Part shown: positions 1-64,000 of the stretch, piece by piece
How positions within the stretch are numbered: position 1 is the stretch's first letter
How the letters are laid out: the number at the start of each line of letters is the position of its first letter
Assembly: GCA_963820525.1 (NCBI GenBank)
Contig: CAWGAA010000001.1
Span: 2,272,001-2,336,000, forward strand
Length of the DNA: 64,000 nucleotides
Source: an uncultured Spirochaetota bacterium
Lineage (GTDB): Bacteria; Spirochaetota; Spirochaetia; SZUA-6; Fen-1364
Direction of reading: 5' to 3'
The notes under the pieces: model-generated
Told to the model about the DNA's origin: nothing
Databases searched by the model: none
Seen by the model: the letters and a program-made list of their open reading frames with translations, nothing else
Translations under genes and position numbers: made by a program

Positions 1-146
1 GAGAGAATCTTCGCCCGGGCTTCGGTTGAACGGATCATGCGGGCATGCAGGAGGCCCTCCACGCGGAGGTCAGCGAGGTAAGCGGCCTCGCCGCGCGCTT
101 TTTCGGCGGCATCGACCCGCTGGACCGGAGCGCTGATGTCGCTCAT
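1..146 (-). CDS. Xanthine dehydrogenase family molybdopterin-binding subunit, N-terminus (runs off the window edge)
   Basis: Manual translation from ATG at 146: MSDISAPVQRVDAAEKARGEAAYLADLRVEGLLHARMIRSTEARAKIL, matching the R-x-D-A-x-x-K-x-x-G-x-A-x-Y-x-x-D hammerhead start of XdhA-type subunits; lies directly downstream of ygeY. Not in the ORF track. Confidence 0.8.
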   Translation of the reverse strand, partial: MSDISAPVQRVDAAEKARGEAAYLADLRVEGLLHARMIRSTEARAKIL

Positions 147-1343
147 TGCGCCCGCCTTTTTTCTAGAGAGGGGAAGCATCGCGTAGAAGGCACTGGCCGT
201 CTCCAGATCGGCGATTCTGGTGAACTCGTTCGGCGCATGGGCCTGCTCCTCATCCCCGGGTCCGAAGCCGATGCAGGGAATCCCATGCATGCCGCAAATG
301 GCAACACAGTTGGTTGAAAAGGTCCACTTCCCGATTCGGGGGTCGGACCCGAAGAGCGCCCGATGCGCCTCCCGTCCTGCCGCGACCAGGGGATGGCTCT
401 CCTCGATCTTCCAGGTCGGGAAGTACAGCTCCTGTCCATACTCGACGCCCTTCCAGCTCGCCCGCCTGAAGGAGGGCATCCGCACGTTCGAGACGTCGCC
501 GCCCAGGCACCGGCGTATCTGGTCCAGGGCGGCCTCGGCCGTTTCGCCCCAGGCCAGCCTTCTGTCCATATAGATCAAGCCCTGATCCGGAACGGCGCAG
601 AGGCTGGGCCCATGCACCTCCACGCGAGAGACGGTCACCGTTCCCCTGCCCAGAAACTCGTCTCCGGAAAGCTCCCCGTTGAGCCGCTCCACGGCCAGAG
701 CCGCGCGGGCCGCCATGTAGGCGGCGCTCCTTCCCCTCTCGGGGGCGCTGCCGTGGGCGGAGACGCCCCGCACCTCAGCCTCTATCTCCATCCTCCCCCT
801 CTGGCCCCGGTACAGCCGGCAGGAGGTGGGCTCGGTGGAGACCGCCATCTCGGGAGAAAGCCCCTCTTTCTCGATCAGGTACCTCCAGCACAGCCCGTCG
901 CAGTCCTCTTCTAGCACCGTAAAGGTAAAAAAAAGAGTCATCTCGCTCTCGTATCCCAGGTCCTTGAGGATCCTTCCCGCCGCGATCATCGCGGCGGCCC
1001 CTCCCTTCTGGTCCGCGGAGCCGCGGCCGTAAACCCTGCCCTCCGAGACGGCGCCGGAGAAGGGGTCCATTTCCCACTGGGCGCGGTCTCCCACGCCGAC
1101 GGTGTCGATGTGCGCGTCAAAGGCGAGCGTTCGCGGGCCGTCGCCGATGCTCGCCACGACGTTGCCCAGGCCGTCGATGCTCACCCGGTCGAAGCCCGCC
1201 TCCCTGCAGAGGCCCTCGACGGCGAGGCACACCTTTTCCTCCTGCCCGCTGGGCGAGGGAATCTTCACGAGAGCGGAAAGAGTCTGGGCCGTGAAATCTC
1301 GATAGGCGCGGGCTTTCGCCCTGATGGAATCGGGGGCACTCAT
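143..1343 (-). CDS. ygeY: YgeY family M20 metallo-hydrolase; no in-frame stop as assembled (reads into the Xdh gene)
   Basis: Manual translation from ATG 1343: MSAPDSIRAKA...LAFDAHIDTVGVG...GRGSADQKGG...VLEEDCDGLCWRY...TEPT...RGQRGRMEI...SAHGSAPERG...WTFSTN...IGFGPGDEEQAHAPNE. Missing from the ORF track because the frame stays open to the window edge. A TGA at 143-145 in a neighbouring frame is the probable true stop. Confidence 0.88.
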
Positions 1344-1479
1344 ACCTGGGCCAAATTATCCTCCCATTGCCGGCCTCGCGCAAGAAGCCCGCCGCGGGCC
1401 CGCCCATCGTGCGGAGCCTCGGCGGCCGCCGCCACCCTTGCCTCTCATAGCCCTTTCATACTACAGATTCTCCCGACAT

Positions 1480-4400
1480 ATGCGCACCGCTCTGCACGCC
1501 GGAATCGACGTCGGCTCAACCACCGTCAAGCTCGCCATCCTCGACGCATCGGACGACCTTGTCTGGTCCTCGTACCAGCGTCACAGGTCCGACATCCGCG
1601 GCGCGCTCATCGGCGTCATCGAATCGGCGTGCGACGAGCTTGCCCGCACGTTTCCCGGCGCCCCTCTCACCGTCTCGGTCACGGGCTCCGGAGGCCTCTC
1701 CGTCTCGCACTGGCTGGAGCTTCCCTTCGTGCAGGAGGTGGTTGCGGGCTCCAAGGCCATTAAAAGGTTCCTTCCCACCGCCGACGTGGCCATCGAGCTC
1801 GGCGGGGAGGATGCCAAGATCATCTATTTCTCGGGCGGCCTCGAGCAGCGGATGAACGGCACATGCGCCGGCGGGACCGGGGCATTCATCGACCAGATGG
1901 CGGGCCTCCTCCAGACGGACGCGGGCGGTCTGAACGAGCTGGCGCGCGGCCACTCGACGATATACCCCATCGCGGCGCGCTGCGGCGTTTTCGCCAAAAC
2001 CGACGTTCAGCCCCTCATCAATGAGGGCGCCCGCAGGGAGGACATCGCGGCGAGCATCCTTCAAGCCGTGGTCAACCAGACGATCTCGGGCCTCGCCTGC
2101 GGAAAGCCGATCAGGGGCAACGTCGCCTTCCTCGGCGGTCCGCTCGCCTTCCTTCCCTGAAACCCGCAGGCGATTCATCGAGACCCTCGCGCTTGCCCCA
2201 GAAGAGGCGCTCGTCCCCAAGCATCCCCAGCTCTTTCCCGCGATCGGCGCTGCCCTCCTTTCCCGGGGCCGCGAGCCCATTTCCGTTGAGGAGCTTGGAG
2301 AGAGGGCCCGCGCATTGTGCCGTGAAGCCGTCCGCGAGATCGCACGTCTGCGGCCCCTCTTCGAGAGCGCGGGGGAGCACGAAGCGTTCCGCGAGAGGCA
2401 CGCCAGGACCTGCGCTCCGCGGGCGGAGCTTGCCTCGGTGGAAGGACCCTGCTACCTCGGAATCGACGCGGGCTCGACCACGACCAAGGCGGTTCTTCTC
2501 GACTCGAACGGCGCCGTCGCCTGGAGCTTCTACGCGGGAAACGCCGGCAATCCCCTCTCCCTTGCCATCGAGACGGTCAAGGACCTCTACCGCCGCTTGC
2601 CCGCGGGGGCGTGGATCGCCCGATCGTGCGCCACGGGCTACGGCGAGGCGCTCATCAAGGCAGCCCTCGTCATGGACATGGGAGAGGTCGAGACCATCGC
2701 CCATTTCACGGCGGCGCGCGCCATCCTTCCCGGAGTGAGCGCCATTCTCGACATCGGAGGACAGGACATGAAGTTCCTCCGGATCAAGGACGGAGCGATC
2801 TCCTCGATACTGTTGAACGAGGCCTGCTCCTCCGGCTGCGGCTCCTTCCTGGAGACCTTTGCCCGCTCCCTCGGCCGCGACATCCGGGAGCTCGCTGCGG
2901 AGGCCCACGATTCGGAGGCGCCGGTGGACCTCGGCTCCCGCTGCACCGTATTCATGAACTCGCGCGTGAAGCAGGCCCAAAAGGAAGGGGCGAGCGTCGC
3001 CGATATCTCCGCCGGGCTTTCATATTCGGTGATCAAGAACGCCCTGCAGAAAGTGATCCGGCTCCGCGACCCGAGCGAGCTCGGCGAAAGGGTTGTCGTT
3101 CAGGGAGGCACCAGCCAACGACGCGGTGTTGCGCGCCTTCGAGCTCGTGTCGGGCAGGGAGCCAATCAGACCCGACGTTGCGGGGATCATGGGCGCGCTC
3201 GGCGCGGCTCTCCTTGCGCGCCGGAGCGCGATGGACGCCGGGGTGTCCCTCGAAAGCAAAGACGGTTCCGTGCCCGCGCGCGTAGCCCCCTCCGCCATGC
3301 TCAGCCTCACGCAGCTCGAGCGCCTCTGCACATTCACCGACATGGAGCGCTGCGGGCGATGCGCCAACAACTGCCTTCTCACCATCACCAGATTCTCCGA
3401 TGGCAGGAAGTTCGTGTCGGGAAACCGCTGCGAGCGGGGAGAGAGGGCGGGCGACGCTCCGCAGAGCGATGGAGCGGGGGCGGCGCCGGGTGCGCGCGAC
3501 AAGGCGGCGCCCCGACGCGAAAGCGCTCACGATGCGGCGGCGCCCATTCCCAACCTCTACGCGTGGAAGCTGGCACGGCTCTTCAGCTACGCTACCCTCG
3601 ATCCGAGGTTAGCCCCGCGGGGCAGGGTGGGTATTCCGCGGGTCCTCAACCTCTATGAAACGTATCCCTTCTGGCACACGTTCTTTACTCATCTCGGCTT
3701 TTCCGTGAGGCTTTCGCCGCGATCTTCCAAGCGCGTATATGAAGCCGGCATCGATTCCATCCCTTCCGAGTCGGCATGCTATCCGGCGAAACTGGTTCAC
3801 GGCCACATCGTGAGGCTGATGGAAGAGGGAATGCCCCTCATCTTCTACCCCTGCGCTCCTTACAGCCCAAAGGAAGACCCGGGGGCCGGCAACCACTTCA
3901 ACTGCCCCATCGTCACCTCCTACCCCGAGGTTGTGCTGAATAACATCGACGGAATCCGCTTGGGCAAAGCGTACAGGAACCCGTTCCTTCCCATGGACAA
4001 CCCCCGGCGGCTTTCGGCACGGCTCTTCGAGGAGCTGGGAGACCTGGGCATCTCGCGCGGGGAGATCGACGCGGCGGTCGGCTCAGCCTGGCGCGAGCAA
4101 GCCGCCTTCAAGGCTGAGGTGCGGGCGCGGGGCGAGGAGATTCTGGCCGAGATGGAGCGGCGGGGCCTGACCGGCATCGTCCTGGCCGGAAGGCCCTACC
4201 ATAGTGACCCGGAGATCAACCACGGGATCGACGAGCTTGCCGCCTCCCTCGGGCTTGCCGTCCTGAGCGAAGACTCGGTGGCACATCTCGGCAGGATCGA
4301 GCGGCCGCTTCGCGTGGTGGACCAGTGGGTCTATCATACCCGGCTCTACGCGGCCGCGAGCTTCGTGGCCGGACGCGCGGACCTGGAGCTCGTGCAGCTC

Positions 4401-5915
4401 AACTCTTTCGGCTGCGGGCTGGACGCCGTCACGACGGACCAGGTGGAAGAGATCCTCCGCCGCCGAGGCAAGCTTTACACGACGATCAAGATCGACGAGC
4501 AGTCCAACCTGGGCGCAGCGCGCATCAGGCTGAGATCCCTCATCGCCGCCATGGCCGCGCGCAGGAGCTCCGGCAGCTTTGCGGGCGGCTCGACGCGGAG
4601 CGCCCCGTCCGCAGATTCTTCCATGCCCGGCAGGGTCCCTTTCACCAAGGCCATGAAAGATTCCTGCACGATCCTGGCCCCGCAGATGTCGCCCATCCAC
4701 TTCCGCATCCTCGAGGAGGCCTTCCGCCTGTCCGGGTACAGGACGGAGATCCTCCCCGACGTCGACAGGAGCGCCGTGGAAGTCGGACTCACCTATGTGA
4801 ACAATGACGCCTGCTACCCCTCCATCCTTGTGGTAGGCCAGCTCATGGAGGCGCTGCGCTCGGGACGATACGATCCCTCGCGTACCGCCTTGCTCATCAC
4901 CCAGACCGGCGGTGGGTGCCGCGCCACAAACTACATCAGCTTCATCAGAAAGGCCCTCGCAGATTCGGGCTTTGCTAAGGTTCCCGTGATAAGCCTGAGC
5001 GCCCTGGGTCTTGAGAAGAACCCCGGCTTCCGCCTCTCTCCGCGTCTGGTCATCCGAGGGCTCATGGGCCTGGTCTACGGGGACCTTCTCATGCGCATGC
5101 TCTATCGGGTCCGACCCTACGAGCGCGAGCCCGGCTCAGCCGACCGTCTCTGCCGCCAGTGGACGGCGCGCTGCCGGGCTTCCTTGGAGCACGCGAGCTT
5201 CATCGCATTCCATCACACGATCCGCCGGATGGTCAGGGCCTTCGACACGCTCGCGATCAGTGAGGAGAGCAAGCCCCGCGTGGGAGTCGTGGGGGAGATC
5301 CTGGTCAAGTTCCATCCCACGGCGAACAACAGAATCGTCGATGTGCTGGAAGCCGAGGGGGCGGAAGCGGTTGTGCCTGACTTGATAGATTTCTTCCTCT
5401 ATGGATTCACCGGAAACCAGTTCCGAAGACGGAAGCTCGCCGGAACAACAAAAGGGGCCCTGCTTTCCCGGATGGGAATAGCCTGCGTGGAGCTGTTCCG
5501 TTGGCGGATGAAGCGGGAGCTGGCCCGTTCCCGGCGTTTCAGCCCTCCCCATTCGATCTACCGGATGGCCCGGAGCGTGGATGGGATCGTGCAGCTCGGC
5601 AACATGACGGGTGAGGGATGGCTCCTCACGGCCGAGATGGTGGAGCTGATTGAAAGCGGCGTGACATCAATTGCCTGCATCCAGCCATTTGCCTGCATGC
5701 CCAACCATGTCACCGGCAAGGGGATGATCAAGGAGCTTCGAAGGCGCTATCCTCAAGCGAACATCGCTGCAATCGATTACGATCCTGGCTCAAGCGAGGT
5801 GAACCAGCTCAACCGGCTGAAGCTGCTCCTGGCGGGCGCCCACGAGGCGCATGCGGCAGCGCTCCAGCACGCGGCTCGCGAGCCGCAAGCGGCGGCGCTC
5901 CACGGCGGGCTGTAG
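1480..5915 (+). pseudogene. plsA: Acyl-CoA dehydratase activase-type multidomain protein (two ASKHA ATPase domains + DUF2229/reductase domains; plasmalogen synthase PlsA / glycerol ester reductase-like), split by frameshifts near 2157 and 3113
   Basis: Three consecutive frames join into one protein: GIDVGSTTVK...MNGTCAGGTGAFIDQMA...RCGVF (ATPase 1); [10 protein letters not shown]...[14 protein letters not shown]...GSRCTVF (ATPase 2); [64 protein letters not shown] (reductase part). The breaks may be assembly indels. Confidence 0.8.
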
Positions 5916-5925
5916 CGGAGGCGTC

Positions 5926-6729
5926 ATGAAAAAAAGGCTTCTCCTGGCGCTATCGGCGATCTCCATGGCCTTCTTCTTCTACGAGAGCGCCCTCCGAACC
6001 CTCCTCACCCCAATCATGGTGCTTCCCGACCTCGCAGGCGGCATCCCAGGCCAGACGCTCATTCTCGTAGTCTTCAGCCTCAGCCACTCGATGTATGCGC
6101 TGGGCTGGAGGAATACCCTCGTCTTTTTTGGTTCCGGCGCGGTCATCTCCTGGGTCTCTGAGCAGATCGGCGTGGCGACGGGCATCGTATTTGGCGCCTA
6201 CCATTACACGGAGGTTCTGGGGCCGAAGCTGGGGTTCGTGCCGCTGCTCATTCCGCTGGCCTGGTTCATGATGATCTACCCCAGCTACGTGATCGCGAAT
6301 CTTGTCGGCGGTGACAGGCCCACGGGAAGCCCGAAGAGCCTGGGTGGGTCGGTCCTGGCTGCCGTGCTGAGCGGGATGGTTATGACGGCATGGGACGTCG
6401 TAATGGACCCGCTCATGTCCAGGCCCAGGGTCGGCGCCTGGGTCTGGGAGAACGGCGGCCCCTACTTTGGAATTCCTCTTCGAAACTTTGCGGGCTGGAT
6501 GCTCACCACCTTCACCGTGTTCCTCGTCTATCGTCTCTTCGAGCGCCGGCTGGGCCCGCAGCCCGCCGGGCCCGTCACGGGCCCCGTCGCGGCCATGCCT
6601 CTGGTTGCGTACGGATCCGTCATGATCTCCAGCTGTCTCGAGAACGATGCCCGAGCGCTTCTCTTGATCGGCCTGTTCGCCATGGGACTTCCCCTCCTGG
6701 GAGCGACGACCCGCCTCGTGAAAAAATAG
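5926..6729 (+). CDS. CruF/DUF422 family (carotenoid hydratase-like) membrane protein
   Basis: SEQIGVATGIVFGAYHYT..LGPKLGFVPLLIPLAWFMMIY and WDVVMDP..WVWENGGPYFGIPLRNFAGW motifs; multi-TM; GGAGG RBS; starts 10 nt after the previous stop. Confidence 0.8.
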   Translation: MKKRLLLALSAISMAFFFYESALRTLLTPIMVLPDLAGGIPGQTLILVVFSLSHSMYALGWRNTLVFFGSGAVISWVSEQIGVATGIVFGAYHYTEVLGPKLGFVPLLIPLAWFMMIYPSYVIANLVGGDRPTGSPKSLGGSVLAAVLSGMVMTAWDVVMDPLMSRPRVGAWVWENGGPYFGIPLRNFAGWMLTTFTVFLVYRLFERRLGPQPAGPVTGPVAAMPLVAYGSVMISSCLENDARALLLIGLFAMGLPLLGATTRLVKK

Positions 6730-6800
6730 GTTGCCTCCCGAAGGGAGTCGAGTGCAAATTCGACGTTATCCCGAGCGCATTCAGGAAGGGAGGAAGATCG

Positions 6801-7259
6801 ATGTACGATACGAAAAAGGATATCCTCAAGGCTCTGGCATCCACGCCAAAGGCGCTCGCCGCGCTTCTCCCTGCGGTTCTGGCGCGGCAGTCGAAGAGGA
6901 CGAGCCCCGCTTCCGCCGTGTGGTCAGCCGTCGAGATCGTCTGCCACCTGCGGGACGCCGAAGAGAGGGCCCTGGAGAGAACCCGGCGGATGCGAAACGA
7001 ATCGAACCCCTTCATCAAGGGCTACGACCAGGATCAGCTTGCGCGGGAGCGCAACTACAAGGCCGACGATCCAGAAAAAGCGCTCTCCGCGTTCACCTCC
7101 TTCCGCCAGGAGCACATCGCGGAGCTTGAAAGCCTTCCGTTCCCGGATTGGGAAAGGACGGGGGAGCACGAGGAGATGGGAAGGATCACGATCCTGGCCC
7201 ACGCGCTGCACATCGTATCGCACGATCTGAACCATCTCGCCCAGCTTTCAGCGTCGTAA
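6801..7259 (+). CDS. DinB family protein
   Basis: WSAVEIVCHLRDAE and HDLNHLAQL His motifs; GGGAGG before ATG 6801. Confidence 0.85.
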   Translation: MYDTKKDILKALASTPKALAALLPAVLARQSKRTSPASAVWSAVEIVCHLRDAEERALERTRRMRNESNPFIKGYDQDQLARERNYKADDPEKALSAFTSFRQEHIAELESLPFPDWERTGEHEEMGRITILAHALHIVSHDLNHLAQLSAS

Positions 7260-7538
7260 GATGACTTTTAGTTGTGGCGTCGGGGCGATTCATCCCGGTC
7301 CCGCCGCCCCCGGCGGCTTCCCCATGACGCGTACAACGTGCAGGCTGCACGCGGGCTGTGGCCCGGGTCCCTCGTCGCTGGAGCTGCGCGCCCATCGTCT
7401 CCCGGGAGGAGGCCTTTACGCGCACGATGGAGTGGCTGCGCCGGCAGGAGGAAATCTCCCAAGGTCGGAAGCCTCGATATCTGGAGGCTCGGGGCTGAAA
7501 TCCCGCCAAAAGGGATTATCTTTCACTTGGTGATCACC

Positions 7539-8294
7539 ATGCGCTGGCGGATCTCGGCTTGTCTTTCGATGCTCTGGCTCTCCATTGCGGCATTCCCCCC
7601 GCCTTCCCACGCGGACAGCTCATCCCTCAATTTTCTCAACAGGATCCTGGGATGGAACGAGGGGGAGGCGGCGAAAAGCACGGAGAGGCTCTCCAGCGGA
7701 AGGATTCTCCTCACGGATGATCCGGCAAGCTACGCCATAGACCAGACGCTGGAAAAGTACGTTCGGGGATTGGACAGGATCATGCTGAACAGGACCGACA
7801 TGATCTCCTACTACCGCGTGCAGGACTCCTACCTGGCCGGCGTGATCGACATCCTCCAGCGGATCAGGGACCTGGCATTCCAGCGCGCCAACGGCATCCT
7901 CTCTGATTCCGACAGGGAGCTCATTGACGCCGAGATCGGCCAGCAGTATGACGAAATTGTCTTCACCCTCGCCCGGGCCGAGTTCAACAAGAAGAAGATA
8001 TTCGAGGACCTGATGGAATCCGAAATCGTGCGCAGTAACTTCACGCAGGAGAAATACTTCCGTCTCGAGAACATAGATTCGCTCCTGAGCTTTTTCATAC
8101 GCCAGCGGGCCGCTGCCGGGGCGAAGATGAAGGGCCTCGAGTTCGCCATCCCCGGCGAAGCGATTGCCCGCGAGAACATGATCAGCGCTCAAACCCACCA
8201 GGACACTGATTTCGCAAGCGAAGTGAGCGCATTCAAGAAGAACCAGCTTCTGATACTCGTGAACATCCTGATGCTCGAGCACACCGGGCCCTGA
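7539..8294 (+). CDS. Divergent flagellin homologue with predicted N-terminal Sec signal peptide
   Basis: KSTERLSSGR..DDPASYAI, ILQRIRDLAFQRANGILSDSDRELIDAEI, AEFNKKKIF (flagellin N domain); QRAAAGAKMKGLE..ENMISAQ..DTDFASEV (C domain); preceded by MRWRISACLSMLWLSIAAFPPPSHA. Confidence 0.78.
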   Translation: MRWRISACLSMLWLSIAAFPPPSHADSSSLNFLNRILGWNEGEAAKSTERLSSGRILLTDDPASYAIDQTLEKYVRGLDRIMLNRTDMISYYRVQDSYLAGVIDILQRIRDLAFQRANGILSDSDRELIDAEIGQQYDEIVFTLARAEFNKKKIFEDLMESEIVRSNFTQEKYFRLENIDSLLSFFIRQRAAAGAKMKGLEFAIPGEAIARENMISAQTHQDTDFASEVSAFKKNQLLILVNILMLEHTGP

Positions 8295-8442
8295 CGTGAC
8301 AACGACGCCTTCGATGTCAAGGACCGCATGGAGCTTATCCAGAAGCTGCGCGGCGCTTGGCCTATGGTCATGCGATGAGGGGGAGCGAGTTCGGCTTCTT
8401 TGTGTCGATCAGTTGAAAACCGAGGGATCCAATCAAAAAAGC

Positions 8443-8471
8443 TTGCAAAATGCGCGCATCGCTTATATACT
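8443..8471 (+). promoter_or_regulatory. Sigma70-type promoter of the TRAP operon
   Basis: TTGCAA (8443-8448), 17-nt spacer, TATACT (8466-8471). Confidence 0.7.
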
Positions 8472-8489
8472 GTGGCTCTATCGGAACCA

Positions 8490-8508
8490 TGTTTCACTTA
8501 GTGAAACA
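8490..8508. promoter_or_regulatory. Palindromic operator, probably for the IclR/KdgR-like regulator
   Basis: Perfect 9-1-9 dyad TGTTTCACT-T-AGTGAAACA between the promoter and the AAGGAGG RBS; a 15/19 match lies upstream of kduI. Confidence 0.72.
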
Positions 8509-8537
8509 GGCATTAGCCACTATTTAAAGGAGGTTTT

Positions 8538-9518
8538 ATGAAGAGAATCATGTTTTTGTTCCTCATGGTCGCCGTTGCGTCATTTGCGTTCGCGGCAGAT
8601 AAGGTCATCGAGCTCAAGTTCGGTCATTACTCGGTGGAGAGTCATCCCGCCCATCTCGCAGCCGTCATGCTGGCGGACAATGTGGCCGCGCGCACCGGCG
8701 GCGCCGTCAAGATCACGATCTTTCCCAACAGCAAGCTCGGCAGCTCTCAGGAGATGTTGGAGCAGACCGTGCTCGGCGCCCTCGACCTGGTGATCCCGAC
8801 CGAACCGGCGCTCGCCAAATACTCGGCGAAGTTCAACCTCGTCGGCGCTCCTTTCGCCTTCAAGGATTACGCGGCAACCGATAGATTTTTCGCAGGCCCA
8901 TTCCTCGCGTGGGTCGTTCCCGATCTCGACAAGGCCGGCCTGCAGTATATTGCCCGCTGGGAGTGGGGCTTCCGAACCTATACCAATTCCAAACGGCCGA
9001 TCCAGAAGCCGGAAGACATGAAGGGGCTCAAGATTCGAACGCCTCCCGACTTCGTGAACCAGGAGACGGTCAAGGCGCTCGGCGGAATAGCTCAAACCAT
9101 CGCGTTCGCTGAGCTCCCGATGGCCTTGAAACAGGGCGTCATCGACGGCCAGGAAAACCCGATCGGCGTCATCTACTCGGGCAAGATGTACGAAACGCAG
9201 AAGTACCTGTCCATCCTCAACTATACTTACGTCGGCACCCACCTTGTCATGAACAAGGCCTCTTTCCAGCGGCTCACAAAGGACCAGCAGAAGATCCTCT
9301 TGGAAGAGGCGAAAAAAGCGGGCGACTTCATGATCAAGTCGGTCCGCGATCAGGAAGCCGGCCAGATCGCCGAGATGAAGAAGCTCGGTATGCAAGTCAA
9401 TTATCCCGACACGGCCCCCTTCAAGGCCGCCACCACGGCGGTTTATGATGCGCTCAAAGCCCAGGTCGGAGAGGCCGACTACAAGACCTTCATGGAAATG
9501 CTCGACAAGAGCAAGTAA
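8538..9518 (+). CDS. dctP: TRAP transporter substrate-binding protein
   Basis: Signal peptide; IFPNSKLG, WGFR, DMKGLKIRTP, ALKQGVIDGQENP. Confidence 0.95.
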   Translation: MKRIMFLFLMVAVASFAFAADKVIELKFGHYSVESHPAHLAAVMLADNVAARTGGAVKITIFPNSKLGSSQEMLEQTVLGALDLVIPTEPALAKYSAKFNLVGAPFAFKDYAATDRFFAGPFLAWVVPDLDKAGLQYIARWEWGFRTYTNSKRPIQKPEDMKGLKIRTPPDFVNQETVKALGGIAQTIAFAELPMALKQGVIDGQENPIGVIYSGKMYETQKYLSILNYTYVGTHLVMNKASFQRLTKDQQKILLEEAKKAGDFMIKSVRDQEAGQIAEMKKLGMQVNYPDTAPFKAATTAVYDALKAQVGEADYKTFMEMLDKSK

Positions 9519-9538
9519 GCAGGCTTCCGGGAGCTTCC

Positions 9539-9570
9539 GGCGGGGTGTCCAGCGGGGCGCCCCGCCTTTG
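9539..9570 (+). terminator. GC-rich hairpin after dctP (partial terminator or mRNA stabiliser)
   Basis: GGCGGGGTGTCC...GGGCGCCCCGCC followed by TTTG. Confidence 0.45.
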
Positions 9571-9605
9571 TATCGGCCAGCGGCTCGCCACCCAGGGAGA
9601 ACGAC

Positions 9606-10895
9606 ATGCTCACCGTTTCAGTTTTCGTGGTGCTCCTGCTCCTCATCCTGATAGACCTTCCGATCGTGGTTGCCATCGGCCTCACGGCGGTGATCTTTTT
9701 CGTCGGCCTGGGCCAGGGCACCTTCCTCGCCATGCTGCCCCAGCGGATGTATTCGGGAACCACGGGCTTCACCCTGCTCGCCATCCCCTTTTTCATTCTC
9801 GCCGGCAACCTCATGAACAGCGGCGGGATTACCAGCCGCATCTTCCGCTTTGCCAAGGCCCTGGTCGGGCACGTCCCCGGCGGCCTCGGCCAGGTGTCTG
9901 TCATCTCCTCGATGATCTTCTCCGGCATGTCCGGCTCCGCCGTCGCCGACGCCGCCGGCCTCGGGCAGATCCAGCACAAGGCCATGGTCGACAACGGCTA
10001 CAAGCCCACGATCTCCGCCGCCATCGTCGCCTCGGCATCCACAATCGGGCCCGTCATCCCGCCTTCCATCCCCTTCGTCCTCTACGGGGCTCTCACCACG
10101 GTGTCGGTGGCGCGCCTGTTCCTGGCGGGCTTCGTCCCCGGCGTCCTCATGGGGCTTGCGCTCATGATCGCGATCGCGATCATGGCGAAGCCGCGAGGCT
10201 TTCCCCGATCCACTCGGGCGCGCTTCAGGGAAGTCCTGGTGAGCTTCAAAGAAGCGTTGCTCCCGCTTCTCGCGCCGGTCATCATCATCGGCGGCATTCT
10301 CTCCGGCATCTTCACGCCCACCGAGGCGTCCGTCGTCGTGTGCCTCTACGCGCTTTTCCTGGGCTTCCTCTACAAGGACCTCAAGCTGAAGGACCTGCCC
10401 GACATCTTCTGGCAGTCGATCAAGCAGTCCGTGTCGCTTCTGTTCATCATCGCGGCGGCCAACTTCTTCGGGTGGCTGGCGATCTACCAGAGGATCCCCG
10501 ACAACATCATTGAAACCCTCACCAGCTTCAGCGCGACGGGCCCGGGCATCATGGCCATGATCATCGTCATCGTCATCATCCTCGGCTGCTTCATCGAAGG
10601 AAACGCGATCTTCCTCATCACGATTCCCATCTTCCTTCCGATCGCCAAACAGTACGGCTTCGACCTCGTCAACCTCGGCGTCGTGATGACGCTGCTCATC
10701 ATGATCGGAAACCTCACCCCACCTGTCGGCATGTGCCTATTCGCCGTGTCGAGCTTCAGCAAGATCGGCATCGGAGAGCTGGCCAGGGAATCGTGGCCGT
10801 ACATCCTCGGCATCCTCATCGTCACGATCCTCATCGCGTATGTCCCGCAGATCGCCACTTTCCTGCCGAACGCGGTGATGGGCCCGGGACAGTAA
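9606..10895 (+). CDS. dctM: TRAP transporter large permease
   Basis: LLAIPFFILAGNLM, SGMSGSAVADAA, IPPSIPF, GIFTPTEAS, TPPVGM. Confidence 0.95.
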   Translation: MLTVSVFVVLLLLILIDLPIVVAIGLTAVIFFVGLGQGTFLAMLPQRMYSGTTGFTLLAIPFFILAGNLMNSGGITSRIFRFAKALVGHVPGGLGQVSVISSMIFSGMSGSAVADAAGLGQIQHKAMVDNGYKPTISAAIVASASTIGPVIPPSIPFVLYGALTTVSVARLFLAGFVPGVLMGLALMIAIAIMAKPRGFPRSTRARFREVLVSFKEALLPLLAPVIIIGGILSGIFTPTEASVVVCLYALFLGFLYKDLKLKDLPDIFWQSIKQSVSLLFIIAAANFFGWLAIYQRIPDNIIETLTSFSATGPGIMAMIIVIVIILGCFIEGNAIFLITIPIFLPIAKQYGFDLVNLGVVMTLLIMIGNLTPPVGMCLFAVSSFSKIGIGELARESWPYILGILIVTILIAYVPQIATFLPNAVMGPGQ

Positions 10896-10909
10896 GGAGC
10901 CAGTGATAT

Positions 10910-11434
10910 ATGAAAGCCTTGTCCGTAATTGAAAAGATCGAGGGCGCCGTCACGACGGTCCTCAAGGTGATCACGATCGCGCTGTTCGTGTTCCTCACCC
11001 TCATCCTCACGGCGAACGTCTTCGTGAGATTCGTCCCGATCATGTCCCTGCATTGGCTGGATGAGATCGTGGAGATGAGCTTCGCGGCACTCGTGTTCTA
11101 CGGGGCCGCGGCGGTCTGGATGGCAAAGGGGCATTTCAGCGCCGGAAACTGGATCGGCAAGGTGGTGAAGAACCGGCGGGCGCGCGTCCTCTATCGCCTC
11201 CTCGTGGAGATCGGCTCGCTCCTCTTCGTTGCGATCTTGTTCAGGTATTCGCTCGACCTGACCAGGCGCTCCCTGGAGGTCACGGCGGTATTCCAGATCC
11301 CCAAGAGAATCCTCTACGCCTGCATGCCCGTATCGTCCGCCATCATGATCCTCTACTCCGTAAAGAACGTCATCCTGTTGGGGATCGAGGCGATCAAGCC
11401 GAAGGCGGGTGAAAACGGGCGGGCCGTCACGTAA
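10910..11434 (+). CDS. dctQ: TRAP transporter small permease
   Basis: Four TM segments, VFVRF..WLDEI motif, follows dctM. Confidence 0.9.
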   Translation: MKALSVIEKIEGAVTTVLKVITIALFVFLTLILTANVFVRFVPIMSLHWLDEIVEMSFAALVFYGAAAVWMAKGHFSAGNWIGKVVKNRRARVLYRLLVEIGSLLFVAILFRYSLDLTRRSLEVTAVFQIPKRILYACMPVSSAIMILYSVKNVILLGIEAIKPKAGENGRAVT

Positions 11435-11445
11435 CGGTCAGGGGC

Positions 11446-12207
11446 TCATCGTGCAAGCCATCCGCCGTCCACGGCAATGGTGTAGCCGTTGACGTAGTTT
11501 GACGCTTGCGAGGCGAGGAACACCGCCGGTCCCTTCAGATCCTCCGGCTCGCCCCAGCGGCCGGCGGGAATTCGCGCCAGGATTTCCGCGCTGCGGTCTT
11601 TATCCGCCCTGAGGGCCGCGGTGTTGTCGGTCGCCATGTATCCGGGGGCGATCGCGTTGACGTTGATTTTATGCTTGGCCCATTCGTTCGCCATGAGGCG
11701 CGTGATGCCCATGACGCCGCTCTTCGAAGCGGTGTAGGACGGAACCCGGATGCCGCCCTGGAATGAAAGCATCGATGCGATATTGATGATCTTGCCGCCC
11801 GATTTCTGCTCAATAAACCGTCGCGCCGCGGCCTGGCTCAGGAAGAACACCGTCTTGAGGTTGACGTTCATTACATCGTCCCAATCCTTCTCTGAAAACT
11901 CGACGGCGTCCTCGCGACGGATGGTTCCCGCGTTGTTCACCAGGATGTCGAGCCTTCCGAATGCGTCAACCGTTTCATTCACGATCCTCTCTACCGGTGC
12001 GATGGACGACAGGTCGCAGACGATCCCGTGGAACCGTCTGCCGAGCTTCTCCACCAACAGCCTGGTTTCCGGCGCTTCCACGCGATCCACGCCGGCGATA
12101 TCGGCTCCAGCTTCCGCGAGGCCGACCGACATGCCCCGCCCCAAACCGATGCTGCACCCCGTGACGATCGCCACCTTGCCCGTGAGATCGAAGTCGTCCA
12201 TTATCAT
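11446..12207 (-). CDS. kduD: 2-dehydro-3-deoxy-D-gluconate 5-dehydrogenase
   Basis: NIASMLSFQGGIRVPSYTASKSGV, NEWAKH, RIPAGRWG; adjacent to kduI. Confidence 0.95.
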   Translation of the reverse strand: MIMDDFDLTGKVAIVTGCSIGLGRGMSVGLAEAGADIAGVDRVEAPETRLLVEKLGRRFHGIVCDLSSIAPVERIVNETVDAFGRLDILVNNAGTIRREDAVEFSEKDWDDVMNVNLKTVFFLSQAAARRFIEQKSGGKIINIASMLSFQGGIRVPSYTASKSGVMGITRLMANEWAKHKINVNAIAPGYMATDNTAALRADKDRSAEILARIPAGRWGEPEDLKGPAVFLASQASNYVNGYTIAVDGGWLAR

Positions 12208-12222
12208 GCCGCGCTCCCCGTT

Positions 12223-13056
12223 CTATCGAAGAACATCCATGGACACGCCATCCATGTCCGTGAAAGCCTGGTTTTCCCCCACCATGCCCCAGACAAACGA
12301 GTAGCTTCTTGTTCCCACGCCTGAGTGGATCGACCAGCTCGGGCAGATCACCGCTTCCTCGTTCCTCACGACGATGTGACGCGTCTCGGCAGGCTGCCCC
12401 ATGAGGTGGAAGACGACCGCCTCTTCAGGGAGATCGAAATAGAGGTAGACCTCCATCCTCCGCTCGTGGGTGTGGCAGGGCATGGTATTCCAGGCGCTTC
12501 CCTCCATCAGGGAGGTGAAGCCCATCACCAAGCTGCAGCTCTGTACGACGTCGGGATGGATGACCTGATTGATGGTCCGCGCATTGCACTCCTCCCGGCA
12601 GCCCATTTTGATCTGCCTGGTCTTGTCCGCGCCGATGAGCGTCGTGGGCAGCTCCCTATGGGCCATGCCTGAGAGAAAGTAGAACTTCGCCGGCGACTTC
12701 GGATCCTCCGAAATGAGCTCCACGGATTTCGATCCCTTTCCCACGTACAACCCGTCGAGCCGGCGCATGGAATACGCGATTCCGTCCACATCCACCGTTC
12801 CAACCCCCCCGAGATTGAGGATGCCGAGCTCCCTCCGATCAAGAAGGGAGTCCGTGCCGATAAGCTCCCTCTGTACCGTGAGTCCCAACTTCCCGGCCGT
12901 CGGGACCGCACCGCCGACGATGATCCTGTCGAGGTGGCTGTAGACCATCGCGACCGTTCCCTTCTTGAACAGCCCCTGGATGAGAAACTCTTTCCGCAGA
13001 CCGGCGGTATCGAGGATCTTCCCGTGGTCCGGGTGCATCGGATGCCTGATTTCCAT
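12223..13056 (-). CDS. kduI: 5-dehydro-4-deoxy-D-glucuronate isomerase
   Basis: YSHLDRIIVGG, WNTMPCHTHERRMEVY, PSWSIHSGVGT, WGMVGENQ. Start placed at MEIRHP (13056), downstream of the promoter. Confidence 0.95.
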   Translation of the reverse strand: MEIRHPMHPDHGKILDTAGLRKEFLIQGLFKKGTVAMVYSHLDRIIVGGAVPTAGKLGLTVQRELIGTDSLLDRRELGILNLGGVGTVDVDGIAYSMRRLDGLYVGKGSKSVELISEDPKSPAKFYFLSGMAHRELPTTLIGADKTRQIKMGCREECNARTINQVIHPDVVQSCSLVMGFTSLMEGSAWNTMPCHTHERRMEVYLYFDLPEEAVVFHLMGQPAETRHIVVRNEEAVICPSWSIHSGVGTRSYSFVWGMVGENQAFTDMDGVSMDVLR

Positions 13057-13078
13057 TATAATCGATTTCTCCTCGTAT

Positions 13079-13097
13079 TGTTGCACTTTATGAAACC
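13079..13097. promoter_or_regulatory. Second copy of the operator, upstream of kduI
   Basis: TGTTGCACTTTATGAAACC matches 8490-8508 at 15 of 19 positions. Confidence 0.55.
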
Positions 13098-13116
13098 ACC
13101 TGCCGCTATTAGGCAC

Positions 13117-13145
13117 AGCCTAATAAAATGACTCCCTCTTGTCAA
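13117..13145 (-). promoter_or_regulatory. Sigma70-type promoter of kduI-kduD
   Basis: Minus strand TTGACA (13145-13140), 17 nt, TAGGCT (13122-13117). Confidence 0.6.
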
Positions 13146-13198
13146 TTGAAAAATGCATCCGTCGGTGCCGTCAAAGTGTCCGAGGCAGCCGCGTCCTG

Positions 13199-13975
13199 TC
13201 AGTTGTGATCTTTTTCGCCGCCGGCGTTGCCGAGACGTGTGGAGATTTGCCGCGCCGCTTCCATCACGTGGGGAGCCATCCCCTCGAAGGTGAGGGCAGT
13301 GTTGAAGGTGCTCCAGATGACGCTGACAGCGGCCACGACGGCGCCCCGATAATCGAGGATGGGAGCGCCGAGACAGCGGACGTTCGCTTCATATTCCTCA
13401 TTGTCCGCCGCCCACCCGCGTGTGCGGCAGATTTCCAGATCTTTCAGCAATGCATCCAGGTCACCATGAGTGTTCGGCGTGTATTTGCAGAAAGGGATGT
13501 CCCTGAAAAGCTCCCGGAGCTCGTCCACCGGCCGATTCATGATCATTGCTTTGCCCAGGGACGTGCAGAAAAGGGGTCGGCGCTGTCCGATAATCGAGTA
13601 CTTCCTGAGGCTGTTGAACTGCTCCACCTTATCGAGATAGACCACTTCCTTGTCCAGCAGAGTGGCGAGGAAAACCGTCTGACCGGTGACCTGCGAAAGC
13701 TGGCGGAGATGAGGTTCCGCCTCGGTCTTGAGCTCGATGCTGTTGAGAAAGAGACTTGCCAGCTCCACGAAACCCGGCCCGAGACGGTAGCGTCCCGACT
13801 CGTCTTCCTTTTCGATGTATCCCCTCTTCCTGAGGACCATGAGCAATCGATAGACAGTGCTCTTGTGGAGGCCGAGATTCGTGCCCACTTTCGTCAGGTT
13901 AAGCCCTTTCGGCTCATGGGAAAGGAGCTCCAGGATGTCGAAGACACGCTCGATGGATTGGACCGTTTTCTGCAT
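13199..13975 (-). CDS. IclR family transcriptional regulator (KdgR-like)
   Basis: VQSIERVFDILE, GLHKSTVYRLL, CTSLGKA, RCLGAPI; next to kduI. Confidence 0.93.
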   Translation of the reverse strand: MQKTVQSIERVFDILELLSHEPKGLNLTKVGTNLGLHKSTVYRLLMVLRKRGYIEKEDESGRYRLGPGFVELASLFLNSIELKTEAEPHLRQLSQVTGQTVFLATLLDKEVVYLDKVEQFNSLRKYSIIGQRRPLFCTSLGKAMIMNRPVDELRELFRDIPFCKYTPNTHGDLDALLKDLEICRTRGWAADNEEYEANVRCLGAPILDYRGAVVAAVSVIWSTFNTALTFEGMAPHVMEAARQISTRLGNAGGEKDHN

Positions 13976-14216
13976 TCATGAAAATCGTATCCAATCGTTT
14001 TCTTTTAGGCAAGAGAAGCTCCGGCCGGGCAGCGGGTCCGCGCTTTCGCCGGGGTCCGAAGTGCAAGCTCAGGCTGACGAAACCCGCCCGACAATACCGT
14101 AAGAGCAGCGCCTTCGAAGCAGTCCTGCCCCATCAGTTGACACGACCGAGCTTCAAGGAATAATGCTTAAAACCTGTCACGCCGGATCGGCCGGCCACAT
14201 CCGATAGGGAGAGCTC

Positions 14217-14909
14217 ATGAGAGGGACATCACGGGGAAGCGAGTTCTGGAACGGGGTGAAGGCGGAGGCACCCCTCATGCTCGGCGTCGCGCCCTTCGGC
14301 ATGATCTTCGGGGCGCTTGCCGTGAGCGTCGGCCTGCCCGCCGTCATCGGTCAGGCCATGTCGTCGGTCATATTCGCGGGCTCCGCCCAGTTCATCGCAG
14401 CACAGCTGTTCGGAGCGGGCGCGTCAGGAATCGTGATCCTGGCGGTTGTCTTTGTCGTGAACCTGCGCCATGCGCTCTACAGCGCATCGATTGCGCCCCA
14501 CGTCAGACCCCTGAAGCCGGGCTGGAAACTCGCCCTCTCGTACCTGCTCACGGACGAAGCCTATGCGGTCACCATTGCTCGCTACCTCAGGGACGACGTC
14601 TCGCCCCATAGGCACTGGTTTTTTTTCGGGGCGGGGTTGACCCTGTGGACGTTCTGGCAGGTGAGCACCGCCGTGGGGATATTCATCGGGGCGCAGATCC
14701 CTCCCCAGTGGCCCCTGGGATTCGCCCTTCCCCTCACATTTATTGCCCTTGTCGTGCCGGTGCTGAAAGACAGGGCGGGGGTGGCCGCCGCGCTCGCCGC
14801 GGGCGTCGTGGGCCTTGCCACCATGGGCTTCCCGCTGAAATCGGGCCTTCTCGTAGCGGCGTTCGCCGGCATCATTGTCGGCATGATCTTCGAGGGCAAG
14901 AAAACATGA
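14217..14909 (+). CDS. azlC: AzlC family permease (branched-chain amino acid exporter)
   Basis: FAGSAQF, VNLRHALY, LLTDEAYA. Confidence 0.9.
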   Translation: MRGTSRGSEFWNGVKAEAPLMLGVAPFGMIFGALAVSVGLPAVIGQAMSSVIFAGSAQFIAAQLFGAGASGIVILAVVFVVNLRHALYSASIAPHVRPLKPGWKLALSYLLTDEAYAVTIARYLRDDVSPHRHWFFFGAGLTLWTFWQVSTAVGIFIGAQIPPQWPLGFALPLTFIALVVPVLKDRAGVAAALAAGVVGLATMGFPLKSGLLVAAFAGIIVGMIFEGKKT

Positions 14910-15220
14910 GCCTCTGGATTACCATCGCTGTAGCGGGATTTCTCACATTCGCGACGCGGCTCTCGTTCATCTACCTCGTGGACAAGATCGCCATGCCGGA
15001 CTGGTTTCGGCGGGCGCTTCGATTCGTTCCCATCGCGGTCCTTACCGCGATCGTTTTTCCCGCGCTCCTGGATCGCGGCGGCAGCCTCGACATGTCGATC
15101 AGAAACCCCCAGATCTGGGCGGGCGCGGCGGCAGTGCTCGTGGCCTGGCGCACCAAGAGCGTCATCCTCACTCTCATCGCGGGGATGGCGGCACTGCTGG
15201 TCCTTCAGGCCCTCCTCTAG
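14906..15220 (+). CDS. azlD: AzlD family protein
   Basis: ATGA overlap with azlC; TFATRLSF, LRFVPIAVLTAIV, VAWRTKS. Confidence 0.88.
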   Translation: MSLWITIAVAGFLTFATRLSFIYLVDKIAMPDWFRRALRFVPIAVLTAIVFPALLDRGGSLDMSIRNPQIWAGAAAVLVAWRTKSVILTLIAGMAALLVLQALL

Positions 15221-15247
15221 AGCCTCGCTCCGGCCGCGGGGCCCGAT

Positions 15248-16231
15248 TCAATACTCAAGCATGCCAGCCCGGCCGAACCACTCCAGCGTGTCGCGAACCG
15301 TCTCCTCGAAAGGCCGCGGCCTGAAGCCGAGCTTTTCCGTGGCCTTCGCATGGCTGATGAGGCGATGCCCCTGCAGGGTGCGCACGGCCGTGGGCGTGAA
15401 CTTGGGAACAACGCCCCGAAGGCGTCCCCATGCCAGAGACGCATAGGAGGCGGGAAGGGCAAGCCACATCGGAGTTGCCCACATCGGGGTTTTCCTGCCG
15501 GTCAGGCTTCGGATCATGGCCGATACGTCGCGAATGTGCACCCAATGCCCGCTGAGCAGGTAGCATTCCCCCTGACAGCCCATCTTTTCAGCGGCTATGG
15601 CGCCGGAGGCGACGTCCCGGGCATCCACCCAGTCGTATCCTCCGTCGATGAGGGCAGGAAGCCTGCGGAGAGAGATGTCCAGCAGCACCTGGCCCATCCG
15701 CGACGGCTTGTAGTCAAAGGGACCGATCACCGCCGCGGGATTGACGATGACGGCATCCAACCCCTTCCGTGCGGCTTCGAGGACGGCAAGCTGCCCCTGC
15801 GCCTTGGAGCGATCGTAAGGCATGGAATGCGGGCCCAGGGCAAGCGCCCGCGATTCGTCGATGGTGAGATCTTTCGGGTACGCGCTGAACGCGTGGATGG
15901 AGCTCACGTGCACCAGGCGCCTGACGCCGTTCTTCAGGCAGGAATCGATCACATTTCGAACTCCCACGACGTTTGTCCGCTCCACGAGCCCGCCCTCGGG
16001 TCCCACGATGGAAATGCGCCCCGCAAGGTGGAAGACGGTTTCTACGCCTCGTGTGAGACGGCACAGCGAGTCCGGATTGAAGATATCCCCGTTCACCTGC
16101 TCGACGTCGAGGCCCGCCAGCGCGCGCCTGTCGTTCCTGACCAGCGCCCGCACCTCGCGGCCTTCGGCGAGCAGAGCCCTGACTATGTTGGCTCCGAGAT
16201 GTCCCGAAGCCCCCGTGACGGCTGTGCGCAA
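15248..16231 (-). CDS. NAD-dependent epimerase/dehydratase (extended SDR, dihydroflavonol reductase/HpnA-like)
   Basis: VTGASGHLG, VFHLAG, HVSSIHA, YDRSK. Confidence 0.88.
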   Translation of the reverse strand: MRTAVTGASGHLGANIVRALLAEGREVRALVRNDRRALAGLDVEQVNGDIFNPDSLCRLTRGVETVFHLAGRISIVGPEGGLVERTNVVGVRNVIDSCLKNGVRRLVHVSSIHAFSAYPKDLTIDESRALALGPHSMPYDRSKAQGQLAVLEAARKGLDAVIVNPAAVIGPFDYKPSRMGQVLLDISLRRLPALIDGGYDWVDARDVASGAIAAEKMGCQGECYLLSGHWVHIRDVSAMIRSLTGRKTPMWATPMWLALPASYASLAWGRLRGVVPKFTPTAVRTLQGHRLISHAKATEKLGFRPRPFEETVRDTLEWFGRAGMLEY

Positions 16232-16237
16232 TGTATT

Positions 16238-17044
16238 TCAGTCCTTGAACAGGGCTCTGGTATTTCGACCCATCATGCCCACGGCCGCCTTCAGGGGCAT
16301 CGCGCGGACCATGAGCTGGCGCGCCAGGCCTGCCGTGAAGCCCGGCACCACGAGAGGCTTGCGTCCAAGGGCTTTCAGGGCTGTGTGGGCAACCTCGCCG
16401 GGATCCTTCTCCAGGGGCGCCGGACCGGCCCCCTGAGGCTTGGTGGCAAGGTAGTTCGGGGTGCGGATTGGCCCGGCGCAACACGCCAGCACATCCACGC
16501 CCAGCGGCTTCAGTTCGTCCCACAGCGCTTCGGCAAGGTTGATGAGAAAAGCCTTGGTGGCGCCGTAGACCGCCACCATCGGAGAGCCTTGGGCGCCCGT
16601 CATGCTTGACATCACCAGGATCCCGCCCCGGCCGCGCGCAGCCATCCGCCCTGCCTGCCAATGAATCATGCCGAGGTTCGTCCGGCAGTTGAGGCTCACC
16701 ATTTTCTGGTAATGGGAGAGCTCGGCTTCCAGGAATGGACCGGTGTGGGAGAGAGTGGCGTCGCAGACCAGAAGACCGATGTCCAGCCCTTCGGCGGCGC
16801 GCTGAAGCTCGGATAAAGCGCTCTCTGCCGATAGATCCATGCTCGCCGTCTTCACCTCGACGCCGTAGCTTGCGCGAAGCCGCCCCGCGGTCTCGTCCAA
16901 TGGTCCAGACCTGCGGGCAACCAGAAGCAGATTGAGCCCCAGGGAGGCAAGCTCCTGGGCAAAAGCCGCCCCCAACCCCTCGGAACCCCCTGCAACGAGC
17001 GCCCAGGGTCCATATCGAGTAGTGAAGCCTTCAATCGCTGACAT
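16238..17044 (-). CDS. Short-chain dehydrogenase/reductase
   Basis: RYGPWALVAGGSEGLG, MSSM, YGATK; start placed at MSAIEG. Confidence 0.88.
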   Translation of the reverse strand: MSAIEGFTTRYGPWALVAGGSEGLGAAFAQELASLGLNLLLVARRSGPLDETAGRLRASYGVEVKTASMDLSAESALSELQRAAEGLDIGLLVCDATLSHTGPFLEAELSHYQKMVSLNCRTNLGMIHWQAGRMAARGRGGILVMSSMTGAQGSPMVAVYGATKAFLINLAEALWDELKPLGVDVLACCAGPIRTPNYLATKPQGAGPAPLEKDPGEVAHTALKALGRKPLVVPGFTAGLARQLMVRAMPLKAAVGMMGRNTRALFKD

Positions 17045-17247
17045 GAAGCTATTAAGTACCTGGAAATGCAAAGGTTGTCTATGTATGTCGGGGAAAGCCG
17101 TGGGGGGGCGATTCGGCGCAAGAGCTGCCCCCTCATGAGCATCGAAGCCGGCCGGGGCGGCAGTCCGGCAGCCGCAAACCCTCGCGTTCGGCCGAGCCGC
17201 TCGAAGCTCGAGAATCGGCCCGGCCGGCGAAGGCTCCCTATGTGCGC

Positions 17248-17990
17248 TCAGGCCGCCCCTTTTCGCAAGGAGCGGACCGCCCACACGATCGCGAGGGCTG
17301 CCAGCCCGCCGAGAAGAAGGATTCCGACGGGAATGGCTGAATCGTGGAAGTTGCCGAGGAACAGGGAGCGGGCCGCCGTCACCTCGTATGCCAGAGGGTT
17401 CACCGAGGCGATTGAGCGGATCGCTTTAGGCGCGAGGGAAAGGGGAAGGGTGATCCCGGAGAGAAGCAGAAGAGGCGCCGATATGATGTTGAGCACGGAT
17501 GCCATGGTGTCCTCGCGGCGGAAGGCCAGCGCGAGGGCGTAAGAGAACGAAGCCATAAGCGTCCCCGTGAGGACCATCATGGCGAACGTCACCAGGAGTC
17601 CCGTGAGGTTCACGCTCAAGCCCATGGGAATGGCAATAGCGACGAGAATCGCGGACTGGACGAGAAGCGTCGCCACGTCTCGAAGCACGTAGCTCAGGAG
17701 TATCGCCAGCCTGTTGGTCGGTGTGACCAGGAGCCTCTCCACGATGCCGGCGCGGATGTGATCCACCAGCCCGAAGCCGGCATAGGCGGTGCCGAAGAGC
17801 GCCACCATGACGAGAAGCCCGGGAGTGAAAACCGTGTACGCTCCACCCTGGGGAAATCCGGGCACCATGGTCAGGTTGCTCAGAAGGGGTGCGAAGAGCA
17901 GCAGGTACAGGATGGGCTGGAAGAGCCCGATGAAAAGCCACACGGGATTGCGAAGCGTCGCCCGGACGTTCCGGGCGAAGAGAAGCCGCG
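17248..17990 (-). pseudogene. ABC-2 type exporter permease (DrrB-like) lacking its start
   Basis: LLFARNVRATLRNPVWLFIGLFQPILYLLLF, GIVERLLVTP, LLLLSG, VNPLAY; no proper start because it is joined out of frame to an ATPase fragment. Confidence 0.7.
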
Positions 17991-18236
17991 ACCACGGGGA
18001 TTGCCTCACCTCCGCGCGTGACGACAAGGCGCAGGCGAGCGCCGTCCACTTCCAGCTCGCGCACGAAGGTCTGGCCCCGAAGCGTCTCGCGGGCCGCCTC
18101 ACCGGCGTTGTCGACATGGTTCACCGTGAGGGACAGGATGTCGCCGGAGATCTCCCGCTTGAGATCGATCGGGGTGCCTGCCGCAACGATGCGTCCCTTG
18201 TCGATGATCGCGATGCGGTCGCAGAGGTTGTCCGCC
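17985..18236 (-). pseudogene. Internal fragment of an ABC exporter ATP-binding gene (DrrA-like)
   Basis: Manual translation ADNLCDRIAIIDKGRIVAAGTPIDLKREISGD...GGEAIPVV; Walker motifs and C-terminus absent. Confidence 0.75.
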
Positions 18237-18263
18237 TAAATTAATTAATTTCATTTGAAATTT

Positions 18264-18297
18264 AAAAGCCCGGAGCGGAGACCTCCCCGCGCCGGGC
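18264..18297 (-). terminator. Intrinsic terminator of the DUF2089 operon
   Basis: GCCCGG.GCGG...CCGC.CCGGGC stem followed by TTTT on the minus strand. Confidence 0.6.
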
Positions 18298-18350
18298 TCG
18301 AAAATGCACCCACTGCAGCCCTGGGTGCATAAAGGAAGCGAGCTGCTCTG

Positions 18351-19637
18351 TCACCCCTTTGAAAGGCCTTCGAGGTCTTCGGCCTTCAAAATCGTCATGC
18401 CCGACAGGTCCTTTCCCTGGATCCGCAACCCTGATGCCTTGACTCCCCGTATCGTGGTATCCCTCATCACGCAGTTGACGAACTCGCAGTCCTCCAGGGA
18501 CGATTCGGCGATGGTCAGTTTGTCGAGCTGCCGTCGGAGGTGACCGCCCCGATGCCGGAAAGCGACGTTCTTCAGCTCGCACTTCTCGATGCTCACCTCT
18601 TCCAGTCCCAATGCGATGAGCTCGCACTTCTCCATTCGAGAATCGGTGAGAAGGAGGGACCGTGCGTCGGCCCCCCGGACGACACAATCCGACATCTCGG
18701 ACCCGGACATCGAAAAATCGACCAGGTTGCTCCCCGACACGTCCGTATCGACGATAGTCGACCCATGCAGCGCCATGCGGTGGATATTCGACCCATTGAA
18801 TCTGCTCTTCTCGATACGCCCGCCCGCGGAGAGTGAAATGTTGTTTAAATTTGCCCCGGCGAAGCTTGCACCTTCGATGCGGCTGTCCTCGATCATGCTC
18901 AACCCGGAGACGTTGCAGCCCGTGATCCTCGTGTCCTTGAGCGTTGAATCACCCGCCAGCTCCAGCCGGGTGAGTTTCGAACCGGCGATGTAGTCATCCT
19001 TGAGCTCGGCCTTGGCCATCCGCAGGCCGTGGAGGGAGGCGCCGGTGAGGGTGTTCTTCTCCATCGCGCTGTCCACGAGCTCGAGGGTATGGACGGTGGA
19101 AGCCGAGAAGCTGTTGTCATTGACCTTGGACCGCGAGAGTCGAATGGAGTGCAGCTTGCTGAAGGAAACGTGGTTGTCCTTGAACTCGAAATCGACTCCC
19201 TCGGGCTGCTCAACGCGGGAGAGGTTCTGGGCGTTGCCGCCCACCTTGCCCCACGCGCGGCTGGGATCAGAGCCATACCAGTACGTGGAGTCGTAGCGGC
19301 CATCCATGCTCCTGGAGACGCTTTCCTTGATCGAGCTCACCATGTCATCCACCCAGCCCGTATCGAAGCCGTGGCGGAAGCGCCTCTCGGCCCGTGATTT
19401 CTCGCGGCGGTCCGAACGATCATCCCTGCGGCTCCAGTCCTGCTCTTCCTCTTGGGAGTTCCCGCTGGCATCAGAACCTTCGGCACCTGCCTGGCTTGAA
19501 GCACCGGAGTCTTCTTCCGATGTCGAGGCCTCCTGTTCTTCAGAAAGCGCCTTGATGAGCTCTTCAGCCTGCTCGGCGCTGATCATGCCCTTCTCCTGCA
19601 TTGAACGGATCTTTTCAACTTCCGCTTTCGTCGCCAT
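18351..19637 (-). CDS. SHOCT-like N-terminus + acidic linker + pentapeptide-repeat-like beta-helix protein
   Basis: KIRSMQEKGMISAEQAEELIKAL, then 5-residue periodicity (SKLHS IRLSR SKVND NSFSA STVHT ... ANLNN ISLSA) over about 290 aa. Confidence 0.7.
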   Translation of the reverse strand: MATKAEVEKIRSMQEKGMISAEQAEELIKALSEEQEASTSEEDSGASSQAGAEGSDASGNSQEEEQDWSRRDDRSDRREKSRAERRFRHGFDTGWVDDMVSSIKESVSRSMDGRYDSTYWYGSDPSRAWGKVGGNAQNLSRVEQPEGVDFEFKDNHVSFSKLHSIRLSRSKVNDNSFSASTVHTLELVDSAMEKNTLTGASLHGLRMAKAELKDDYIAGSKLTRLELAGDSTLKDTRITGCNVSGLSMIEDSRIEGASFAGANLNNISLSAGGRIEKSRFNGSNIHRMALHGSTIVDTDVSGSNLVDFSMSGSEMSDCVVRGADARSLLLTDSRMEKCELIALGLEEVSIEKCELKNVAFRHRGGHLRRQLDKLTIAESSLEDCEFVNCVMRDTTIRGVKASGLRIQGKDLSGMTILKAEDLEGLSKG

Positions 19638-20079
19638 GATTCTCTCCTCTCTTCCTGGCTCGGAGCATCCGTACCGCATCCTTGTAGCTGATCCGCCCGT
19701 CTTCGAGCCGGCTGAGCACCTCCTCGGTGGACAACTCTTCGGCCTGCACAGCCCCCCCCGCCTCGCCGCTTCCCGTGCCGCCAGTAACGCCGGCAAAGCG
19801 GGGGCCGGAGAGATTGAGCTTCTGTTTGATCGACGCCAGGTGAGACTTCACGGTTGGATAGCTCACCCCGAGCGCCGCTTCCATATCCCGAATGCGACCT
19901 TCGCAGTAGATGAAAACGCGAAGGAAGTGCAGCTCATCAGGGGTAAGGGAGCCGAACTCGTTCAGGATGAACTCCCCTTCCACCTTCAGGCCGCATGCGT
20001 CGCATACCAGAACCCGAGGGAACAGCTGTCCGTTGCATGACGGACATCTGACATTCGCATCTATTCGGTTCTTCTCCAT
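19615..20079 (-). CDS. DUF2089 family protein (Zn ribbon + HTH)
   Basis: CPSC...CDAC, FLRVFIYCEGRIRDMEAALGVSYPTVKSHL, C-terminal VLSRLEDGRISYKDA. Confidence 0.88.
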   Translation of the reverse strand: MEKNRIDANVRCPSCNGQLFPRVLVCDACGLKVEGEFILNEFGSLTPDELHFLRVFIYCEGRIRDMEAALGVSYPTVKSHLASIKQKLNLSGPRFAGVTGGTGSGEAGGAVQAEELSTEEVLSRLEDGRISYKDAVRMLRARKRGENHGDESGS

Positions 20080-20096
20080 GCTATTTACTCACGAAT

Positions 20097-20138
20097 ATAA
20101 TACTATTAATTTTCATAATTGTCAATTGATAAAATTAA
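20097..20138 (-). promoter_or_regulatory. Promoter and overlapping dyad of the DUF2089 operon
   Basis: Minus strand TTGACA (20125-20120), 17 nt, TATTAT (20102-20097); dyad TTAATTTT-cat-AATTG-t-CAATT-gat-AAAATTAA (20106-20138) covers the -35. Confidence 0.65.
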
Positions 20139-20203
20139 CTATTCTGCTTCGAAAAGCCACTAATACTCAATTTTGTTTTTGCAGGTTCCGGGAATGCAAA
20201 TTC

Positions 20204-20232
20204 TTGATTAATTACCTACCGGTAGGTATACT
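20204..20232 (+). promoter_or_regulatory. Promoter of tetR-GH13 with a perfect palindromic operator
   Basis: TTGATT (20204-20209), 17 nt, TATACT (20227-20232); TACCTACCGGTAGGTA (20213-20228) fills the spacer. Confidence 0.72.
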
Positions 20233-20240
20233 AAATAGCA

Positions 20241-20807
20241 ATGGATAATCGATCGACCATCCTTTCACTCGCAATGGAGCTCTTCGCTTCGCGCGGTTAC
20301 GAGGCGGTTGGCGTGCAGGAGATCGTTGATGCCGCGGGACTAACCAAGCCTACACTCTATCATTACTTTGGAAGCAAGCACGGCCTGCTCAGGGCACTGC
20401 TGCTCGATCACTACGAGCGGCTGAAAGGAGCCGTCGAAAAAGCTTCGGATTATCACGGGGACCTCCCGCTGACCCTCAGGCGCGTTGCGCAAGCGTATTT
20501 TCAGTTTTCCCTGGAGAACCCGACATTCTATCGATTGCAGCTCGCCCTTTTCTTCGCCCCGCGCAAGAGCGAAGCATTCACGGAGGTTTCCGGCCTGAAC
20601 GAAGGGTTGTTCTTCCTTGTCGAAGGTCTGTTCCAGCGCGCGGTCCGCGACCACGGCAACATGATGGATCGTCAGAGGCTGTATGCGGCATCCTTCATCG
20701 GGACGATCAACAACTGCATCGGGCTTTCCCTCAACGGATACCTCACCCTCGATGAGGCGCTGCTGGAGCGGGTCGTTGCCCAGTTCGAGCACGGGATCTA
20801 CTCATGA
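20241..20807 (+). CDS. TetR/AcrR family transcriptional regulator
   Basis: LFASRGYEAVGVQEIVDAAGLTKPTLYHYFGSK. Confidence 0.93.
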   Translation: MDNRSTILSLAMELFASRGYEAVGVQEIVDAAGLTKPTLYHYFGSKHGLLRALLLDHYERLKGAVEKASDYHGDLPLTLRRVAQAYFQFSLENPTFYRLQLALFFAPRKSEAFTEVSGLNEGLFFLVEGLFQRAVRDHGNMMDRQRLYAASFIGTINNCIGLSLNGYLTLDEALLERVVAQFEHGIYS

Positions 20808-22177
20808 CGGAGGCTGTCGTGAATCATTGGGCGGAGGATTCGATTTTCTACCATATCTACCCCCTCGGTCTCTGCGGGGCCCCGTTCAAGAACGACTTTT
20901 ACTCCCCCCCTGAGGAGCGGCTGGAAAGGCTCGCGCCCTGGCTCCCGCACATCGCGGATCTGGGCGCGAACGCCATCTACCTGGGCCCCCTCTTCGAATC
21001 GAGCAGCCACGGGTATGACACGGCGGACTACTACCGCGTGGACCGCAGGCTGGGAACCAACGAGACGCTGAAGCGCCTCATCACCGCCATGCACGAGAAG
21101 GGCTTCCGCATCATTCTCGACGCGGTCTTCAATCATGTCGGCCGGGACTTCTGGGCGTTCCAGGACGTGCTTCGAAGCGGCGCCTCTTCTGCCTGCAAGG
21201 GCTGGTTTCACGGCCTTGCCTTTGGAAAAAAGAGCCCGTACGGGGACCCCTTCTCCTACGTTGGATGGAACGGGCACTACAGCCTTGTGAAGCTCAATCT
21301 GGCCAACCCTGACGTGCGGGACCATCTTTTCTGCGCGATGGAGGCCTGGATCCGGGAATTCGAGATCGACGGCCTGCGGCTGGACGCGGCCGACTGCATC
21401 GACATCGGCTTCCTGCGGGAGCTTGCCTCTCGCGGCCGGCGCCTCAAGGCCGATTTCTGGCTGATGGGAGAGATCGTGCATGGGGACTACCGCCGCTGGG
21501 CCGACCCGAACATCCTCGATTCAGTCACCAACTACGAGTGCTACAAGGGCCTGTACTCAAGCCACGTGGACCGGAACTACTTCGAGATCGCCTATACCCT
21601 CAATCGTCAGTTCGGCCCCGATGGGTTGTATCGGGGGATCCCCCTGTACTCCTTTGCCGACAATCATGACGTCAATCGGGTATCCAGCATGCTGAAAAAT
21701 CCCGCCCACCTGGAGCCTCTCTACATCATTCTCTTCACGATGCCCGGCATCCCGTCGATCTACTACGGAAGCGAGTGGGGCCTGGAAGGGCGGAAGGACG
21801 GCACAGATCGACAACTGCGGCCCGAGCTTGACCTCGAGGCAGTATCGAGGACGGCTCCCCGGCCGGAGATCGCCGGGCTGGTATCGAGGCTCGCCCGCAT
21901 ACGCCGTGCAAGCCCCGCCCTGCGCCGCGGCGACTACAGGCAGCTCTCCGTTGGCCACGAGCATCTCGCCTTCAGCCGGATGACTGCGGATGAATACATG
22001 GTGGTCGTCCTCAATGCCTCCAACCGCCCCGCGCGGCTTGAGCTTCACATTCCGGGGGCAGCGGATGGGAGGCTCGTGGACCTTCTCGACTCGGGAAGGG
22101 AGTTTTCCATTCATGCAGGGAAGGCGGTCATAGAGGCGCTCAAGCCGGGAAGCGGCGCGGTCCTGAAGCTTCAATGA
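20804..22177 (+). CDS. GH13 alpha-amylase family glycosidase (cyclomaltodextrinase-like)
   Basis: SHGYDT, ILDAVFNH, DGLRLDAAD, GEIVHG, DNHD, GIPSIYYGSEWG; ATGA overlap with tetR. Confidence 0.92.
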   Translation: MTEAVVNHWAEDSIFYHIYPLGLCGAPFKNDFYSPPEERLERLAPWLPHIADLGANAIYLGPLFESSSHGYDTADYYRVDRRLGTNETLKRLITAMHEKGFRIILDAVFNHVGRDFWAFQDVLRSGASSACKGWFHGLAFGKKSPYGDPFSYVGWNGHYSLVKLNLANPDVRDHLFCAMEAWIREFEIDGLRLDAADCIDIGFLRELASRGRRLKADFWLMGEIVHGDYRRWADPNILDSVTNYECYKGLYSSHVDRNYFEIAYTLNRQFGPDGLYRGIPLYSFADNHDVNRVSSMLKNPAHLEPLYIILFTMPGIPSIYYGSEWGLEGRKDGTDRQLRPELDLEAVSRTAPRPEIAGLVSRLARIRRASPALRRGDYRQLSVGHEHLAFSRMTADEYMVVVLNASNRPARLELHIPGAADGRLVDLLDSGREFSIHAGKAVIEALKPGSGAVLKLQ

Positions 22178-22244
22178 ACGCTTGAGCGATCGCCGCGGCG
22201 CGCGGCGCCGCCGCGGAGGCGATTAAAAACCTCACAGGCGCCCC

Positions 22245-23567
22245 TTACAGCTCGTCCATCTTCCGCCAGAGCTTTCGCGCTGCTTCACGAGCCGCCGCGG
22301 AGACGGCGGACTCATCCGAAGCGAGGCGGCGGCCCTCCATGACGATCTTTCCATTCACGATGACCGTGTCGACCTGGGAGCCTCCCATGCCGAAGACGGC
22401 ATGGCCCGCCACGTTTGCGCTCTCAAGAGGGGTCGGCGGGAAGTAGTCGAGGATGACGAGGTCCGCCTTGTAGCCCCTTCGCACGCGGCCGAAGCTTTCC
22501 CCGAAACACCGCCCCAGGATCTCATTGCCGTTCTGGAGGAAGCGCGCGAAGTCTCCCGGCTCGAGGACGCCCCCGGCGTCCCTGTTCTTGAAGTAGGCGA
22601 AGGCAAGCTCCGCCAGCATGTCGGCCCCTATGCCGTCGGTCCCCAGCGCCACGTGCTTCAAATCGGAAAGCCGGGCGTTGTATCCCACGCGATTGTTCAT
22701 GTTTGACCGGCAGTTGTGTACCAGAAAGCCGTCCCGTCTGTTGAGAAGGTCCCTGTCCGCCGCGCTCAGGAAAACCCCATGGGCGATGAGGGATCGGTCC
22801 GTCAAAAGGCCGTTCTCGTCGAGGCGGACCAGTGGGCCCTTGCCCGCGTAGCGATGGGAGAATGAAGGGTCGAACCCGTCCTCCGCCACATGCACGTGGA
22901 AGCCGCGCCCGCTCTCCCGCACGAGGTCCCCCAGCGCGCGAAGCCCGTCGTCGCTCAAGGTAAAGGGGGCGTGCCCGCCGATCATTGCCTCAACCACCCG
23001 CTCCCTGCCCTTGCTCCCCTTCTCCTCTTCAGCCAGTCGGGCGAAGCGCTTGTTCTCTTCGATCCCCTCCTCCATCCCCTGCCGTCCGTTCCTGTCCGTG
23101 GTTTCGTAGCAGAGGACCCCTCTGAGTCCCACCTTCTCCAGGCAGCCCTTCAGGACGTCCAGGGAGCCGCTGATGAACGACGGCGAGGCATGGTGGTCGA
23201 TGACGGCGGTGCAGCCCGCCTTGAGCGCATCCGTTGCGGCAACCAGCGCGCTCGCCTCGAGGATCTCCTTGTCGATGGCGCGGTCCAGGCGCCACCAGAG
23301 GTTGGCCAGCGTGGAGACGAAATCATCGGACTGCGGGATCCGCGCCAGGATTCCCCGCGACAGGGCGGAATAGAAGTGGGCATGACCGCAGACAAGCCCC
23401 GGCATCACGACCCGCCCGCCGCAGTCGATGGCGCTGCTGGCGCGCACCCCGCTTGCAGCCCCGCGTCCCGTCGCGACGATCTCGGTTCCGTCGATGACGA
23501 CGTCCATCCCGTTCTCGACCTCAGGGGGATGCAGGTGGACCAGGGTGGCGTTCTTCAGGGCTTTCAT
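22245..23567 (-). CDS. ssnA: Putative aminohydrolase SsnA
   Basis: PGLVCGHAHFYSALSRG, LWWRLDRA, IDHHASP, GGHAPFTL, HVHVAE, HNCRSNMNN, LGTDGIG; ATGA overlap with ygfK. Confidence 0.92.
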   Translation of the reverse strand: MKALKNATLVHLHPPEVENGMDVVIDGTEIVATGRGAASGVRASSAIDCGGRVVMPGLVCGHAHFYSALSRGILARIPQSDDFVSTLANLWWRLDRAIDKEILEASALVAATDALKAGCTAVIDHHASPSFISGSLDVLKGCLEKVGLRGVLCYETTDRNGRQGMEEGIEENKRFARLAEEEKGSKGRERVVEAMIGGHAPFTLSDDGLRALGDLVRESGRGFHVHVAEDGFDPSFSHRYAGKGPLVRLDENGLLTDRSLIAHGVFLSAADRDLLNRRDGFLVHNCRSNMNNRVGYNARLSDLKHVALGTDGIGADMLAELAFAYFKNRDAGGVLEPGDFARFLQNGNEILGRCFGESFGRVRRGYKADLVILDYFPPTPLESANVAGHAVFGMGGSQVDTVIVNGKIVMEGRRLASDESAVSAAAREAARKLWRKMDEL

Positions 23568-26500
23568 GTCGACCTCCCCAACAGGTACGGGTAATCCCGG
23601 AGGATGGCTCGAATCACGGCGCGGGTTGATGCGTCCCCGACAGCCTGCGGTATCTCGGAAGATCCGTCGAGTGGGAACTCCCAGACCTGGGCGCCCAGAC
23701 GCACCGCCGCAGCAGCGCCCCTGAGGAAGAAGCCGGGGTTGGTTCCGGCACTGAAGTCTTCCGCCGTTTCATAGAGAGTGAGCTTGTCCTTGTACGGCCG
23801 TCCGTCCCACGGGCAGAAGGTGGCGCAGTTGCCGCACTCGTTGCACGGACCGTCGAGGTGCACAACCTGATAGGCATCCCGGTGGCCGCCGGGGACGAGC
23901 ACCGCCGCGTTTGCCCGGTTAGGACAAACCTCCACGCACTTCAGGCACAGCGCGTCGCATCCCAGGCACCGGGAGGATTCCTCCCGGAGCACGCTCCCGT
24001 CGTCCGAGGTCCGCGGGGGGGCGGCGGCCACGCGGCCGCGCCTTGCGCGGAGCTCTCGGGGTCCTCCCGGGGGGCGAACTGGGGGAGGCTCCTGCTCCCC
24101 CCTTCCCTGATGCAGATTGCATCGGCGGCGCGCCGCGCCGATGCGATGGCCTTCACGATGGTATCGGCGCCGCAGGCCGCGTCCCCGATGAGGAATACTC
24201 CCTCGACCGGGGTCTCCTGGGTCACGGCATTCGCTTCCCGGTCTCCTCCGCTCAGGCCCAGGCCGGAAAGCGCGCGGGAATCCTGCCCCGCCCCAATGGC
24301 GGCGATGACGGAATCAGCGGGCAGGGTTTCCATGGCCTCGGTGGGGACGGGCTTTCTGCGGCCGCTTTCATCCGCCTCCCCGAGCGCCATGACGCGGCAA
24401 ACGAGCGACCCCCCTTGGGTGCGCTCCAGCGGGGAGCGAAGGAAATGAAAACGGATTCCTTCAGCCAGGGCGGCCTCGTACTCTTCGCGAGAAGCCGGCA
24501 TCTCGTCCCGGGAACGGCGATAGACGACCCTCACCTCCTCCACCCCCGGGGATCGCTTCGCGGCCCTGGCCGCGTCCATGGCCGTGTCTCCGGCGCCGAT
24601 CACCGCCACGGCGCGGCCCAGCGAGAGCCGCCCGGCATCCTTGCGGTATTGGCGCAGGAAGGAGAGGGCATCGAGGGCTCCCTCGATCGGGAGGCTGCCG
24701 CCGGCTTCCGCCCCAACCGCGACGAGGATGTAGGAATACCCCCTCTTTTTCAGGGCGCCGATGGTCTGGGCCTGGCCCTGGCCGAAATGGAACTGGACGC
24801 CCATGTCGTGGAGCAGAGAAACGTCCTTCTCCACGGCGTCGGCAGGTACCCGGAACCCGGGAAGGAGGTAGCGCACAACCCCACCGGGCTCCTCCTCCCG
24901 CTCGAAAACATGGATTTCGAAACCCTCCCGGGCAAGGAAGGAGGATGCCGCAAGTCCCGCCGGGCCGGCGCCGACCACGGCGACTTTCACCCTTCCGAGG
25001 GCGGTCCCCACGGCCCGCGGCGCGGCCATTCGTTTTGAAAGCGATCCGCTCTGCCTGAAATCGGCATAGCCCCTCTCCGCCGAAATCCTCTTCATCTCCC
25101 TGATCCTCACGGGCTGGTCCCAATCCAGGCGCGTGCAGTTTGCCTCGCACTGATGGTCGCACAGATATCCGGTGATGAAGGGAAGGGGGTTTCTCTCATG
25201 GATCACGGCGAACGCCTTCGGGAATCGCTCCAGCCCCGCCTGGTGGATATAGAGGGGAACCTCCTGGCCGATGGGACAGGCCGTCACGCAGGGAGCGACG
25301 AAACAGTCGAAAAGCGGGAGAAGCCCATCGGCATGGACGCGAGCTTTTCCCCGGAACTCCTTTTGAAACTGCGGGGCGGAAAGCGCCGCCTCGGCCGCTG
25401 TGCGCGCTTTCTCGGAGTCGACGCGGCCGGCGAGGGGCTCCCCTGCATCAGGCTCGCCCTGCCGATCGGCGGCATGCCGCGCCGCGATGTCGGCGAGCTG
25501 ATTCAGCCTGCCATAGCCTCCCGGCTTCAAAAGCTCCGTGGCCACGGTCACGGGGCGGATCCCGGCGTCCAGGATTGCGGCCAGGTTCCATGCCGAAGCC
25601 CCGCCGGAGAAGGAGATGGGAAGAGCGCCGGCGAAATCCTCCGACAGCTTCGCCGCCAGGCTCATGGTTATGGGGTACAGCGCGCGGCCCGACATGTACA
25701 TCTCGGCGCCGGGAAGCGCTGCCCCGGTATTGCGCACGGCCAGCGTGTTGGAGAGCTTCACCCCGAAGCGCCTCCCCTCCCTGGCAGCAAGCTCGGCCAG
25801 CCGCCGGAGCATGGGAAGCGCCTCCGCGTAGTGCAGGTCCCTGCCGAACCCCTCCTCGTCCAGCTCCACGTCGGTGAAGCCGGTCCGGCCGAGCATTTCC
25901 TTGACCGTCTGGTATCCGAGGAGAGTCGGATTGAGCTTCACCAGGGTGTCCAGCTTCTTTTCCACCAGGAGGTGTGAGCAGATCGACTCGATCTGGGCCG
26001 GCGGGCAGCCGTGCATGGTGGAGAGGGTCGCGGAGGCGCAGATCTTGGGGGAAATATCGATGGGCCAGGCGATGACTTTCACCCCGAGGGAGCGATCCGC
26101 GGCGAGCCGCGACGTCTCTTCGATGTAGCGGTGGTACAGGGGCTCGGCGTAGGAGTCGATGAGCCGATTGATGAAGAGGTCCACCTTCTGCGACGTGATG
26201 CCCGCAAGGTCGTAGCCGACGCTCATCGTGAAGCGGATGGGAGGCGCGCCCGAGGAGGCTGCCTTCACCCTTTCCCGGCCGGCCGCCTGGCAGGCGGCGG
26301 CCACAAGCCTCTCCAAAACATGCAGCAGGAACCATGCCTTGAGGTATTCGTCGTAGGCCTGCGGGAGGGTGAGCTCGGTGGACCATTCGACATTGTAGCC
26401 TTCATCCGAGGCGTCGATGCAGGGTTTTGAAACGGTAAGCTCGTCGAGGGCCTGGACAGTCTTGAGCTCGAAATAGCGGCCACCCGCCAGCCAGGCGCAG

Positions 26501-26679
26501 AGGATGTTCTGGGCCAGCTGCGTATGGGGACCGGCCGCGGGCCCGAGGATGGGCAGCCCTGCCCGGGGATGGACGAAGAGCTCCCGGGGAAGCTCGAATA
26601 TCGTCCCATGGCGGCGATATTCGCCGAGGGCTCGAATCAGAAGCTCGCTGTAGGGAAGCTGACGCATCGCGCCGCTCAA
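23564..26679 (-). CDS. ygfK: YgfK oxidoreductase (annotated putative selenate reductase subunit); frameshift near 24055
   Basis: GPAAGPHTQLAQN, ELKTVQ, EGYNVEWSTEL, TLSTMHGCPP, GVKLSNT, CFVAPC, GAGPAG; the C-terminal ferredoxin part (RCLGC..CLKCVEVCPNRAN, CNECGNCATFCP) lies in the adjacent frame 23564-24031. Probable TTG start at 26679. Confidence 0.88.
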
Positions 26680-26801
26680 TGCCTTTCTCCCGGTCCCCGT
26701 CATGATACGGTGAGCGGCATCGATTGTAAAGCAAGGCTTCTCTCGCGCACGAATGACGAGCTCACCTTGACAGCGGGGGCCGCCGCTGTTTCCATGGAAA
26801 C

Positions 26802-28268
26802 ATGATCAACCTCGAGGTGGATGCCGCGGCGCGCGCGCGCAATATCGCAAGGTGCAGGGAGCGGGGGGTCATCCTTCCCACCTTTGCCCAGATGCGAGAC
26901 CCCGCGCTGATCCCCGCAGGGGTGAAGGGGCGCCTGAAAAAGGTCGGTTTGTGGGACCTGGACCCCGGAAACCTCTTTCGCATCTCCTGGCACAACCAGC
27001 CCATTCCCAGCGGAGGTCTGTTCGGGGCTGTAAACCGAATCGAGTTTCCCCGCGAGCTTACGGGAGTTTCGGCCCGCATCATCGCCCTTGTCGGCAAGTG
27101 GTTTCCCACGGGTGCGCACAAGGTGGGAGCCACCTACGGCTGCCTGGCTCCGGCCCTGGTCACGGGACGATTCGATTCGACCAGGCAGAAGGCTGTCTGG
27201 CCGTCGACGGGGAACTACTGCAGGGGCGGCGCCTTCAACTCGGCCCTCCTGGGGTGCACCTCGATCGCCATCCTCCCCGAGGGGATGAGCAGGGAGCGCT
27301 TCCAGTGGCTTTCCGGCATCGCGGGCGAGGTGATCACGACTCCGGGTGGAGAGAGCAACGTGAAGGAGATCTTCGATGCGTGCCGCGAGCTTTCCCGCAA
27401 ACGCGGGGACGACATCGTGATCTTCAACCAGTTCGAGGAGCCCGGTAACTATCTCTGGCACCACGAGGTAACGGGAGAAGCCCTTGTCTCGCTCGCCTCG
27501 GAGGAGCTGGATAGAGGGGGCGAGCTTCGCGCCTTCATCTCGTCCACGGGCTCGGCAGGCACGATCGCGGCGGGAGATCGCCTCAAGGAGGCGTTCCCGG
27601 CGGTGAAGATCGCCGCTGCCGAGGCCCTCCAGTGCCCCACTCTCCTTTCCAATGGCTTTGGCGCCCATCGCATCGAGGGAATCGGGGACAAGCACGTCCC
27701 CTGGATCCACAACGTGAGGAATACGGACGTCGTGATCGCCGTGGACGATGAGGACTGCATGCGCTGCCTGCGCCTGTTCAACGAGCCGGAGGGACGGAGG
27801 CTCCTCGAGGAGTCCGGCGTGCCCCGGGCTCTCATCGACTCTCTCCCCCTTCTGGGGATTTCAGGCATCGCAAACCTCCTGGCATCGGTGAAGCTCGCCC
27901 TCCACTTCGAGATGGATGAGCGGGAAATCGTTCTCACGGTGCTTACCGATTCGATGGAGCTGTACGGCTCGCGGCTCGGGGAGCTTGAACGCCAGAAGGG
28001 CCCATTCGGTCGGGACGAGGCCGTGCGTGCCCACGCGATTTCACTCTCCGGCCAGCGGGCCGACAACGTGCTCGAGCTTGACTGGCGCGAGCGAAAGCGC
28101 GTGCATAATTTGAAATACTACACGTGGGTGGAGCAGCAGGGAAAGAGCGCCGTAGAGCTCGCCGATCAATGGTCCAGCCGGGAATACTGGAAGGGGATTC
28201 AACTGCAAGCGGCCCGGATCGACGGGCTCATCGAAGAGTTCAACCGCGAGGCGGGAGTCTCCGGGTGA
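26802..28268 (+). CDS. Fold-type II PLP-dependent enzyme (cysteine synthase/beta family)
   Basis: FPTGAHKVG (PLP lysine), WPSTGNYCRGG, TGSAGT, HRIEGIGDKHVPW. Confidence 0.85.
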   Translation: MINLEVDAAARARNIARCRERGVILPTFAQMRDPALIPAGVKGRLKKVGLWDLDPGNLFRISWHNQPIPSGGLFGAVNRIEFPRELTGVSARIIALVGKWFPTGAHKVGATYGCLAPALVTGRFDSTRQKAVWPSTGNYCRGGAFNSALLGCTSIAILPEGMSRERFQWLSGIAGEVITTPGGESNVKEIFDACRELSRKRGDDIVIFNQFEEPGNYLWHHEVTGEALVSLASEELDRGGELRAFISSTGSAGTIAAGDRLKEAFPAVKIAAAEALQCPTLLSNGFGAHRIEGIGDKHVPWIHNVRNTDVVIAVDDEDCMRCLRLFNEPEGRRLLEESGVPRALIDSLPLLGISGIANLLASVKLALHFEMDEREIVLTVLTDSMELYGSRLGELERQKGPFGRDEAVRAHAISLSGQRADNVLELDWRERKRVHNLKYYTWVEQQGKSAVELADQWSSREYWKGIQLQAARIDGLIEEFNREAGVSG

Positions 28269-29503
28269 GCGTCGGATACGCATGCGTGAGCTGCGGCCGC
28301 ACCTATCAGACCGACGAGGTCATCTACCTGTGCCCGGCGTGCAGCGCTGAGAAGGCGGCGGCCGGAGGCGGGTTTCAAAAGGGGATCCTCATAACGACCT
28401 TCCAGCCCCGGGAGAGCTTCAGGCCGGGCCTCCCCATGGACCCGAAGCTGTTCCTGCCGCTCGCCGCGGAAAACGCCGCGTTCAGCGCCGGAAACACCCC
28501 CCTGGTCGAGCCCCATGCCCTGCGCCGAAAGACGGGCTTCCCGCGGCTCTTTTTCAAGAACGAAGCGCTCAACCCCTCCGGATCGCTCAAGGACAGGGCT
28601 TCGATGCTCGTCGTCGAGCAGGCGAGGCTCCACGGGGAGAAGCGGATCGCCCTTGCATCCACCGGGAACGCCGGAGCTTCAATGGCCTGCGCGGGGGCAG
28701 CCTGCGGCCTCCAGGTCGTCCTCTTCGTTCCGGCCGCGGCGCCGCGCGCCAAGCTCCTTCAGGCGCTTCTCTTCGGGGCCAAGGTTGTCCCCATTGCGGG
28801 GCCCTACGACGAGGCGTTCCGCCTTTCCATCGAATACACGACGCGCCATGGGGGGATCAACCGCAACACGGGCTTCAACCCGTTCACGATCGAGGGCAAG
28901 AAAACGGTCTCGATCGAGATCTTCAATCAATTGGACTGCATGGTACCCGATGCCGTGTACGTTCCCACGGGAGACGGGGTCATTCTCGGCGGCGTATGGA
29001 AGGGGTTTTCGGACCTCGTTACGGCAGGCCTGGCCGAGAAGATGCCTGCCCTGATTTCGGTTCAGGTGGATGGCAGCAATGCCATCGCCCGCAGCTGGCG
29101 GGAGGGGCGCCAGGTGGCACTTGAGCGCGCATCGACCATCGCAGACTCCCTTGCGGTGGCCTCCCCCGTCAACGGCGAGATGGCCCTCCAGTGCCTGGCG
29201 AAGACGGGCGGCAGGGCCGTCGAAGTGAGCGATGAAGAGACGAGCCGCGCCCAGGCCGAGCTGTGCAAAGAGAGCGGTCTTTTCGTGGAGCCTTCGTCGG
29301 CGGCGGCGTGGGCGGGGTTCAGGAAGGACATTCCGAATCTTGATCCGGGCTCCCGCGTCGTGGTCCTCCTCACGGGAACGGGTTTCAAGGACATCGCCGC
29401 GGCGGAAAAGCTCGTGAGCCTTCCCGACGCCTGTGCCCCGGATCTCGATAGCGCCCTTCGCCTGCTGGAGAGCTCCTATGGGATCAAAAGCGGAGAGCCG
29501 TAG
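28265..29503 (+). CDS. Threonine synthase-like PLP enzyme
   Basis: GTGA overlap with the previous gene; CVSCG..CPAC, GNTPL, KNEALNPSGSLKDRAS, ASTGNAG, EGKKT, VPTGDG, VEPSSAAA, LTGTGFKD. Confidence 0.85.
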   Translation: MSVGYACVSCGRTYQTDEVIYLCPACSAEKAAAGGGFQKGILITTFQPRESFRPGLPMDPKLFLPLAAENAAFSAGNTPLVEPHALRRKTGFPRLFFKNEALNPSGSLKDRASMLVVEQARLHGEKRIALASTGNAGASMACAGAACGLQVVLFVPAAAPRAKLLQALLFGAKVVPIAGPYDEAFRLSIEYTTRHGGINRNTGFNPFTIEGKKTVSIEIFNQLDCMVPDAVYVPTGDGVILGGVWKGFSDLVTAGLAEKMPALISVQVDGSNAIARSWREGRQVALERASTIADSLAVASPVNGEMALQCLAKTGGRAVEVSDEETSRAQAELCKESGLFVEPSSAAAWAGFRKDIPNLDPGSRVVVLLTGTGFKDIAAAEKLVSLPDACAPDLDSALRLLESSYGIKSGEP

Positions 29504-30644
29504 CGGCTGTCGCGCTCCGCCTGTCCATCCCGAGCTTCCGGCAGACGGCATCCCCCGTCTTCTCCGCCATGAGCCGGAAGGTGGTGAGCTTGCCGCCCAC
29601 GATGGTCACCATGCCCTCAACCCCATCGCTTTCGGCGTGATCGATCACGGTGAAATCCCTGCTCAGCCGCCGCGGATCGGGATCGGCGCCGAGGCTCGCC
29701 CTGCCCCGGGGGTCGTAGAGGGGACGGACGGCGGACCAGCTGTGAACCACCCTCGCCTCCTCGAGGCCGGGAAGGAGGGCGCCGATCCGCTTGCGCATGA
29801 GATCCAGCTCCCACTCTCCCACCTGCCTGTCTTCGGGGTCACTCGTGGCAACGGTTGTCGTTCCCGCGATGCTGTGCCGCCCCCGCGGGAGGATGACGTC
29901 TCCATCGTCGGGAGGCTGGAGCGTGTTGAGCACGCTGCCCACCAGGCGGCCTTCGAAGGCCACCATGGCGCCCCGCGCGAGGTCCAGCCGGAGGCTTGCT
30001 CCTGCCATGGCGGCCACCTCGCCGCTCCAGGGCCCGGCCGCGTTCACGACGAGCCGGCATGAGAGTCGGCGGATTTCCCCCGAGCGCACATCAGAGAGGC
30101 GGGCTTCGGCGACCCCATCCTCCGCGGAAGAAAGGCTGTCCAGACGGTGGAAGGTGAGAAACCGTGCGCCCAATGATTCCGCGTTCTTTCGAAGAAGCCC
30201 GCAGAGGCGCAGGGAATGGCATACGGCGTCGGGAACCTCGAAAGCGCGCCTGACTGCGCGCGCCAGGCCGGGCTCCCGCTTGAAGGCTTCCCCGACGGAC
30301 AGCTCCCCCACCGTGATTTCAGCTCGCTTGCATGCCGCCAGCCACTCCTCGACGAACGACTCCGGCCCCGTGGGCAGGAGAACGAAGAGCCCCCCCGTAT
30401 CGTCGATTGCCTGAGGCGCAAGCCGCTTGAGAAGCGCATTCTCCCGAAAGCATTCTCCGGCCGTGACGGGATCGGACACCGCGTAGCGCGCTCCCGAGTG
30501 CAGAAGACCATGATAGCGCCCGCTGGTCCCGCCCCCGATGTCACCCCTTTCAACGAGGGTGACGGCGAACCCGCGCAGCGCGAGGTCCCACGCCACCCCG
30601 CAGCCGGTGACGCCTCCTCCGATTACCAGCACCTCAGGTTCCAT
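29484..30644 (-). CDS. GlpA-like FAD-dependent glycerol-3-phosphate dehydrogenase/oxidase
   Basis: IGGGVTG, GTSGRYHGLLHSGARY, NAAGPW, AVRPL, GGKLTTFRLMAE; ends without the usual C-terminal BFD-like Fe-S domain. Confidence 0.82.
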   Translation of the reverse strand: MEPEVLVIGGGVTGCGVAWDLALRGFAVTLVERGDIGGGTSGRYHGLLHSGARYAVSDPVTAGECFRENALLKRLAPQAIDDTGGLFVLLPTGPESFVEEWLAACKRAEITVGELSVGEAFKREPGLARAVRRAFEVPDAVCHSLRLCGLLRKNAESLGARFLTFHRLDSLSSAEDGVAEARLSDVRSGEIRRLSCRLVVNAAGPWSGEVAAMAGASLRLDLARGAMVAFEGRLVGSVLNTLQPPDDGDVILPRGRHSIAGTTTVATSDPEDRQVGEWELDLMRKRIGALLPGLEEARVVHSWSAVRPLYDPRGRASLGADPDPRRLSRDFTVIDHAESDGVEGMVTIVGGKLTTFRLMAEKTGDAVCRKLGMDRRSATAATALRF

Positions 30645-30737
30645 CAATCCAAAATACAGTCATCGGGCCCGCCGTGACGAGCGAGATGAGTCAATAGCGG
30701 GATGTTTGGCTGGGATTCATGAGCGGCAATTACGTTC

Positions 30738-30765
30738 TCTATGTTCAGTATATACAAAACATAGA
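30738..30765. promoter_or_regulatory. Dyad operator between the divergent glpA-like and regulator genes
   Basis: TCTATGTT-ca-GTATATAC-aa-AACATAGA. Confidence 0.6.
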
Positions 30766-30796
30766 AAACCTGTTATGAGATTACAGGAGGCCTTGC

Positions 30797-31264
30797 ATGC
30801 CGGACGATGCAAAACAGCTCTTCGTCGAGAAAGCCGGTCTGCACTTCATGCAGCTCGGCATGCCCCGGATGGCGGGCCGGATTTTCGGCTGGCTTCTCAT
30901 ATCGGACTCCCCGACGGCCACTATGGGGGAGCTTGTGAAGGCATTGAAGGCCAGCAAGGGCTCCATCAGCAGCATGACCCGGCTCCTGATTCGGATGCAG
31001 CTGATAGAGCTCGCCAGCAGGGCGGGAGAGCGGCGCGATTTCTACGGGATCAGGGAGGATGCCTGGGTCAACGCGCTCTCCGCCCGCGTCGAGCAGGCGC
31101 GCGATTTCAGAAAGCTGGCCGAACGCGGGCTTGAGGCACTGGCAGAAGAGCCGCCGTCTCGGCGCGAGCGGCTGAAGGAGATGCTGGGGGTCTTCTCTTT
31201 CCTGGAGCGCGAGCTTCCCCTGCTGACCGAGGACTGGAAGCGGGAGCGCGGTGCTCATATGTGA
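30797..31264 (+). CDS. GbsR/MarR family transcriptional regulator
   Basis: GMPRMAGRIFGWLLI, LKASKGSISSMTRLL, GERRDFY; AGGAGG RBS. Confidence 0.88.
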   Translation: MPDDAKQLFVEKAGLHFMQLGMPRMAGRIFGWLLISDSPTATMGELVKALKASKGSISSMTRLLIRMQLIELASRAGERRDFYGIREDAWVNALSARVEQARDFRKLAERGLEALAEEPPSRRERLKEMLGVFSFLERELPLLTEDWKRERGAHM

Positions 31265-31463
31265 CGGGCCATCGGCGCTCAATTTACTTGACGCTCAGGC
31301 TCCCGCCGAGGCATTTTCCACTCAATGGGTTTCGCGTGCGTCATTGCGGCAACCGGGACGGAGAAACGCCTGAAACTCAAAAACAGCACCTCTACAAGGA
31401 GATTGTAGATGGAAGAAAGTGCCTATAAAGAGAGATGGAGAACAAATTCAAGAGGTAGCGCTC

Positions 31464-31850
31464 GTGAATCAACAGAAACAGAGGATCTCCGTCCTCATCG
31501 TCGACGACCATAAAATAGTTCGCGAAGGCCTCGCCGGTCTCTTGAAGCTCGAGCATGACATCGAAGTGGTTGGAGAGGCTCCGGACGGCCCGCAGGCAAT
31601 CGAGCTCGCCCAGAAGCTCAAGCCTGACGTCGTGATAATGGACATCAACATGCCCGGCATGAACGGGATCGAGACCACGAAGATCCTCACCTCAAGGATA
31701 CCGGGGATAAAGATCATCGGCCTTTCCGTTCACTTCGAGATCGACATCGCCTCCGCGATGAAGGAAGCCGGCGCCATCGCCTACGTGACCAAGGGAGGCG
31801 CATCGGAAGACCTTCTTTCCGTCATTCGAAGCTGTCACAAACAGCAATAA
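31464..31850 (+). CDS. Stand-alone response regulator receiver (NarL-type REC, no output domain)
   Basis: VLIVDDHKIVREGL, PDVVIMDINMP, GLSVH, YVTK; ends right after the REC domain. Confidence 0.88.
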   Translation: MNQQKQRISVLIVDDHKIVREGLAGLLKLEHDIEVVGEAPDGPQAIELAQKLKPDVVIMDINMPGMNGIETTKILTSRIPGIKIIGLSVHFEIDIASAMKEAGAIAYVTKGGASEDLLSVIRSCHKQQ

Positions 31851-31897
31851 GGCTGCACGGCAGACCCGAAAGCGGCCCAGCCCGCCCATGAATCACC

Positions 31898-34054
31898 CTA
31901 CTTCGATGTCATGACCCAGACGCCCGCCCAGGGGCCTTGCGACGGGCTTGCGATGAGCTCGCCGCACTTCTCGGCGTACGCCGCCGCCGGCGGATCCTGA
32001 TCCGAGATGCTGGAAAACACCTCCCGCGCTTCGGCAAACCGGCCGTCGTAGAAGAGAGAGAGCCCCCGGCCGAACGCCTCGATCTCCCTTGCCCTTGCTG
32101 AAAAGACCTCGGGAAACATCGGCTCGTACACCGTGACCGGCTCCTTTCTCCCCACGACGGCCACACGGGCTATCTCACGGGCGGGAAAAGCGCCGCCCGC
32201 CTTGCCCATGGTCGCGGCGGAAGCCATCGTGTAGGACCGGAACTGCTTGTTGGTCCCTTCCAGCCGGGAGGCGAGGTTCACGGCGTCCCCCAGCATCGTG
32301 TAGTTGAAGCGCGTGTGCGAGCCCATGTTTCCCACCACGGCCGGGCCCGAGTGCATTCCGATGCGCATGTAAAGGAACTTGCCCACACGCGAATGCAGGG
32401 CGGGACGCATCTGCTCGAGCTTCGCCTGGCAGCGGAGCGCCGCGCGGATGGCGCGCCTGGCATGATCGTCCTGGGAGACCGGCGCGTTCCAGAAGGCGAT
32501 GATGGCATCCCCCTCGTATTTATCGATGGTTCCGCCCTCCTCCTGGATGATGTCCGTCATGGCGGAAAGGTACTCGTTCAACAGCGTGGTGAGGTCCTCC
32601 GGGCTCAGCACCTCGGAGATGCTCGTGAAGCCCTGGAGGTCCGAGAAGAAGATGGAAAGCTCCCTTTTCTCGCCTCCCAGCTTCAGCCGCTCGGGGTGTG
32701 CAATGAGCTCCTCGATGACGTCGGAGCTCAAGTACTGCTTGAACGCGCCCTTGATGTAGCGTTTCTGGCGGCCTTCGGTTGCGTAGCTGGCGAGACTGGA
32801 GCCCACGAGGGCGATAGCGACGCCCGTTTCCAGGGCCAGGATCTGAAGCCAGTAGCCCAGGGCGTACGCCGCCAGGCCGAGCGCAGGGGCGAGGGGGAGG
32901 AAAGCCCCATAGATCAGGACGCTCCTTCCGGCGCCGGACACGCTCGAGGCCGATATCCCAGCCCCCGCGCAGAGCAGGACCAACAGGGCGATCATGGCCC
33001 ATGGCGGGACGGCGCTGATGAAATCGTTGGAGAGGAGGTTGTCCAGCATCGTGGCGTGTACCTCCACTCCGGGAGAGACCCCTCCCATGGGCGTCGGCTT
33101 GACGTCCAGGAGGGCGGGGGCCGTGTCTCCGAAGAAAACGTACTTGCCGGCGAGCCTGCTAGGATCGATGTTGGGCTCTTTCCCTTCTTGGAGCTGAAGC
33201 TCGCTCTGGATAACGGCGCCGGCCGGCAAGGCCAGGTGCGTCTTGGTGGGCCCCCGGTATCGGAGGATCGCGCGCCCCTCGGAATCGATGGGCACGGAGA
33301 GCCCGTCCACGGTGAGGAGCCCCGGCTTGATGCTTACGACATGCTCTCCCGGATTGCCTGCGAGGTAGGCGGCCAGGCCCTGGGAGGGCACAACCCTGCC
33401 GTCAAAGGTATTGAAGAGCGCCGCCCTGCGCAGCACCGTGTCAGGGTCCGGGCTCAAATTCGTATTGGCCAGCATCCGGGCCGCCTTCGCCACCTCGGGG
33501 ATGGGAAAGCTTGCAAAGGGAAAAGCCAGCGTGCGGGGCTTGACGGACCCGATCCATTCCTGGAGCCCGAAAACTTGAATCTGGCTCTGGGGAAGGTCAG
33601 GCGGCCAGCTTCGAGCCTCCGCGTTCGCCTTTCCCAGGAAAAACGAGTTTACCACCCTGCCGTTCGCAGAAATGGCGCGGCCCAGGCTTTCGTCGTCAGC
33701 CACGCCGATGGGCGATGCCTCGCTGAACAAGAGGTCGAATATCAGCGCTTTCGCGCCCGCCCTCCGGCAGAAATCTGCAATAACCGAAAATACCTCCCTC
33801 GGCCATGGCCAGGGAAGCCCATTCACGTTTTTTCCCCAGTCAAGACTTTCCTGGTCCCGAAAAATGAAGACGATTTTATCGCTCTCCCTGCCCGGGCGCG
33901 CGAAAAGCTGCTCGCGCCAGTCCCACGTTTTGGCCTCGAAGCCCCCGAATGCGCCGGTAAGCCAGATCAGGAGGCCAAGAGCGACGCCCACCCCGGCTAT
34001 GATGCAGCCCTGCGTCAGCCTGCGGAGGGACCGCGCGGTTCCAGCGGCGGCCAT
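31898..34054 (-). CDS. CHASE2-domain class III adenylate/guanylate cyclase
   Basis: WPWPRE, PGVEVHATMLDNLL, three TMs, FFSDLQGFTSISE, DKYEGDAI, NYTMLGDAVNLASRLEG, C-terminal TPR-like tail. Confidence 0.93.
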   Translation of the reverse strand: MAAAGTARSLRRLTQGCIIAGVGVALGLLIWLTGAFGGFEAKTWDWREQLFARPGRESDKIVFIFRDQESLDWGKNVNGLPWPWPREVFSVIADFCRRAGAKALIFDLLFSEASPIGVADDESLGRAISANGRVVNSFFLGKANAEARSWPPDLPQSQIQVFGLQEWIGSVKPRTLAFPFASFPIPEVAKAARMLANTNLSPDPDTVLRRAALFNTFDGRVVPSQGLAAYLAGNPGEHVVSIKPGLLTVDGLSVPIDSEGRAILRYRGPTKTHLALPAGAVIQSELQLQEGKEPNIDPSRLAGKYVFFGDTAPALLDVKPTPMGGVSPGVEVHATMLDNLLSNDFISAVPPWAMIALLVLLCAGAGISASSVSGAGRSVLIYGAFLPLAPALGLAAYALGYWLQILALETGVAIALVGSSLASYATEGRQKRYIKGAFKQYLSSDVIEELIAHPERLKLGGEKRELSIFFSDLQGFTSISEVLSPEDLTTLLNEYLSAMTDIIQEEGGTIDKYEGDAIIAFWNAPVSQDDHARRAIRAALRCQAKLEQMRPALHSRVGKFLYMRIGMHSGPAVVGNMGSHTRFNYTMLGDAVNLASRLEGTNKQFRSYTMASAATMGKAGGAFPAREIARVAVVGRKEPVTVYEPMFPEVFSARAREIEAFGRGLSLFYDGRFAEAREVFSSISDQDPPAAAYAEKCGELIASPSQGPWAGVWVMTSK

Positions 34055-34062
34055 GCGGCGGC

Positions 34063-34968
34063 TCAGATGGCGCCGAGGGCCGCCTGGAAGCGGGCCTTGC
34101 GCGCGGCAGGGGCGGGGGCGGCGGGAGCCGCTTTGCCGATGGCGCCCTGCACGTCCTTGATGCGGTCTTCGGGGTCGGGGTGGGTCTTGGCAAAGTCGAC
34201 CCCTCCCGGCTTGAGCTTCTTTTCCATGACCTTGAGCATGCGCACGAGGGCCTGGGGATCGTAGCCGACCTTCTGGAGAATGACCACGGCCTGATGGTCG
34301 GCCTCGGACTCCTGGGCGCGCGAGTAGCCCGAATTGACCAGCGTTGAGGTGATATCCGTGATTGAACCCTCGAAGTCGGCGGTGAGCTGTGCCACCTCCT
34401 CGGGGCTCGCCATCTCCGCGGCAGTTATCGCCGTGCTGGTGAGCGCGGATGTGATGCGGGAGGTCTTGATCGCCTTCAGGGCGTGATCCTTGACCACGTG
34501 GCCGATCTCGTGCGCCAGGATGACCGCCGCCTCGTCCTCGTTCTCTGCGCAGCGCAGCAGGCCGCGCGTCACCAGAATCAGCCCGCCGGGAGCGGCGAAG
34601 GCGTTGATCTCATCGGAATCGAGGATCTGGAAGTGATATCCGCCGAAGGTTTCGGGACGGTCGCTGGCGAGCGCCAGGCTGGTGCCCAGGAGGTTGAGGT
34701 AGGCATTGGCCTTCGCGTCCCCGTAGGCGGTGTACTTGTTGAGAATGACGGCTGCCACCGCGCGGCCGATGTAGTATTCCTGCTCCGGGGTGATGTCCTC
34801 GAAGACCGCCTCTGCGCTCTTGTTGATTGAGGACGCCTGCCCCTCGCTGATACTGCCCGTCGCCACGCCCACCGTGGTGATCGCCTTGCTGATGTCTCCC
34901 AGGCTTTCGCAGCCGGAAACAAAGAACGCCAGGAAAACGAGCAGAAAGAGCGCGCATATCGTTTTCAC
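34063..34968 (-). CDS. M48 family metalloprotease lipoprotein
   Basis: GTG start overlapping the upstream stop; lipobox FVSGC; INAFAAPGG, LAHEIGH, YSRAQESEAD, THP. Confidence 0.88.
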   Translation of the reverse strand: MKTICALFLLVFLAFFVSGCESLGDISKAITTVGVATGSISEGQASSINKSAEAVFEDITPEQEYYIGRAVAAVILNKYTAYGDAKANAYLNLLGTSLALASDRPETFGGYHFQILDSDEINAFAAPGGLILVTRGLLRCAENEDEAAVILAHEIGHVVKDHALKAIKTSRITSALTSTAITAAEMASPEEVAQLTADFEGSITDITSTLVNSGYSRAQESEADHQAVVILQKVGYDPQALVRMLKVMEKKLKPGGVDFAKTHPDPEDRIKDVQGAIGKAAPAAPAPAARKARFQAALGAI

Positions 34969-35444
34969 CGATCGCCTCCCAGGTCCCCTGACAGCCCACC
35001 CTTGGACAGAAAGGCGGCGACCTGGTCGGGGGTGACTATGTAGGTGGTCGCCATGCGGTCCACCCACGTGTAGTCCAGCTTCTCGTCGCTCTTGTATTTG
35101 GCCTCCACCTCCTTGTTGAACCCCTTGCCGGCGAGGGCCATCTCTCCGCTCGACGCGATCTGGCTCACGTCCTCGGAGCCCGCCTTGAGCACGTACTTTT
35201 TTGTCGAAAGGGCGGAGAGGCTCACCCATCCCTGCTTGCCGGAAAAGCTCACCTTGGCCCACGCGCCCTGGGTGGACTGGACCTCGACCCGGTCCGTATA
35301 GGCGAGCTTGGCGAGGACTTTCCCCAGGAAGCTTGGCGTGGCCCTGATGAACGTCTCCTTGACCGAAACGCTCATCTCATCGCCAAAGGCGGCGGCCGTA
35401 CAGATGAGCAGAACGGCTGCCCACACAATCCGCAATCGCGACAT
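34965..35444 (-). CDS. Secreted SH3b-domain protein
   Basis: Signal peptide; IRATPSFLGKV..GAWAKV..GWV; ALAGKGFNKEVE tail. Confidence 0.8.
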   Translation of the reverse strand: MSRLRIVWAAVLLICTAAAFGDEMSVSVKETFIRATPSFLGKVLAKLAYTDRVEVQSTQGAWAKVSFSGKQGWVSLSALSTKKYVLKAGSEDVSQIASSGEMALAGKGFNKEVEAKYKSDEKLDYTWVDRMATTYIVTPDQVAAFLSKGGLSGDLGGDR

Positions 35445-35554
35445 GGGGACCCTCCTCTCGCCGGGCGCGGCGATCCTTCCCGCCATGGTAGCGAGAATCC
35501 CGCCCGTTGTCATCATTCTCTTGATTTTTTCCCGTCTTTCTGTACACCAGAAGC

Positions 35555-36208
35555 GTGACGGCCAAAGAGAGGAAAGAGGCGCTCCTCGGCATCGGCCAGA
35601 GGCTCTTCGCGCTCCAGGGGTATCGCGATGTGAGCGTCCGGGACATCACGGAGGCGGCGGGCCTGGGGACGGCCAGCTTCTACACCTACTTCCCCAGCAA
35701 GGAATCCTTCTACGCCCAGATCATCGACCGGCTCGAGCAGAGAGAGATCAAGGAAATCGAGAGGCGGGTGGGCGGGTTCCAGTCCCCGCTCAACAAGCTG
35801 AAAGCCCTCTTCCGCTCCATCATGAGCGACATGCAGAGAAACGAGATCCTCCGCGGCGTCTACGCCCGGGAGAAGCGCTTCCTGTACCCCGGCCTGGCAG
35901 AGGGCACCCTGCGTGAAACCGGCCTTCCCGCCTACTTCGAGGGGCTGGTCGAGAAGATACTGGCGGAAGGCGCCAGGAAGGGGATCTTCCGCACGAGCGT
36001 GTTCAGGAATCCCAAGCAGATGCTGCTCGCCATCTTCAGATCGCTTCTCATGGACAGCCGGCCCGGCAGCGCCGAGGATCTCATCTCGGACGTGTCCCTG
36101 CTGGTGGAGCGCGGGATAAAGAGGTGGCTGCGCCTGCGCATGAGGGATGAGAGGCTGGACAGACGGGCCTCGCGGATCCCCGGAAGCCCTGAAAAACAAA
36201 CCGAATAA
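35555..36208 (+). CDS. TetR/AcrR family transcriptional regulator
   Basis: [29 protein letters not shown]. Confidence 0.9.
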
Positions 36209-36366
36209 TCCATTCGAATATTCGGCCCGCATTCCCCGCGCGCGGCCCCGGGGGCGGGATTCTCGCGAAAAACCCCGCGTTTTTCGATGATTTTTGGTAT
36301 TCCCGGCGCATTCTGTTGACATTGACATCGACGAATGACCAGATGGTTTTTGCGGGGAGGAAGAAT

Positions 36367-37158
36367 GTGATCGACGTTCTGGCCATCCGTGGTGGAAACG
36401 ACAAATCAGGCATGCCTGAGAACGTGCGGGAAGTGTGCATCCGCCGGGGAGAGATCGTCGGGGTGGTGGGGCCGACGGGAAGCGGAAAAAGCTCCCTGAT
36501 CGCGGATATCGAGCAGCTGGCCCAGGGCGACACACCGACGCGCAGGCACATCCTGATCAACGGCCGCGAGCCGCTGCGGGAGGAGCGCACAGACCCGAAG
36601 AGAAAAATAGTGGCCGAGCTCTCGCAGAACATGAACTTCCTTGCCAACATGTCGGTGGGCGATTTCCTGCGGCTCCACGCCAAGTGCAGGAGGGCTCACG
36701 GCGTGGAGGCCGCTCACGTCATCGAGCTTGCCAACGGGCTCACGGGAGAGCCGATCAGGGAGGACGAGGAGCTCACCATCCTGAGCGGCGGCCAATCCCG
36801 CGCGCTCATGGTGGCCGACGTGGCGCTCATCAGCGACTCCCCCATCGTATTGGTGGACGAGATCGAGAACGCAGGGATCAAGAAGCACGATGCCCTGAGG
36901 CTCCTCTCGGGCCACGGAAAGATCGTTCTCGTGGTGACCCACGACCCGGTGCTCGCCCTGATGGCCGAGCGGCGGATCATCATGAAAATGGGCGGCATGG
37001 CGAAGGTGGCCGAGACCTCCCGGGGAGAGAAGATCCTCGCCCAGAGGCTTCGGAGGATGGACGAATGGATGCTCACCCTGCGGGAGCTGGTCCGGCAGGG
37101 CGAGCCGCTTGAGGACGTGACCCATCTCGCGGGGGTGCAATCGGGGATCATGGCGTGA
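36367..37158 (+). CDS. Stand-alone ABC-type ATPase (no permease)
   Basis: [51 protein letters not shown] before GTG 36367. Confidence 0.88.
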
Positions 37159-37856
37159 AGCTCATCATCGTTGCCGGGACGCCCGGCTCCGGCAAAACCT
37201 CCATCCTGGTGAACGCCGTGAGGCTCCTCAAGGCGGGCGGACGGTCGGTTTCCGTGGTGAAGATCGACTGCCTTGCCACCGACGACGACGAGCGCTACGC
37301 GCGGCTTTCCATCCCGACTCTCGTCGGGCTCGCCAAGGACGTCTGCCCGGATCACTACACCGTCTACAATATGGAGGAAATCCTCCAGTGGGCCAACGGC
37401 CTCTCGACGGAGTTCCTCCTCGTGGAGACGGCGGGGCTCTGCCACAGGTGCGCGCCCTACACTTCCGGATCCGCCGGGGTCTGCGTCATCGATGCCACCT
37501 CGGGACCAAACACCCCCTTGAAGGTCGGCCCCCTGTTGAGCACGGCCAACATCATCGTGATCACCAAGGGAGACGTCATCTCACAGGCGGAGAGGGAGAT
37601 CTTCCGGGAGCGCCTCTTGGAGATGAATCCCCGGGCAATGCTGATCGACGCCAATGGCTTAAGCGGTCAGGGCGCAGCCGAGCTCGTGGCGCTTGTCCGG
37701 GACTGGCCGGAGGTGAATCTGGAAGACGAGCGGCTGCGGCACACGGCTCCGCTTTCCGTATGCACCCTCTGCGCGGGAGAGACCCGGGTGGCGCGGGAGC
37801 ACCACCGGGGGATCCTGCGGCGCATCGACGGTTTCCAGTCCTACACGGGTGAGTGA
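37155..37856 (+). CDS. HypB/UreG/CobW-like SIMIBI GTP-binding protein, Cys-rich
   Basis: [45 protein letters not shown] overlap. Confidence 0.85.
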
Positions 37857-38523
37857 AGTGAAGAGTGACCCCGCCCGGCACCTCCCCGGCCACAACTGCG
37901 GCGCATGCGGCCACGCGCGCTGCGACTCTTTCGCCGCCGCGCTCGCGGAGGGCAGGGCGGGCGTCACGGACTGCCTCGTTCTCCAGCAGGAACGCTACAG
38001 CGGCCAAAGGAGGCTCCTGGAAGAGCTTTTCGGGGGCCGGGAACGGGAGCGGGTGGGACCACGGCCCGAAAAACCCGTGGGGCTGATAGACGGATACGAG
38101 GCGGATTTCGTTCTCGCTCCCCTTCGGGGGGAGGGATCGTGCCGGGAGATTCTCATGCAGGTGACTCCTTCGGCGGTGGGCGCCGGGGACGTGATTCGCT
38201 ACAGGCCCTTGGGATGCCCGGTCACCCATTTCGCGCGGATCATAGAAAAAAGAGACGGGCTTCTCGTGGTGCATGTTGTTGGCCCGCGGCACAGGCTCGG
38301 GGACGAGAGCTTCAACTTTGCGGAAATCGGCCTGTGCATGGTGATCGGTTTCGAAGGCGAGGTCCGGGGCACCCCGCCCGCGGTGGGCGAGACGGTGCGG
38401 TTCATGCCGGCCGAGTGCATGATGCAGAAGGTCCATTCCGGCGTCGTGGTGAGCTGTGAAGGAAAGAGAGTGCGACTCGAAGGGATAGACCTGAAGGTCT
38501 GGGCCCCCCCGGTGAAAAGATGA
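37849..38523 (+). CDS. Fe-S cluster-binding protein (RnfB/AcsC N-terminal-type 4-Cys domain + Cys-rich C-terminal domain)
   Basis: [14 protein letters not shown]...[31 protein letters not shown]. Confidence 0.82.
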
Positions 38524-39809
38524 ATCGCCATTACCACCTCTCGTGCGTGGCTTGCGGAAAGGCGCACGAGGACTCGAAAGAGGGTTTCTTCCTGGACTGC
38601 ACGGAGGAGCATCCCCCTTCCCTGCTTCGGGCGGTCTACAACAGAAAGGATTTCAACGTCAGGGAAGACCTCAGCGGAATCTTCCGCTATCTCGACTGGC
38701 TTCCCGTTCGAAGGTCTCTGGAATGCGGCGGCCGCCCCGTGGTCTACAGGAGCGAGCGGCTCGCCGGGAAGGTGGGCCTCGAGAGGCTGTTCGTCGCTTT
38801 CAGCGGCTACTGGCCCGAGCGGGGCGCGGGGATGGAGACATGCAGCTTCAAGGAGCTTGAGGCCCTGGCCGTTCTTGCCCGAATCCCCCTTGAAAGCGAG
38901 AAAAGCCTCGTGGTTTCCTCGGCGGGCAACACAGCCCGCGCCTTTCTCCAGATAGCGTCCCTCAATCGCATCCCCATCCTGGTTGTCGTTCCCGAGTCCG
39001 CGCTCCCCGACATGTGGATGACCGTGGAGAGGCACCCCGTCATCAGGCTGGCCGTCGTGAAGGGCAATGCCGACTACCTGGACGCCATCGAGCTGGGCAA
39101 TGCGATCGCCACCCTCGACGGCTTCCACCCCGAGGGGGGAGCCCGGAACATCGCCCGGCGTGACGGCATGGGCACGGTGCTGCTCTCCGCGGTGGAAGAG
39201 CTGGGTGAGATTCCCGCGCATTATTTCCAGGCCGTGGGAAGCGGGACGGGGGCAATCGCGGCCTGGGAGATGGCGGTGAGGCTCACAGCGGACGGCAGAT
39301 TCGGCTCGCGCGGAATGAGGCTGCACCTGGTGCAGAACGAGCCTTTCGCCATCATGACCCGCGCCTGGCAGGCGGGAAGCAGGGAGCTCCCCCAAACGGA
39401 TCCCCTCGAGGCGAAGAAAAAGATCGCCCTGATGCATTCCCGCGTGCTCTCCAACCGGAAGCCTCCCTATGGAATCGCCGGCGGAGTGTTCGACGCTCTT
39501 TCGGACACCGGTGGGCTGATGTATTCGGTTTCCAATGAGGAGGCGCGGGAGGCGGGCGGCCTCTTCGAATCCCTGGAGGGCGTCGATCTCGACCCCGCGG
39601 CAGAGGTGGCCCTCGCCGGAATGATCCAGGCCGTAAAGGCGGGAAGCGTGAATCCGGAAGAGACGGTGCTGCTCAACGTCACCGGCGGGGGGAGCGCACG
39701 GCTGGCGGCGGAGGGCAGAGCGCGGAAGGTGGAGCCTGACTTCATTTTCACGCCGGAGGACGCGAAGAGGATTCGAAGCGTTGAAACCCTGTTGATCAAG
39801 GCGAGCTGA
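38520..39809 (+). CDS. capA: Cysteate synthase
   Basis: FSGYWPERGA, TCSFKELEA, SSAGNTARAF, EGGARNIARRDGMGT, YFQAVGSGTG, VLSNRKPPY, LLNVTGGG, recalled as cysteate synthase motifs; adjacent to a cysteate acyltransferase-like gene. Confidence 0.87.
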   Translation: MNRHYHLSCVACGKAHEDSKEGFFLDCTEEHPPSLLRAVYNRKDFNVREDLSGIFRYLDWLPVRRSLECGGRPVVYRSERLAGKVGLERLFVAFSGYWPERGAGMETCSFKELEALAVLARIPLESEKSLVVSSAGNTARAFLQIASLNRIPILVVVPESALPDMWMTVERHPVIRLAVVKGNADYLDAIELGNAIATLDGFHPEGGARNIARRDGMGTVLLSAVEELGEIPAHYFQAVGSGTGAIAAWEMAVRLTADGRFGSRGMRLHLVQNEPFAIMTRAWQAGSRELPQTDPLEAKKKIALMHSRVLSNRKPPYGIAGGVFDALSDTGGLMYSVSNEEAREAGGLFESLEGVDLDPAAEVALAGMIQAVKAGSVNPEETVLLNVTGGGSARLAAEGRARKVEPDFIFTPEDAKRIRSVETLLIKAS

Positions 39810-39823
39810 GGAGGTCCGGCTTC

Positions 39824-41068
39824 ATGGTTGATCTGTTCGACAAGTGCAGGGGAGAGGGGGGGTATTTCGGCGCCTTCCGAGTCAAGGATGACATGTACTA
39901 TTCCCGGCCCGTTCTGGAAGGAACCCCGGGGCCCCGGATGACCTTTCAGGGAAAAGAAGTGGTCGTGTGGGCCATCAACAACTACCTCGGGATGGCGGGA
40001 AACGCCGAGGTGAAAAAGGCCGCCGCCGCATCCCTGGAGCGGTGGGGCACCTACACCCCGATGGGCTCCCTGATGCTCACGGGCAACACCGAGGCCCACA
40101 TGCGGCTTGAGCGCCTGCTTTCCGAATTCGTCGGAAAGCAGGCCGCAAACCTCTTCAACTACGGCTACCTCGGGGTCATCGGAACCATCAGCGCCCTGGT
40201 GGGGCCCGAGGACGTGATCGTCATGGACCGCCTCAGCCACGCAAGTATCGTGGACGGGGTGGTCCTCGCCTCGGCCGGCAGGCGCTTCCGGCCCTTCAAG
40301 CACAATGACCTCGACAACCTCGAGTTCCATCTCAAGGGGGCAAACCGGGACAGGAAGGGCGGCATCCTCATCGTCACCGAAGGGGTGTACGGGATGAGGG
40401 GAGACCTGGCCGACCTCCCGGGCATCTGCGCCCTGAAGGAGAAGTACGGGGCGCGCCTGTTCGTTGACGACGCGCACGGCTTCGGCGTGGTAGGGGAGAA
40501 CGGGCGCGGGATCGGGGAGCACTTCGGCGTGCAGGAGAGGATCGACCTGTACTTCTCCACCTTCGCCAAGTCTTTTGCCGCAATCGGAGGCTTCACGGCC
40601 GGGGAAGAGGAGCCGATCCGCTACATCAAGTACAACGCCCGCACCAACGTGTTCGCCAAGAGCCTCCCCATGGTCTTCGTCGATGCGATAGCGACCTCAC
40701 TCGAGGTGATCAAGAGCAGGCCGGAGCTTCGTCGGCGCATGTGGCGGATCTCGGAAAGGCTTCAGAAGGGCCTCACGGACCTCGGCTACGACATCGGAGA
40801 CACCAGGACACCCATCACCCCCGTGTACGTGCCGGCAGGCGACGTTCAGACCGCCATGGCGATGATCCGGATGCTCCGGGAGGAATACGGGATCTTCGTT
40901 TCCGGGGTCATGTACCCCGTGGTCCCGCCCGGGGTGGTCATGTTCCGGATGATTCCCACCGCCTCCCACACGGAAGAGGACGTGGACAGGACCCTCTCCG
41001 GGTTCAAGAGCATGCGAGACCGGCTGAAGCTGGACTTGAGCCAGAAGCCCTCGCTGAAGAACAGGTAG
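39824..41068 (+). CDS. capB: Alpha-oxoamine synthase, cysteate C-fatty acyltransferase type (CapB/SulA-like)
   Basis: NNYLG, SHASIVDG, TEGVYGMRG, DDAHG, YFSTFAKS (PLP Lys), YIKYNARTNVFAKSLPM (Lys where SPT has FSAS), RMIPTASHT; GAGGAGG RBS in a 14-nt spacer after cysteate synthase. Confidence 0.8.
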   Translation: MVDLFDKCRGEGGYFGAFRVKDDMYYSRPVLEGTPGPRMTFQGKEVVVWAINNYLGMAGNAEVKKAAAASLERWGTYTPMGSLMLTGNTEAHMRLERLLSEFVGKQAANLFNYGYLGVIGTISALVGPEDVIVMDRLSHASIVDGVVLASAGRRFRPFKHNDLDNLEFHLKGANRDRKGGILIVTEGVYGMRGDLADLPGICALKEKYGARLFVDDAHGFGVVGENGRGIGEHFGVQERIDLYFSTFAKSFAAIGGFTAGEEEPIRYIKYNARTNVFAKSLPMVFVDAIATSLEVIKSRPELRRRMWRISERLQKGLTDLGYDIGDTRTPITPVYVPAGDVQTAMAMIRMLREEYGIFVSGVMYPVVPPGVVMFRMIPTASHTEEDVDRTLSGFKSMRDRLKLDLSQKPSLKNR

Positions 41069-41205
41069 ATCAGGGCTCACGTTGAAGGCGCGGGCCCGTG
41101 TGCCGCAGCGAGAAAAAACGGGCGCGCCAGCCATGGGGCGCCCGCTGCACGCCCGCTGCTCTTCCTTGACACGCGGCCGCGATTCAAGGACACTTGCCGC
41201 TGATC

Positions 41206-42132
41206 ATGAGTCAGCGGCGGTCGGACAGGTTTGCCGGGAGGCCATGGCAGTCTCCCACGCTCATGGTATGCGCCTTTTTGCTTGCCGCCCTGCTCTCCTC
41301 CGGCTGCGGTCCGAGCCGCGGCGAGGTCGCCTCCACCTCAGCTTCGGCCAACTCCACAATCCAGATCACGGGGTCCGACACCCTGGTCAACCTGGCCCTT
41401 GCATGGGCCGAAGCCTACATGAACCTGCACCCCGACGTTCGTATCTCCGTGACGGGAGGCGGCTCGGGCACGGGCATCGCCTCCCTGATAAACGGCACGA
41501 TCAACATCGCCGACGCGTCCCGCGAAATGACGGCGGAAGAGATCGCCGCGGCGCGGAAGAACGGAATCGATCCCGTTCGATTCACGGTGGCCCTCGATGC
41601 CATCGCCGTCGTTGTCAACCTCGAGAACCCCGTCACGGGCCTTACCCTGCCCCAGCTCTCGCAAATCTACACGGCCAGGATCTCCACCTGGAGTGAAGTA
41701 GGCGGCGACAACCGTCCCATCGTGCTTCTCTCACGCGAGTCCAACTCGGGAACCTACGTATACTTCCTCGAGCGCGTCGTGCGCCTGGGAGAGAAAGGCA
41801 ACAGCGCCCTGTTCTCCCCCGACACCCTGCTGATGCCCTCATCCGAGGGGATAAGCGTCGAGGTGAAGCAGAACCCGAACGCCATCGGCTATGACGGCCT
41901 CGGCTACGTCACCCCCCAACAGAAGGTTGTCGCGGTCGCTTCCGAGCCGGGCAGGCCGTTCGTTCTTCCCTCCTCGAAGACGGTCCTGGACGGCTCGTAC
42001 CCGATCGCCCGGCCCCTGTTCATGTACACGGCGGGCGAGCCCTCCGGGGCGACCAGGCAGTATCTGGACTGGATCATGACCGACGGCCAGGCCATCGTGA
42101 AAAACCTCGGCTTCGTGCCGCTCAAGGAGTAG
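41206..42132 (+). CDS. pstS: Phosphate ABC transporter substrate-binding lipoprotein
   Basis: Lipobox SSGC; GSDT, GGGSGTGI, ADASR, SRESNSGTY, YPIARPL. Confidence 0.93.
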   Translation: MSQRRSDRFAGRPWQSPTLMVCAFLLAALLSSGCGPSRGEVASTSASANSTIQITGSDTLVNLALAWAEAYMNLHPDVRISVTGGGSGTGIASLINGTINIADASREMTAEEIAAARKNGIDPVRFTVALDAIAVVVNLENPVTGLTLPQLSQIYTARISTWSEVGGDNRPIVLLSRESNSGTYVYFLERVVRLGEKGNSALFSPDTLLMPSSEGISVEVKQNPNAIGYDGLGYVTPQQKVVAVASEPGRPFVLPSSKTVLDGSYPIARPLFMYTAGEPSGATRQYLDWIMTDGQAIVKNLGFVPLKE

Positions 42133-42137
42133 GGAAA

Positions 42138-43049
42138 ATGAGCGCGGCGAAGGACCGGCAGTCAACAAGGGCGCGCCGATGGGAAATCGCCATCGAAGCC
42201 TTCATCCGGGCCCTTGGCTTCTCCACCGTCGCCTTGGTCTGCCTTATCTTTTTGTTCCTGCTTCGCGAAGGGCTTCCCGCCTTCTTCGAGGTCGCCCCCG
42301 GAAATCTTTTTAGCTCCCACTGGTATCCCACTTTCGGCTTCTTCGGCACCCTGCCGCTCATCCTGGGCTCCATTCTCGTCACGCTGGTGGCCATCGTGAT
42401 CGCGCTGCCCCTGGGGGTGGCCACCGCCGTATTCGTCCGGGAGGTGGCGCCGGGGTGGGTCCGCGAGATCCTCAAGCCGATGATCGAGATCCTGGCCGGA
42501 ATTCCCTCCGTGGTGCTGGGATTCTTCGGCATGACCATCATCGCCCCGTTCGTGCGCCAGGCCCTCGGCGCGCCCACGGGCCTTACGGCGTTCACCGGCG
42601 CCCTCGTGCTCGCCTACATGAGCCTTCCCACGATCATCAGCGTGGCCGAAGACGCGCTGGACGCGGTTCCCAAGGGCTACCGGGACGCGGGCCTGGCGAT
42701 GGGAGCGACGAAGTGGCAGACGATCTGGCGGGTGGTGGTCCCCGCGGGACGCTCCGGGATCCTCACCGCCGTCATGCTCGGCATGGGGCGCGCCATCGGA
42801 GAGACCATGGCGGTGATGATGGTGACGGGAAACGCGGCGCGCATGCCCCTCGATTTTTCCTCGCTCATGGAGCCGGTGCGAACCATGACGGCCACCATCG
42901 CCGCGGAGATGGGTGAGGTGGCCCGGGGGAGCACCCACTACCACACCCTGTTCGCCATCGGAATCATCCTCTTCCTCATCACCTTCGCCACGAACCTCGC
43001 CGCCGCATCGGCGATCTTCAAGAAGCGGCGCCAGGGAGGGCTTCGCTGA
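42138..43049 (+). CDS. pstC: Phosphate ABC transporter permease
   Basis: EILAGIPSVV, GRAIGETMAVMMVTGN. Confidence 0.95.
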   Translation: MSAAKDRQSTRARRWEIAIEAFIRALGFSTVALVCLIFLFLLREGLPAFFEVAPGNLFSSHWYPTFGFFGTLPLILGSILVTLVAIVIALPLGVATAVFVREVAPGWVREILKPMIEILAGIPSVVLGFFGMTIIAPFVRQALGAPTGLTAFTGALVLAYMSLPTIISVAEDALDAVPKGYRDAGLAMGATKWQTIWRVVVPAGRSGILTAVMLGMGRAIGETMAVMMVTGNAARMPLDFSSLMEPVRTMTATIAAEMGEVARGSTHYHTLFAIGIILFLITFATNLAAASAIFKKRRQGGLR

Positions 43050-43894
43050 TGAACCGCTACCTGGTCCAGCGCCTCGGTTTCATCCTCCTGGGCGCGATTG
43101 CCCTGATCGTGGTCATCCCCATCCTGATCGTGGTGGCAACGATCGTGGCCAAGGGCCTGGGGGCGATGAGCTGGGAGTTCCTCTCCTCCATGCCCCGGGG
43201 CGGCATGAAGGAGGGGGGCATCCTTCCCGCCATTGTCGGGACGGTCCTCCTCACCCTGGGCTGCGCGGCGGCCGCGGTGCCCGTCGGGGTTGGAGGGGCG
43301 ATCTATCTTTCCGAATACGCGCGCGACACGCGGCTCACGCGGGCGATACGCCTTGCCATCGTGAACCTGGCGGGAATCCCCTCGATCGTGTACGGGCTCT
43401 TCGGGCTGGGGATGTTCGTCCTGTTCTTCCGCTTCGGCGCCTCGATCCTTGCCGGGTCGCTGACCCTGGCGATCATGACCCTTCCGGTGATCATCTCCAC
43501 GGGAGAGGAGGCGCTGCGCTCCGTGCCCGTGGAGTTTCGAACCGTGTCGGCCAGCCTCGGCGGCACGCGCTGGCAGGGCATCCAGAACATCGTGCTACCC
43601 CAGGCTCTTCCCGGAATCATCACGGGAGTGATCCTGGGGCTCCTCCGCGCCGCGGGAGAAACGGCCCCCATCCTTTTCACGGTGGCCGCCTTCTACCTTC
43701 CCCGCCTGCCCAGCTCGCCGTTCGACCAGACCATGGCCCTGCCCTATCACCTCTATGTCATCAGCACGCAGGTGCCCGGCATGCCCTCCAAGGTTCAGTA
43801 CGGGACCGCCCTCGTGCTCCTGGCCTTCGTTCTCTCGCTCAACGTGGTCGCCACTCTCATCAGGAGGCATTTCCGGAGGAAGAGGCAGTGGTAG
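43049..43894 (+). CDS. pstA: Phosphate ABC transporter permease
   Basis: IYLSEY, NLAGIPSIVYGLFG, RAAGETAP. Confidence 0.95.
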   Translation: MNRYLVQRLGFILLGAIALIVVIPILIVVATIVAKGLGAMSWEFLSSMPRGGMKEGGILPAIVGTVLLTLGCAAAAVPVGVGGAIYLSEYARDTRLTRAIRLAIVNLAGIPSIVYGLFGLGMFVLFFRFGASILAGSLTLAIMTLPVIISTGEEALRSVPVEFRTVSASLGGTRWQGIQNIVLPQALPGIITGVILGLLRAAGETAPILFTVAAFYLPRLPSSPFDQTMALPYHLYVISTQVPGMPSKVQYGTALVLLAFVLSLNVVATLIRRHFRRKRQW

Positions 43895-43905
43895 AGGGCA
43901 GATCC

Positions 43906-44664
43906 GTGGTCAACCCCAAGATCATCATTGAAAGCCTTTCCTACTCCTATGGAGGCAAGTCCTCGCTCGAGGATATCAGCCTCTCCATCCCGGGCAAGGC
44001 GGTCACCGTCTTTTTCGGCCCGGCCGGCGGCGGAAAGACCACCCTGATGCGCCTGATCAACAGGCTCAACGACCTGGTGGGAGAAACCCGCATGACGGGA
44101 AGGATCCTCCTCGACGGTGAGGATATCTATGCGCCGAACACCGACGTGACGCGCCTGCGCCGCCTCGTGGGCATGGTCTTCGCCCTGCCCCTCCCCCTGC
44201 CCGGCACGATCCGGGAGAACGTCGTCTACGGCCCACGCCTTGCGGGAACGCGGAACAAGGCAACGCTTGAGGGAATCATCGAGCGAAGCCTCGCCCAGGC
44301 GGCACTCTGGGGCGAGGTGAAAGACCGCCTGGACAGCCCCGCTTCGAGCCTCTCCGGGGGCCAGCAGCAGAGGTTGTGCATCGCGCGCAGCCTCGCCCTG
44401 GAGCCGGAAGTGCTCCTCCTCGACGAGCCGACCTCCGGCCTGGATCCGATCTCGACGGCCAAGGTGGAAGAATCCCTCCTGGAGCTCAAGAAGAGCTACG
44501 CCATCATCATGGTTCCCCACAGCGTCGGGCAGGCGGCCCGGATCGCGGATTACGCCGCCTTCTTCCTCATGGGCCGGCTGGTGGAGTTCGACGAGGGTCC
44601 CACCGTCTTCACCTCTCCTCGGGAGAAGCAGACCGAGGACTACATCACGGGCAGGTTCGGGTAG
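43906..44664 (+). CDS. pstB: Phosphate ABC transporter ATP-binding protein, divergent copy
   Basis: [42 protein letters not shown]-loop reads VFALP. Confidence 0.88.
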   Translation: MVNPKIIIESLSYSYGGKSSLEDISLSIPGKAVTVFFGPAGGGKTTLMRLINRLNDLVGETRMTGRILLDGEDIYAPNTDVTRLRRLVGMVFALPLPLPGTIRENVVYGPRLAGTRNKATLEGIIERSLAQAALWGEVKDRLDSPASSLSGGQQQRLCIARSLALEPEVLLLDEPTSGLDPISTAKVEESLLELKKSYAIIMVPHSVGQAARIADYAAFFLMGRLVEFDEGPTVFTSPREKQTEDYITGRFG

Positions 44665-44667
44665 GCC

Positions 44668-45435
44668 ATGGGTGGAATATCGGTTGATGGGCTTTCTTTC
44701 TCCTATGGCAGCCGACTGGCGCTGTCCGACGTGCGGGTCGAGATCGGGGAGCGGAGGATCACCGCCCTGATCGGCCCGTCGGGCTGCGGCAAGTCCACGT
44801 TCCTCAGGTGCCTCAACCGGATGAACGACACGATCCCCTCTTCCCGCGTGAAGGGGAGCGTGAAGCTGGACGGCCAGGACATCTATGCTCCGGGCACCGA
44901 CGTGGTGGCGCTTCGAAGGCGCGTGGGCATGGTCTTCCAGAGACCCAACCCCTTCCCCCAGTCCGTGTTCGACAACGTCGCCTTCGGCCCCCGCGTGCTG
45001 GGCACGCACAGCGGCAGGGAGCTCGCCGACGCGGTGGAGCAGAGCCTGCGGGGCGCAGACCTGTGGAACGAGGTGAAAGACTCGATGTCCCAGGACGCCC
45101 TTGCCCTATCGCTGGGCCAGCAGCAGCGGCTGTGCATCGCGCGCGTGATCGCCGTGAAGCCCGAGGTGATCCTCATGGACGAGCCCTGCTCGGCCCTCGA
45201 CCCCATTGGCACGCTTCGCATCGAGGAGCTGATGCGGACCCTGGTGAACGACTACACCATCGTCATCGTGACGCACAACATGCAGCAGGCGGCGCGGGTT
45301 TCCGACTACACCGGCTTCTTCTGGCTGAACGAGGAGAGGGCGGGAATACTGGCGGAGTACGGGCCCACGGAGGAGCTTTTCACGAGCCCGCGGGACAAGC
45401 GTACTGAAGACTACATCACCGGCCGATACGGATAA
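44668..45435 (+). CDS. pstB: Phosphate ABC transporter ATP-binding protein
   Basis: [45 protein letters not shown]. Confidence 0.93.
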
Positions 45436-45450
45436 CAGGAGGGCATTGTC

Positions 45451-46122
45451 ATGCCACGGGAAAGATTCGAGCACGAACTGCAGCGCCTGCAGGCGGATGT
45501 CCTCGCGCTGGGACATGTGGCGCAGAAAGCGCTGGTTGATTCCGTCGAGACCCTCAGGCTGCAGGATCTGGACAAGGCCCGCGCGCTCATCGAGGGAGAC
45601 CGCGCCATCAATGAGAAGCGCTTCGCACTGGAAAACGAGGTCATCACCCTGATCGCGACCCAGCAGCCGATGGCGGGAGACCTCCGCATCCTCGCCGAGG
45701 TGCTGGAGCTCGTCACCGAGATGGAGCGCATCGCGGACTACGCCAAGGGCATCGCGAACATCGCGCTCATGATCGGCAAGGAGCCCCTCCTGAAGCCCCT
45801 GGTCGACATTCCCCGCATGGCCGCCAAGGCGAGCGATATGCTGGGCCGGGCGCTGGACGCGTTCATCCGCAGGGACGTGGATCTGGCCCGCGCCATCCCC
45901 AAGGAAGACGTCGAGGTGGACGCCCTCTACGAGCAGATCTACAGGGAGCTGGTCACCTACATCATGCAAAACCCGAAGAACATCGATCAGGCCACCCGCC
46001 TCACCTGGGTGGCCCACAACCTGGAGCGCGTTGCCGACAGGGTGGGAAACATCTGCGAAAGGGTGGTTTTCTCCGTCACGGGCAAGATCGAGGAGCTGGC
46101 GGGGCCCCCGGAGACGCAATAG
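45451..46122 (+). CDS. phoU: Phosphate signalling protein PhoU
   Basis: QQPMAGDLR, EMERIADY, NLERVADR. Confidence 0.95.
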   Translation: MPRERFEHELQRLQADVLALGHVAQKALVDSVETLRLQDLDKARALIEGDRAINEKRFALENEVITLIATQQPMAGDLRILAEVLELVTEMERIADYAKGIANIALMIGKEPLLKPLVDIPRMAAKASDMLGRALDAFIRRDVDLARAIPKEDVEVDALYEQIYRELVTYIMQNPKNIDQATRLTWVAHNLERVADRVGNICERVVFSVTGKIEELAGPPETQ

Positions 46123-46176
46123 AGCTTTTACCGCCTTGCATGATATCCCCGGCGTGAGTACATTACCCTCCCGAGT

Positions 46177-48174
46177 ATGCGAAACAGGCATTCCGAGCGC
46201 CCTATCGAACGGCTGAAAGGCATCATCCTCGGAGCAGCGCGAAATCCCCAGGATCCCCAGCTCTTCCACAAGCTTTCCCTCGTCGCCTTCTTCGCATGGG
46301 TCGGGCTGGGCGCGGACGGCCTGTCCTCATCCTCCTACGGTCCCGAGGAGGCCTTCCTTGCCCTGGGCAGCCACACGTTCCTTGGACTCTTCGTGGCGCT
46401 GGCGACGGCATTGACCATCTTCATCATCGCGACGAGCTACTCTCAGATCGTCGAGCTTTTCCCCACGGGGGGCGGCGGATACCTGGTGGCGAGCAAGCTC
46501 CTCTCCCCCACTCTCGGGATGGTCTCGGGAAGCGCGCTCCTCATCGACTACCTCCTCACCATCACCCTCTCCGTCGCGAGCGGAGCCGACGCGATCTTCA
46601 GCTTCCTTCCCCTGTCCTGGCTGCGCTACAAGCTCGTCTTCGCCCTGGCAGGCGTCCTGCTCCTTACCGTGATGAACCTGCGGGGGGTCAAGGAATCCGT
46701 GGTTCCCCTTGTCCCCATCTTTCTCATCTTTCTGGCAACCCACGCCTTCGCCATCCTCTATGCCGTCGGGGCGAACCTCTCCATATTCCCCGAGGTTGCC
46801 CGCACCACCGGGGCGGAGCTGGGGCGCGCCGGCAAAGAGCTCGGCGGCCTGGGAATGATGATCCTCATCCTTCGCTCCTACAGCATGGGAGCGGGGACCT
46901 ATACGGGAATCGAGGCCGTGAGCAATGGAATCCCCATCCTTCGCGAGCCGAAGGTGCAGACGGCAAAGAAGACCATGCGCTACATGGCCGCCTCTCTCGC
47001 CTTCACCGCCGTGGGGTTGATGCTCGGGTATCTCCTCTTCAACGTGCGTCACGTACCGGGCAGGACGCTCAATGCGGTGCTGATGGAGCGGATCGCCTCC
47101 GGCTGGGGCGTCCCCGGCTACATCTTCGCGCTGGTCACCCTCCTCTCCGAGGCCGTGCTGCTCTTCGTGGCGGCCCAGACCGGCTTCCTCGACGGGCCGC
47201 GGGTCCTGGCCAACATGTCGCTGGACCGGTGGCTGCCCCAGCAGTTCAGCCTCTTGAGCGAGCGGCTCGTGATCAAGAATGGAATCCTCCTCATGGGGGG
47301 AGCCTCCGCCCTGCTCATGCTGGCCAGCGGCGGCTCGGTTCAGCTCCTGGTCGTCTTCTACGCCATCAATGTATTCATCACGTTCTGCCTCTCACAGACC
47401 GGAATGGTCCGCCACTGGTGGAAAGAGAGAAAGAACACGCCGGGGTGGTCGCGGAAGCTCTTCATCAACGGGATCGGTCTCCTTCTCTCCGGCTTCATCC
47501 TGGTCTCCCAGATCGTGCTGAAGTTCCAGCAGGGCGGGTGGATCACCATCGCGATCACCGGCTCTCTGGTTCTGGTCGCCGTGCTTGTCAGGCGCTTCTA
47601 TGCCCGCACCAACAAGAAGCTCAAGCGGCTCGACCACCTGATGGAGGCGGCCGTCGCTCCCTCGGCTTCGGAGGAGCCCGGCGCGAAAAAGAAGCCCGCC
47701 CCCCGATTCAAGCCCGAGGGGAAAACCGCCGTCATCCTGGTGTCCGGCTTCAATGGGACCGGCCTGCACACCCTCTTCAATGTCCGGCGGGTATTCGGGG
47801 AGGTGTTCAAGAATTTCGTTTTCATGCAGGCGGGGATCATCGACGCGGACCGCTTCAAAGGCGCCGAGGCCCTGGAGAAGCTCTCCAGCCACGTGCAGGA
47901 GGGGCTGGACCGCTACGTGGAGTTCCTCCGCACCCAGGGCATCCACGCCGAGGGGGTCTCCGCCCTGGGCACCGACGTGGCCGACGAGATCTGCGATCTT
48001 GCCCGAAAGATCTTCAAGAAAAACCCCAACTCCGTGTTCTTCGGCGGGCAGATCGTGTTCCCGGAAGAGACGTTCCTCTCGCGCCTGCTGTACAACTACA
48101 CATCCTTCGCCGTGCAGCGGCGCTTGCACCAGGACGGGATCCCGTTCATCATCATGCCGGTGCGGGTGAAGTAG
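46177..48174 (+). CDS. APC superfamily permease, KimA-like (probable K+ transporter)
   Basis: ADGLSSSSYGPEE, FPTGGGGY, DYLLTITLSV, NLRGVKES, TGIEAVSNG; cytoplasmic C-terminal domain. Confidence 0.8.
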   Translation: MRNRHSERPIERLKGIILGAARNPQDPQLFHKLSLVAFFAWVGLGADGLSSSSYGPEEAFLALGSHTFLGLFVALATALTIFIIATSYSQIVELFPTGGGGYLVASKLLSPTLGMVSGSALLIDYLLTITLSVASGADAIFSFLPLSWLRYKLVFALAGVLLLTVMNLRGVKESVVPLVPIFLIFLATHAFAILYAVGANLSIFPEVARTTGAELGRAGKELGGLGMMILILRSYSMGAGTYTGIEAVSNGIPILREPKVQTAKKTMRYMAASLAFTAVGLMLGYLLFNVRHVPGRTLNAVLMERIASGWGVPGYIFALVTLLSEAVLLFVAAQTGFLDGPRVLANMSLDRWLPQQFSLLSERLVIKNGILLMGGASALLMLASGGSVQLLVVFYAINVFITFCLSQTGMVRHWWKERKNTPGWSRKLFINGIGLLLSGFILVSQIVLKFQQGGWITIAITGSLVLVAVLVRRFYARTNKKLKRLDHLMEAAVAPSASEEPGAKKKPAPRFKPEGKTAVILVSGFNGTGLHTLFNVRRVFGEVFKNFVFMQAGIIDADRFKGAEALEKLSSHVQEGLDRYVEFLRTQGIHAEGVSALGTDVADEICDLARKIFKKNPNSVFFGGQIVFPEETFLSRLLYNYTSFAVQRRLHQDGIPFIIMPVRVK

Positions 48175-48262
48175 CGCCGGACCTTCGGGCGAACGACGAT
48201 GGGCGCGAGCCGGAGAGGACGGCACGCCAGGTCCTGACCGCCGGCGAAAAAGGGGGCTAGAG

Positions 48263-48961
48263 ATGAGCACGTCTGACAATGAACGGCGCGAGCTTCTCCG
48301 GCTCTATGCTGACCTTCGGGTGGCCGACGTCCGCGACGGCATGGATTGGAACATGATGCACCGCTTCGGCTCCCTCTCCCCCGACATCAGGCCGCTTTAC
48401 AGAACCCGGGCGCTGGGAATTGCGCGGACCTGTCGATACCTCCCCTATACCGGGCCGATCCCGACCATGGCACCCGAGGAATACAGGAAGTGGTCGGACT
48501 GGTACTACCAGAACGTGTGCACCTACCCCTGGATGGAAGACATCGAGGAAGGGGACTTCATCGTGATCGACCAGAGCGGAGTGGATGCGGGGCTCATCGG
48601 CTCTGCAAACGGACTTGGAGGGCGTATCCGCGGGGCGCGGGGATACGTCACGAATGGGGGCGTCCGCGATACCGACGAGCTGATAGCCGAAAAGGTCCCT
48701 TTCTGGTCCAGGATCATTTCCCAATCCATGGTGCAGGGAAGGCTCGCGTTCGACGCAAAAGACGCGCCCGTCAGCGTCGGGGGGGTCACGGTATTTCCCG
48801 GAGATGTCGTCGTGGCGGATGGCGATGGAGTGATCGTGGTGCCCCGAAAGCTCGCCGTGGATGTGGCCAGGTACGCTCATCTGGAGCTGAAAAATGACAA
48901 GGTCGAAAGACGAAGGCTGTATGAGAATGCGGGGCTTCCGCCCGACGACACCGTTGTGTAA
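48263..48961 (+). CDS. RraA / HMG aldolase family protein
   Basis: VADVRDGMD, GGVRDTDE, VFPGDVVVADGDGVIVVP. Confidence 0.87.
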   Translation: MSTSDNERRELLRLYADLRVADVRDGMDWNMMHRFGSLSPDIRPLYRTRALGIARTCRYLPYTGPIPTMAPEEYRKWSDWYYQNVCTYPWMEDIEEGDFIVIDQSGVDAGLIGSANGLGGRIRGARGYVTNGGVRDTDELIAEKVPFWSRIISQSMVQGRLAFDAKDAPVSVGGVTVFPGDVVVADGDGVIVVPRKLAVDVARYAHLELKNDKVERRRLYENAGLPPDDTVV

Positions 48962-49015
48962 GCGCGCCCCCGACCTTCATTGGTGGCTATGCCTCGGCCC
49001 CCTCGCCCCGGCCGC

Positions 49016-50242
49016 CTATTGAATTTGCTTTTGCACTATCGCCGCCAGACGGGCGGCAAAAGCATCTCTTGCCTCCTTGGAGCCGAAGCCGCCGGGCGGC
49101 CAGGAAATGAAAGCTTGATGCACATCGTAGACTGCTTTGTCCGTCAGTTTAGCATCCAGCAGTGGAACGATTCGGGCTCCGCCTTCAAGAGCCCTGATGG
49201 ACTCCACCTGCACCTGAGTAGCATTTCCAGCTCCTTGAGACCCGCGTGCGTCGATCGCTGAAACTCGAAAACCATCCTCAGTCAGGCCGACGGCTCCATC
49301 TATGATCCACGTGTCGGCAATGGCAAGGGCGGATTCGAGATTGCGGCCCGAGGCAGGGAAAACGAAGCCGCTCTCTGAGCCCAGAACCGCCTTTGGAACA
49401 CGGTCTTTGCTGCTGCGCTTGATGAGCGTGAAGGACAGGTTCCCTGGATCTGTCATGGTGTTGACGGCGAAGGCTCCAATGAGGATAAAAGCGGCCCTGC
49501 CCTCCTTTACCCTGTCTAAAGCCTGGGTCCAGATAATGGATGATGCGTCAGGATTGAAGTAGCCCTTGGAAATCCATCCATCCAACTCGGCCAGGCTCGC
49601 CGTGGTTTGGGGATCCGAAAAAGAACGCTTGCCTGAAAGAAGACTCATGTATCCCTCAGGGCCATTGCGCAGCAGCTCTATCTGAAGAAGCCAATCAAGA
49701 AGATGCCATCCATGCGAGTTGCTGAGAGCAATGGGCGCCATCCCCTTCGCCTTCAAAGCTTCGCACTCCGCAATGAAGGAATCGATATCCGTCGGGGGTT
49801 TCAGCCCGTATCGTGCCAGGACGGCGGTATTGGAAAACAAGCCCCACACATATGCGCTGGCCGGCAGGAACCAGCTCTGATCGGGATCGAAGTACTGAAC
49901 GACGCCGCGATAGACCCGTGCCGTCGAAGCCAGCCGCGCTTTATACCCCTTGAAATCGGAATAGACGGAGGACTCATGCGCCCTGTGCAGGTTTCCCGAG
50001 TATTCCACAAGCATGAGATCCGGGGCCGCCGCAGGATCGGGAACTCCCGACCCGCCTCCCGTCTTGTTGGTGAAATTGACCGTCAGCCCGGGGAAGCCGC
50101 GTGAATCCTGCCGGATGGAATCGCGCACGGTGTCAAAACTCGTCGCCAGGGAAAGCTCCCCGGAAGCTCTCAGAGGCCGAGCCTTACAACCAGCAAATGT
50201 CAGCAGAATGCAGGCAAGCACGACGAAAGCATGCCGACTCAT
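49016..50242 (-). CDS. Carbohydrate-type ABC solute-binding lipoprotein (orphan)
   Basis: Lipobox FAGC; WGLFSNTAVLARYGLKPP, LKAKGMAPIAL, KGYFN, GRAAF. Confidence 0.75.
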   Translation of the reverse strand: MSRHAFVVLACILLTFAGCKARPLRASGELSLATSFDTVRDSIRQDSRGFPGLTVNFTNKTGGGSGVPDPAAAPDLMLVEYSGNLHRAHESSVYSDFKGYKARLASTARVYRGVVQYFDPDQSWFLPASAYVWGLFSNTAVLARYGLKPPTDIDSFIAECEALKAKGMAPIALSNSHGWHLLDWLLQIELLRNGPEGYMSLLSGKRSFSDPQTTASLAELDGWISKGYFNPDASSIIWTQALDRVKEGRAAFILIGAFAVNTMTDPGNLSFTLIKRSSKDRVPKAVLGSESGFVFPASGRNLESALAIADTWIIDGAVGLTEDGFRVSAIDARGSQGAGNATQVQVESIRALEGGARIVPLLDAKLTDKAVYDVHQAFISWPPGGFGSKEARDAFAARLAAIVQKQIQ

Positions 50243-50354
50243 GCTGGCGAGGATAGCATTTCCCATTTTCGCGAACAAGCTTTAGCGACAGGGCTTCCCC
50301 TCTCCCTGAAAGCCCTTGTTCCTCCGCTTTGAAACGCGGTAGTATCCAAACCGC

Positions 50355-51587
50355 ATGCACTTCTCGAAACGGACCATTGCCCTTTCCATTGCGGCGGGAG
50401 TCTGCCTTGTTGTCTTCGCCATCGTGATGGCGCGCATCTTTCTTTTCGGCCCCTTCACGGTTGCCCTGTACGGCCTTGACCCCCGGGAAGCGAAGGCTGT
50501 TGAGACTGCCTGCCGCTCCTATGGCACGATGGGAAAGGGGAATGCGCCTCGGGTTGTCGCAATAGAAAAGGGCCGGTCCCTGGCTTCGGTCCTCCAGCCG
50601 CGAGCAAAACCCGACCTCATCGTGTTCGAACCGGGCGGAGAATCCACGGCCGCGGTTCGATCCTTTGTCGCCATGCCCGCGGATCGCCAGGGGCTCTTTT
50701 CCACTACGCTTCGCTGGGCCGGCTCGTCGGGAAACACGTGGTACGCGGCCCCCCTGTTCCTCGACCACCTGGAGCTGGCCTGGAATGCAGGCGCTTTCGC
50801 CACTGCAAAGCTTGCGGTCCCGACCGGCATTTCTGCGCTTGAAAAGGCCGGCGCTTATTTCGTGAAACGAAAGCCAACCATCCCCATCCTCATCGCCGGC
50901 GGGGAGGATGAAGTCCTCATCGACGTCGTTGGTCAGCTTCTGGCAAACAGGTACGGCGCCGCGGCCTACGATTCCCTCGCATCGCTTCTTTCCAAACAGC
51001 GGGATTTTGCCAAGGTCCTATCATCTCCCCTCGCAGCCGAGGGCTCCTCCTCCTCAGGTCCAACTACGCTCGCCGAGACACTGGGCATTTTCATTGGATG
51101 GACGAACAAGGGATGGCTCCCCATAGATTGGCTGAGCTTCGATTCGGAAAGCTGCAAACGCCTGATTGAAAGCGGGATTGTGGCGGCAAGCATCCAACCC
51201 CTTTCGTTCCATCGCACGATAAGCTACGACGTCATCTACGGCTATAAAGCAGACAGGATGGGAATATTCAATGGAAACCCGCGCGGACCGATGACGGGCC
51301 CCCTCATCACGGCGGCAATACCGCGCGGAGCCCGCAATAGCGGCAAGGCCCGGAGGCTCCTCGATTTCCTCCTGGGAGCGGAGGGTCAAAAGGAGCTTGC
51401 GAAAGAAAGCGGCTGCGCGCCGGCGGTGCTCTCCGCGCAGGCCCCGGACATCCAGGCCTCGAGCGTTCGGGCATGGGCTGTGGCGAGCGACAGAATTCTG
51501 CAGGGACTCGACGTGGATGCCGGGGCGGATCGCGCCTGGCTTGCGCAAAACATCAGGGACTATATCTTCGCAAAGACCAGAAAATAG
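50355..51587 (+). CDS. Divergent solute-binding-protein-like, N-terminally anchored (orphan)
   Basis: N-terminal TM; APLFLDHLELAWN, AAIPRGARN..ARRLLDFLLGAEGQ. Confidence 0.65.
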   Translation: MHFSKRTIALSIAAGVCLVVFAIVMARIFLFGPFTVALYGLDPREAKAVETACRSYGTMGKGNAPRVVAIEKGRSLASVLQPRAKPDLIVFEPGGESTAAVRSFVAMPADRQGLFSTTLRWAGSSGNTWYAAPLFLDHLELAWNAGAFATAKLAVPTGISALEKAGAYFVKRKPTIPILIAGGEDEVLIDVVGQLLANRYGAAAYDSLASLLSKQRDFAKVLSSPLAAEGSSSSGPTTLAETLGIFIGWTNKGWLPIDWLSFDSESCKRLIESGIVAASIQPLSFHRTISYDVIYGYKADRMGIFNGNPRGPMTGPLITAAIPRGARNSGKARRLLDFLLGAEGQKELAKESGCAPAVLSAQAPDIQASSVRAWAVASDRILQGLDVDAGADRAWLAQNIRDYIFAKTRK

Positions 51588-51598
51588 GGTCGCAAGAG

Positions 51599-51630
51599 AC
51601 GACAGCCCGGGGTGAGCCCCGGGCTGTCGT
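51599..51630. terminator. Strong hairpin between convergent genes
   Basis: Perfect 14-bp stem ACGACAGCCCGGGG-TGAG-CCCCGGGCTGTCGT. Confidence 0.7.
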
Positions 51631-51644
51631 CCGTATCATCTCTC

Positions 51645-54600
51645 TTACTGTTCCTTCTTATGATAGACCAGATTGAAGCGGCTCCCCGCATACCCGATGG
51701 CGATGTCCGCGGATTGCGCAACTCCCGCGACGTAGCGGCCGATGTTCAGCGTAGAGCTGGTCACGATGTTCGTTCTGTGGTCGCGCACGGGATCGTTCAC
51801 GGGGATAGTACCGTATTCCCAGTCGTCGGCGCTCGATCCGGTCCCACTCTTCACCCACGCTATCTTCAATCCACCCAGGGTGCCGACTGAAGAAGCGTTC
51901 TCGTACGATACGTACGGTATGGCGGTAGTTCCAATATACATCAGGGAAATCCTGCTCCAGGGCCCAACCGATTCTACGGAGTCGATGGTTACCGGGGCAT
52001 CGAACGTATATTGCACCCCGGCGCCGGTCCCATCAACGTCATGACCATGGATGAAGACGAGGTTCCCGTCCGCGTTCTGGAAGGTCATAATGAACAGGTC
52101 GCCATACGTCGAAGATGCCGCGTCGTTGCTGTCCACCACCATGCTGACGTAGCTTCCCAGGAAGCTGTTTACGGGCTGGATGAGATCGATCTCCCACTGA
52201 TGAGTAGCGCTCGGAGCGTAGGGGGCGGTAGCATTGAAATTCCCGACGGGTTGCGTGTTCCAGCCGCGGGCAATCTTCAGCGTCTTGTTGGTGTTGCTGT
52301 AGTACACGATGACGGGAACGCCGTCATCCGGGTCTATGCCGATATCGCTCCACAACCCGACGTCCTCGCTGGAGGCGTACTTGTAGTCAGGGGCTGCGCC
52401 GGCCAGGAAATCGTAGCCATCCACGACGACCTGGTTGTCGGTGAGGTGGTTCTGTCCGATGAACGTCCCCGTTCCGCCGGTGACCACCCCGTATTTCAGG
52501 CATTTGCTCCACCCGTCGTAGTACGAGATGTACTTGACGTCGTTCGCCGGAGCGGCTCCCACCTTCACCGTGAACCGCGGGTTCTTGAACTGGAAGAGCA
52601 TTTCATCCTGGCCGTCGGAGTGATTCGCTGGAGGAGGATCCGAGTTGCCTTCCCGCTCGATTTGCCGTGAGCTTCCCGTGTCGATGAAAGAGTTGAGACC
52701 CTGCCATGTCCCGGTCATATTCTGGTTTTCCAGCACAACGGAATGCCTGACGTCTACTCCTGCGTTGTTGCGGACGAACAGATCCGTATACTCGGCCGGG
52801 TCGACACCGCTCCAGATTTCGGTAGCGGCGCCTCCATAGGAGTTCGGCATGCTGTAGTACGACGCGCCGGAGTTATAGCTGGACCAGGCGCCGTAGACGT
52901 GGCTATTGGTGGGATTGATCGACATTGACGGCCACTCGGGTGCATCAGAGCCCGCGAAATAATCCCCGACGTCGAACACTGACATGTAGCGGTCGTCGTC
53001 CCAGAGGCCCGAACCGCCTTCGTTGTTATATTCCGCAGAATTGGAGTCGGTATTGTTAATGGAGGGCTGGCCGTTGACAACCACCTTCAAGTAGCCGGAG
53101 TTCACCATTTGCGTTCCGGTGAAGGTGAGGGAGGTATACGGCGATCCACTGCCGCTCACGGTCACAGTATTCTGCTGGACGGAGACCTTTACATCAGCGC
53201 CGTCGCTGGTGAAGTCGACCGCAGGGCCGCCGGAGGTGAGCGATACCTGGAAGTAATTCGCGGCCGTATTGACGACATAGTATCCGACGTTCGATGAGAT
53301 CCCTGTCGGAAGCGTTGTCGCGGTAATCCACACTATCGTGCCGTTGGCGAGCCCGTGCGCTGTGGCATTCAGTCTATTGTCTCCATTGGTTGCGACGACG
53401 AGGAACGGCGTGCGGTTGATCGTGACGGTGGGAGTGTCGGTCCCGTCGCCGAGGTTGAATCCGGTCATGGTAAGGTTGGTCTCGCCCGCGTTCACGAGGA
53501 ACTTCCCATACTTTGTGCGGTTCGTCGGATACGGGCTCTGGCGGGTGATGCTCGTGATGTACGGAACCACGTCCACCTGGTAGGCGGGCTTGTTCGGGGG
53601 CAGGGTAATGGAGTAGCTCGTGCTGCCTACCGCAACCGGGACCGCAAGCTCGATGACGCCGCTTCCTGAGTCATAGTCCGCTACCGTGGTGTTGGTAGAA
53701 CCGACGGTGATCGGCAGGTTGTCCCAGAGGGTCGTTCTACCCTGGAGATTCACGTCCGAAATGTGGGTCGTGTCCGCGCGCGTGCCGGTCCCGCTCAGCG
53801 TCGTGTTGTCCGCCGTCACGGCTGAACGGGTGGCTGCCTTGTCCTCTGCCACGATCCTGATGTTCTGATCGTTCACAGCGATGTGGGAGATCCGCGCCGA
53901 GTCCCAATCCAACCGCCAGACAACCGAGTGCCCGGCCTGCGAGAACGTGGAGGACACCACCGTGAACTTCCAACCGTTCGTGCCAAAGGTGTCTGACGGC
54001 ACCATGAACCCGTTCATACTGGTCCAGTTCGCGGGCGGGGAGCCCAAGGGATCGTAGTTGGCGATCCGGTAGTATGTCTGGCCTCCGATGCTGGTGGTGG
54101 GGATGGTCGCGGCGTGCGGGAAGGTGAAGTTGTCGATATGCATCCAGATGTAAACCACTCCCTGATCGTCGCCCGTCGTGCCTCGTATGGATATCTTCCC
54201 CGAAACGTCGGGATCCGAATCGTCGATTCCCGCGAGCTCGATGTGCCCGTTTGTTTTCAAGTTCAGGTACAACGAATTGTCCGAGGCGCTGTTCCAGAAG
54301 AAGTTGTTGAGATAGGCCACCGGAGCTTTCGAGTCCGTGACCTTGATCTTGCAGACGATGTCCCTCTGGATGTGCTGGCTGTCGGTGAGCCTTGTCGTCT
54401 CCTCGGTGGTATCCCAGATGACGGATCGGAAGGTCCTCGTCCCGTCCGTGATGGCCGAAAGGGCCGTGGCATCCAGGAGTAGGGAAGTGATCGGCGTGCC
54501 GGTGCCGCCGTTTCTTACGACGTAGGTTCCTACTGCCGAGAGGCTTCCGGTGTTCGGGCCCGCGCTCACCTGGGTCTCCAGAATCCCGTTTCCGCCCGTG

Positions 54601-57600
54601 ATCTCGTACAGGATGTACATCGGAGCCGCTTTCACCTTGTAGCTGGTGGAGACCGAGGTCAGGTACGTGACGGGGTTGGTGCCCTGCGTGAAGAGGAACT
54701 TCTCTCGCTCAGTGCTGCTGGGCGTTTCATCGATGGACCCGTTCTTGTCCAGGTCCGTTCCCAGCCACATGGCGCCAAGCTGAGGCCCGCTGTTCTGCAC
54801 GGAGGTGGCAATTTGATAGTGGGCGGCGTTCCCCGCTTCATCGTAGACGACGTAGTGGATCTCGATGGGCCCGTCCGGGATATTCGCCGAGTTGACGTCC
54901 ACGTACCAGTCGTAGGTGTCTCCCACGGTCTGCCTGAGCTTCTCCACGTAGCCGTCGCCGTCGTCGTTGAGCACGGAGGCACCGTCGTGCGACTCCGTTA
55001 TGTTCTTGTGATCGATTGAGATCGCCAGGTCTATGGAGTACGCCGTGAGCCCCTGGTCCACGACCCCGTCCGCCCAGGTGATTGTGCCGCTTCCAGGGGT
55101 CCAGGTGTCGATTGTCCTGATGGTGCCGCCGATCGCGATTTTCTGACCCTTGTTGATCAAAGCGGCCGCCGGCGCGGCGATAAGGCTTGCGTCCACAAGG
55201 CTCGTCTGCGAGGGTCGCGTCCCGGTGCCCGTCCGCACGGGCTCGTATCCGCTGAAGGCGAAGTCGCTCAAATACGCCTTCGTGTTGCCGGCCAGGGGGT
55301 TGTACATGCGGTCGTTGGCGGGGTTCCCCATGCCTCTTCGGATGAAGTAGACCTCGACCCTGTCCACGTCGGAGCCTTCATCGAGAGCGCTCCCCGTGAG
55401 CTTGCACCATCCGTTGTCCTGAACCATGAACTTGGTGAGGTTGTCGAAATCCGGTCCTGTAGGCGCCGTGGGCGGCTTGGTGTCTATGGTGATCCGCATG
55501 TCCAAAGAGCTGGACTTGGGCTGCGCCGCCACGTCCACGGCGGCAAGAGTGAAGTTGAGCGGGACGACGGAGTTTCCCGGAGAATCGATTTCGACGTTCA
55601 GGTCTATCCGCTTGTAGAGCCCGTTCGTGTATGGGGGAACGGACGGGGTAACCAGCGTGAATGAACCGGTGTCCCCGGTGTAGACGCTGCCGTTCCAGAA
55701 GATCGACTTCGAGATGGGGGCGGAAAGCGACACGCTGGACAAAGCGGATTCGTTTTCAATGCTCCCCTTGAGGTACCAGTTGCCCTTAATATACATTCCC
55801 GCGGTATATGTAACCGTGGTGGTGGGATCTCCCACTTTTTCCAGATACAGGGGAACGGTGGAGCCGATCTTCGGTACGTTCTTGTCCACAAGAATGGTCC
55901 TGGGCTGTGACCACGGCCCGAGGGTCCCGTTGATGTCCTTGGCCCGGACGCGGAAGCTGATCGGATTGGGCGTCTCGCCCGAGGGATCGAATTCCTGCGA
56001 GGAGTTGATGACTTCGTACCAGTTGTTGGAACCGATCACCGTGTGGCCGTTTCCGCCGTTGTACCAGTCCGTGCCGCCCGCCGTGTCGGCTGCGGTAAAC
56101 TGCCCGTCATTGTTGCAGTCGATCTGCATGGCGACTTCCGCCACGCCGTCGTCGTCGATGGCGCTTCCATAGATGCGGATGGAGCCGCCGAGGGTCATGT
56201 TGGCGTCCGGATAGGAGACGCTCGCTACCGGTTTGTCGCCGTTGGGGTCTATCCTGAGGCTGTAGGGGTAGATGGTGAAGTCGGTCTCGCCGATGGACAC
56301 GTCTCCCGACCAGGAGACGGTCCCGCTGGCCGGAGTCCACCCCGTGATGAGCCGCGCGTTGTTTCCGATGAACACGACCTGGCCCACCGCAATCCTGGTA
56401 TTGTTCTGGATGGCCGCGGAGCTGAGGCTGGTCGGGTTGGAGCGCGTCGCTCCGGCGCCCGTAATGGGCAGGCTCTCCGTGCTGTTGCCCGCCTTGTCGG
56501 TGGCTCTCAAGACCATGGGGAACACGAAGAGGTCTACCCCGGTGTACGAATCGTGAATGGCGGAGACGTCGGTGTACACCTCGTATTCCTGGCTGGTTCC
56601 CACCGCCACATCGGCGCCCGTCCAGGTGACGGTGCCGGCGGCCGGGGTCCAGGTTGCGATTACGCGATATGCGCCATTGATCTTGATCGTATTGCCCACC
56701 GCGGCATTGGGATTGCTGACCAGGGCTGCGGCGGTGAAGCTCTTCTCCTCTCCGGTCGTCCTGTCCACCAATCCCGAGTACATGGAGGAGTAATTGTCGA
56801 TCTTGCTGGGGTTCAGGAAAGGTATCTCCCAGGTGTAGACGGTGCCTCCAACAGCCGTTGGAGACTGGCTCGTGTAGTTCTTGCCCAGTCGATACATGAC
56901 GGTGTCCAGCCCGGAGCCGGAGTCGCTGGCCGTCCCTTTCACGGTGACCTCGCCGTTGACAATCGCGGCATTCACCGGGGTCAGGAAGCCGAGGCTCGGG
57001 GCGGAGTTATCCACAAGAATGGTCCGGGTTGCCGTGGAGGCCAGGCCTGATCCGTCCGTGACCGTCGCAACGACGTCCTTGGCGCCGTCGGAAAGCGCGG
57101 TAACGTTCGTGACCCCGGTTTCATACGGGGTGTATCCCGGCCACGCCACGGGGCTTCCCACGACGCTTGCCGTTACGTTTCCGATTCCGGGGATGGCCAC
57201 GACAACGGAAGCGACGCCGTTTTCATCCCGCGCGGAGTACCGGATGTTGAACCGTCCCGTGGGCCCGCCAAATGGCATGTTCGTCGTGAGGCTCTTGGCG
57301 GCCAGGTGCACGAAAACGCCGCTTCCCGCGCTGGTGATGTCCACCACGGGGCCGCCCGATGTGGCAGAGACCTGGATCTGGGTGGACGTTGGGACCGCGA
57401 CGACGAAGTAGGTGGTGTTTGCCGAGATCCCGCCCGGAAGCCCCGTTGCGCTGAAGGTTACCGTGTTGCCCGAGGCAAGCCCGTGCGCGGAATCAGTGGT
57501 GATAATGTCGGAGGTGTCGTTGGCCGTTGCAGGAAGACAGGTTTCGATGGTGATCGTCGGATCGACTTCAGGAGTCTTCGTGTCCACCTTGAAGGTCACA

Positions 57601-60600
57601 GAGGTGTCGTCCGCCGCGTCCTGGATGCGCGGCTCGTTCGACAGGTCCGTCGTGAAGACGGTAGAGGAAGCATCGGTAACGCGGAAGTACAGGCGCTTGG
57701 TCCCGTCTCCGGAAGAAGCGTCGTAGCTCCAGCTTGCGTCCGCCGTCACGGTCTGGAAAGCGGAGATCGTCACATCCGTTCCATCGCTGGTGTAGTCCAG
57801 CTTTGTGCCGTCCAGGGTCTGCGAAACCTCGAAGTGGGTGGCGTCGAGGCCTTCAGAGATGACGTAGTAGCGCGTGTTGGCCGAGATTCCCGCGGGCAGG
57901 GCGGTGCCGCCGAAGTAGACGGCGGTACCCGCAACAAGGCCGTGCGCGGACCCTGTGGCGAACACGTCGGACCCGGAGTTGGGAGTTACGGTAACTCCAT
58001 CGAAAGCGGCCTCCCCAATCTCCAGTTTCGTCACCCCGTCGTCGTCGCTCACCGTGCCGTACACGGTATTGGTGAGCTTGAGGGTCGTCGTCCCATTGGG
58101 GTTCACGTTGGTCAGCTTGATCGTCGGCCGGTCGCTCTGCTGATCGATGAAGAAGCTCCTGTCCGTGTATTCGGGGTGCTGCGCATTGTAGGCGCTTTTA
58201 TTCCCCGCGATGTCGGTTGCCATCGCGCGAAGAGTGATGCCGTACTTGGTGCCGCTTACCAGTGTGGATGCGTTCACGACGTCGGCCGCCGTCGTGTCGA
58301 GCGCGGCCAGGTTCCAGGAGTAGCTTCCCGTGGGGCTCAGGGTAAGGGCCACCAGAGGCGCCTTGACGTCCACTCCGTCCGTGGAGAAGTCGAGCCGGGC
58401 GCCGTTCGGGGTGGCCGAGACCTCAAAGTGGGTGCTGTCCAGATTTTCGGAGATTACATAGTACGACGTGGCTGCGCTGATTCCCGTGGGAAGCGTGGTC
58501 CCGGTGAAGCTCACCACGTCTCCGGCGGACAGGTTGTTCGCCGCCGTGGTCGTGAAGATATCGGTGAGGTTGTTCGCCGTGACAGTGGTATCCTTGACGA
58601 TATGCAGTGTGAGGGACTGCACGGCCACGTTATCCGAGCTTGTCCCGGTTACAGAGATCGTCTTGTTCGTCGTGGCGGAAGCCGCCGGGGTGAGGAAGCT
58701 CACCGTCGGCTTCACCCTGTCCAGGCTGATGTTCCGCGTTGCGGTGGAAGTCCTTCCCGCTACGTCGGTCAATGTGGCCGTCAGGGTGCACACTCCGTCA
58801 TCCAGGCCGCTGACTGACAGGGGCGCCGCGGAATCGTCCCATGTGCCGTTGTACACGTCACCGCCCGTCCTTGTCAGGACCCCATTGGATGCGTGCAGCG
58901 CGGCGTCCGCGAGACTGACGGCAATAGAGGAGACGCCGTTGGTGTCAGAGGCGGTCATCGAAACGGTGACTGCGCCGTTCCTGTAGGCGTTTGCCGTGGG
59001 AGCGGTGATGGAGCCGCCAGGCGGGGAGTCATCCTTCCAGAACGTCACGCTCGCCGTACCGGAAATGTTTCCCGCCTTGTCCTTGGCCTGGCATTGCAGG
59101 GTCTTCTGGCCCTCGGAACCGAGGGTGATGGTGGCGGTCCACGCGGTGCCGTTGTACACGCTGGCCGTCCAACCCACATCGGTGGACAGCTTCATCTCCA
59201 CCGTCTGGAGGCCCGCGGGGCCGGCGTCGGATGCCGTTGCCGCGGCGGAAAGCGAAATCCCGGAGAAGACGTCGGTGAGAACCGGCGCCGTTATGACGGG
59301 AGTGTTCGGCAGGCTCTTATCGATCACCAGTGTGTAAATGGAAGAAACGCTCGCGCTTCCGGCTGCATCGTGCGAGATCGCGCGGTAGAGGTAGGCGCCC
59401 TCGGATGCGGCGGTCACCCACGTTGCGTCCCTGCCCCAGCTCCACGTTTCGGGGGTGGTCGTGATCGTGGCGACGTTCGTGTAGGTCAGGCCATTGTCCG
59501 TGCTCTGCTCCACTGTCACGTTGACGAGGCTGCCATTGTCCGCGGCCGCTCCGGCGAGGGTAAAGGCCGTGTTTGTATAGACGGTGACGCCCGGAGTGTA
59601 CGGATTGGCGGGGTTTGTGCCGACCTGGAACGTGATGTCGGACAGCGTGGGCGGCACCTGATCCAGGTGAACCGCCTGGCTCGCCAGCGGAGAAGTGACG
59701 TTGCCGGCATTGTCGACGGCGCGCACATAGATCGTGCGGTCATCCGTGAACGAGCTTGAATCGTAGGTGTAGCTCCAGGTCGCGGTTCCGCTTGCGTCCT
59801 TCCAGTCCCCGGATCCCGGCTGGCCTGAAAGCATCACTGCCACCTGGACCTTGGAAAGCCCGCTGGTAGCATCGGAGGCGGTGCCCGAGATGCTGAAGGC
59901 GCCTTTCTTCCAGTCACCGTCTGCCGGTGAACCAATCGCCGCCGTCGGAGCCGCCGTGTCGACCTTTATGGGCACATCCACGGACGTAGACCTTCCATAG
60001 ATGTCGGTGGCCCGTATGGAGACCTTCTTGCTCATCCCCTCACCGATTGAAGCGGTTGGGATGGAGTCTGCCCATGACATCCTGCTCGCCGTGACGCCCG
60101 CCCCATCGCTCGCAAAGTCCACCTTGGCGCCTCCCGAGGAGGAGGAGACCTCGAAGGTCGTGGGATCAAGGTAGAGCACGTAGTACGGCGTGCCCCCGTC
60201 GAGCCCGCCGGGAAGGGTCGTTCCGCCGAAGTAGACGACCTGGCCGGCGGAAAGCCCATGCGGCGCCGCGGAAGTGAAAATCCCGGCTACATGGTCAGCG
60301 GTAACGCCGATGGCCGTGTCGTCGACCTGCATCTTTTCCCAAGTGCCCGGCGTGCCGGGATGGAATACCTCGATGTATTTCACTTCGGGAGTGCCGGGAT
60401 TGGAATCATGATCCCAGGTGGAAAGGCCGTTTAAGTCGATCCCGGTGCCGTTGACCGCGAGGTTTGCGCCGGTAACGTACGAATTGACGGCAGGGGAGCC
60501 CACTGTCACCGTAGGCGCGTTCTGGTCAACGGCAAACGCAACGTCCACCGTCAGGCTGACAAGCGCCGCGGCGTCCGTCGCCCGCACATGCAGAACGTGG

Positions 60601-63600
60601 TTCGCCTCCGCCAGTCCCGTGTCCGGGCCTTCGCCGTCGGTGTCGAGATCCACGGTGGCGGCCCAGTTGCTGCCGCCCGCAGCAAGGGCATAGGCTCCGC
60701 CGTCGACGGCGTACTCGACGCTCGCAATCTGAGACGCTTCGGCGACCGTGCCGGAGATCGTCATCGTCGGGCCCTGAGTCCAGCTCGAGGCCCCTGGCGC
60801 GGTCACGGCTACCACCGGTTTCGTGGTGTCGATGCGCACAAGCCGGGAGACCGTGGTCGTCTTTCCTGCCGCGTCGGTTACCGTGATCCGATATTCGTAT
60901 TCTCCGTCGTCATTATGCGTTCCGGTGTTGTCCACCGTCTTGGGATAGCTCCACGGCACATTGCTCTTCCCGGTCTTGGGCTGCGTGTCCACCGTGGCGT
61001 ACGCTCCCCCGTCCCGGGAGGCCTCCACCTTCACGCTCACAACTCCGTTGGTATCCGAAATCGTTCCCCCGATAGTGAAGTCCGCGGTCCTGTAGACCAG
61101 ATTCGGGGTAGCGATCTGATCCTCGATAATCGAAGGCGCAGAAAGATCGTAGCTGAACGCCACGCTTGACGTCGCGTCGGGGTTCAGCCCGTCGGAGGCC
61201 TTCATATACAGGGTCTTCGGCCCTTCCCCTCCGCCGCTCACGTCTATCGTCGCATTCCAGGCAAGCCCGGTCAACGCGATCGGCGTCCAGGTGGCGTTGT
61301 CAAGAGACCACGCTAATTGCGTCACGCCCTTTCCCGCGCCGTCGCTCACCGTGCCGCGGATCGTGTAGTTCGCCGCATCCGCCCAACCGCCGCTTGTCGG
61401 GTCTGTGATCGTCAAGACAGGGCTCGATGTGTCCACCATCGCCGTTCGGGTCGCGCTGGTGGTCTTGCCCACGACGTCACGCACCGTGATGACGTACTCG
61501 TAGTTGCCCTCGCTCAAGAGAGTTGTTCCCGGCGCCGCGGGGTCTCGCGGCAGGCCCGTCAGGCTCCACGCCTGGCTTGTCACGCTGTAGTTCTGGTTGA
61601 ACACTTCAATGGCCGTTCCGCCGTTCTTGCTCTGCGTCACCGTGACGTTGGCAAGCGCGTTGGTATCTTCCGCGGTCGCGTCCAACGTGAAGACCGCGTT
61701 CTTGAATTGCAGCCCGGTGGCCAGACTGATCCCGCTTAAGCTGGGATTCGACTGGTCGATCTGGAATGTGCGGGTTGCCACACCGCTGGTGTTGCTCGCG
61801 TTGTCGGTGGCACGGATGCTGAGGGTCTTCTGGCCCTCGCCGAGAGTGTTGAGATCCAGAGTCGCACTCCAACTCGAGGTACCGGTAGCGCTCTGCCAGG
61901 TGGTGCCGTTGGTGGACCACTCCACTGTAGCAACCCCGCTCAGGGGGTCGGTGGCCGTGCCCGATGCGTTGTATGCGGTTCCCGACAGCCACGCGCCCAC
62001 GCCGGGGTTGGAGATGCCGACAGTCGGCGCCGTGGTGTCGATCTGCACGGTGCGGGTCACCACGTGGGTGCGCCCCGCAACGTCGGTCAGGGTGGCCCTG
62101 TACTCGAAAAGCCCGTCGGCAAGCAGGGAGTCTGCAGGGGTTGCCGGGTCACGGGGCAGACCGGTGACGCTCCAGGGCTGCGGGGGTTGGGACCCGGAAA
62201 TGCCCTGGTTGTACACCTCGACGAAGGTTCCCGTACCCTTTTTCTGCTCGACCTTGATGCTGGCAAGAGCATTGGTATCAGCCGCCGTCCCATCCATTGG
62301 GAAGAGCGCGCTTCTGCCCACCACGCCGGTGGCGATATTGGTCACGGTAAGGACGGGGTTCGCCTGGTCTATGCCGAAATCGCGCTGAACCGTGGCGGAC
62401 CAGTTGCCCGCCGCGTCCACCGCCTTCACGGAGAGGCGGCGGTTGCCTTCCCCAAGGCCGCTTACGTCCATGAGGCCGGACCAGAAGGTGGTTCCGGTGG
62501 CCGTGTTCCAGGAGGAAAGGAGAGCAGGCGGAGTAGCGAGCGAATCTCCCGCCCACCAGTAGACCGCGGCCACTCCGGTTCCCGTCCCGTCCGAGGCATT
62601 TCCCGTTGCCGTGGAGGTGGAGCCGGAAAGCCAGGAAGAGCCCGCAGGAGCGGAGACGGCGAGTGTGGGCCCCGTAGTATCCACGACAAAACGATAGTCG
62701 GCCACGGTGGTCTTGGCGAAGCGGTCCGTGGCCCGGAACTTGTAGGTGTGGCTCCCGTCGAAGGTGTGGCCGGTTGTGTCGACGGCCACGGGGTAGCTCC
62801 ACGCGCCGCCGGGCGCGCTCAACACGGTCCAGGAGGCGCCGCCGTTGGTGCTCACCTCGACGTCGGACACGGTGTCGCTGTTCAGATCTGCAAGGCCGTT
62901 GGCATCGGAAGCGGTACCGCTGATGGCAAAGCCGGCGTTCACCACGGCGTCCTGGGCCGGGCTCGTCACCGAGGTGGAGGGCGGGTACTTGTCCACGACG
63001 AAGTACACGGGACCGATGGCATTGCTTGCGAACGGCAGGCCCATCTTCGCGGTGGCGAGGTCCGAGGCCTGGATGTGGAGGTAGTGCATGCCTTCGGCGA
63101 GGGAGGCTATGTTGTGCTCGAAGCTCACCACCTTGCCGCTGGGCCCCTTCTGGCTGACCGCAGCCCATGAGGCGGCCGCGTCGACGCTTATCTCGATGGT
63201 GGACGAGTCGAGGCTGTCATCGTCCGTTGCGCTTCCCTGCACCTTTGCGTTGGACTCGAGGAGGTTTCCCCATCCCAGCGCCGGGGTGTTTCGGGCGGCG
63301 CTCAAGTTCGTGAGGCTGATGACGGGTTTGTCTGAGGACTGATCCACGGCCAGGGCCTGGGCGACTTCCTGCGTGTTGCCGGCCAAATCTATGGCGCGGA
63401 TCCATGCATTGGTGACCGCGAGGTCGGTGAAGGTCGTGGTATCGATGACGAGGCTCGGAGTCGTCTTGTTGGTGGTTATCTCGGCAAAGGCGCCGCTGTC
63501 GCCATAGCGGTACCAGACGGTGGCCAGCCCCGTCGTATCGGAGACGGCCACGGTGAGGGTCACGATGCCGTTGACGGTGTTGGTGCCGATCACGGGCGTG

Positions 63601-63998
63601 AGCGACGTGAAGGTGACGGTGGGCTTCACCCTGTCGTATACGACGGTCCGGCTCACCGCCGCGGCGGTCTTGCCGGCCACGTCCGTGACGGTGATCGTAT
63701 ACTCGAAAGTTCCGTCGGTCTCGGCGCCGGGCACGCTCCAGCTCCAGGCCTGGCTCTTTCCGCTCAGGGCCTGGTTGAGGACGGTGGTGGAGGCCCCGCC
63801 GTTCTTCTTCTGCGTGATGGTGATGTTGGCCAGCGCATTGGTGTCGGCGGCGGTACCGCTCAGGCTGAAGGCGATATTGCGATACGCGGGAGTCGGCCCG
63901 ATGGAGGTCTCGGTCAGGGTGGGGTTGGCCTGGTCGAGGAAGAAGGATCGGATTGCAACGGCGCTCTGGTTTCCGGCAAAGTCGACGGCAACGGCGCG
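51645..63998 (-). CDS. Giant (>4100 aa) extracellular protein with tandem bacterial Ig-like domains and a probable C-terminal beta-propeller; 5' end outside the window
   Basis: Frame is open from the window edge to the stop at 51645; repeated D-x-x-x-P...GTASD...W...G...A-x-D-x-AGN units; T/S/G/V-rich; C-terminal blade-like repeats (DVGLWSDIGID, GSYVSMVVD, VGPWSRISL). Confidence 0.88.
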   Translation of the reverse strand, partial: RAVAVDFAGNQSAVAIRSFFLDQANPTLTETSIGPTPAYRNIAFSLSGTAADTNALANITITQKKNGGASTTVLNQALSGKSQAWSWSVPGAETDGTFEYTITVTDVAGKTAAAVSRTVVYDRVKPTVTFTSLTPVIGTNTVNGIVTLTVAVSDTTGLATVWYRYGDSGAFAEITTNKTTPSLVIDTTTFTDLAVTNAWIRAIDLAGNTQEVAQALAVDQSSDKPVISLTNLSAARNTPALGWGNLLESNAKVQGSATDDDSLDSSTIEISVDAAASWAAVSQKGPSGKVVSFEHNIASLAEGMHYLHIQASDLATAKMGLPFASNAIGPVYFVVDKYPPSTSVTSPAQDAVVNAGFAISGTASDANGLADLNSDTVSDVEVSTNGGASWTVLSAPGGAWSYPVAVDTTGHTFDGSHTYKFRATDRFAKTTVADYRFVVDTTGPTLAVSAPAGSSWLSGSTSTATGNASDGTGTGVAAVYWWAGDSLATPPALLSSWNTATGTTFWSGLMDVSGLGEGNRRLSVKAVDAAGNWSATVQRDFGIDQANPVLTVTNIATGVVGRSALFPMDGTAADTNALASIKVEQKKGTGTFVEVYNQGISGSQPPQPWSVTGLPRDPATPADSLLADGLFEYRATLTDVAGRTHVVTRTVQIDTTAPTVGISNPGVGAWLSGTAYNASGTATDPLSGVATVEWSTNGTTWQSATGTSSWSATLDLNTLGEGQKTLSIRATDNASNTSGVATRTFQIDQSNPSLSGISLATGLQFKNAVFTLDATAEDTNALANVTVTQSKNGGTAIEVFNQNYSVTSQAWSLTGLPRDPAAPGTTLLSEGNYEYVITVRDVVGKTTSATRTAMVDTSSPVLTITDPTSGGWADAANYTIRGTVSDGAGKGVTQLAWSLDNATWTPIALTGLAWNATIDVSGGGEGPKTLYMKASDGLNPDATSSVAFSYDLSAPSIIEDQIATPNLVYRTADFTIGGTISDTNGVVSVKVEASRDGGAYATVDTQPKTGKSNVPWSYPKTVDNTGTHNDDGEYEYRITVTDAAGKTTTVSRLVRIDTTKPVVAVTAPGASSWTQGPTMTISGTVAEASQIASVEYAVDGGAYALAAGGSNWAATVDLDTDGEGPDTGLAEANHVLHVRATDAAALVSLTVDVAFAVDQNAPTVTVGSPAVNSYVTGANLAVNGTGIDLNGLSTWDHDSNPGTPEVKYIEVFHPGTPGTWEKMQVDDTAIGVTADHVAGIFTSAAPHGLSAGQVVYFGGTTLPGGLDGGTPYYVLYLDPTTFEVSSSSGGAKVDFASDGAGVTASRMSWADSIPTASIGEGMSKKVSIRATDIYGRSTSVDVPIKVDTAAPTAAIGSPADGDWKKGAFSISGTASDATSGLSKVQVAVMLSGQPGSGDWKDASGTATWSYTYDSSSFTDDRTIYVRAVDNAGNVTSPLASQAVHLDQVPPTLSDITFQVGTNPANPYTPGVTVYTNTAFTLAGAAADNGSLVNVTVEQSTDNGLTYTNVATITTTPETWSWGRDATWVTAASEGAYLYRAISHDAAGSASVSSIYTLVIDKSLPNTPVITAPVLTDVFSGISLSAAATASDAGPAGLQTVEMKLSTDVGWTASVYNGTAWTATITLGSEGQKTLQCQAKDKAGNISGTASVTFWKDDSPPGGSITAPTANAYRNGAVTVSMTASDTNGVSSIAVSLADAALHASNGVLTRTGGDVYNGTWDDSAAPLSVSGLDDGVCTLTATLTDVAGRTSTATRNISLDRVKPTVSFLTPAASATTNKTISVTGTSSDNVAVQSLTLHIVKDTTVTANNLTDIFTTTAANNLSAGDVVSFTGTTLPTGISAATSYYVISENLDSTHFEVSATPNGARLDFSTDGVDVKAPLVALTLSPTGSYSWNLAALDTTAADVVNASTLVSGTKYGITLRAMATDIAGNKSAYNAQHPEYTDRSFFIDQQSDRPTIKLTNVNPNGTTTLKLTNTVYGTVSDDDGVTKLEIGEAAFDGVTVTPNSGSDVFATGSAHGLVAGTAVYFGGTALPAGISANTRYYVISEGLDATHFEVSQTLDGTKLDYTSDGTDVTISAFQTVTADASWSYDASSGDGTKRLYFRVTDASSTVFTTDLSNEPRIQDAADDTSVTFKVDTKTPEVDPTITIETCLPATANDTSDIITTDSAHGLASGNTVTFSATGLPGGISANTTYFVVAVPTSTQIQVSATSGGPVVDITSAGSGVFVHLAAKSLTTNMPFGGPTGRFNIRYSARDENGVASVVVAIPGIGNVTASVVGSPVAWPGYTPYETGVTNVTALSDGAKDVVATVTDGSGLASTATRTILVDNSAPSLGFLTPVNAAIVNGEVTVKGTASDSGSGLDTVMYRLGKNYTSQSPTAVGGTVYTWEIPFLNPSKIDNYSSMYSGLVDRTTGEEKSFTAAALVSNPNAAVGNTIKINGAYRVIATWTPAAGTVTWTGADVAVGTSQEYEVYTDVSAIHDSYTGVDLFVFPMVLRATDKAGNSTESLPITGAGATRSNPTSLSSAAIQNNTRIAVGQVVFIGNNARLITGWTPASGTVSWSGDVSIGETDFTIYPYSLRIDPNGDKPVASVSYPDANMTLGGSIRIYGSAIDDDGVAEVAMQIDCNNDGQFTAADTAGGTDWYNGGNGHTVIGSNNWYEVINSSQEFDPSGETPNPISFRVRAKDINGTLGPWSQPRTILVDKNVPKIGSTVPLYLEKVGDPTTTVTYTAGMYIKGNWYLKGSIENESALSSVSLSAPISKSIFWNGSVYTGDTGSFTLVTPSVPPYTNGLYKRIDLNVEIDSPGNSVVPLNFTLAAVDVAAQPKSSSLDMRITIDTKPPTAPTGPDFDNLTKFMVQDNGWCKLTGSALDEGSDVDRVEVYFIRRGMGNPANDRMYNPLAGNTKAYLSDFAFSGYEPVRTGTGTRPSQTSLVDASLIAAPAAALINKGQKIAIGGTIRTIDTWTPGSGTITWADGVVDQGLTAYSIDLAISIDHKNITESHDGASVLNDDGDGYVEKLRQTVGDTYDWYVDVNSANIPDGPIEIHYVVYDEAGNAAHYQIATSVQNSGPQLGAMWLGTDLDKNGSIDETPSSTEREKFLFTQGTNPVTYLTSVSTSYKVKAAPMYILYEITGGNGILETQVSAGPNTGSLSAVGTYVVRNGGTGTPITSLLLDATALSAITDGTRTFRSVIWDTTEETTRLTDSQHIQRDIVCKIKVTDSKAPVAYLNNFFWNSASDNSLYLNLKTNGHIELAGIDDSDPDVSGKISIRGTTGDDQGVVYIWMHIDNFTFPHAATIPTTSIGGQTYYRIANYDPLGSPPANWTSMNGFMVPSDTFGTNGWKFTVVSSTFSQAGHSVVWRLDWDSARISHIAVNDQNIRIVAEDKAATRSAVTADNTTLSGTGTRADTTHISDVNLQGRTTLWDNLPITVGSTNTTVADYDSGSGVIELAVPVAVGSTSYSITLPPNKPAYQVDVVPYITSITRQSPYPTNRTKYGKFLVNAGETNLTMTGFNLGDGTDTPTVTINRTPFLVVATNGDNRLNATAHGLANGTIVWITATTLPTGISSNVGYYVVNTAANYFQVSLTSGGPAVDFTSDGADVKVSVQQNTVTVSGSGSPYTSLTFTGTQMVNSGYLKVVVNGQPSINNTDSNSAEYNNEGGSGLWDDDRYMSVFDVGDYFAGSDAPEWPSMSINPTNSHVYGAWSSYNSGASYYSMPNSYGGAATEIWSGVDPAEYTDLFVRNNAGVDVRHSVVLENQNMTGTWQGLNSFIDTGSSRQIEREGNSDPPPANHSDGQDEMLFQFKNPRFTVKVGAAPANDVKYISYYDGWSKCLKYGVVTGGTGTFIGQNHLTDNQVVVDGYDFLAGAAPDYKYASSEDVGLWSDIGIDPDDGVPVIVYYSNTNKTLKIARGWNTQPVGNFNATAPYAPSATHQWEIDLIQPVNSFLGSYVSMVVDSNDAASSTYGDLFIMTFQNADGNLVFIHGHDVDGTGAGVQYTFDAPVTIDSVESVGPWSRISLMYIGTTAIPYVSYENASSVGTLGGLKIAWVKSGTGSSADDWEYGTIPVNDPVRDHRTNIVTSSTLNIGRYVAGVAQSADIAIGYAGSRFNLVYHKKEQ

Positions 63999-64000
63999 CA

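Follow-up and report, generated by a model that had tools for sequence, protein, structure and literature searches.

A minimal flagellin paralogue with a predicted Sec-type signal peptide in uncultured Spirochaetota

The genome of an uncultured Spirochaetota bacterium encodes a small flagellin paralogue in which a predicted Sec-type signal peptide occupies the place of the usual flagellin start. The protein has 251 amino acids and was found in the 64,000-nucleotide stretch of DNA analysed here (the window); by alignment it is a minimal flagellin paralogue made up of the D0 and D1 helices only. Flagellins are textbook substrates of flagellar type III export and carry no cleavable signal. We know of no flagellin that uses a Sec-type route, and what would be new here is a member of the flagellin superfamily whose export route has changed. 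A preliminary description of this DNA had proposed that a flagellin fold is delivered to the periplasm by a Sec-type leader and not through the flagellar channel. Comparative sequence evidence strongly supports this proposal, because the leader pattern is found throughout the relatives of the protein (family A), the cleavage motif holds a fixed position, most loci offer no alternative start, family-A genes have lost the leader motif of flaB genes, and their C-terminal D0 helix has become shorter. As candidate roles, the preliminary description named an externally added filament component, a cap, an independent polymer or a decoy. Flagella of spirochaetes, the group to which the host belongs, are themselves periplasmic, and this makes the idea of periplasmic delivery more coherent. 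Taken as a whole, we favour reading the protein as a flagellin paralogue that is exported by Sec to the periplasm and serves as an accessory of the periplasmic flagellum, with reasonable though not high confidence. Among its parts, export by Sec is highly probable and cleavage after Ala25 is probable. A flagellum-associated role, which follows from homology and phylum restriction with less force than Sec export does, is only slightly favoured, and a role bound to the filament lattice, in an outer layer or at an end, is tentative.

The gene and the parts of its product are listed in Table 1. The Shine-Dalgarno-like GGTGATC is classed as such for its presumed complementarity to the 3' tail of 16S rRNA. 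The in-frame starts of the gene are Met1 and Met11 only. A longer frame opening at position 7272 adds nothing but an Arg/Pro-rich stretch that is absent from relatives. In a weak scan of positions 7100-8600 for sigma-70 promoters and terminators, no promoter-like site was found 5' of the gene, and the listed sequencing runs that contain the sequence are DNA metagenomes only, with no RNA run among them. The flagellin motifs named in the preliminary description are all present: KSTERLSSGR at residues 46-55, LQRIRDLAFQRANG at 106-119, AEFN at 147-150, QRAAAGA at 189-195 and DTDFASE at 222-228. The same description noted that the variable region is almost absent, and this agrees with the alignments, since the short linker stands in place of about 45 residues of the middle of FlaB D1 (BLASTP, hhalign). 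Within the C-terminal helices, C-D1 is followed by a shortened C-D0, whose end is NQLLILVNILML. The final 10-15 residues of canonical FlaB have no equivalent in the family-A protein (BLASTP, hhalign); its C-terminus corresponds to FlaB residue 271-276 of 286, and a full-length C-D0 is absent. The 25-residue leader reads as it was first described and is kept by relatives, so it is more than a chance feature of one sequence.

Table 1. Features of the leader-bearing flagellin paralogue gene and its product, in window coordinates.
Feature	Position	Strand	Basis or remark
Shine-Dalgarno-like GGTGATC, 3 nt 5' of ATG	7529..7535	+	Sequence reading; without [ACT]A[AT]GGAGG
Coding sequence, leader-bearing flagellin paralogue (family A), 251 aa, stop included	7539..8294	+	Intact open reading frame
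Predicted Sec/signal peptidase I signal peptide, residues 1-25	7539..7613	+	Comparison with relatives
h-region ISACLSMLWLSIAAF of the predicted signal peptide	7551-7595	+	Between n-region MRWR and c-region PPPSHA
Predicted cut A25/D26	7613/7614	+	S-H-A, then DSSS
N-terminal D0-like segment of the mature protein, residues 26-55, DSSSLNFLNRIL...RLSSGR	7614..7703	+	Alignments to FlaB
Flagellin_N (Pfam PF00669), residues 35-157 = profile positions 12-136	7641..8009	+	Pfam
Short linker, weakly conserved, residues 158-177	8010..8069	+	Alignments to FlaB; conservation profile
C-terminal flagellin-like helices, residues 178-246	8070..8276	+	Alignments to FlaB

The Pfam model Flagellin_N matches the protein at 69.6 bits against a cut-off of 26.6 (E 3.6e-19, above the gathering score), and it is matched in 48 of 48 family-A members. 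Flagellin_C has no Pfam match at E<=1 in the 251-residue protein; the C-terminal helices nevertheless align by hhalign and BLASTP up to residue 246, and 11 of the 48 members, the window protein not among them, match Flagellin_C at E<=0.01. NCBIfam flagellin models match the protein in two stretches, all far under their equivalog cut-offs, and the FlaA domain (PF04620) has no Pfam match in it. FlgL shares Flagellin_N with family A; it is set apart by the FlgL equivalog model TIGR02550, which reaches 64.1 bits against a cut-off of 127.2, and by the fact that the host has a 415-residue FlgL of its own. Residues 32-246 align to the FlaB of the host genome with 28% identity (BLASTP, E 1e-22), and a profile of 48 family-A members aligns to one of 12 canonical flagellins over 232 columns with a probability of 100% and E 2.9e-40 (hhalign). 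In the latter alignment, Asp26 at the start of the mature protein pairs with FlaB residue 5, so that only some 4 residues at the start of a canonical flagellin are displaced by the leader. Family A retains the flagellin assembly motif LQRIRELxxQ.

An AF2 model of the mature protein built from 48 sequences (pLDDT 84.8, pTM 0.82) superseded an earlier run with 17 sequences (pLDDT 69). The model is all-helical apart from one short hairpin, and its confidence is low at residues 17-28 only. Its top Foldseek matches are the spirochaete FlaB cores 6pwb and 9lrz (E about 2e-5), followed by other flagellins only. In VIA-align the D1 helical-bundle fold is found over 120-130 residues (Z 9.2-9.6, rmsd 2.7-4.9 A), and the 50 VIA matches listed are all flagellin or FlgL. 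Superposition of the whole chain on filament-form flagellin fails, with a global rmsd of about 27 A. Since D1 alone superposes, the AF2 models give no conclusion on the orientation of D0.

The leader is a trait of the family. Relatives from the database searches and copies from genomes were pooled to 75 sequences, 73 of them distinct, and removal of 8 without an N-terminus left 65 that are complete, defined as having at least 14 residues ahead of a conserved Leu aligned to query L30; the pooled rows are kin, some of them alternative start calls of the same gene, and are not independent. A 10-residue segment with a Kyte-Doolittle mean of at least 2.0 is present in 62 of the 65. The query core, at 1.96, is among the weakest in the family and contains Ser, Cys and Trp; the other two sequences under the threshold, at 1.43 and 1.69, have the shortest N-termini and look like short start calls. 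Lys or Arg stands directly ahead of the hydrophobic run in 60/65, and 57/65 combine a basic n-region, a hydrophobic core and a nearby -3/-1 small-residue site, as scored by a crude measure of our own. The control set consisted of 120 other flagellin matches (P0093 was omitted as a member of the second leader-bearing family, family B). None of the 120 reaches 1.9 in the first 35 residues (maximum 1.77, median 0.76). The leader is kept by homologues, a point that the preliminary description had asked to be checked, and is absent from these ordinary flagellins.

It had also been considered that homologues might start after the hydrophobic stretch, and this was not seen. No in-frame ATG, GTG or TTG occurs in the eight codons ahead of the conserved Leu in 13 of 16 distinct DNA loci, and in these 13 the conserved N-D0 helix therefore could not be translated without the leader. 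A possible start in that interval is present at L008, L012 and L048. These counts bear on the possibility that the protein is still a flagellar type III substrate whose hydrophobic start is either a form of the export signal peculiar to this lineage or a start that was mis-called. Type III signals are ill-defined and the mature part lacks just about the first 4 residues of a canonical flagellin, both of which leave room for this interpretation; it has against it the 0/120 ordinary flagellins with such a start, the 13/16 loci with no later start, the missing flaB-type translational leader motif and the shortened C-terminal region, which in other flagellins binds the export chaperone FliS. We consider it very improbable.

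The position of the predicted cleavage site is likewise shared. The loose -3/-1 rule is frequently satisfied by chance, and position was therefore tested against 1000 composition-preserving shuffles. The rule holds exactly four residues ahead of the conserved Leu in 41/65 sequences, whereas shuffles average 13.2 and never exceed 25; within one residue of that position it holds in 60/65, with a shuffle average of 30.2 and no shuffle above 41. The -1 column holds Ala 30, Gly 6, Ser 5 and Thr 2 times, and the +1 column is chiefly Glu, Asp or Gln. The hydrophobic N-terminus could instead be an uncleaved signal anchor that tethers the domain to the periplasmic face of the inner membrane, given that h-regions in family A span 11-29 uncharged residues, some of them long enough to cross a membrane, and that cleavage is a prediction. 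Small residues at -1 and -3 of one aligned position, in 41/65 sequences against 13.2 in shuffles, speak against an anchor, as do the proline or glycine that frequently follows the core and a query core of only 15 residues. Such features suit substrates of signal peptidase I better than anchors, and the tethered form is accordingly judged unlikely. A lipoprotein was considered as a separate candidate and rejected: ISAC at residues 5-8 resembles a lipobox, but no hydrophobic region precedes it and most relatives have no Cys there.

Family A is well delimited. In a word-indexed search, 16 close relatives of 193-294 aa, with 43-86% identity, were followed by a sharp drop to ordinary flagellins at E 1e-14. 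In an exhaustive profile search of 1.84 billion representatives, about 45 clusters at 50% identity gave single full-length matches, with E from 6e-104 to about 1e-45 and lengths mostly of 230-280 aa, and ordinary flagellins matching in two stretches came after them. No fused or longer forms were found at E<=1e-20 among proteins of 441-2000 aa, which is weak evidence. Members are named in databases as 'hypothetical protein', 'flagellin' or 'flagellin-like hook-associated protein FlgL', the last used by JGI for several members. Conservation extends along the chain: the mean top-residue fraction is 0.59 in the N-D0 segment and 0.56 in the C-terminal helix, level with the D1 core; conservation is poor in the linker at 156-175 (0.32-0.34), and 31 positions are at least 85% conserved.

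Selection on the gene was estimated from the window copy and 11 genome copies, among which 12 pairs share at least 50% identity. For these pairs, dN of the mature part ranges over 0.155-0.420 and dS is saturated, being not computable in nine pairs and above 2.4 in three; the three ratios of dN/dS that can be computed are 0.063, 0.107 and 0.117. The leader changes its amino acids far faster (pN 0.38-0.70) and keeps its hydrophobicity. By these estimates the mature part is under strong purifying selection, and the pseudogene-like evolution that the preliminary description had weighed was not observed. That the gene is a decaying, non-functional flagellin duplicate, as the undetected Flagellin_C domain and the location outside flagellar loci might suggest, is hardly credible in view of frames that are intact in 12 genomes, full-length matches in about 45 clusters, dN/dS of about 0.06-0.12 with saturated dS, and the number of strongly conserved positions.

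The distribution of family A is narrow. Full-length matches at E<=3.8e-60 occur in 12 of 401 sampled Spirochaetota genomes, spread over 7 families, and the remaining matches have E of at least 2.5e-38. Carriers include all five sampled genomes of one genus (g101) and both of another (g128), and in the profile search of the 401 genomes family A was absent from the largest families of the sample. Given this patchy occurrence, periplasmic flagella do not in general require the protein. When 185,579 species genomes of all phyla were scanned by pattern, 11 loci were found: nine carry the labels Spirochaetota, Spirochaetales, Spirochaetaceae, Brevinematales or Rectinemataceae, two are labelled only 'bacterium', and none belongs to another phylum. 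The nearest Atlas cluster has 116 members, mostly from Spirochaetota. As far as can be seen from these sequence collections, family A is confined to uncultured Spirochaetota.

The host is an ordinary sheathed-flagellum spirochaete. Its 5.05 Mb genome, in 4 contigs, contains five Flagellin_N loci, namely three canonical flagellins (FlaB), the window gene and FlgL, and FlaA sheath genes are present separately. FliW and CsrA adjoin FlgL at C1:1054707-1056553. The window gene is on the same contig, about 1.2 Mb from the flaB, flgL, fliW and csrA loci. The preliminary description reported no flagellar neighbours, and this stands: among 11 ORFs within 5 kb in the window none has a flagellar Pfam family, eight belong to other families and three are unmatched. 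The neighbours include a DUF2229 CoA-enzyme activase, a carotenoid-synthesis-family protein, a DinB-like ORF, a TRAP transporter and sugar-acid enzymes. The same holds for 112 ORFs around 12 family-A loci (the window locus and 11 from named genome records), which show no flagellar Pfam family and no neighbour common across groups; all-against-all BLASTP of 39 unannotated neighbours found similarity inside close-kin groups only. Recurrent neighbours include an SDR and an HDOD-HD protein, shared by four loci of one genus, and a cyclase-2TM protein, shared by three others. FlaA co-occurs with family A in 12/12 carriers (the host and 11/11 others), and ordinary flagellin matches are found in carriers too. 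A role of family A as a replacement for FlaA is ruled out by the presence of FlaA in all of them; the family-A protein would thus add to the known sheath and not substitute for it.

Family-A genes also differ from flaB genes around the start codon. The motif [ACT]A[AT]GGAGG, which includes the form AAGGAGG, lies within 22 nt of the start in 15/16 distinct flaB genes from spirochaete genomes, and it is present at the start site of 0/16 distinct family-A genes and 0/7 family-B genes (17/18, 0/20 and 0/7 raw rows before duplicates of overlapping loci were removed). An upstream A/C-A-A/C-GGA is found additionally in 12/18 flaB rows. CsrA is described as binding GGA motifs in the 5' UTRs of flagellins from Bacillus subtilis, Campylobacter jejuni and Borrelia burgdorferi (PMC4894983; PMC12327847). 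By analogy, the flaB start-site motif may be a CsrA site, and in that case family A would lie outside the circuit that couples flagellin synthesis to the type III channel. A sigma-28 promoter pattern is absent upstream of family-A genes and equally absent at the flaB controls, so that this result does not set the two apart.

These observations leave some room for a protein that is exported by Sec and is unrelated to the flagellum. It would then serve as a repurposed helical scaffold. It might form a polymer of its own in the periplasm or on the surface, act as a receptor or adhesin comparable to the cell-surface flagellins of Sphingomonas sp. A1, or be sent further to the outer membrane or into the medium. 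The absence of flagellar neighbours and of a shared regulation motif fits such a role, as do the signalling proteins that recur as neighbours inside subgroups (HDOD-HD, cyclase-2TM, CheW-LysM). Flagellin homologues with non-motility functions exist, namely FlaC (PMC4863622) and the Sphingomonas surface flagellins (PMC9751261). We nevertheless find this scaffold interpretation rather unlikely: family A has been seen only in the one phylum with periplasmic flagella, its D0 termini, the assembly part in flagellins, are conserved like D1, and LQRIRELxxQ is kept.

A second leader-bearing group, family B, has proteins of 270-290 aa in which a new segment (consensus YLIIPEGxNxLIYG) comes after the hydrophobic leader and replaces N-D0. 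Downstream, Flagellin_N begins from about profile position 9-23, and Flagellin_C extends from position 1 to about 65-72 of 86. Family B occurs in 24/401 genomes at E<=1e-60, with an overlap of 0 with family-A carriers, which brings the two families together to 36/401 sampled spirochaete genomes, all of uncultured lineages. Around 7 family-B loci, 23 ORFs include no flagellar gene and no conserved partner. Both families have N-x-x-D-M/L-x-x-Y where canonical flagellins carry RNxxDGIS, and the C-terminal helix is shortened in each. A and B each form a clade (SH-aLRT 100) on long stems in a quick maximum-likelihood tree of 82 rows. Family B groups with the spirochaete FlaB clade, and family A is separate with an ambiguous placement. 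A divergent 219-aa copy, L034, joins family A on a long branch. The tree constrained to unite A and B has a log-likelihood 48.6 above that of the free quick tree (p-AU 0.92). A single origin of the two families is therefore not rejected by these data, and long-branch attraction could give the same result.

Several known systems resemble family A in part. The FlaB core flagellins of spirochaete periplasmic flagella, for example FlaB of Leptospira biflexa (PDB 9lrz/6pwb), share its superfamily, its minimal D0-D1 architecture and the periplasm as final compartment. FlaB differs in starting with MIINHN, in having no hydrophobic leader and in leaving through the flagellar channel; it also has a full C-terminal D0 and about 45 additional D1 residues. 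Its gene carries the AAGGAGG leader motif and lies near flgL-fliW-csrA, whereas family A forms a clade of its own on a long stem. The known spirochaete flagellar sheath proteins are Sec-exported according to a recent preprint (bioRxiv 10.64898/2026.02.04.703737), in which FlaA and FlaL2 are described as beta-rich and FlaL1 as a HEAT-repeat protein. FlaA (PF04620), FcpA/FcpB, FlaAP and FlaL1/FlaL2 thus share the proposed Sec delivery of family A, and none of them is a flagellin homologue. An identity with FlaL1 or FlaL2, the new sheath proteins of Treponema denticola, was considered and rejected, as these are described there as a HEAT-repeat and a beta-sandwich protein and are not flagellin-like.

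Another example is FlaC of Campylobacter jejuni and other Campylobacterales, which is described as a flagellin-like protein of about 250 aa that has no central domains, is dispensable for motility, is secreted, and is encoded away from the structural flagellins (PMC4863622; PMC5466977). FlaC is compared here by this description, and by it the likeness to family A lies in size, missing central domains and a separate locus. The third nearest Atlas cluster is a Campylobacterota 'putative flagellar secreted protein' (score 0.95). FlaC differs in that it leaves through the flagellum and has no Sec leader (PMC5466977), and it works outside the cell, on the host. The proteins p5 and p6 of Sphingomonas sp. 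A1 (PDB 2zbi, 3k8v, 3k8w) are flagellin homologues with a non-motility role (PMC9751261). They differ in belonging to another phylum and in being full-size flagellins; 2zbi and 3k8v are among the D1 structural matches of the family-A model (VIA, Z about 9). Presumably they lack a Sec leader. In Borrelia, unassembled periplasmic FlaB is reported to be handled by HtrA (Zhang et al. 2019, listed among the references of PMC12327847 and PMC11873206).

The accessory, Sec-exported reading that we favour would work as follows. A classical cleavable signal peptide would take the place of the first residues of a canonical flagellin, and the pre-protein would cross the inner membrane by the Sec translocon, bypassing the flagellar type III channel. 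Signal peptidase I would cut after Ala25 and free the mature protein into the periplasm, which would place it in the compartment of the spirochaete flagellar filaments. There, the conserved D0 and D1 helices would probably attach from outside to the filament or to flagellin-recognising proteins, and the protein would act as an outer-layer, lattice-end or regulatory accessory component of the periplasmic flagellum. A protein on this route would no longer need a type III signal or FliS, yet the D0 segments and LQRIREL are conserved, which suggests that these surfaces still make protein contacts. Their partners could be the protein itself, FlaB or flagellin-recognising proteins. Judging from the alignments, the shortened C-D0 and the deletion in the middle of D1 may prevent flagellin-like polymerisation.

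A more speculative extension, to which we give only limited credence, is that some spirochaetes possess a second supply line for flagellin-fold subunits, in which a Sec-delivered paralogue assembles on the filament from outside. FlaB would use the central channel; the paralogue would build either an outer layer fitted to the FlaB lattice or a structure at the end of the filament. The two leader-bearing families A and B, with their non-overlapping distributions and possibly one origin, would both belong to such a supply line.

In 8.4 million full texts, a body that lies outside the subscription journals, no account was found of a flagellin that carries a signal peptide or is exported by Sec. 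If the favoured reading is true, this would be the first flagellin exported through the general secretory pathway and a simple case of a change of secretion pathway inside one protein family. Carriers of families A and B are all uncultured, and such proteins would have been missed by work on Treponema, Borrelia, Leptospira and Brachyspira. It would also mean that the flagellin fold can be delivered to, and used from, the outside of the filament, and would add a new candidate class of component to spirochaete flagella, the sheath composition of which is still being worked out.

Family B comprises a second set of leader-bearing, flagellin-like proteins, 270-290 aa in length, which were detected in other spirochaete genomes (24 of the 401 sampled). 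These proteins consist of a hydrophobic leader, a YLIIPEGxNxLIYG segment, Flagellin_N and a truncated Flagellin_C, the novel second segment replacing the N-terminal D0 segment. None of the 24 carriers among the sampled genomes also encodes family A, the group formed by the leader-bearing 251-aa flagellin paralogue of the window and its relatives. Based on their sequences, an arrangement in which the two families are joined in one tree is not rejected.

Other proteins resembling family A were also found. A 219-aa protein from another spirochaete genome retains the leader and the YLNSIL motif; the RLSSG...DDPA segment is missing and the Pfam Flagellin_N match is lost. In the database match P0075 (1101 aa), four separate stretches match the family-A profile (E 7e-43), and this protein may be a multi-flagellin-N repeat protein.

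Genes adjoining family-A genes include one whose protein has two CheW-like domains and a C-terminal LysM domain; it is odd to see a peptidoglycan-binding module joined to a chemotaxis adaptor that is cytoplasmic. In three other loci, the upstream gene encodes a large protein in which an adenylate/guanylate cyclase is joined to a 2TM domain.

In the window, TRAP transporter genes are followed on the opposite strand by an SDR gene and a KduI/IolB-family gene, and the whole block appears to serve the uptake and catabolism of sugar acids. As a signal peptide, the leader of DctP (MKRIMFLFLMVAVASFAFA/ADK) is a textbook case and offers a useful comparison. GC content is 0.54-0.58 around the family-A gene (window 7500-8500) versus 0.62-0.68 across the 3.5 kb upstream. 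This drop does not point cleanly to a foreign origin, because the downstream TRAP genes are likewise lower (0.56-0.57).

Genomic features of the flagellin-like families and their surroundings
Feature	Location	Strand	Remark
Divergent family-A-like protein, 219 aa	L034:1480-2136	+	genome G175
TRAP genes dctP, dctM, dctQ (in order)	window 8538-11434	+	
Family B gene	L018:1477-2337	-	
Family B gene	L021:1492-2304	-	
Family B gene	L023:1459-2292	-	
Family B gene	L025:1468-2304	-	
Family B gene	L026:1501-2322	-	
Family B gene	L029:1498-2361	-	
Family B gene	L031:1501-2343	-	
Family B protein	P0093		
CheW-like/LysM protein, 782 aa	L049:7546-9891	-	immediately upstream of family-A gene
Cyclase-2TM gene	L044:6271-9879	+	upstream of family-A gene
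Cyclase-2TM gene	L046:7253-9811	+	upstream of family-A gene
Cyclase-2TM gene	L047:152-1528	+	upstream of family-A gene; locus truncated, only 2TM part visible
FlgL, FliW, CsrA	C1:1054707-1056553		genome G000

FlgL, FliW and CsrA are clustered in the window's own genome. Canonical spirochaete genes for the core flagellin FlaB (upstream loci L001, L003, L020, L022, L024, L027, L030, L032, L033 and L035) share the ribosome-site motif TTCAAGGAGGA, and many carry a GCAAGGAxGC-like element ~35-45 nt upstream. At flaB, the motif and the element look like putative paired CsrA sites.

Follow-up and report, generated by a model that had tools for sequence, protein, structure and literature searches.

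A spirochaete operon joins genes for the first steps of sulfonolipid synthesis to a conserved ATPase/GTPase/Fe-S trio with a putative role in sulfite supply

Described sulfonate pathways and the five-gene operon

The closest described relatives of the locus analysed here adjoin the coenzyme M (CoM) genes of methanogens, where an ATPase, a Ni2+-binding GTPase and a COG2000-domain Fe-S protein are labelled "role unknown" (PLoS Genet 2025, PMC12068725, Figure 2 legend). The accessible text of that paper holds 0 occurrences of the word sulfite and gives no function for the three genes. ComA, the enzyme beside the trio in Methanobacteria, uses PEP and sulfite as substrates, and the accessible part of another paper terms the source of sulfite for CoM unclear and carries the proposal that the small sulfite reductases alSir, Fsr and Dsr-LP deliver it by operating in reverse (PMC6286981). 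A second comparable system is the capnine pathway of Bacteroidota, in which cysteate synthase, cysteate-C-fatty acyltransferase and 3-ketocapnine reductase act in succession. A four-step scheme of sulfonolipid synthesis starting from phosphoserine has been presented (PMC11211663).

We analysed 64,000 nucleotides from an uncultured spirochaete (hereafter the window), in which positions 36367-41068 of the forward strand were confirmed to hold five co-oriented, translationally coupled open reading frames, an arrangement that exceeds chance. The sequence-only reading had described their junctions correctly, as a base-by-base check established: genes 1 and 2 share a GTGA overlap, genes 2 and 3 overlap by 8 nt, genes 3 and 4 by ATGA, and genes 4 and 5 are separated by a 14-nt spacer containing GGAGG. 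Its family assignments for all five genes likewise hold on Pfam and TIGR profile scores, and so does its description of an ABC ATPase lacking a permease: there is no permease gene within the five-gene unit, and the full pstSCAB-pstB-phoU set that begins 125 nt past the operon end, with its pstC and pstA, is served by two PstB ATPases of its own (328 and 368 bits). Gene 1 is read from a GTG at 36367, preceded by GGGGAGG at a distance of 8 nt, with in-frame alternatives at TTG 36316 and ATG 36343. The non-coding stretch 35917..36366 is presumed to be the promoter and leader of the operon, and at 36266-36286 it contains a hairpin leading into a T-run, a terminator-like site on the forward strand; an Rfam scan of 35200-41300 matched no family apart from one chance-level match.

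Gene 4 (38520..39809, +, 429 aa) is a cysteate synthase (TIGR03844, 514.7 bits, cut-off 324.9; 396.2 bits with PDB 9k3c, "Cysteate synthase") and the sole copy above cut-off in the 5.05-Mb genome. Gene 5 (39824..41068, +, 414 aa) is an alpha-oxoamine synthase (Pfam Aminotran_1_2, 151.5 bits, cut-off 19.7) of the cysteate-C-fatty acyltransferase type, with 412.8 bits to the structure of that name (28eh_A) and 394 bits to 7u7h_A, versus 247.4 bits to the best serine palmitoyltransferase (SPT) structure; it falls under the cut-off of every BioF, Kbl and SPT equivalog. The two genes, which in Bacteroidota go by the names CapA, CapB and SulA, are thus close relatives of solved enzymes of the capnine pathway, in line with their earlier interpretation as the first two sulfonolipid steps. 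The predicted reactions are the formation of L-cysteate from O-phospho-L-serine and sulfite, and its condensation with an acyl thioester to 3-ketocapnine. The locus differs from the Bacteroidota pathway in that its host is a spirochaete and that no genes were located for the reductase and N-acyltransferase steps. The synthase-acyltransferase pair is kept in related spirochaetes (L085-L088) and at two further loci (L106, L107), and a spirochaete sulfonolipid appears in no title or abstract among the literature matches listed for "sulfonolipid" with "spirochaet".

The three proteins of the trio

The first three genes form a trio that we compared across 80 loci, retrieved with the Fe-S protein as query. 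Gene 1 (36367..37158, +, 263 aa) encodes a divergent, permease-less ABC-type ATPase (Pfam ABC_tran, 58.6 bits, cut-off 25) that scores far under the cut-offs of all NCBIfam transporter models (at most 53 bits) and whose closest solved structure, BceA, reaches just 61.6 bits. Its LSGGQ motif, Walker B residues D164-E165 and H-loop H192 are invariant across 18 relatives. The gene lies directly 5' of the GTPase gene in 74 of the 80 loci; four of the six others end at a contig edge, and the remaining two (L049 and L065) have no ABC gene in the 4.1 kb and 2.1 kb upstream, respectively. Like SufC from SUF-type Fe-S assembly, the ATPase has no membrane partner, but the cluster is without SufB and SufD genes.

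Gene 2 (37155..37856, +, 233 aa) encodes a Cys-rich GTPase of the G3E family (Pfam cobW/HypB/UreG, 47.2 bits, cut-off 20.7), a family of metallochaperones. It shares with HypB, UreG and CobW the P-loop, ExxG and TKxD motifs (here TKGD) as well as a Cys-Pro-x-His metal motif, the CPH of UreG aligning with its CPDH (structure 4hi0, 25.3 bits). However, it scores far under the cut-offs for both hypB (TIGR00073, 45 bits versus 121.2) and UreG (22.8 versus 204.2), carries two additional invariant CxxC pairs, and has neither hydrogenase nor urease genes in its cluster. The invariant residues are C64-P-D-H67, C96-x2-C99, C203-x2-C206 and H217 (22 sequences including distant paralogues; a second set comprised 17 sequences).

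The third protein (37849..38523, +, 224 aa) is of the COG2000 type (PF04060 FeS, 47.9 bits, cut-off 23) and combines an RnfB/CFeSP-like N-terminal [4Fe-4S] domain (C17, C20, C25, C42) with a beta-rich C-terminal domain whose C123, H127, C190 and H196 are invariant among 23 sequences. PDB sequence matches were confined to residues 5-64, and Foldseek with the structure model (pLDDT 82.9, pTM 0.73) returned nothing at E<=0.001. A wide structure search related the N-terminal domain to RnfB (Z 5.6), and residues 81-220 to no solved structure above Z 4.0. All three proteins are unlike the known enzymes of sulfur oxidation and the known siroheme enzymes.

Linkage of the trio to two sulfite-using synthases

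The trio is a conserved unit. The GTPase and Fe-S genes are adjacent in 80/80 loci, the three genes keep a 1:1:1 order with mean column identities of 54-72%, and identity to the window's proteins is 44-70% for the Fe-S protein, 54-84% for the GTPase and 54-77% for the ATPase, from spirochaetes to methanogens; copies from Halobacteriota fall within the same range. In Methanobacteria, ComA lies directly 5' of the trio (57/80 loci), as it does on 2 of 14 metagenome contigs, and all nine loci fetched for strong matches in Halobacteriota have the order cysteate synthase-ABC-GTPase-FeS, followed in two of them by ComD/ComE. Cysteate synthase lies directly 3' of the trio in the window, in three Bacillota (L067, L074, L080) and on one metagenome contig (L147); in five related spirochaetes the two are not adjacent. 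Since gene order varies in this way between lineages, the linkage of trio and synthase has been preserved through rearrangements. ComA and cysteate synthase are unrelated enzymes, with sulfite as their only common substrate.

The homologous methanogen trio thus has the same order and also stands beside a sulfite-consuming first enzyme. It differs from that of the window, which is bacterial and joined to a lipid-forming acyltransferase rather than to ComDE/ComF, and CoM synthesis is not implied for the window's genome. The archaeal co-localisation with CoM genes is already published; we did not find the bacterial sulfonolipid link or the displacement of CysH (see below) in print.

Every genome tested with a trio of the window's type (16/16) has cysteate synthase or ComA, as do 62/62 trio genomes in a sample of Methanobacteriota, although many sampled genomes are mutually related and the counts overstate independent support. 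In a sample of Halobacteriota, the synthase co-occurs with 10/10 strong and 22/22 distant trio matches, versus 38/119 remaining genomes. Four Bacteroidales genomes with a distant trio paralogue but without cysteate synthase provided a comparison able to fail, and all 4/4 have ComA. Background frequencies of cysteate synthase are 22/201 in Spirochaetota, 2/151 in a Bacillota order and 32/151 in a Bacteroidota order. The trio is nevertheless not required by either synthase in general, being absent from 21 of the 22 cysteate-synthase spirochaetes in the sample, from 78/140 ComA-bearing Methanobacteriota and from 38/70 cysteate-synthase Halobacteriota. G154 and G201, two congeneric spirochaetes, have a distant paralogous trio and no cysteate synthase, the former also being without ComA.

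The sequence-only reading had placed a similar trio near cysteate synthase in methanogen CoM loci, and both the nine Halobacteriota loci and the 2025 paper prove it right. Neighbourhood and phylogenetic profiling could have revealed no enriched linkage, which would have spoken against its proposal; the linkage found is very strong. Its suggestion that the trio tracks cysteate synthesis and not one end product stands as regards the several end products, but not as regards cysteate alone, given the link to ComA in Methanobacteria: the trio tracks sulfite-dependent sulfonate synthesis in general. Paralogous trios adjoin genes for cysteine desulfurase, ThiF/ThiS, a ComF-like COG1900 protein, an Rrf2 regulator and CysC/CysD/CysN, which places the whole trio family in sulfur metabolism.

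Sulfite sources and possible functions of the trio

Trio-bearing spirochaetes and Bacillota have no known route to sulfite: neither PF01507 (CysD/CysH) nor PF01077 (sulfite reductase) was matched in six spirochaetes and one Bacillota genome (0/6 and 0/1 for each), nor PF01747 (Sat) in the five tested, and the window's own genome has no match to PF01507 or PF01747. In contrast, PF01507 is present in 11/12 trio-less spirochaetes with cysteate synthase. One of these relatives has the operon order cysN-cysteate synthase-acyltransferase-APS reductase (G211), and in another a divergent APS reductase gene adjoins the synthase-acyltransferase pair (G208), so that classical sulfite-making genes sit in the operon slot of the trio. 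In spirochaetes, the trio and CysDN/CysH are thus complementary, and the trio could be their functional analogue in sulfite supply; there is no homology between the two, but we remark that both might be seen as bringing together a GTPase with an enzyme that uses ATP and with an Fe-S protein (in CysH, a reductase). Bacteroidota are an exception to this complementarity: 5/5 trio genomes also carry PF01507, and 2/5 have a sulfite-reductase domain. In the four Bacteroidota trio genomes with a synthase locus, no acyltransferase was found within 1.5 kb on either side of cysteate synthase.

Comparative genomics leads us to favour, with moderate confidence, the view that the five-gene operon makes the sulfonate head group of a capnine-type sulfonolipid in an anaerobe, and that the trio supplies sulfite, or an S(IV) donor equivalent to it. 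Cysteate synthase would add sulfite onto phosphoserine and the alpha-oxoamine synthase would condense the cysteate with a fatty acyl thioester, while the trio would be a self-contained, widely conserved module providing the donor to sulfonate synthases in anaerobes growing on reduced sulfur, without a sulfate-reduction path to sulfite. Methanothermobacter makes CoM on sulfide alone and cannot use sulfate, which makes a reduced form of sulfur the probable input of the trio. More speculatively, the COG2000 protein may be the catalytic or sulfur-carrying subunit, its [4Fe-4S] domain transferring electrons and its 2Cys/2His metal site oxidising sulfide or persulfide sulfur to the level of sulfite; the Cys-rich GTPase and the ABC ATPase might build this site, or couple NTP hydrolysis to uphill electron removal. 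We know of no precedent for an Fe-S protein of 224 aa that carries out a six-electron oxidation. A further objection is that 12/12 trio-bearing archaea tested have sulfite-reductase-type genes, for which a reverse operation has been put forward by others. The trio may be the long-sought means by which anaerobes get sulfite. The alSir, Fsr and Dsr-LP reductases answer the same unmet need in methanogens, sulfite from sulfide, but are siroheme enzymes (PF01077), absent from the six trio spirochaetes and the Bacillota genome, and none of the examined loci links them to either ComA or cysteate synthase.

Unlikely, in our view, is that the trio assembles a metallocentre or traffics Fe-S or sulfur for some other client, such as ComF/MMP16-type metalloproteins or an unidentified sulfite-forming enzyme, with only an indirect tie to sulfonates. 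The GTPase would then be the metal chaperone, as its G3E membership and the invariant CPDH suggest, the ATPase would be SufC-like and the COG2000 protein a scaffold; paralogous clusters with a NifS/IscS-like cysteine desulfurase and an Rrf2 (IscR/CymR-like) regulator do resemble an Fe-S assembly operon, and COG1900 genes adjoin the trio at four loci (L121, L123, L129, L130). Yet no ComF-like gene is found in the trio cluster of the window or of Methanobacteria, no single client co-occurs, the only constant partners being the unrelated ComA and cysteate synthase, neither of them known to be an Fe-S enzyme, and the 1:1:1 order with its high conservation would sooner be expected from subunits of a single enzyme than from accessory factors. 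Were the COG2000 protein itself the client, this explanation would merge into the sulfite-supply reading.

Somewhat more doubtful still is a trio that acts on sulfite without making it, as a non-siroheme sulfite reductase, detoxifier or carrier that keeps free sulfite low, the sulfite being supplied externally or by another enzyme. This would account equally well for the linkage to both sulfite users; it would also suit the toxicity of sulfite to anaerobes and methyl-CoM reductase, reported for methanogens in the accessible part of a preprint (bioRxiv 10.1101/2024.03.05.583561), the trio-bearing Bacteroidota, more of which have CysD/CysH than a sulfite-reductase domain, and G154, whose paralogue operon encodes a sulfate-type ABC transporter, CysC, CysD and CysN in a genome with no PF01077 match, where a sulfite-reducing role would complete assimilation. 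However, this reading leaves the trio spirochaetes and the Bacillota genome with no recognisable sulfite source, gives no reason for the presence of APS reductase and CysN, makers and not removers of sulfite, in the same slot in trio-less relatives, and sits poorly with the sulfide-only CoM synthesis of Methanothermobacter. It is very improbable that the adjacency to sulfonolipid genes is incidental, the ATPase belonging to a pst-like transporter and the other two genes being unrelated housekeeping genes. The nearby pst set and the separation of trio and synthase in five related spirochaetes would fit, but that set has its own PstB pair, the ATPase matches no transporter model well, the four-base and eight-base overlaps couple the genes, and the linkage recurs across phyla and domains.

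An operon with the first two genes of sulfonolipid synthesis

Five co-oriented genes form the operon and are joined, just as the sequence-only reading had described, by three overlaps (GTGA, 8 nt, and ATGA) followed by a 14-nt spacer carrying GGAGG. They encode an ABC-type ATPase (gene 1, 36367-37158, +), a G3E GTPase (gene 2, 37155-37856, +), a COG2000-type Fe-S protein (gene 3, 37849-38523, +), a predicted cysteate synthase (gene 4, 38520-39809, +), and a protein of the cysteate-C-fatty acyltransferase type (gene 5, 39824-41068, +); we refer to genes 1-3 as the trio. The window has a G+C content of 64%, its genome (G000) is assembled to 5.05 Mb in four contigs with 96.67% completeness, and the nearest relatives of its genes are found in Spirochaetia MAGs.

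Gene 4 reaches 514.7 bits against the curated NCBIfam equivalog TIGR03844 (cut-off 324.9) versus 69.6 bits for the best threonine synthase model, and 396.2 bits against the solved structure PDB 9k3c ("Cysteate synthase") versus 46.3 for threonine synthase. Judged by these scores it is a cysteate synthase, an enzyme that makes cysteate from phosphoserine and sulfite (PMC12713407, legend of Figure 2). The matches of gene 5 to PDB chains 28eh_A ("Cysteate-C-fatty acyltransferase") and 7u7h_A span residues 1-403 and reach 412.8 and 394 bits, respectively, versus at best 247.4 bits for SPT, 226 for Kbl, and 167 for BioF among the other alpha-oxoamine synthases of the PDB; gene 5 passes none of the NCBIfam equivalog cut-offs for SPT, BioF, and Kbl. 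By sequence, genes 4 and 5 cover steps one and two of capnine-type sulfonolipid synthesis; no candidate for a 3-ketocapnine reductase or an N-acyltransferase was found among the genes inside the five-gene unit. The synthase-acyltransferase pair, 14 nt apart in the window, recurs in L067, L074, and L080, in four out of five related spirochaetes (L085-L088; the fifth locus is cut), and in other spirochaete families (L106 and L107).

The approximately 450 nt located 5' of the operon hold no convincing gene and carry a hairpin with a T-run at 36266-36286, and an Rfam scan of 35200-41300 matched no family except for one chance-level match. A complete set of pst genes with two pstB copies (pstS-pstC-pstA-pstB-pstB-phoU, 41194-46122, +) begins 125 nt 3' of the operon. 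The sequence in between includes a TTGACA at 41166-41171 and a GC-rich hairpin with a T-run at 41124-41141, which is terminator-like on the minus strand, yet the flanking genes both lie on the plus strand. Phosphate-type transporters of the PHO4 family are also found 3' of the trio in two other loci (L082 and L083). This vicinity could possibly reflect the use of a phosphorus-free sulfonolipid under phosphate limitation, the uptake of an oxyanion, or mere adjacency. The ABC protein was also considered as the energiser of the pst system and rejected, as the pst permeases have two PstB proteins of their own.

The trio and its linkage to sulfite-consuming synthases

A search with gene 3 returned 578 proteins, the best named ones being from Methanobacterium, Methanothermobacter, Methanopyrus, and Spirochaetia. 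We compared the best 80 of 217 confirmed places in species-representative genomes: the GTPase gene lies directly 5' of the Fe-S gene in all of these 80 best loci, and the ABC gene precedes the two in 74 of them (of the six exceptions, a contig end explains four but not L049 and L065). Compared with the window's proteins, those of the 80 loci are 54-77% identical for the ABC protein, 54-84% for the GTPase, and 44-70% for the Fe-S protein. Strong matches to the latter are rare in the bacterial samples (1 of 201 Spirochaetota, 1 of 151 genomes of a Bacillota order, and 2 of 151 of a Bacteroidota order). In a concatenated tree of the trio (41 rows, quick method), the window groups with five Spirochaetia with a support of 100, and the bacterial clades join Methanobacteria (support 99), the Halobacteriota clade standing apart. 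This grouping of bacterial and methanobacterial trios indicates that the trio has moved between domains; as the tree is unrooted and came with composition warnings, the transfer may have run either way.

The unit is repeatedly found next to one of two synthases. In Methanobacteria, the gene immediately 5' of the trio encodes ComA, the phosphosulfolactate synthase that opens coenzyme M (CoM) synthesis from PEP and sulfite; this holds for 57 of the 80 loci, and also for 2 of 14 metagenome contigs. Ten of 151 sampled Halobacteriota genomes have a strong match, and all nine loci fetched read cysteate synthase-ABC-GTPase-FeS, with ComD/ComE coming after in L121 and L123. The order trio-cysteate synthase-acyltransferase is shared by the window, three Bacillota loci, and one metagenome contig. 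The trio is separate from the synthase in five other spirochaetes and in six Bacteroidota loci, four of which have it 3' of a histidine kinase/LuxR-type regulator pair. At least four distinct arrangements of the trio-synthase linkage can be counted.

The same picture emerges from gene content, with counts that are not independent events, many of the compared genomes being mutually related. All 16 trio genomes reached by their handle have a cysteate synthase over the cut-off or ComA, G007 and G013 being without the former and with the latter. ComA is present in 62 of 62 sampled Methanobacteriota with a full-length match and in 78 of the 89 others, and cysteate synthase in 32 of 32 Halobacteriota with a match covering the C-terminal domain of gene 3 versus 38 of 119 others. 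Elsewhere the background of cysteate synthase is low, with 22 of 201 Spirochaetota, 2 of 151 genomes in the Bacillota order of the trio-bearing G015, and 32 of 151 genomes in the order to which the Bacteroidota genome G006 belongs. Four Bacteroidales carry a distant paralogue of the trio and no cysteate synthase, and all four turned out to have ComA (296-302 bits), in a test that could have failed. The sequence-only reading suggested that the trio might track cysteate synthesis itself; the linkage is confirmed, and the claim is to be widened to either type of sulfite-dependent sulfonate synthesis, including the one through ComA. Its interpretation of the trio as a dedicated module for cysteate synthesis, for instance one that makes or delivers sulfite, is likewise supported by the linkage, the function being one that we infer from context.

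Several loci depart from these arrangements or extend them. An F420-0:gamma-glutamyl ligase-like gene of 290 aa (PF01996, 88-92 bits) is found 3' of the trio in 59 of the 80 loci, all with Methanobacteria-type synteny (e.g., L010:8662-9537 and L018:8800-9666). A Methanothrix-labelled MAG (G014; L119, L120, and L111) has three copies of the COG2000 gene: one 3' of cysteate synthase, another belonging to a second trio located at the end of a contig, and a solitary one preceded by a CysK-like PALP gene and a hexapeptide/DUF59 gene. Three trio-less Methanobacteriota carry, some 200 nt after ComA, an ORF of 74-98 aa that matches the N-terminal FeS domain alone (G285:C21:80175-80390, G324:C2:82468-82671, and G325:C201:3782-3970) and may represent either a relic of the gene or a minimal version of it. 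In one Spirochaetales MAG (L050:7504-7953) the trio GTPase matches as two overlapping pieces, which may be due to a frameshift or a pseudogene. Finally, G000 has a second sulfite-consuming gene outside the window, of the ComA family (G000:C1:679496-680242; L110:7455-8297, -), which scores 279 bits against PF02679 but just 90 bits against the archaeal ComA model TIGR03849, and adjoins a PrpD/MmgE-like gene and an integron-type integrase.

Features of the three proteins and their distant paralogues

Gene 1 matches PF00005 with 58.6 bits and keeps all catalytic motifs invariant (Walker A, Q87, LSGGQ, D164-E165, and H192). It is very divergent: no NCBIfam transporter model scores above 53 bits, and the best solved chain gives 61.6 bits. 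No membrane-domain gene was found inside the trio unit, be it in the window or in the neighbourhoods scanned in archaea, Bacteroidota, and Bacillota. Gene 2 matches PF02492 (CobW/HypB/UreG) with 47.2 bits (cut-off 20.7) and displays a P-loop (Walker A) motif of 12 residues, an ExxG, a TKGD, and a CPDH aligned to the CPH motif of UreG. These G3E motifs are invariant across 22 sequences, as are, beyond CPDH, two more CxxC pairs and H217; the protein carries six invariant cysteines. Its P-loop class is that of metal-inserting and cluster-bridging NTPases. Gene 2 is far under the cut-offs for HypB and UreG proper (45 versus 121.2 bits for hypB TIGR00073, 22.8 versus 204.2 for ureG TIGR00101), and no hyp or ure genes were found in the window's operon or the scanned neighbourhoods. 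It also weakly matches a CobW-related selenoprotein model (24.5 bits), and in Draconibacterium orientale SelD-like (AIRS) and rhodanese-domain genes are convergent to the trio (L062:8912-10991, -). A selenium link of the trio was considered as an idea resting on this one locus.

The N-terminal domain of gene 3 matches PF04060 with 47.9 bits and corresponds to a [4Fe-4S] domain of the RnfB/CFeSP type (Cx2Cx4Cx16C). Over its full length the protein is 52-59% identical to methanogen proteins encoded in the same order after an ATPase and a GTPase; the name COG2000 is the label used in the available text of PMC12068725. Its C-terminal domain of 150 residues is modelled confidently as a beta domain (pLDDT 82.9), with C123, H127, C190, and H196 invariant even in distant paralogues, which suggests a second, predicted metal site of two cysteines and two histidines. 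No fold relative could be assigned to this domain: Foldseek gave no PDB match at E<=0.001, the wide VIA search reached a Z of 4.0 at best (small beta-barrels of phage tail proteins and PilZ), matches of the sequence profile to the PDB were confined to the N-terminal FeS domain, and the ESM Atlas returned its own family alone (score 0.76). A search for longer fused proteins with this domain found none, which is weak evidence.

In Halobacteriota, a more distant paralogous trio is 43-46% (ABC), 37-41% (GTPase), and 27-31% (FeS) identical to the window's proteins. Of the 22 genomes that carry it, 11 have it, by coordinates, no more than approximately 2 kb away from cysteate synthase, and in two loci (L129 and L130) a ComF-like COG1900 gene stands between the synthase and the paralogous trio, with ComDE after. 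A NifS/IscS-like cysteine desulfurase is part of the paralogous clusters L131/L132 (G433, G384), L143/L144 (G738, G721), and L141/L142 (G154, G201): the archaeal L131 reads ThiF-ThiS-ABC-GTPase-cysteine desulfurase-FeS, the Bacteroidales loci L143 and L144 read ABC-GTPase-desulfurase-FeS with a CRP-type regulator gene adjoining on the opposite strand, and G154 has desulfurase-ABC-GTPase-FeS-Rrf2-PstS-like binding protein-permeases-ATPase-CysC-CysD-CysN. G154 and G201, from a single spirochaete genus, have the paralogous trio without cysteate synthase; G154 is also without ComA, and its genome has no match to PF01077. These contexts fit a machine for sulfur redox chemistry or sulfur transfer.

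Sources of sulfite and a candidate mechanism

ComA is Mg-dependent and uses PEP, cysteate synthase depends on PLP and uses phosphoserine, and their products and pathways differ (CoM versus lipid). The co-substrate common to both, according to the accessible excerpts of the literature, is sulfite, so that a relation to sulfite is the simplest reading of the trio. Among trio-bearing genomes, the six spirochaetes and the one from Bacillota have neither CysD/CysH (PF01507) nor siroheme sulfite reductase (PF01077), the NIR_SIR model PF01077 being unmatched in G000 and in G001-G005, and Sat (PF01747) is absent in the five tested. G000 itself, at 96.67% completeness, has no PF01507 and no PF01747; of 14 reference genomes that served as controls, 13 and 5, respectively, gave matches. 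The trio-bearing spirochaetes and the Bacillota genome lack any recognisable route to sulfite, despite encoding a sulfite-dependent enzyme. In spirochaetes with cysteate synthase and no trio, CysD/CysH-type genes were found in 11 of the 12 genomes tested, i.e., those at least 90% complete out of 21 (0/6 versus 11/12, hypergeometric probability ∼4e-4, which is optimistic given the relatedness of the genomes). Two of them have these genes where the trio would stand: G211 has an operon cysN-cysteate synthase-acyltransferase-APS reductase, and in G208 a divergent APS reductase adjoins the synthase-acyltransferase pair. Several trio-less genomes have an APS reductase without a sulfite reductase, as if the pathway were retained solely to provide sulfite for the lipid. 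In spirochaetes the trio takes the place of CysDN/APS reductase in this operon slot. The one trio-less genome without CysD/CysH (G063) has a YeiH-family protein encoded after the synthase (L134:9635-10714; 129.5 bits, below cut-off), a putative transporter of the sulfate-exporter type.

The missing sulfite routes, the CysD/CysH genes of trio-less relatives, and the shared slot argue for a supply of sulfite rather than its mere handling, and on these strong comparative-genomic grounds we consider it somewhat probable that the trio supplies sulfite. A role in the sulfite-reducing direction or in Fe-S assembly would also fit the contexts of the distant paralogues. The window's operon contains no cysteine desulfurase or scaffold of the SUF/ISC kind; a desulfurase occurs in the distant paralogous clusters alone. 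Against a supply role, CysD/CysH coexists with the trio in all five Bacteroidota genomes, where two-component or CRP-type regulators beside the trio lead us to guess at a conditional use. In archaea, sulfite possibly comes from the published reverse-running sulfite reductase, and all 12 trio-bearing archaea tested do have sulfite-reductase-type genes. A trio that drives siroheme sulfite reductase in reverse was rejected, as the spirochaetes with the trio, and likewise the Bacillota genome, have no PF01077. The trio is missing in 78 of 140 ComA-bearing Methanobacteriota and 38 of 70 Halobacteriota with cysteate synthase in our samples; being far from universal among sulfonate makers that need sulfite, it implies that other sources exist.

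How the trio might supply sulfite can be sketched more tentatively. Oxidation of sulfide to sulfite takes away six electrons, at a potential far higher than that of the carriers usual in anaerobes. Such an uphill oxidation makes an energy input plausible, and the module has two NTPases. Considering its cluster and 2Cys/2His site along with the class and six cysteines of the GTPase, we propose that the COG2000 protein could be the catalytic or sulfur-carrying subunit, with a cluster for electron transfer, and that the two NTPases might assemble its metal site or gate the electron flow; persulfide sulfur as the input is hinted at by the desulfurase of the paralogous clusters. The trio may then, though we would give this fuller reading less than even chances, be a siroheme-free, NTP-driven system that, in the absence of oxygen, oxidises the sulfur of sulfide or a persulfide to sulfite. 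It would then be the missing sulfite source behind the CoM of many methanogens and the sulfonolipids of anaerobic bacteria, exchanged in evolution for CysDN/APS reductase or the reverse, and transferred between the archaeal and bacterial domains.

The function proposed for the trio matches no characterised route to sulfite, and bears on a gap that has long existed in the pathways to CoM and sulfonolipids. As far as the accessible portions of the sources go, Methanothermobacter grows on sulfide and cannot use sulfate, sulfite is toxic to methanogens (bioRxiv 10.1101/2024.03.05.583561), and the sulfite source for CoM is called unclear, with reverse-running sulfite reductases as the sole suggestion (PMC6286981). 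Genes for an "ATPase, Ni2+-binding GTPase and COG2000-domain Fe-S protein" were reported to co-localise with CoM genes, where their "putative role remains unknown" (PMC12068725); the word sulfite is absent from the available text of that paper. As a whole word, "COG2000" retrieved this 2025 MMP16 paper and its preprint versions, and otherwise one unrelated paper, and no paper was found for the Methanothermobacter locus tags MTH1671-1677 around ComA (MTH1674). In the literature covered, we found neither the module in bacteria, nor its joining to a sulfonolipid operon, nor its complementarity with CysDN/APS reductase.

Following both synthases across two domains, the trio is a concrete candidate for the sulfite source of sulfonates in strict anaerobes, and reduces the question to three small soluble proteins that also occur in bacteria easier to handle than methanogens. 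If true, this would represent new sulfur redox biochemistry, complete the CoM pathway with relevance for the inhibition of methane formation, and explain how anaerobic bacteria of gut and sediment make sulfonolipids, which the accessible literature excerpts describe as bioactive lipids. Sulfonolipids are predicted here in spirochaetes, with cysteate synthase over the cut-off in 22 of the 201 sampled, and in a few Bacillota.
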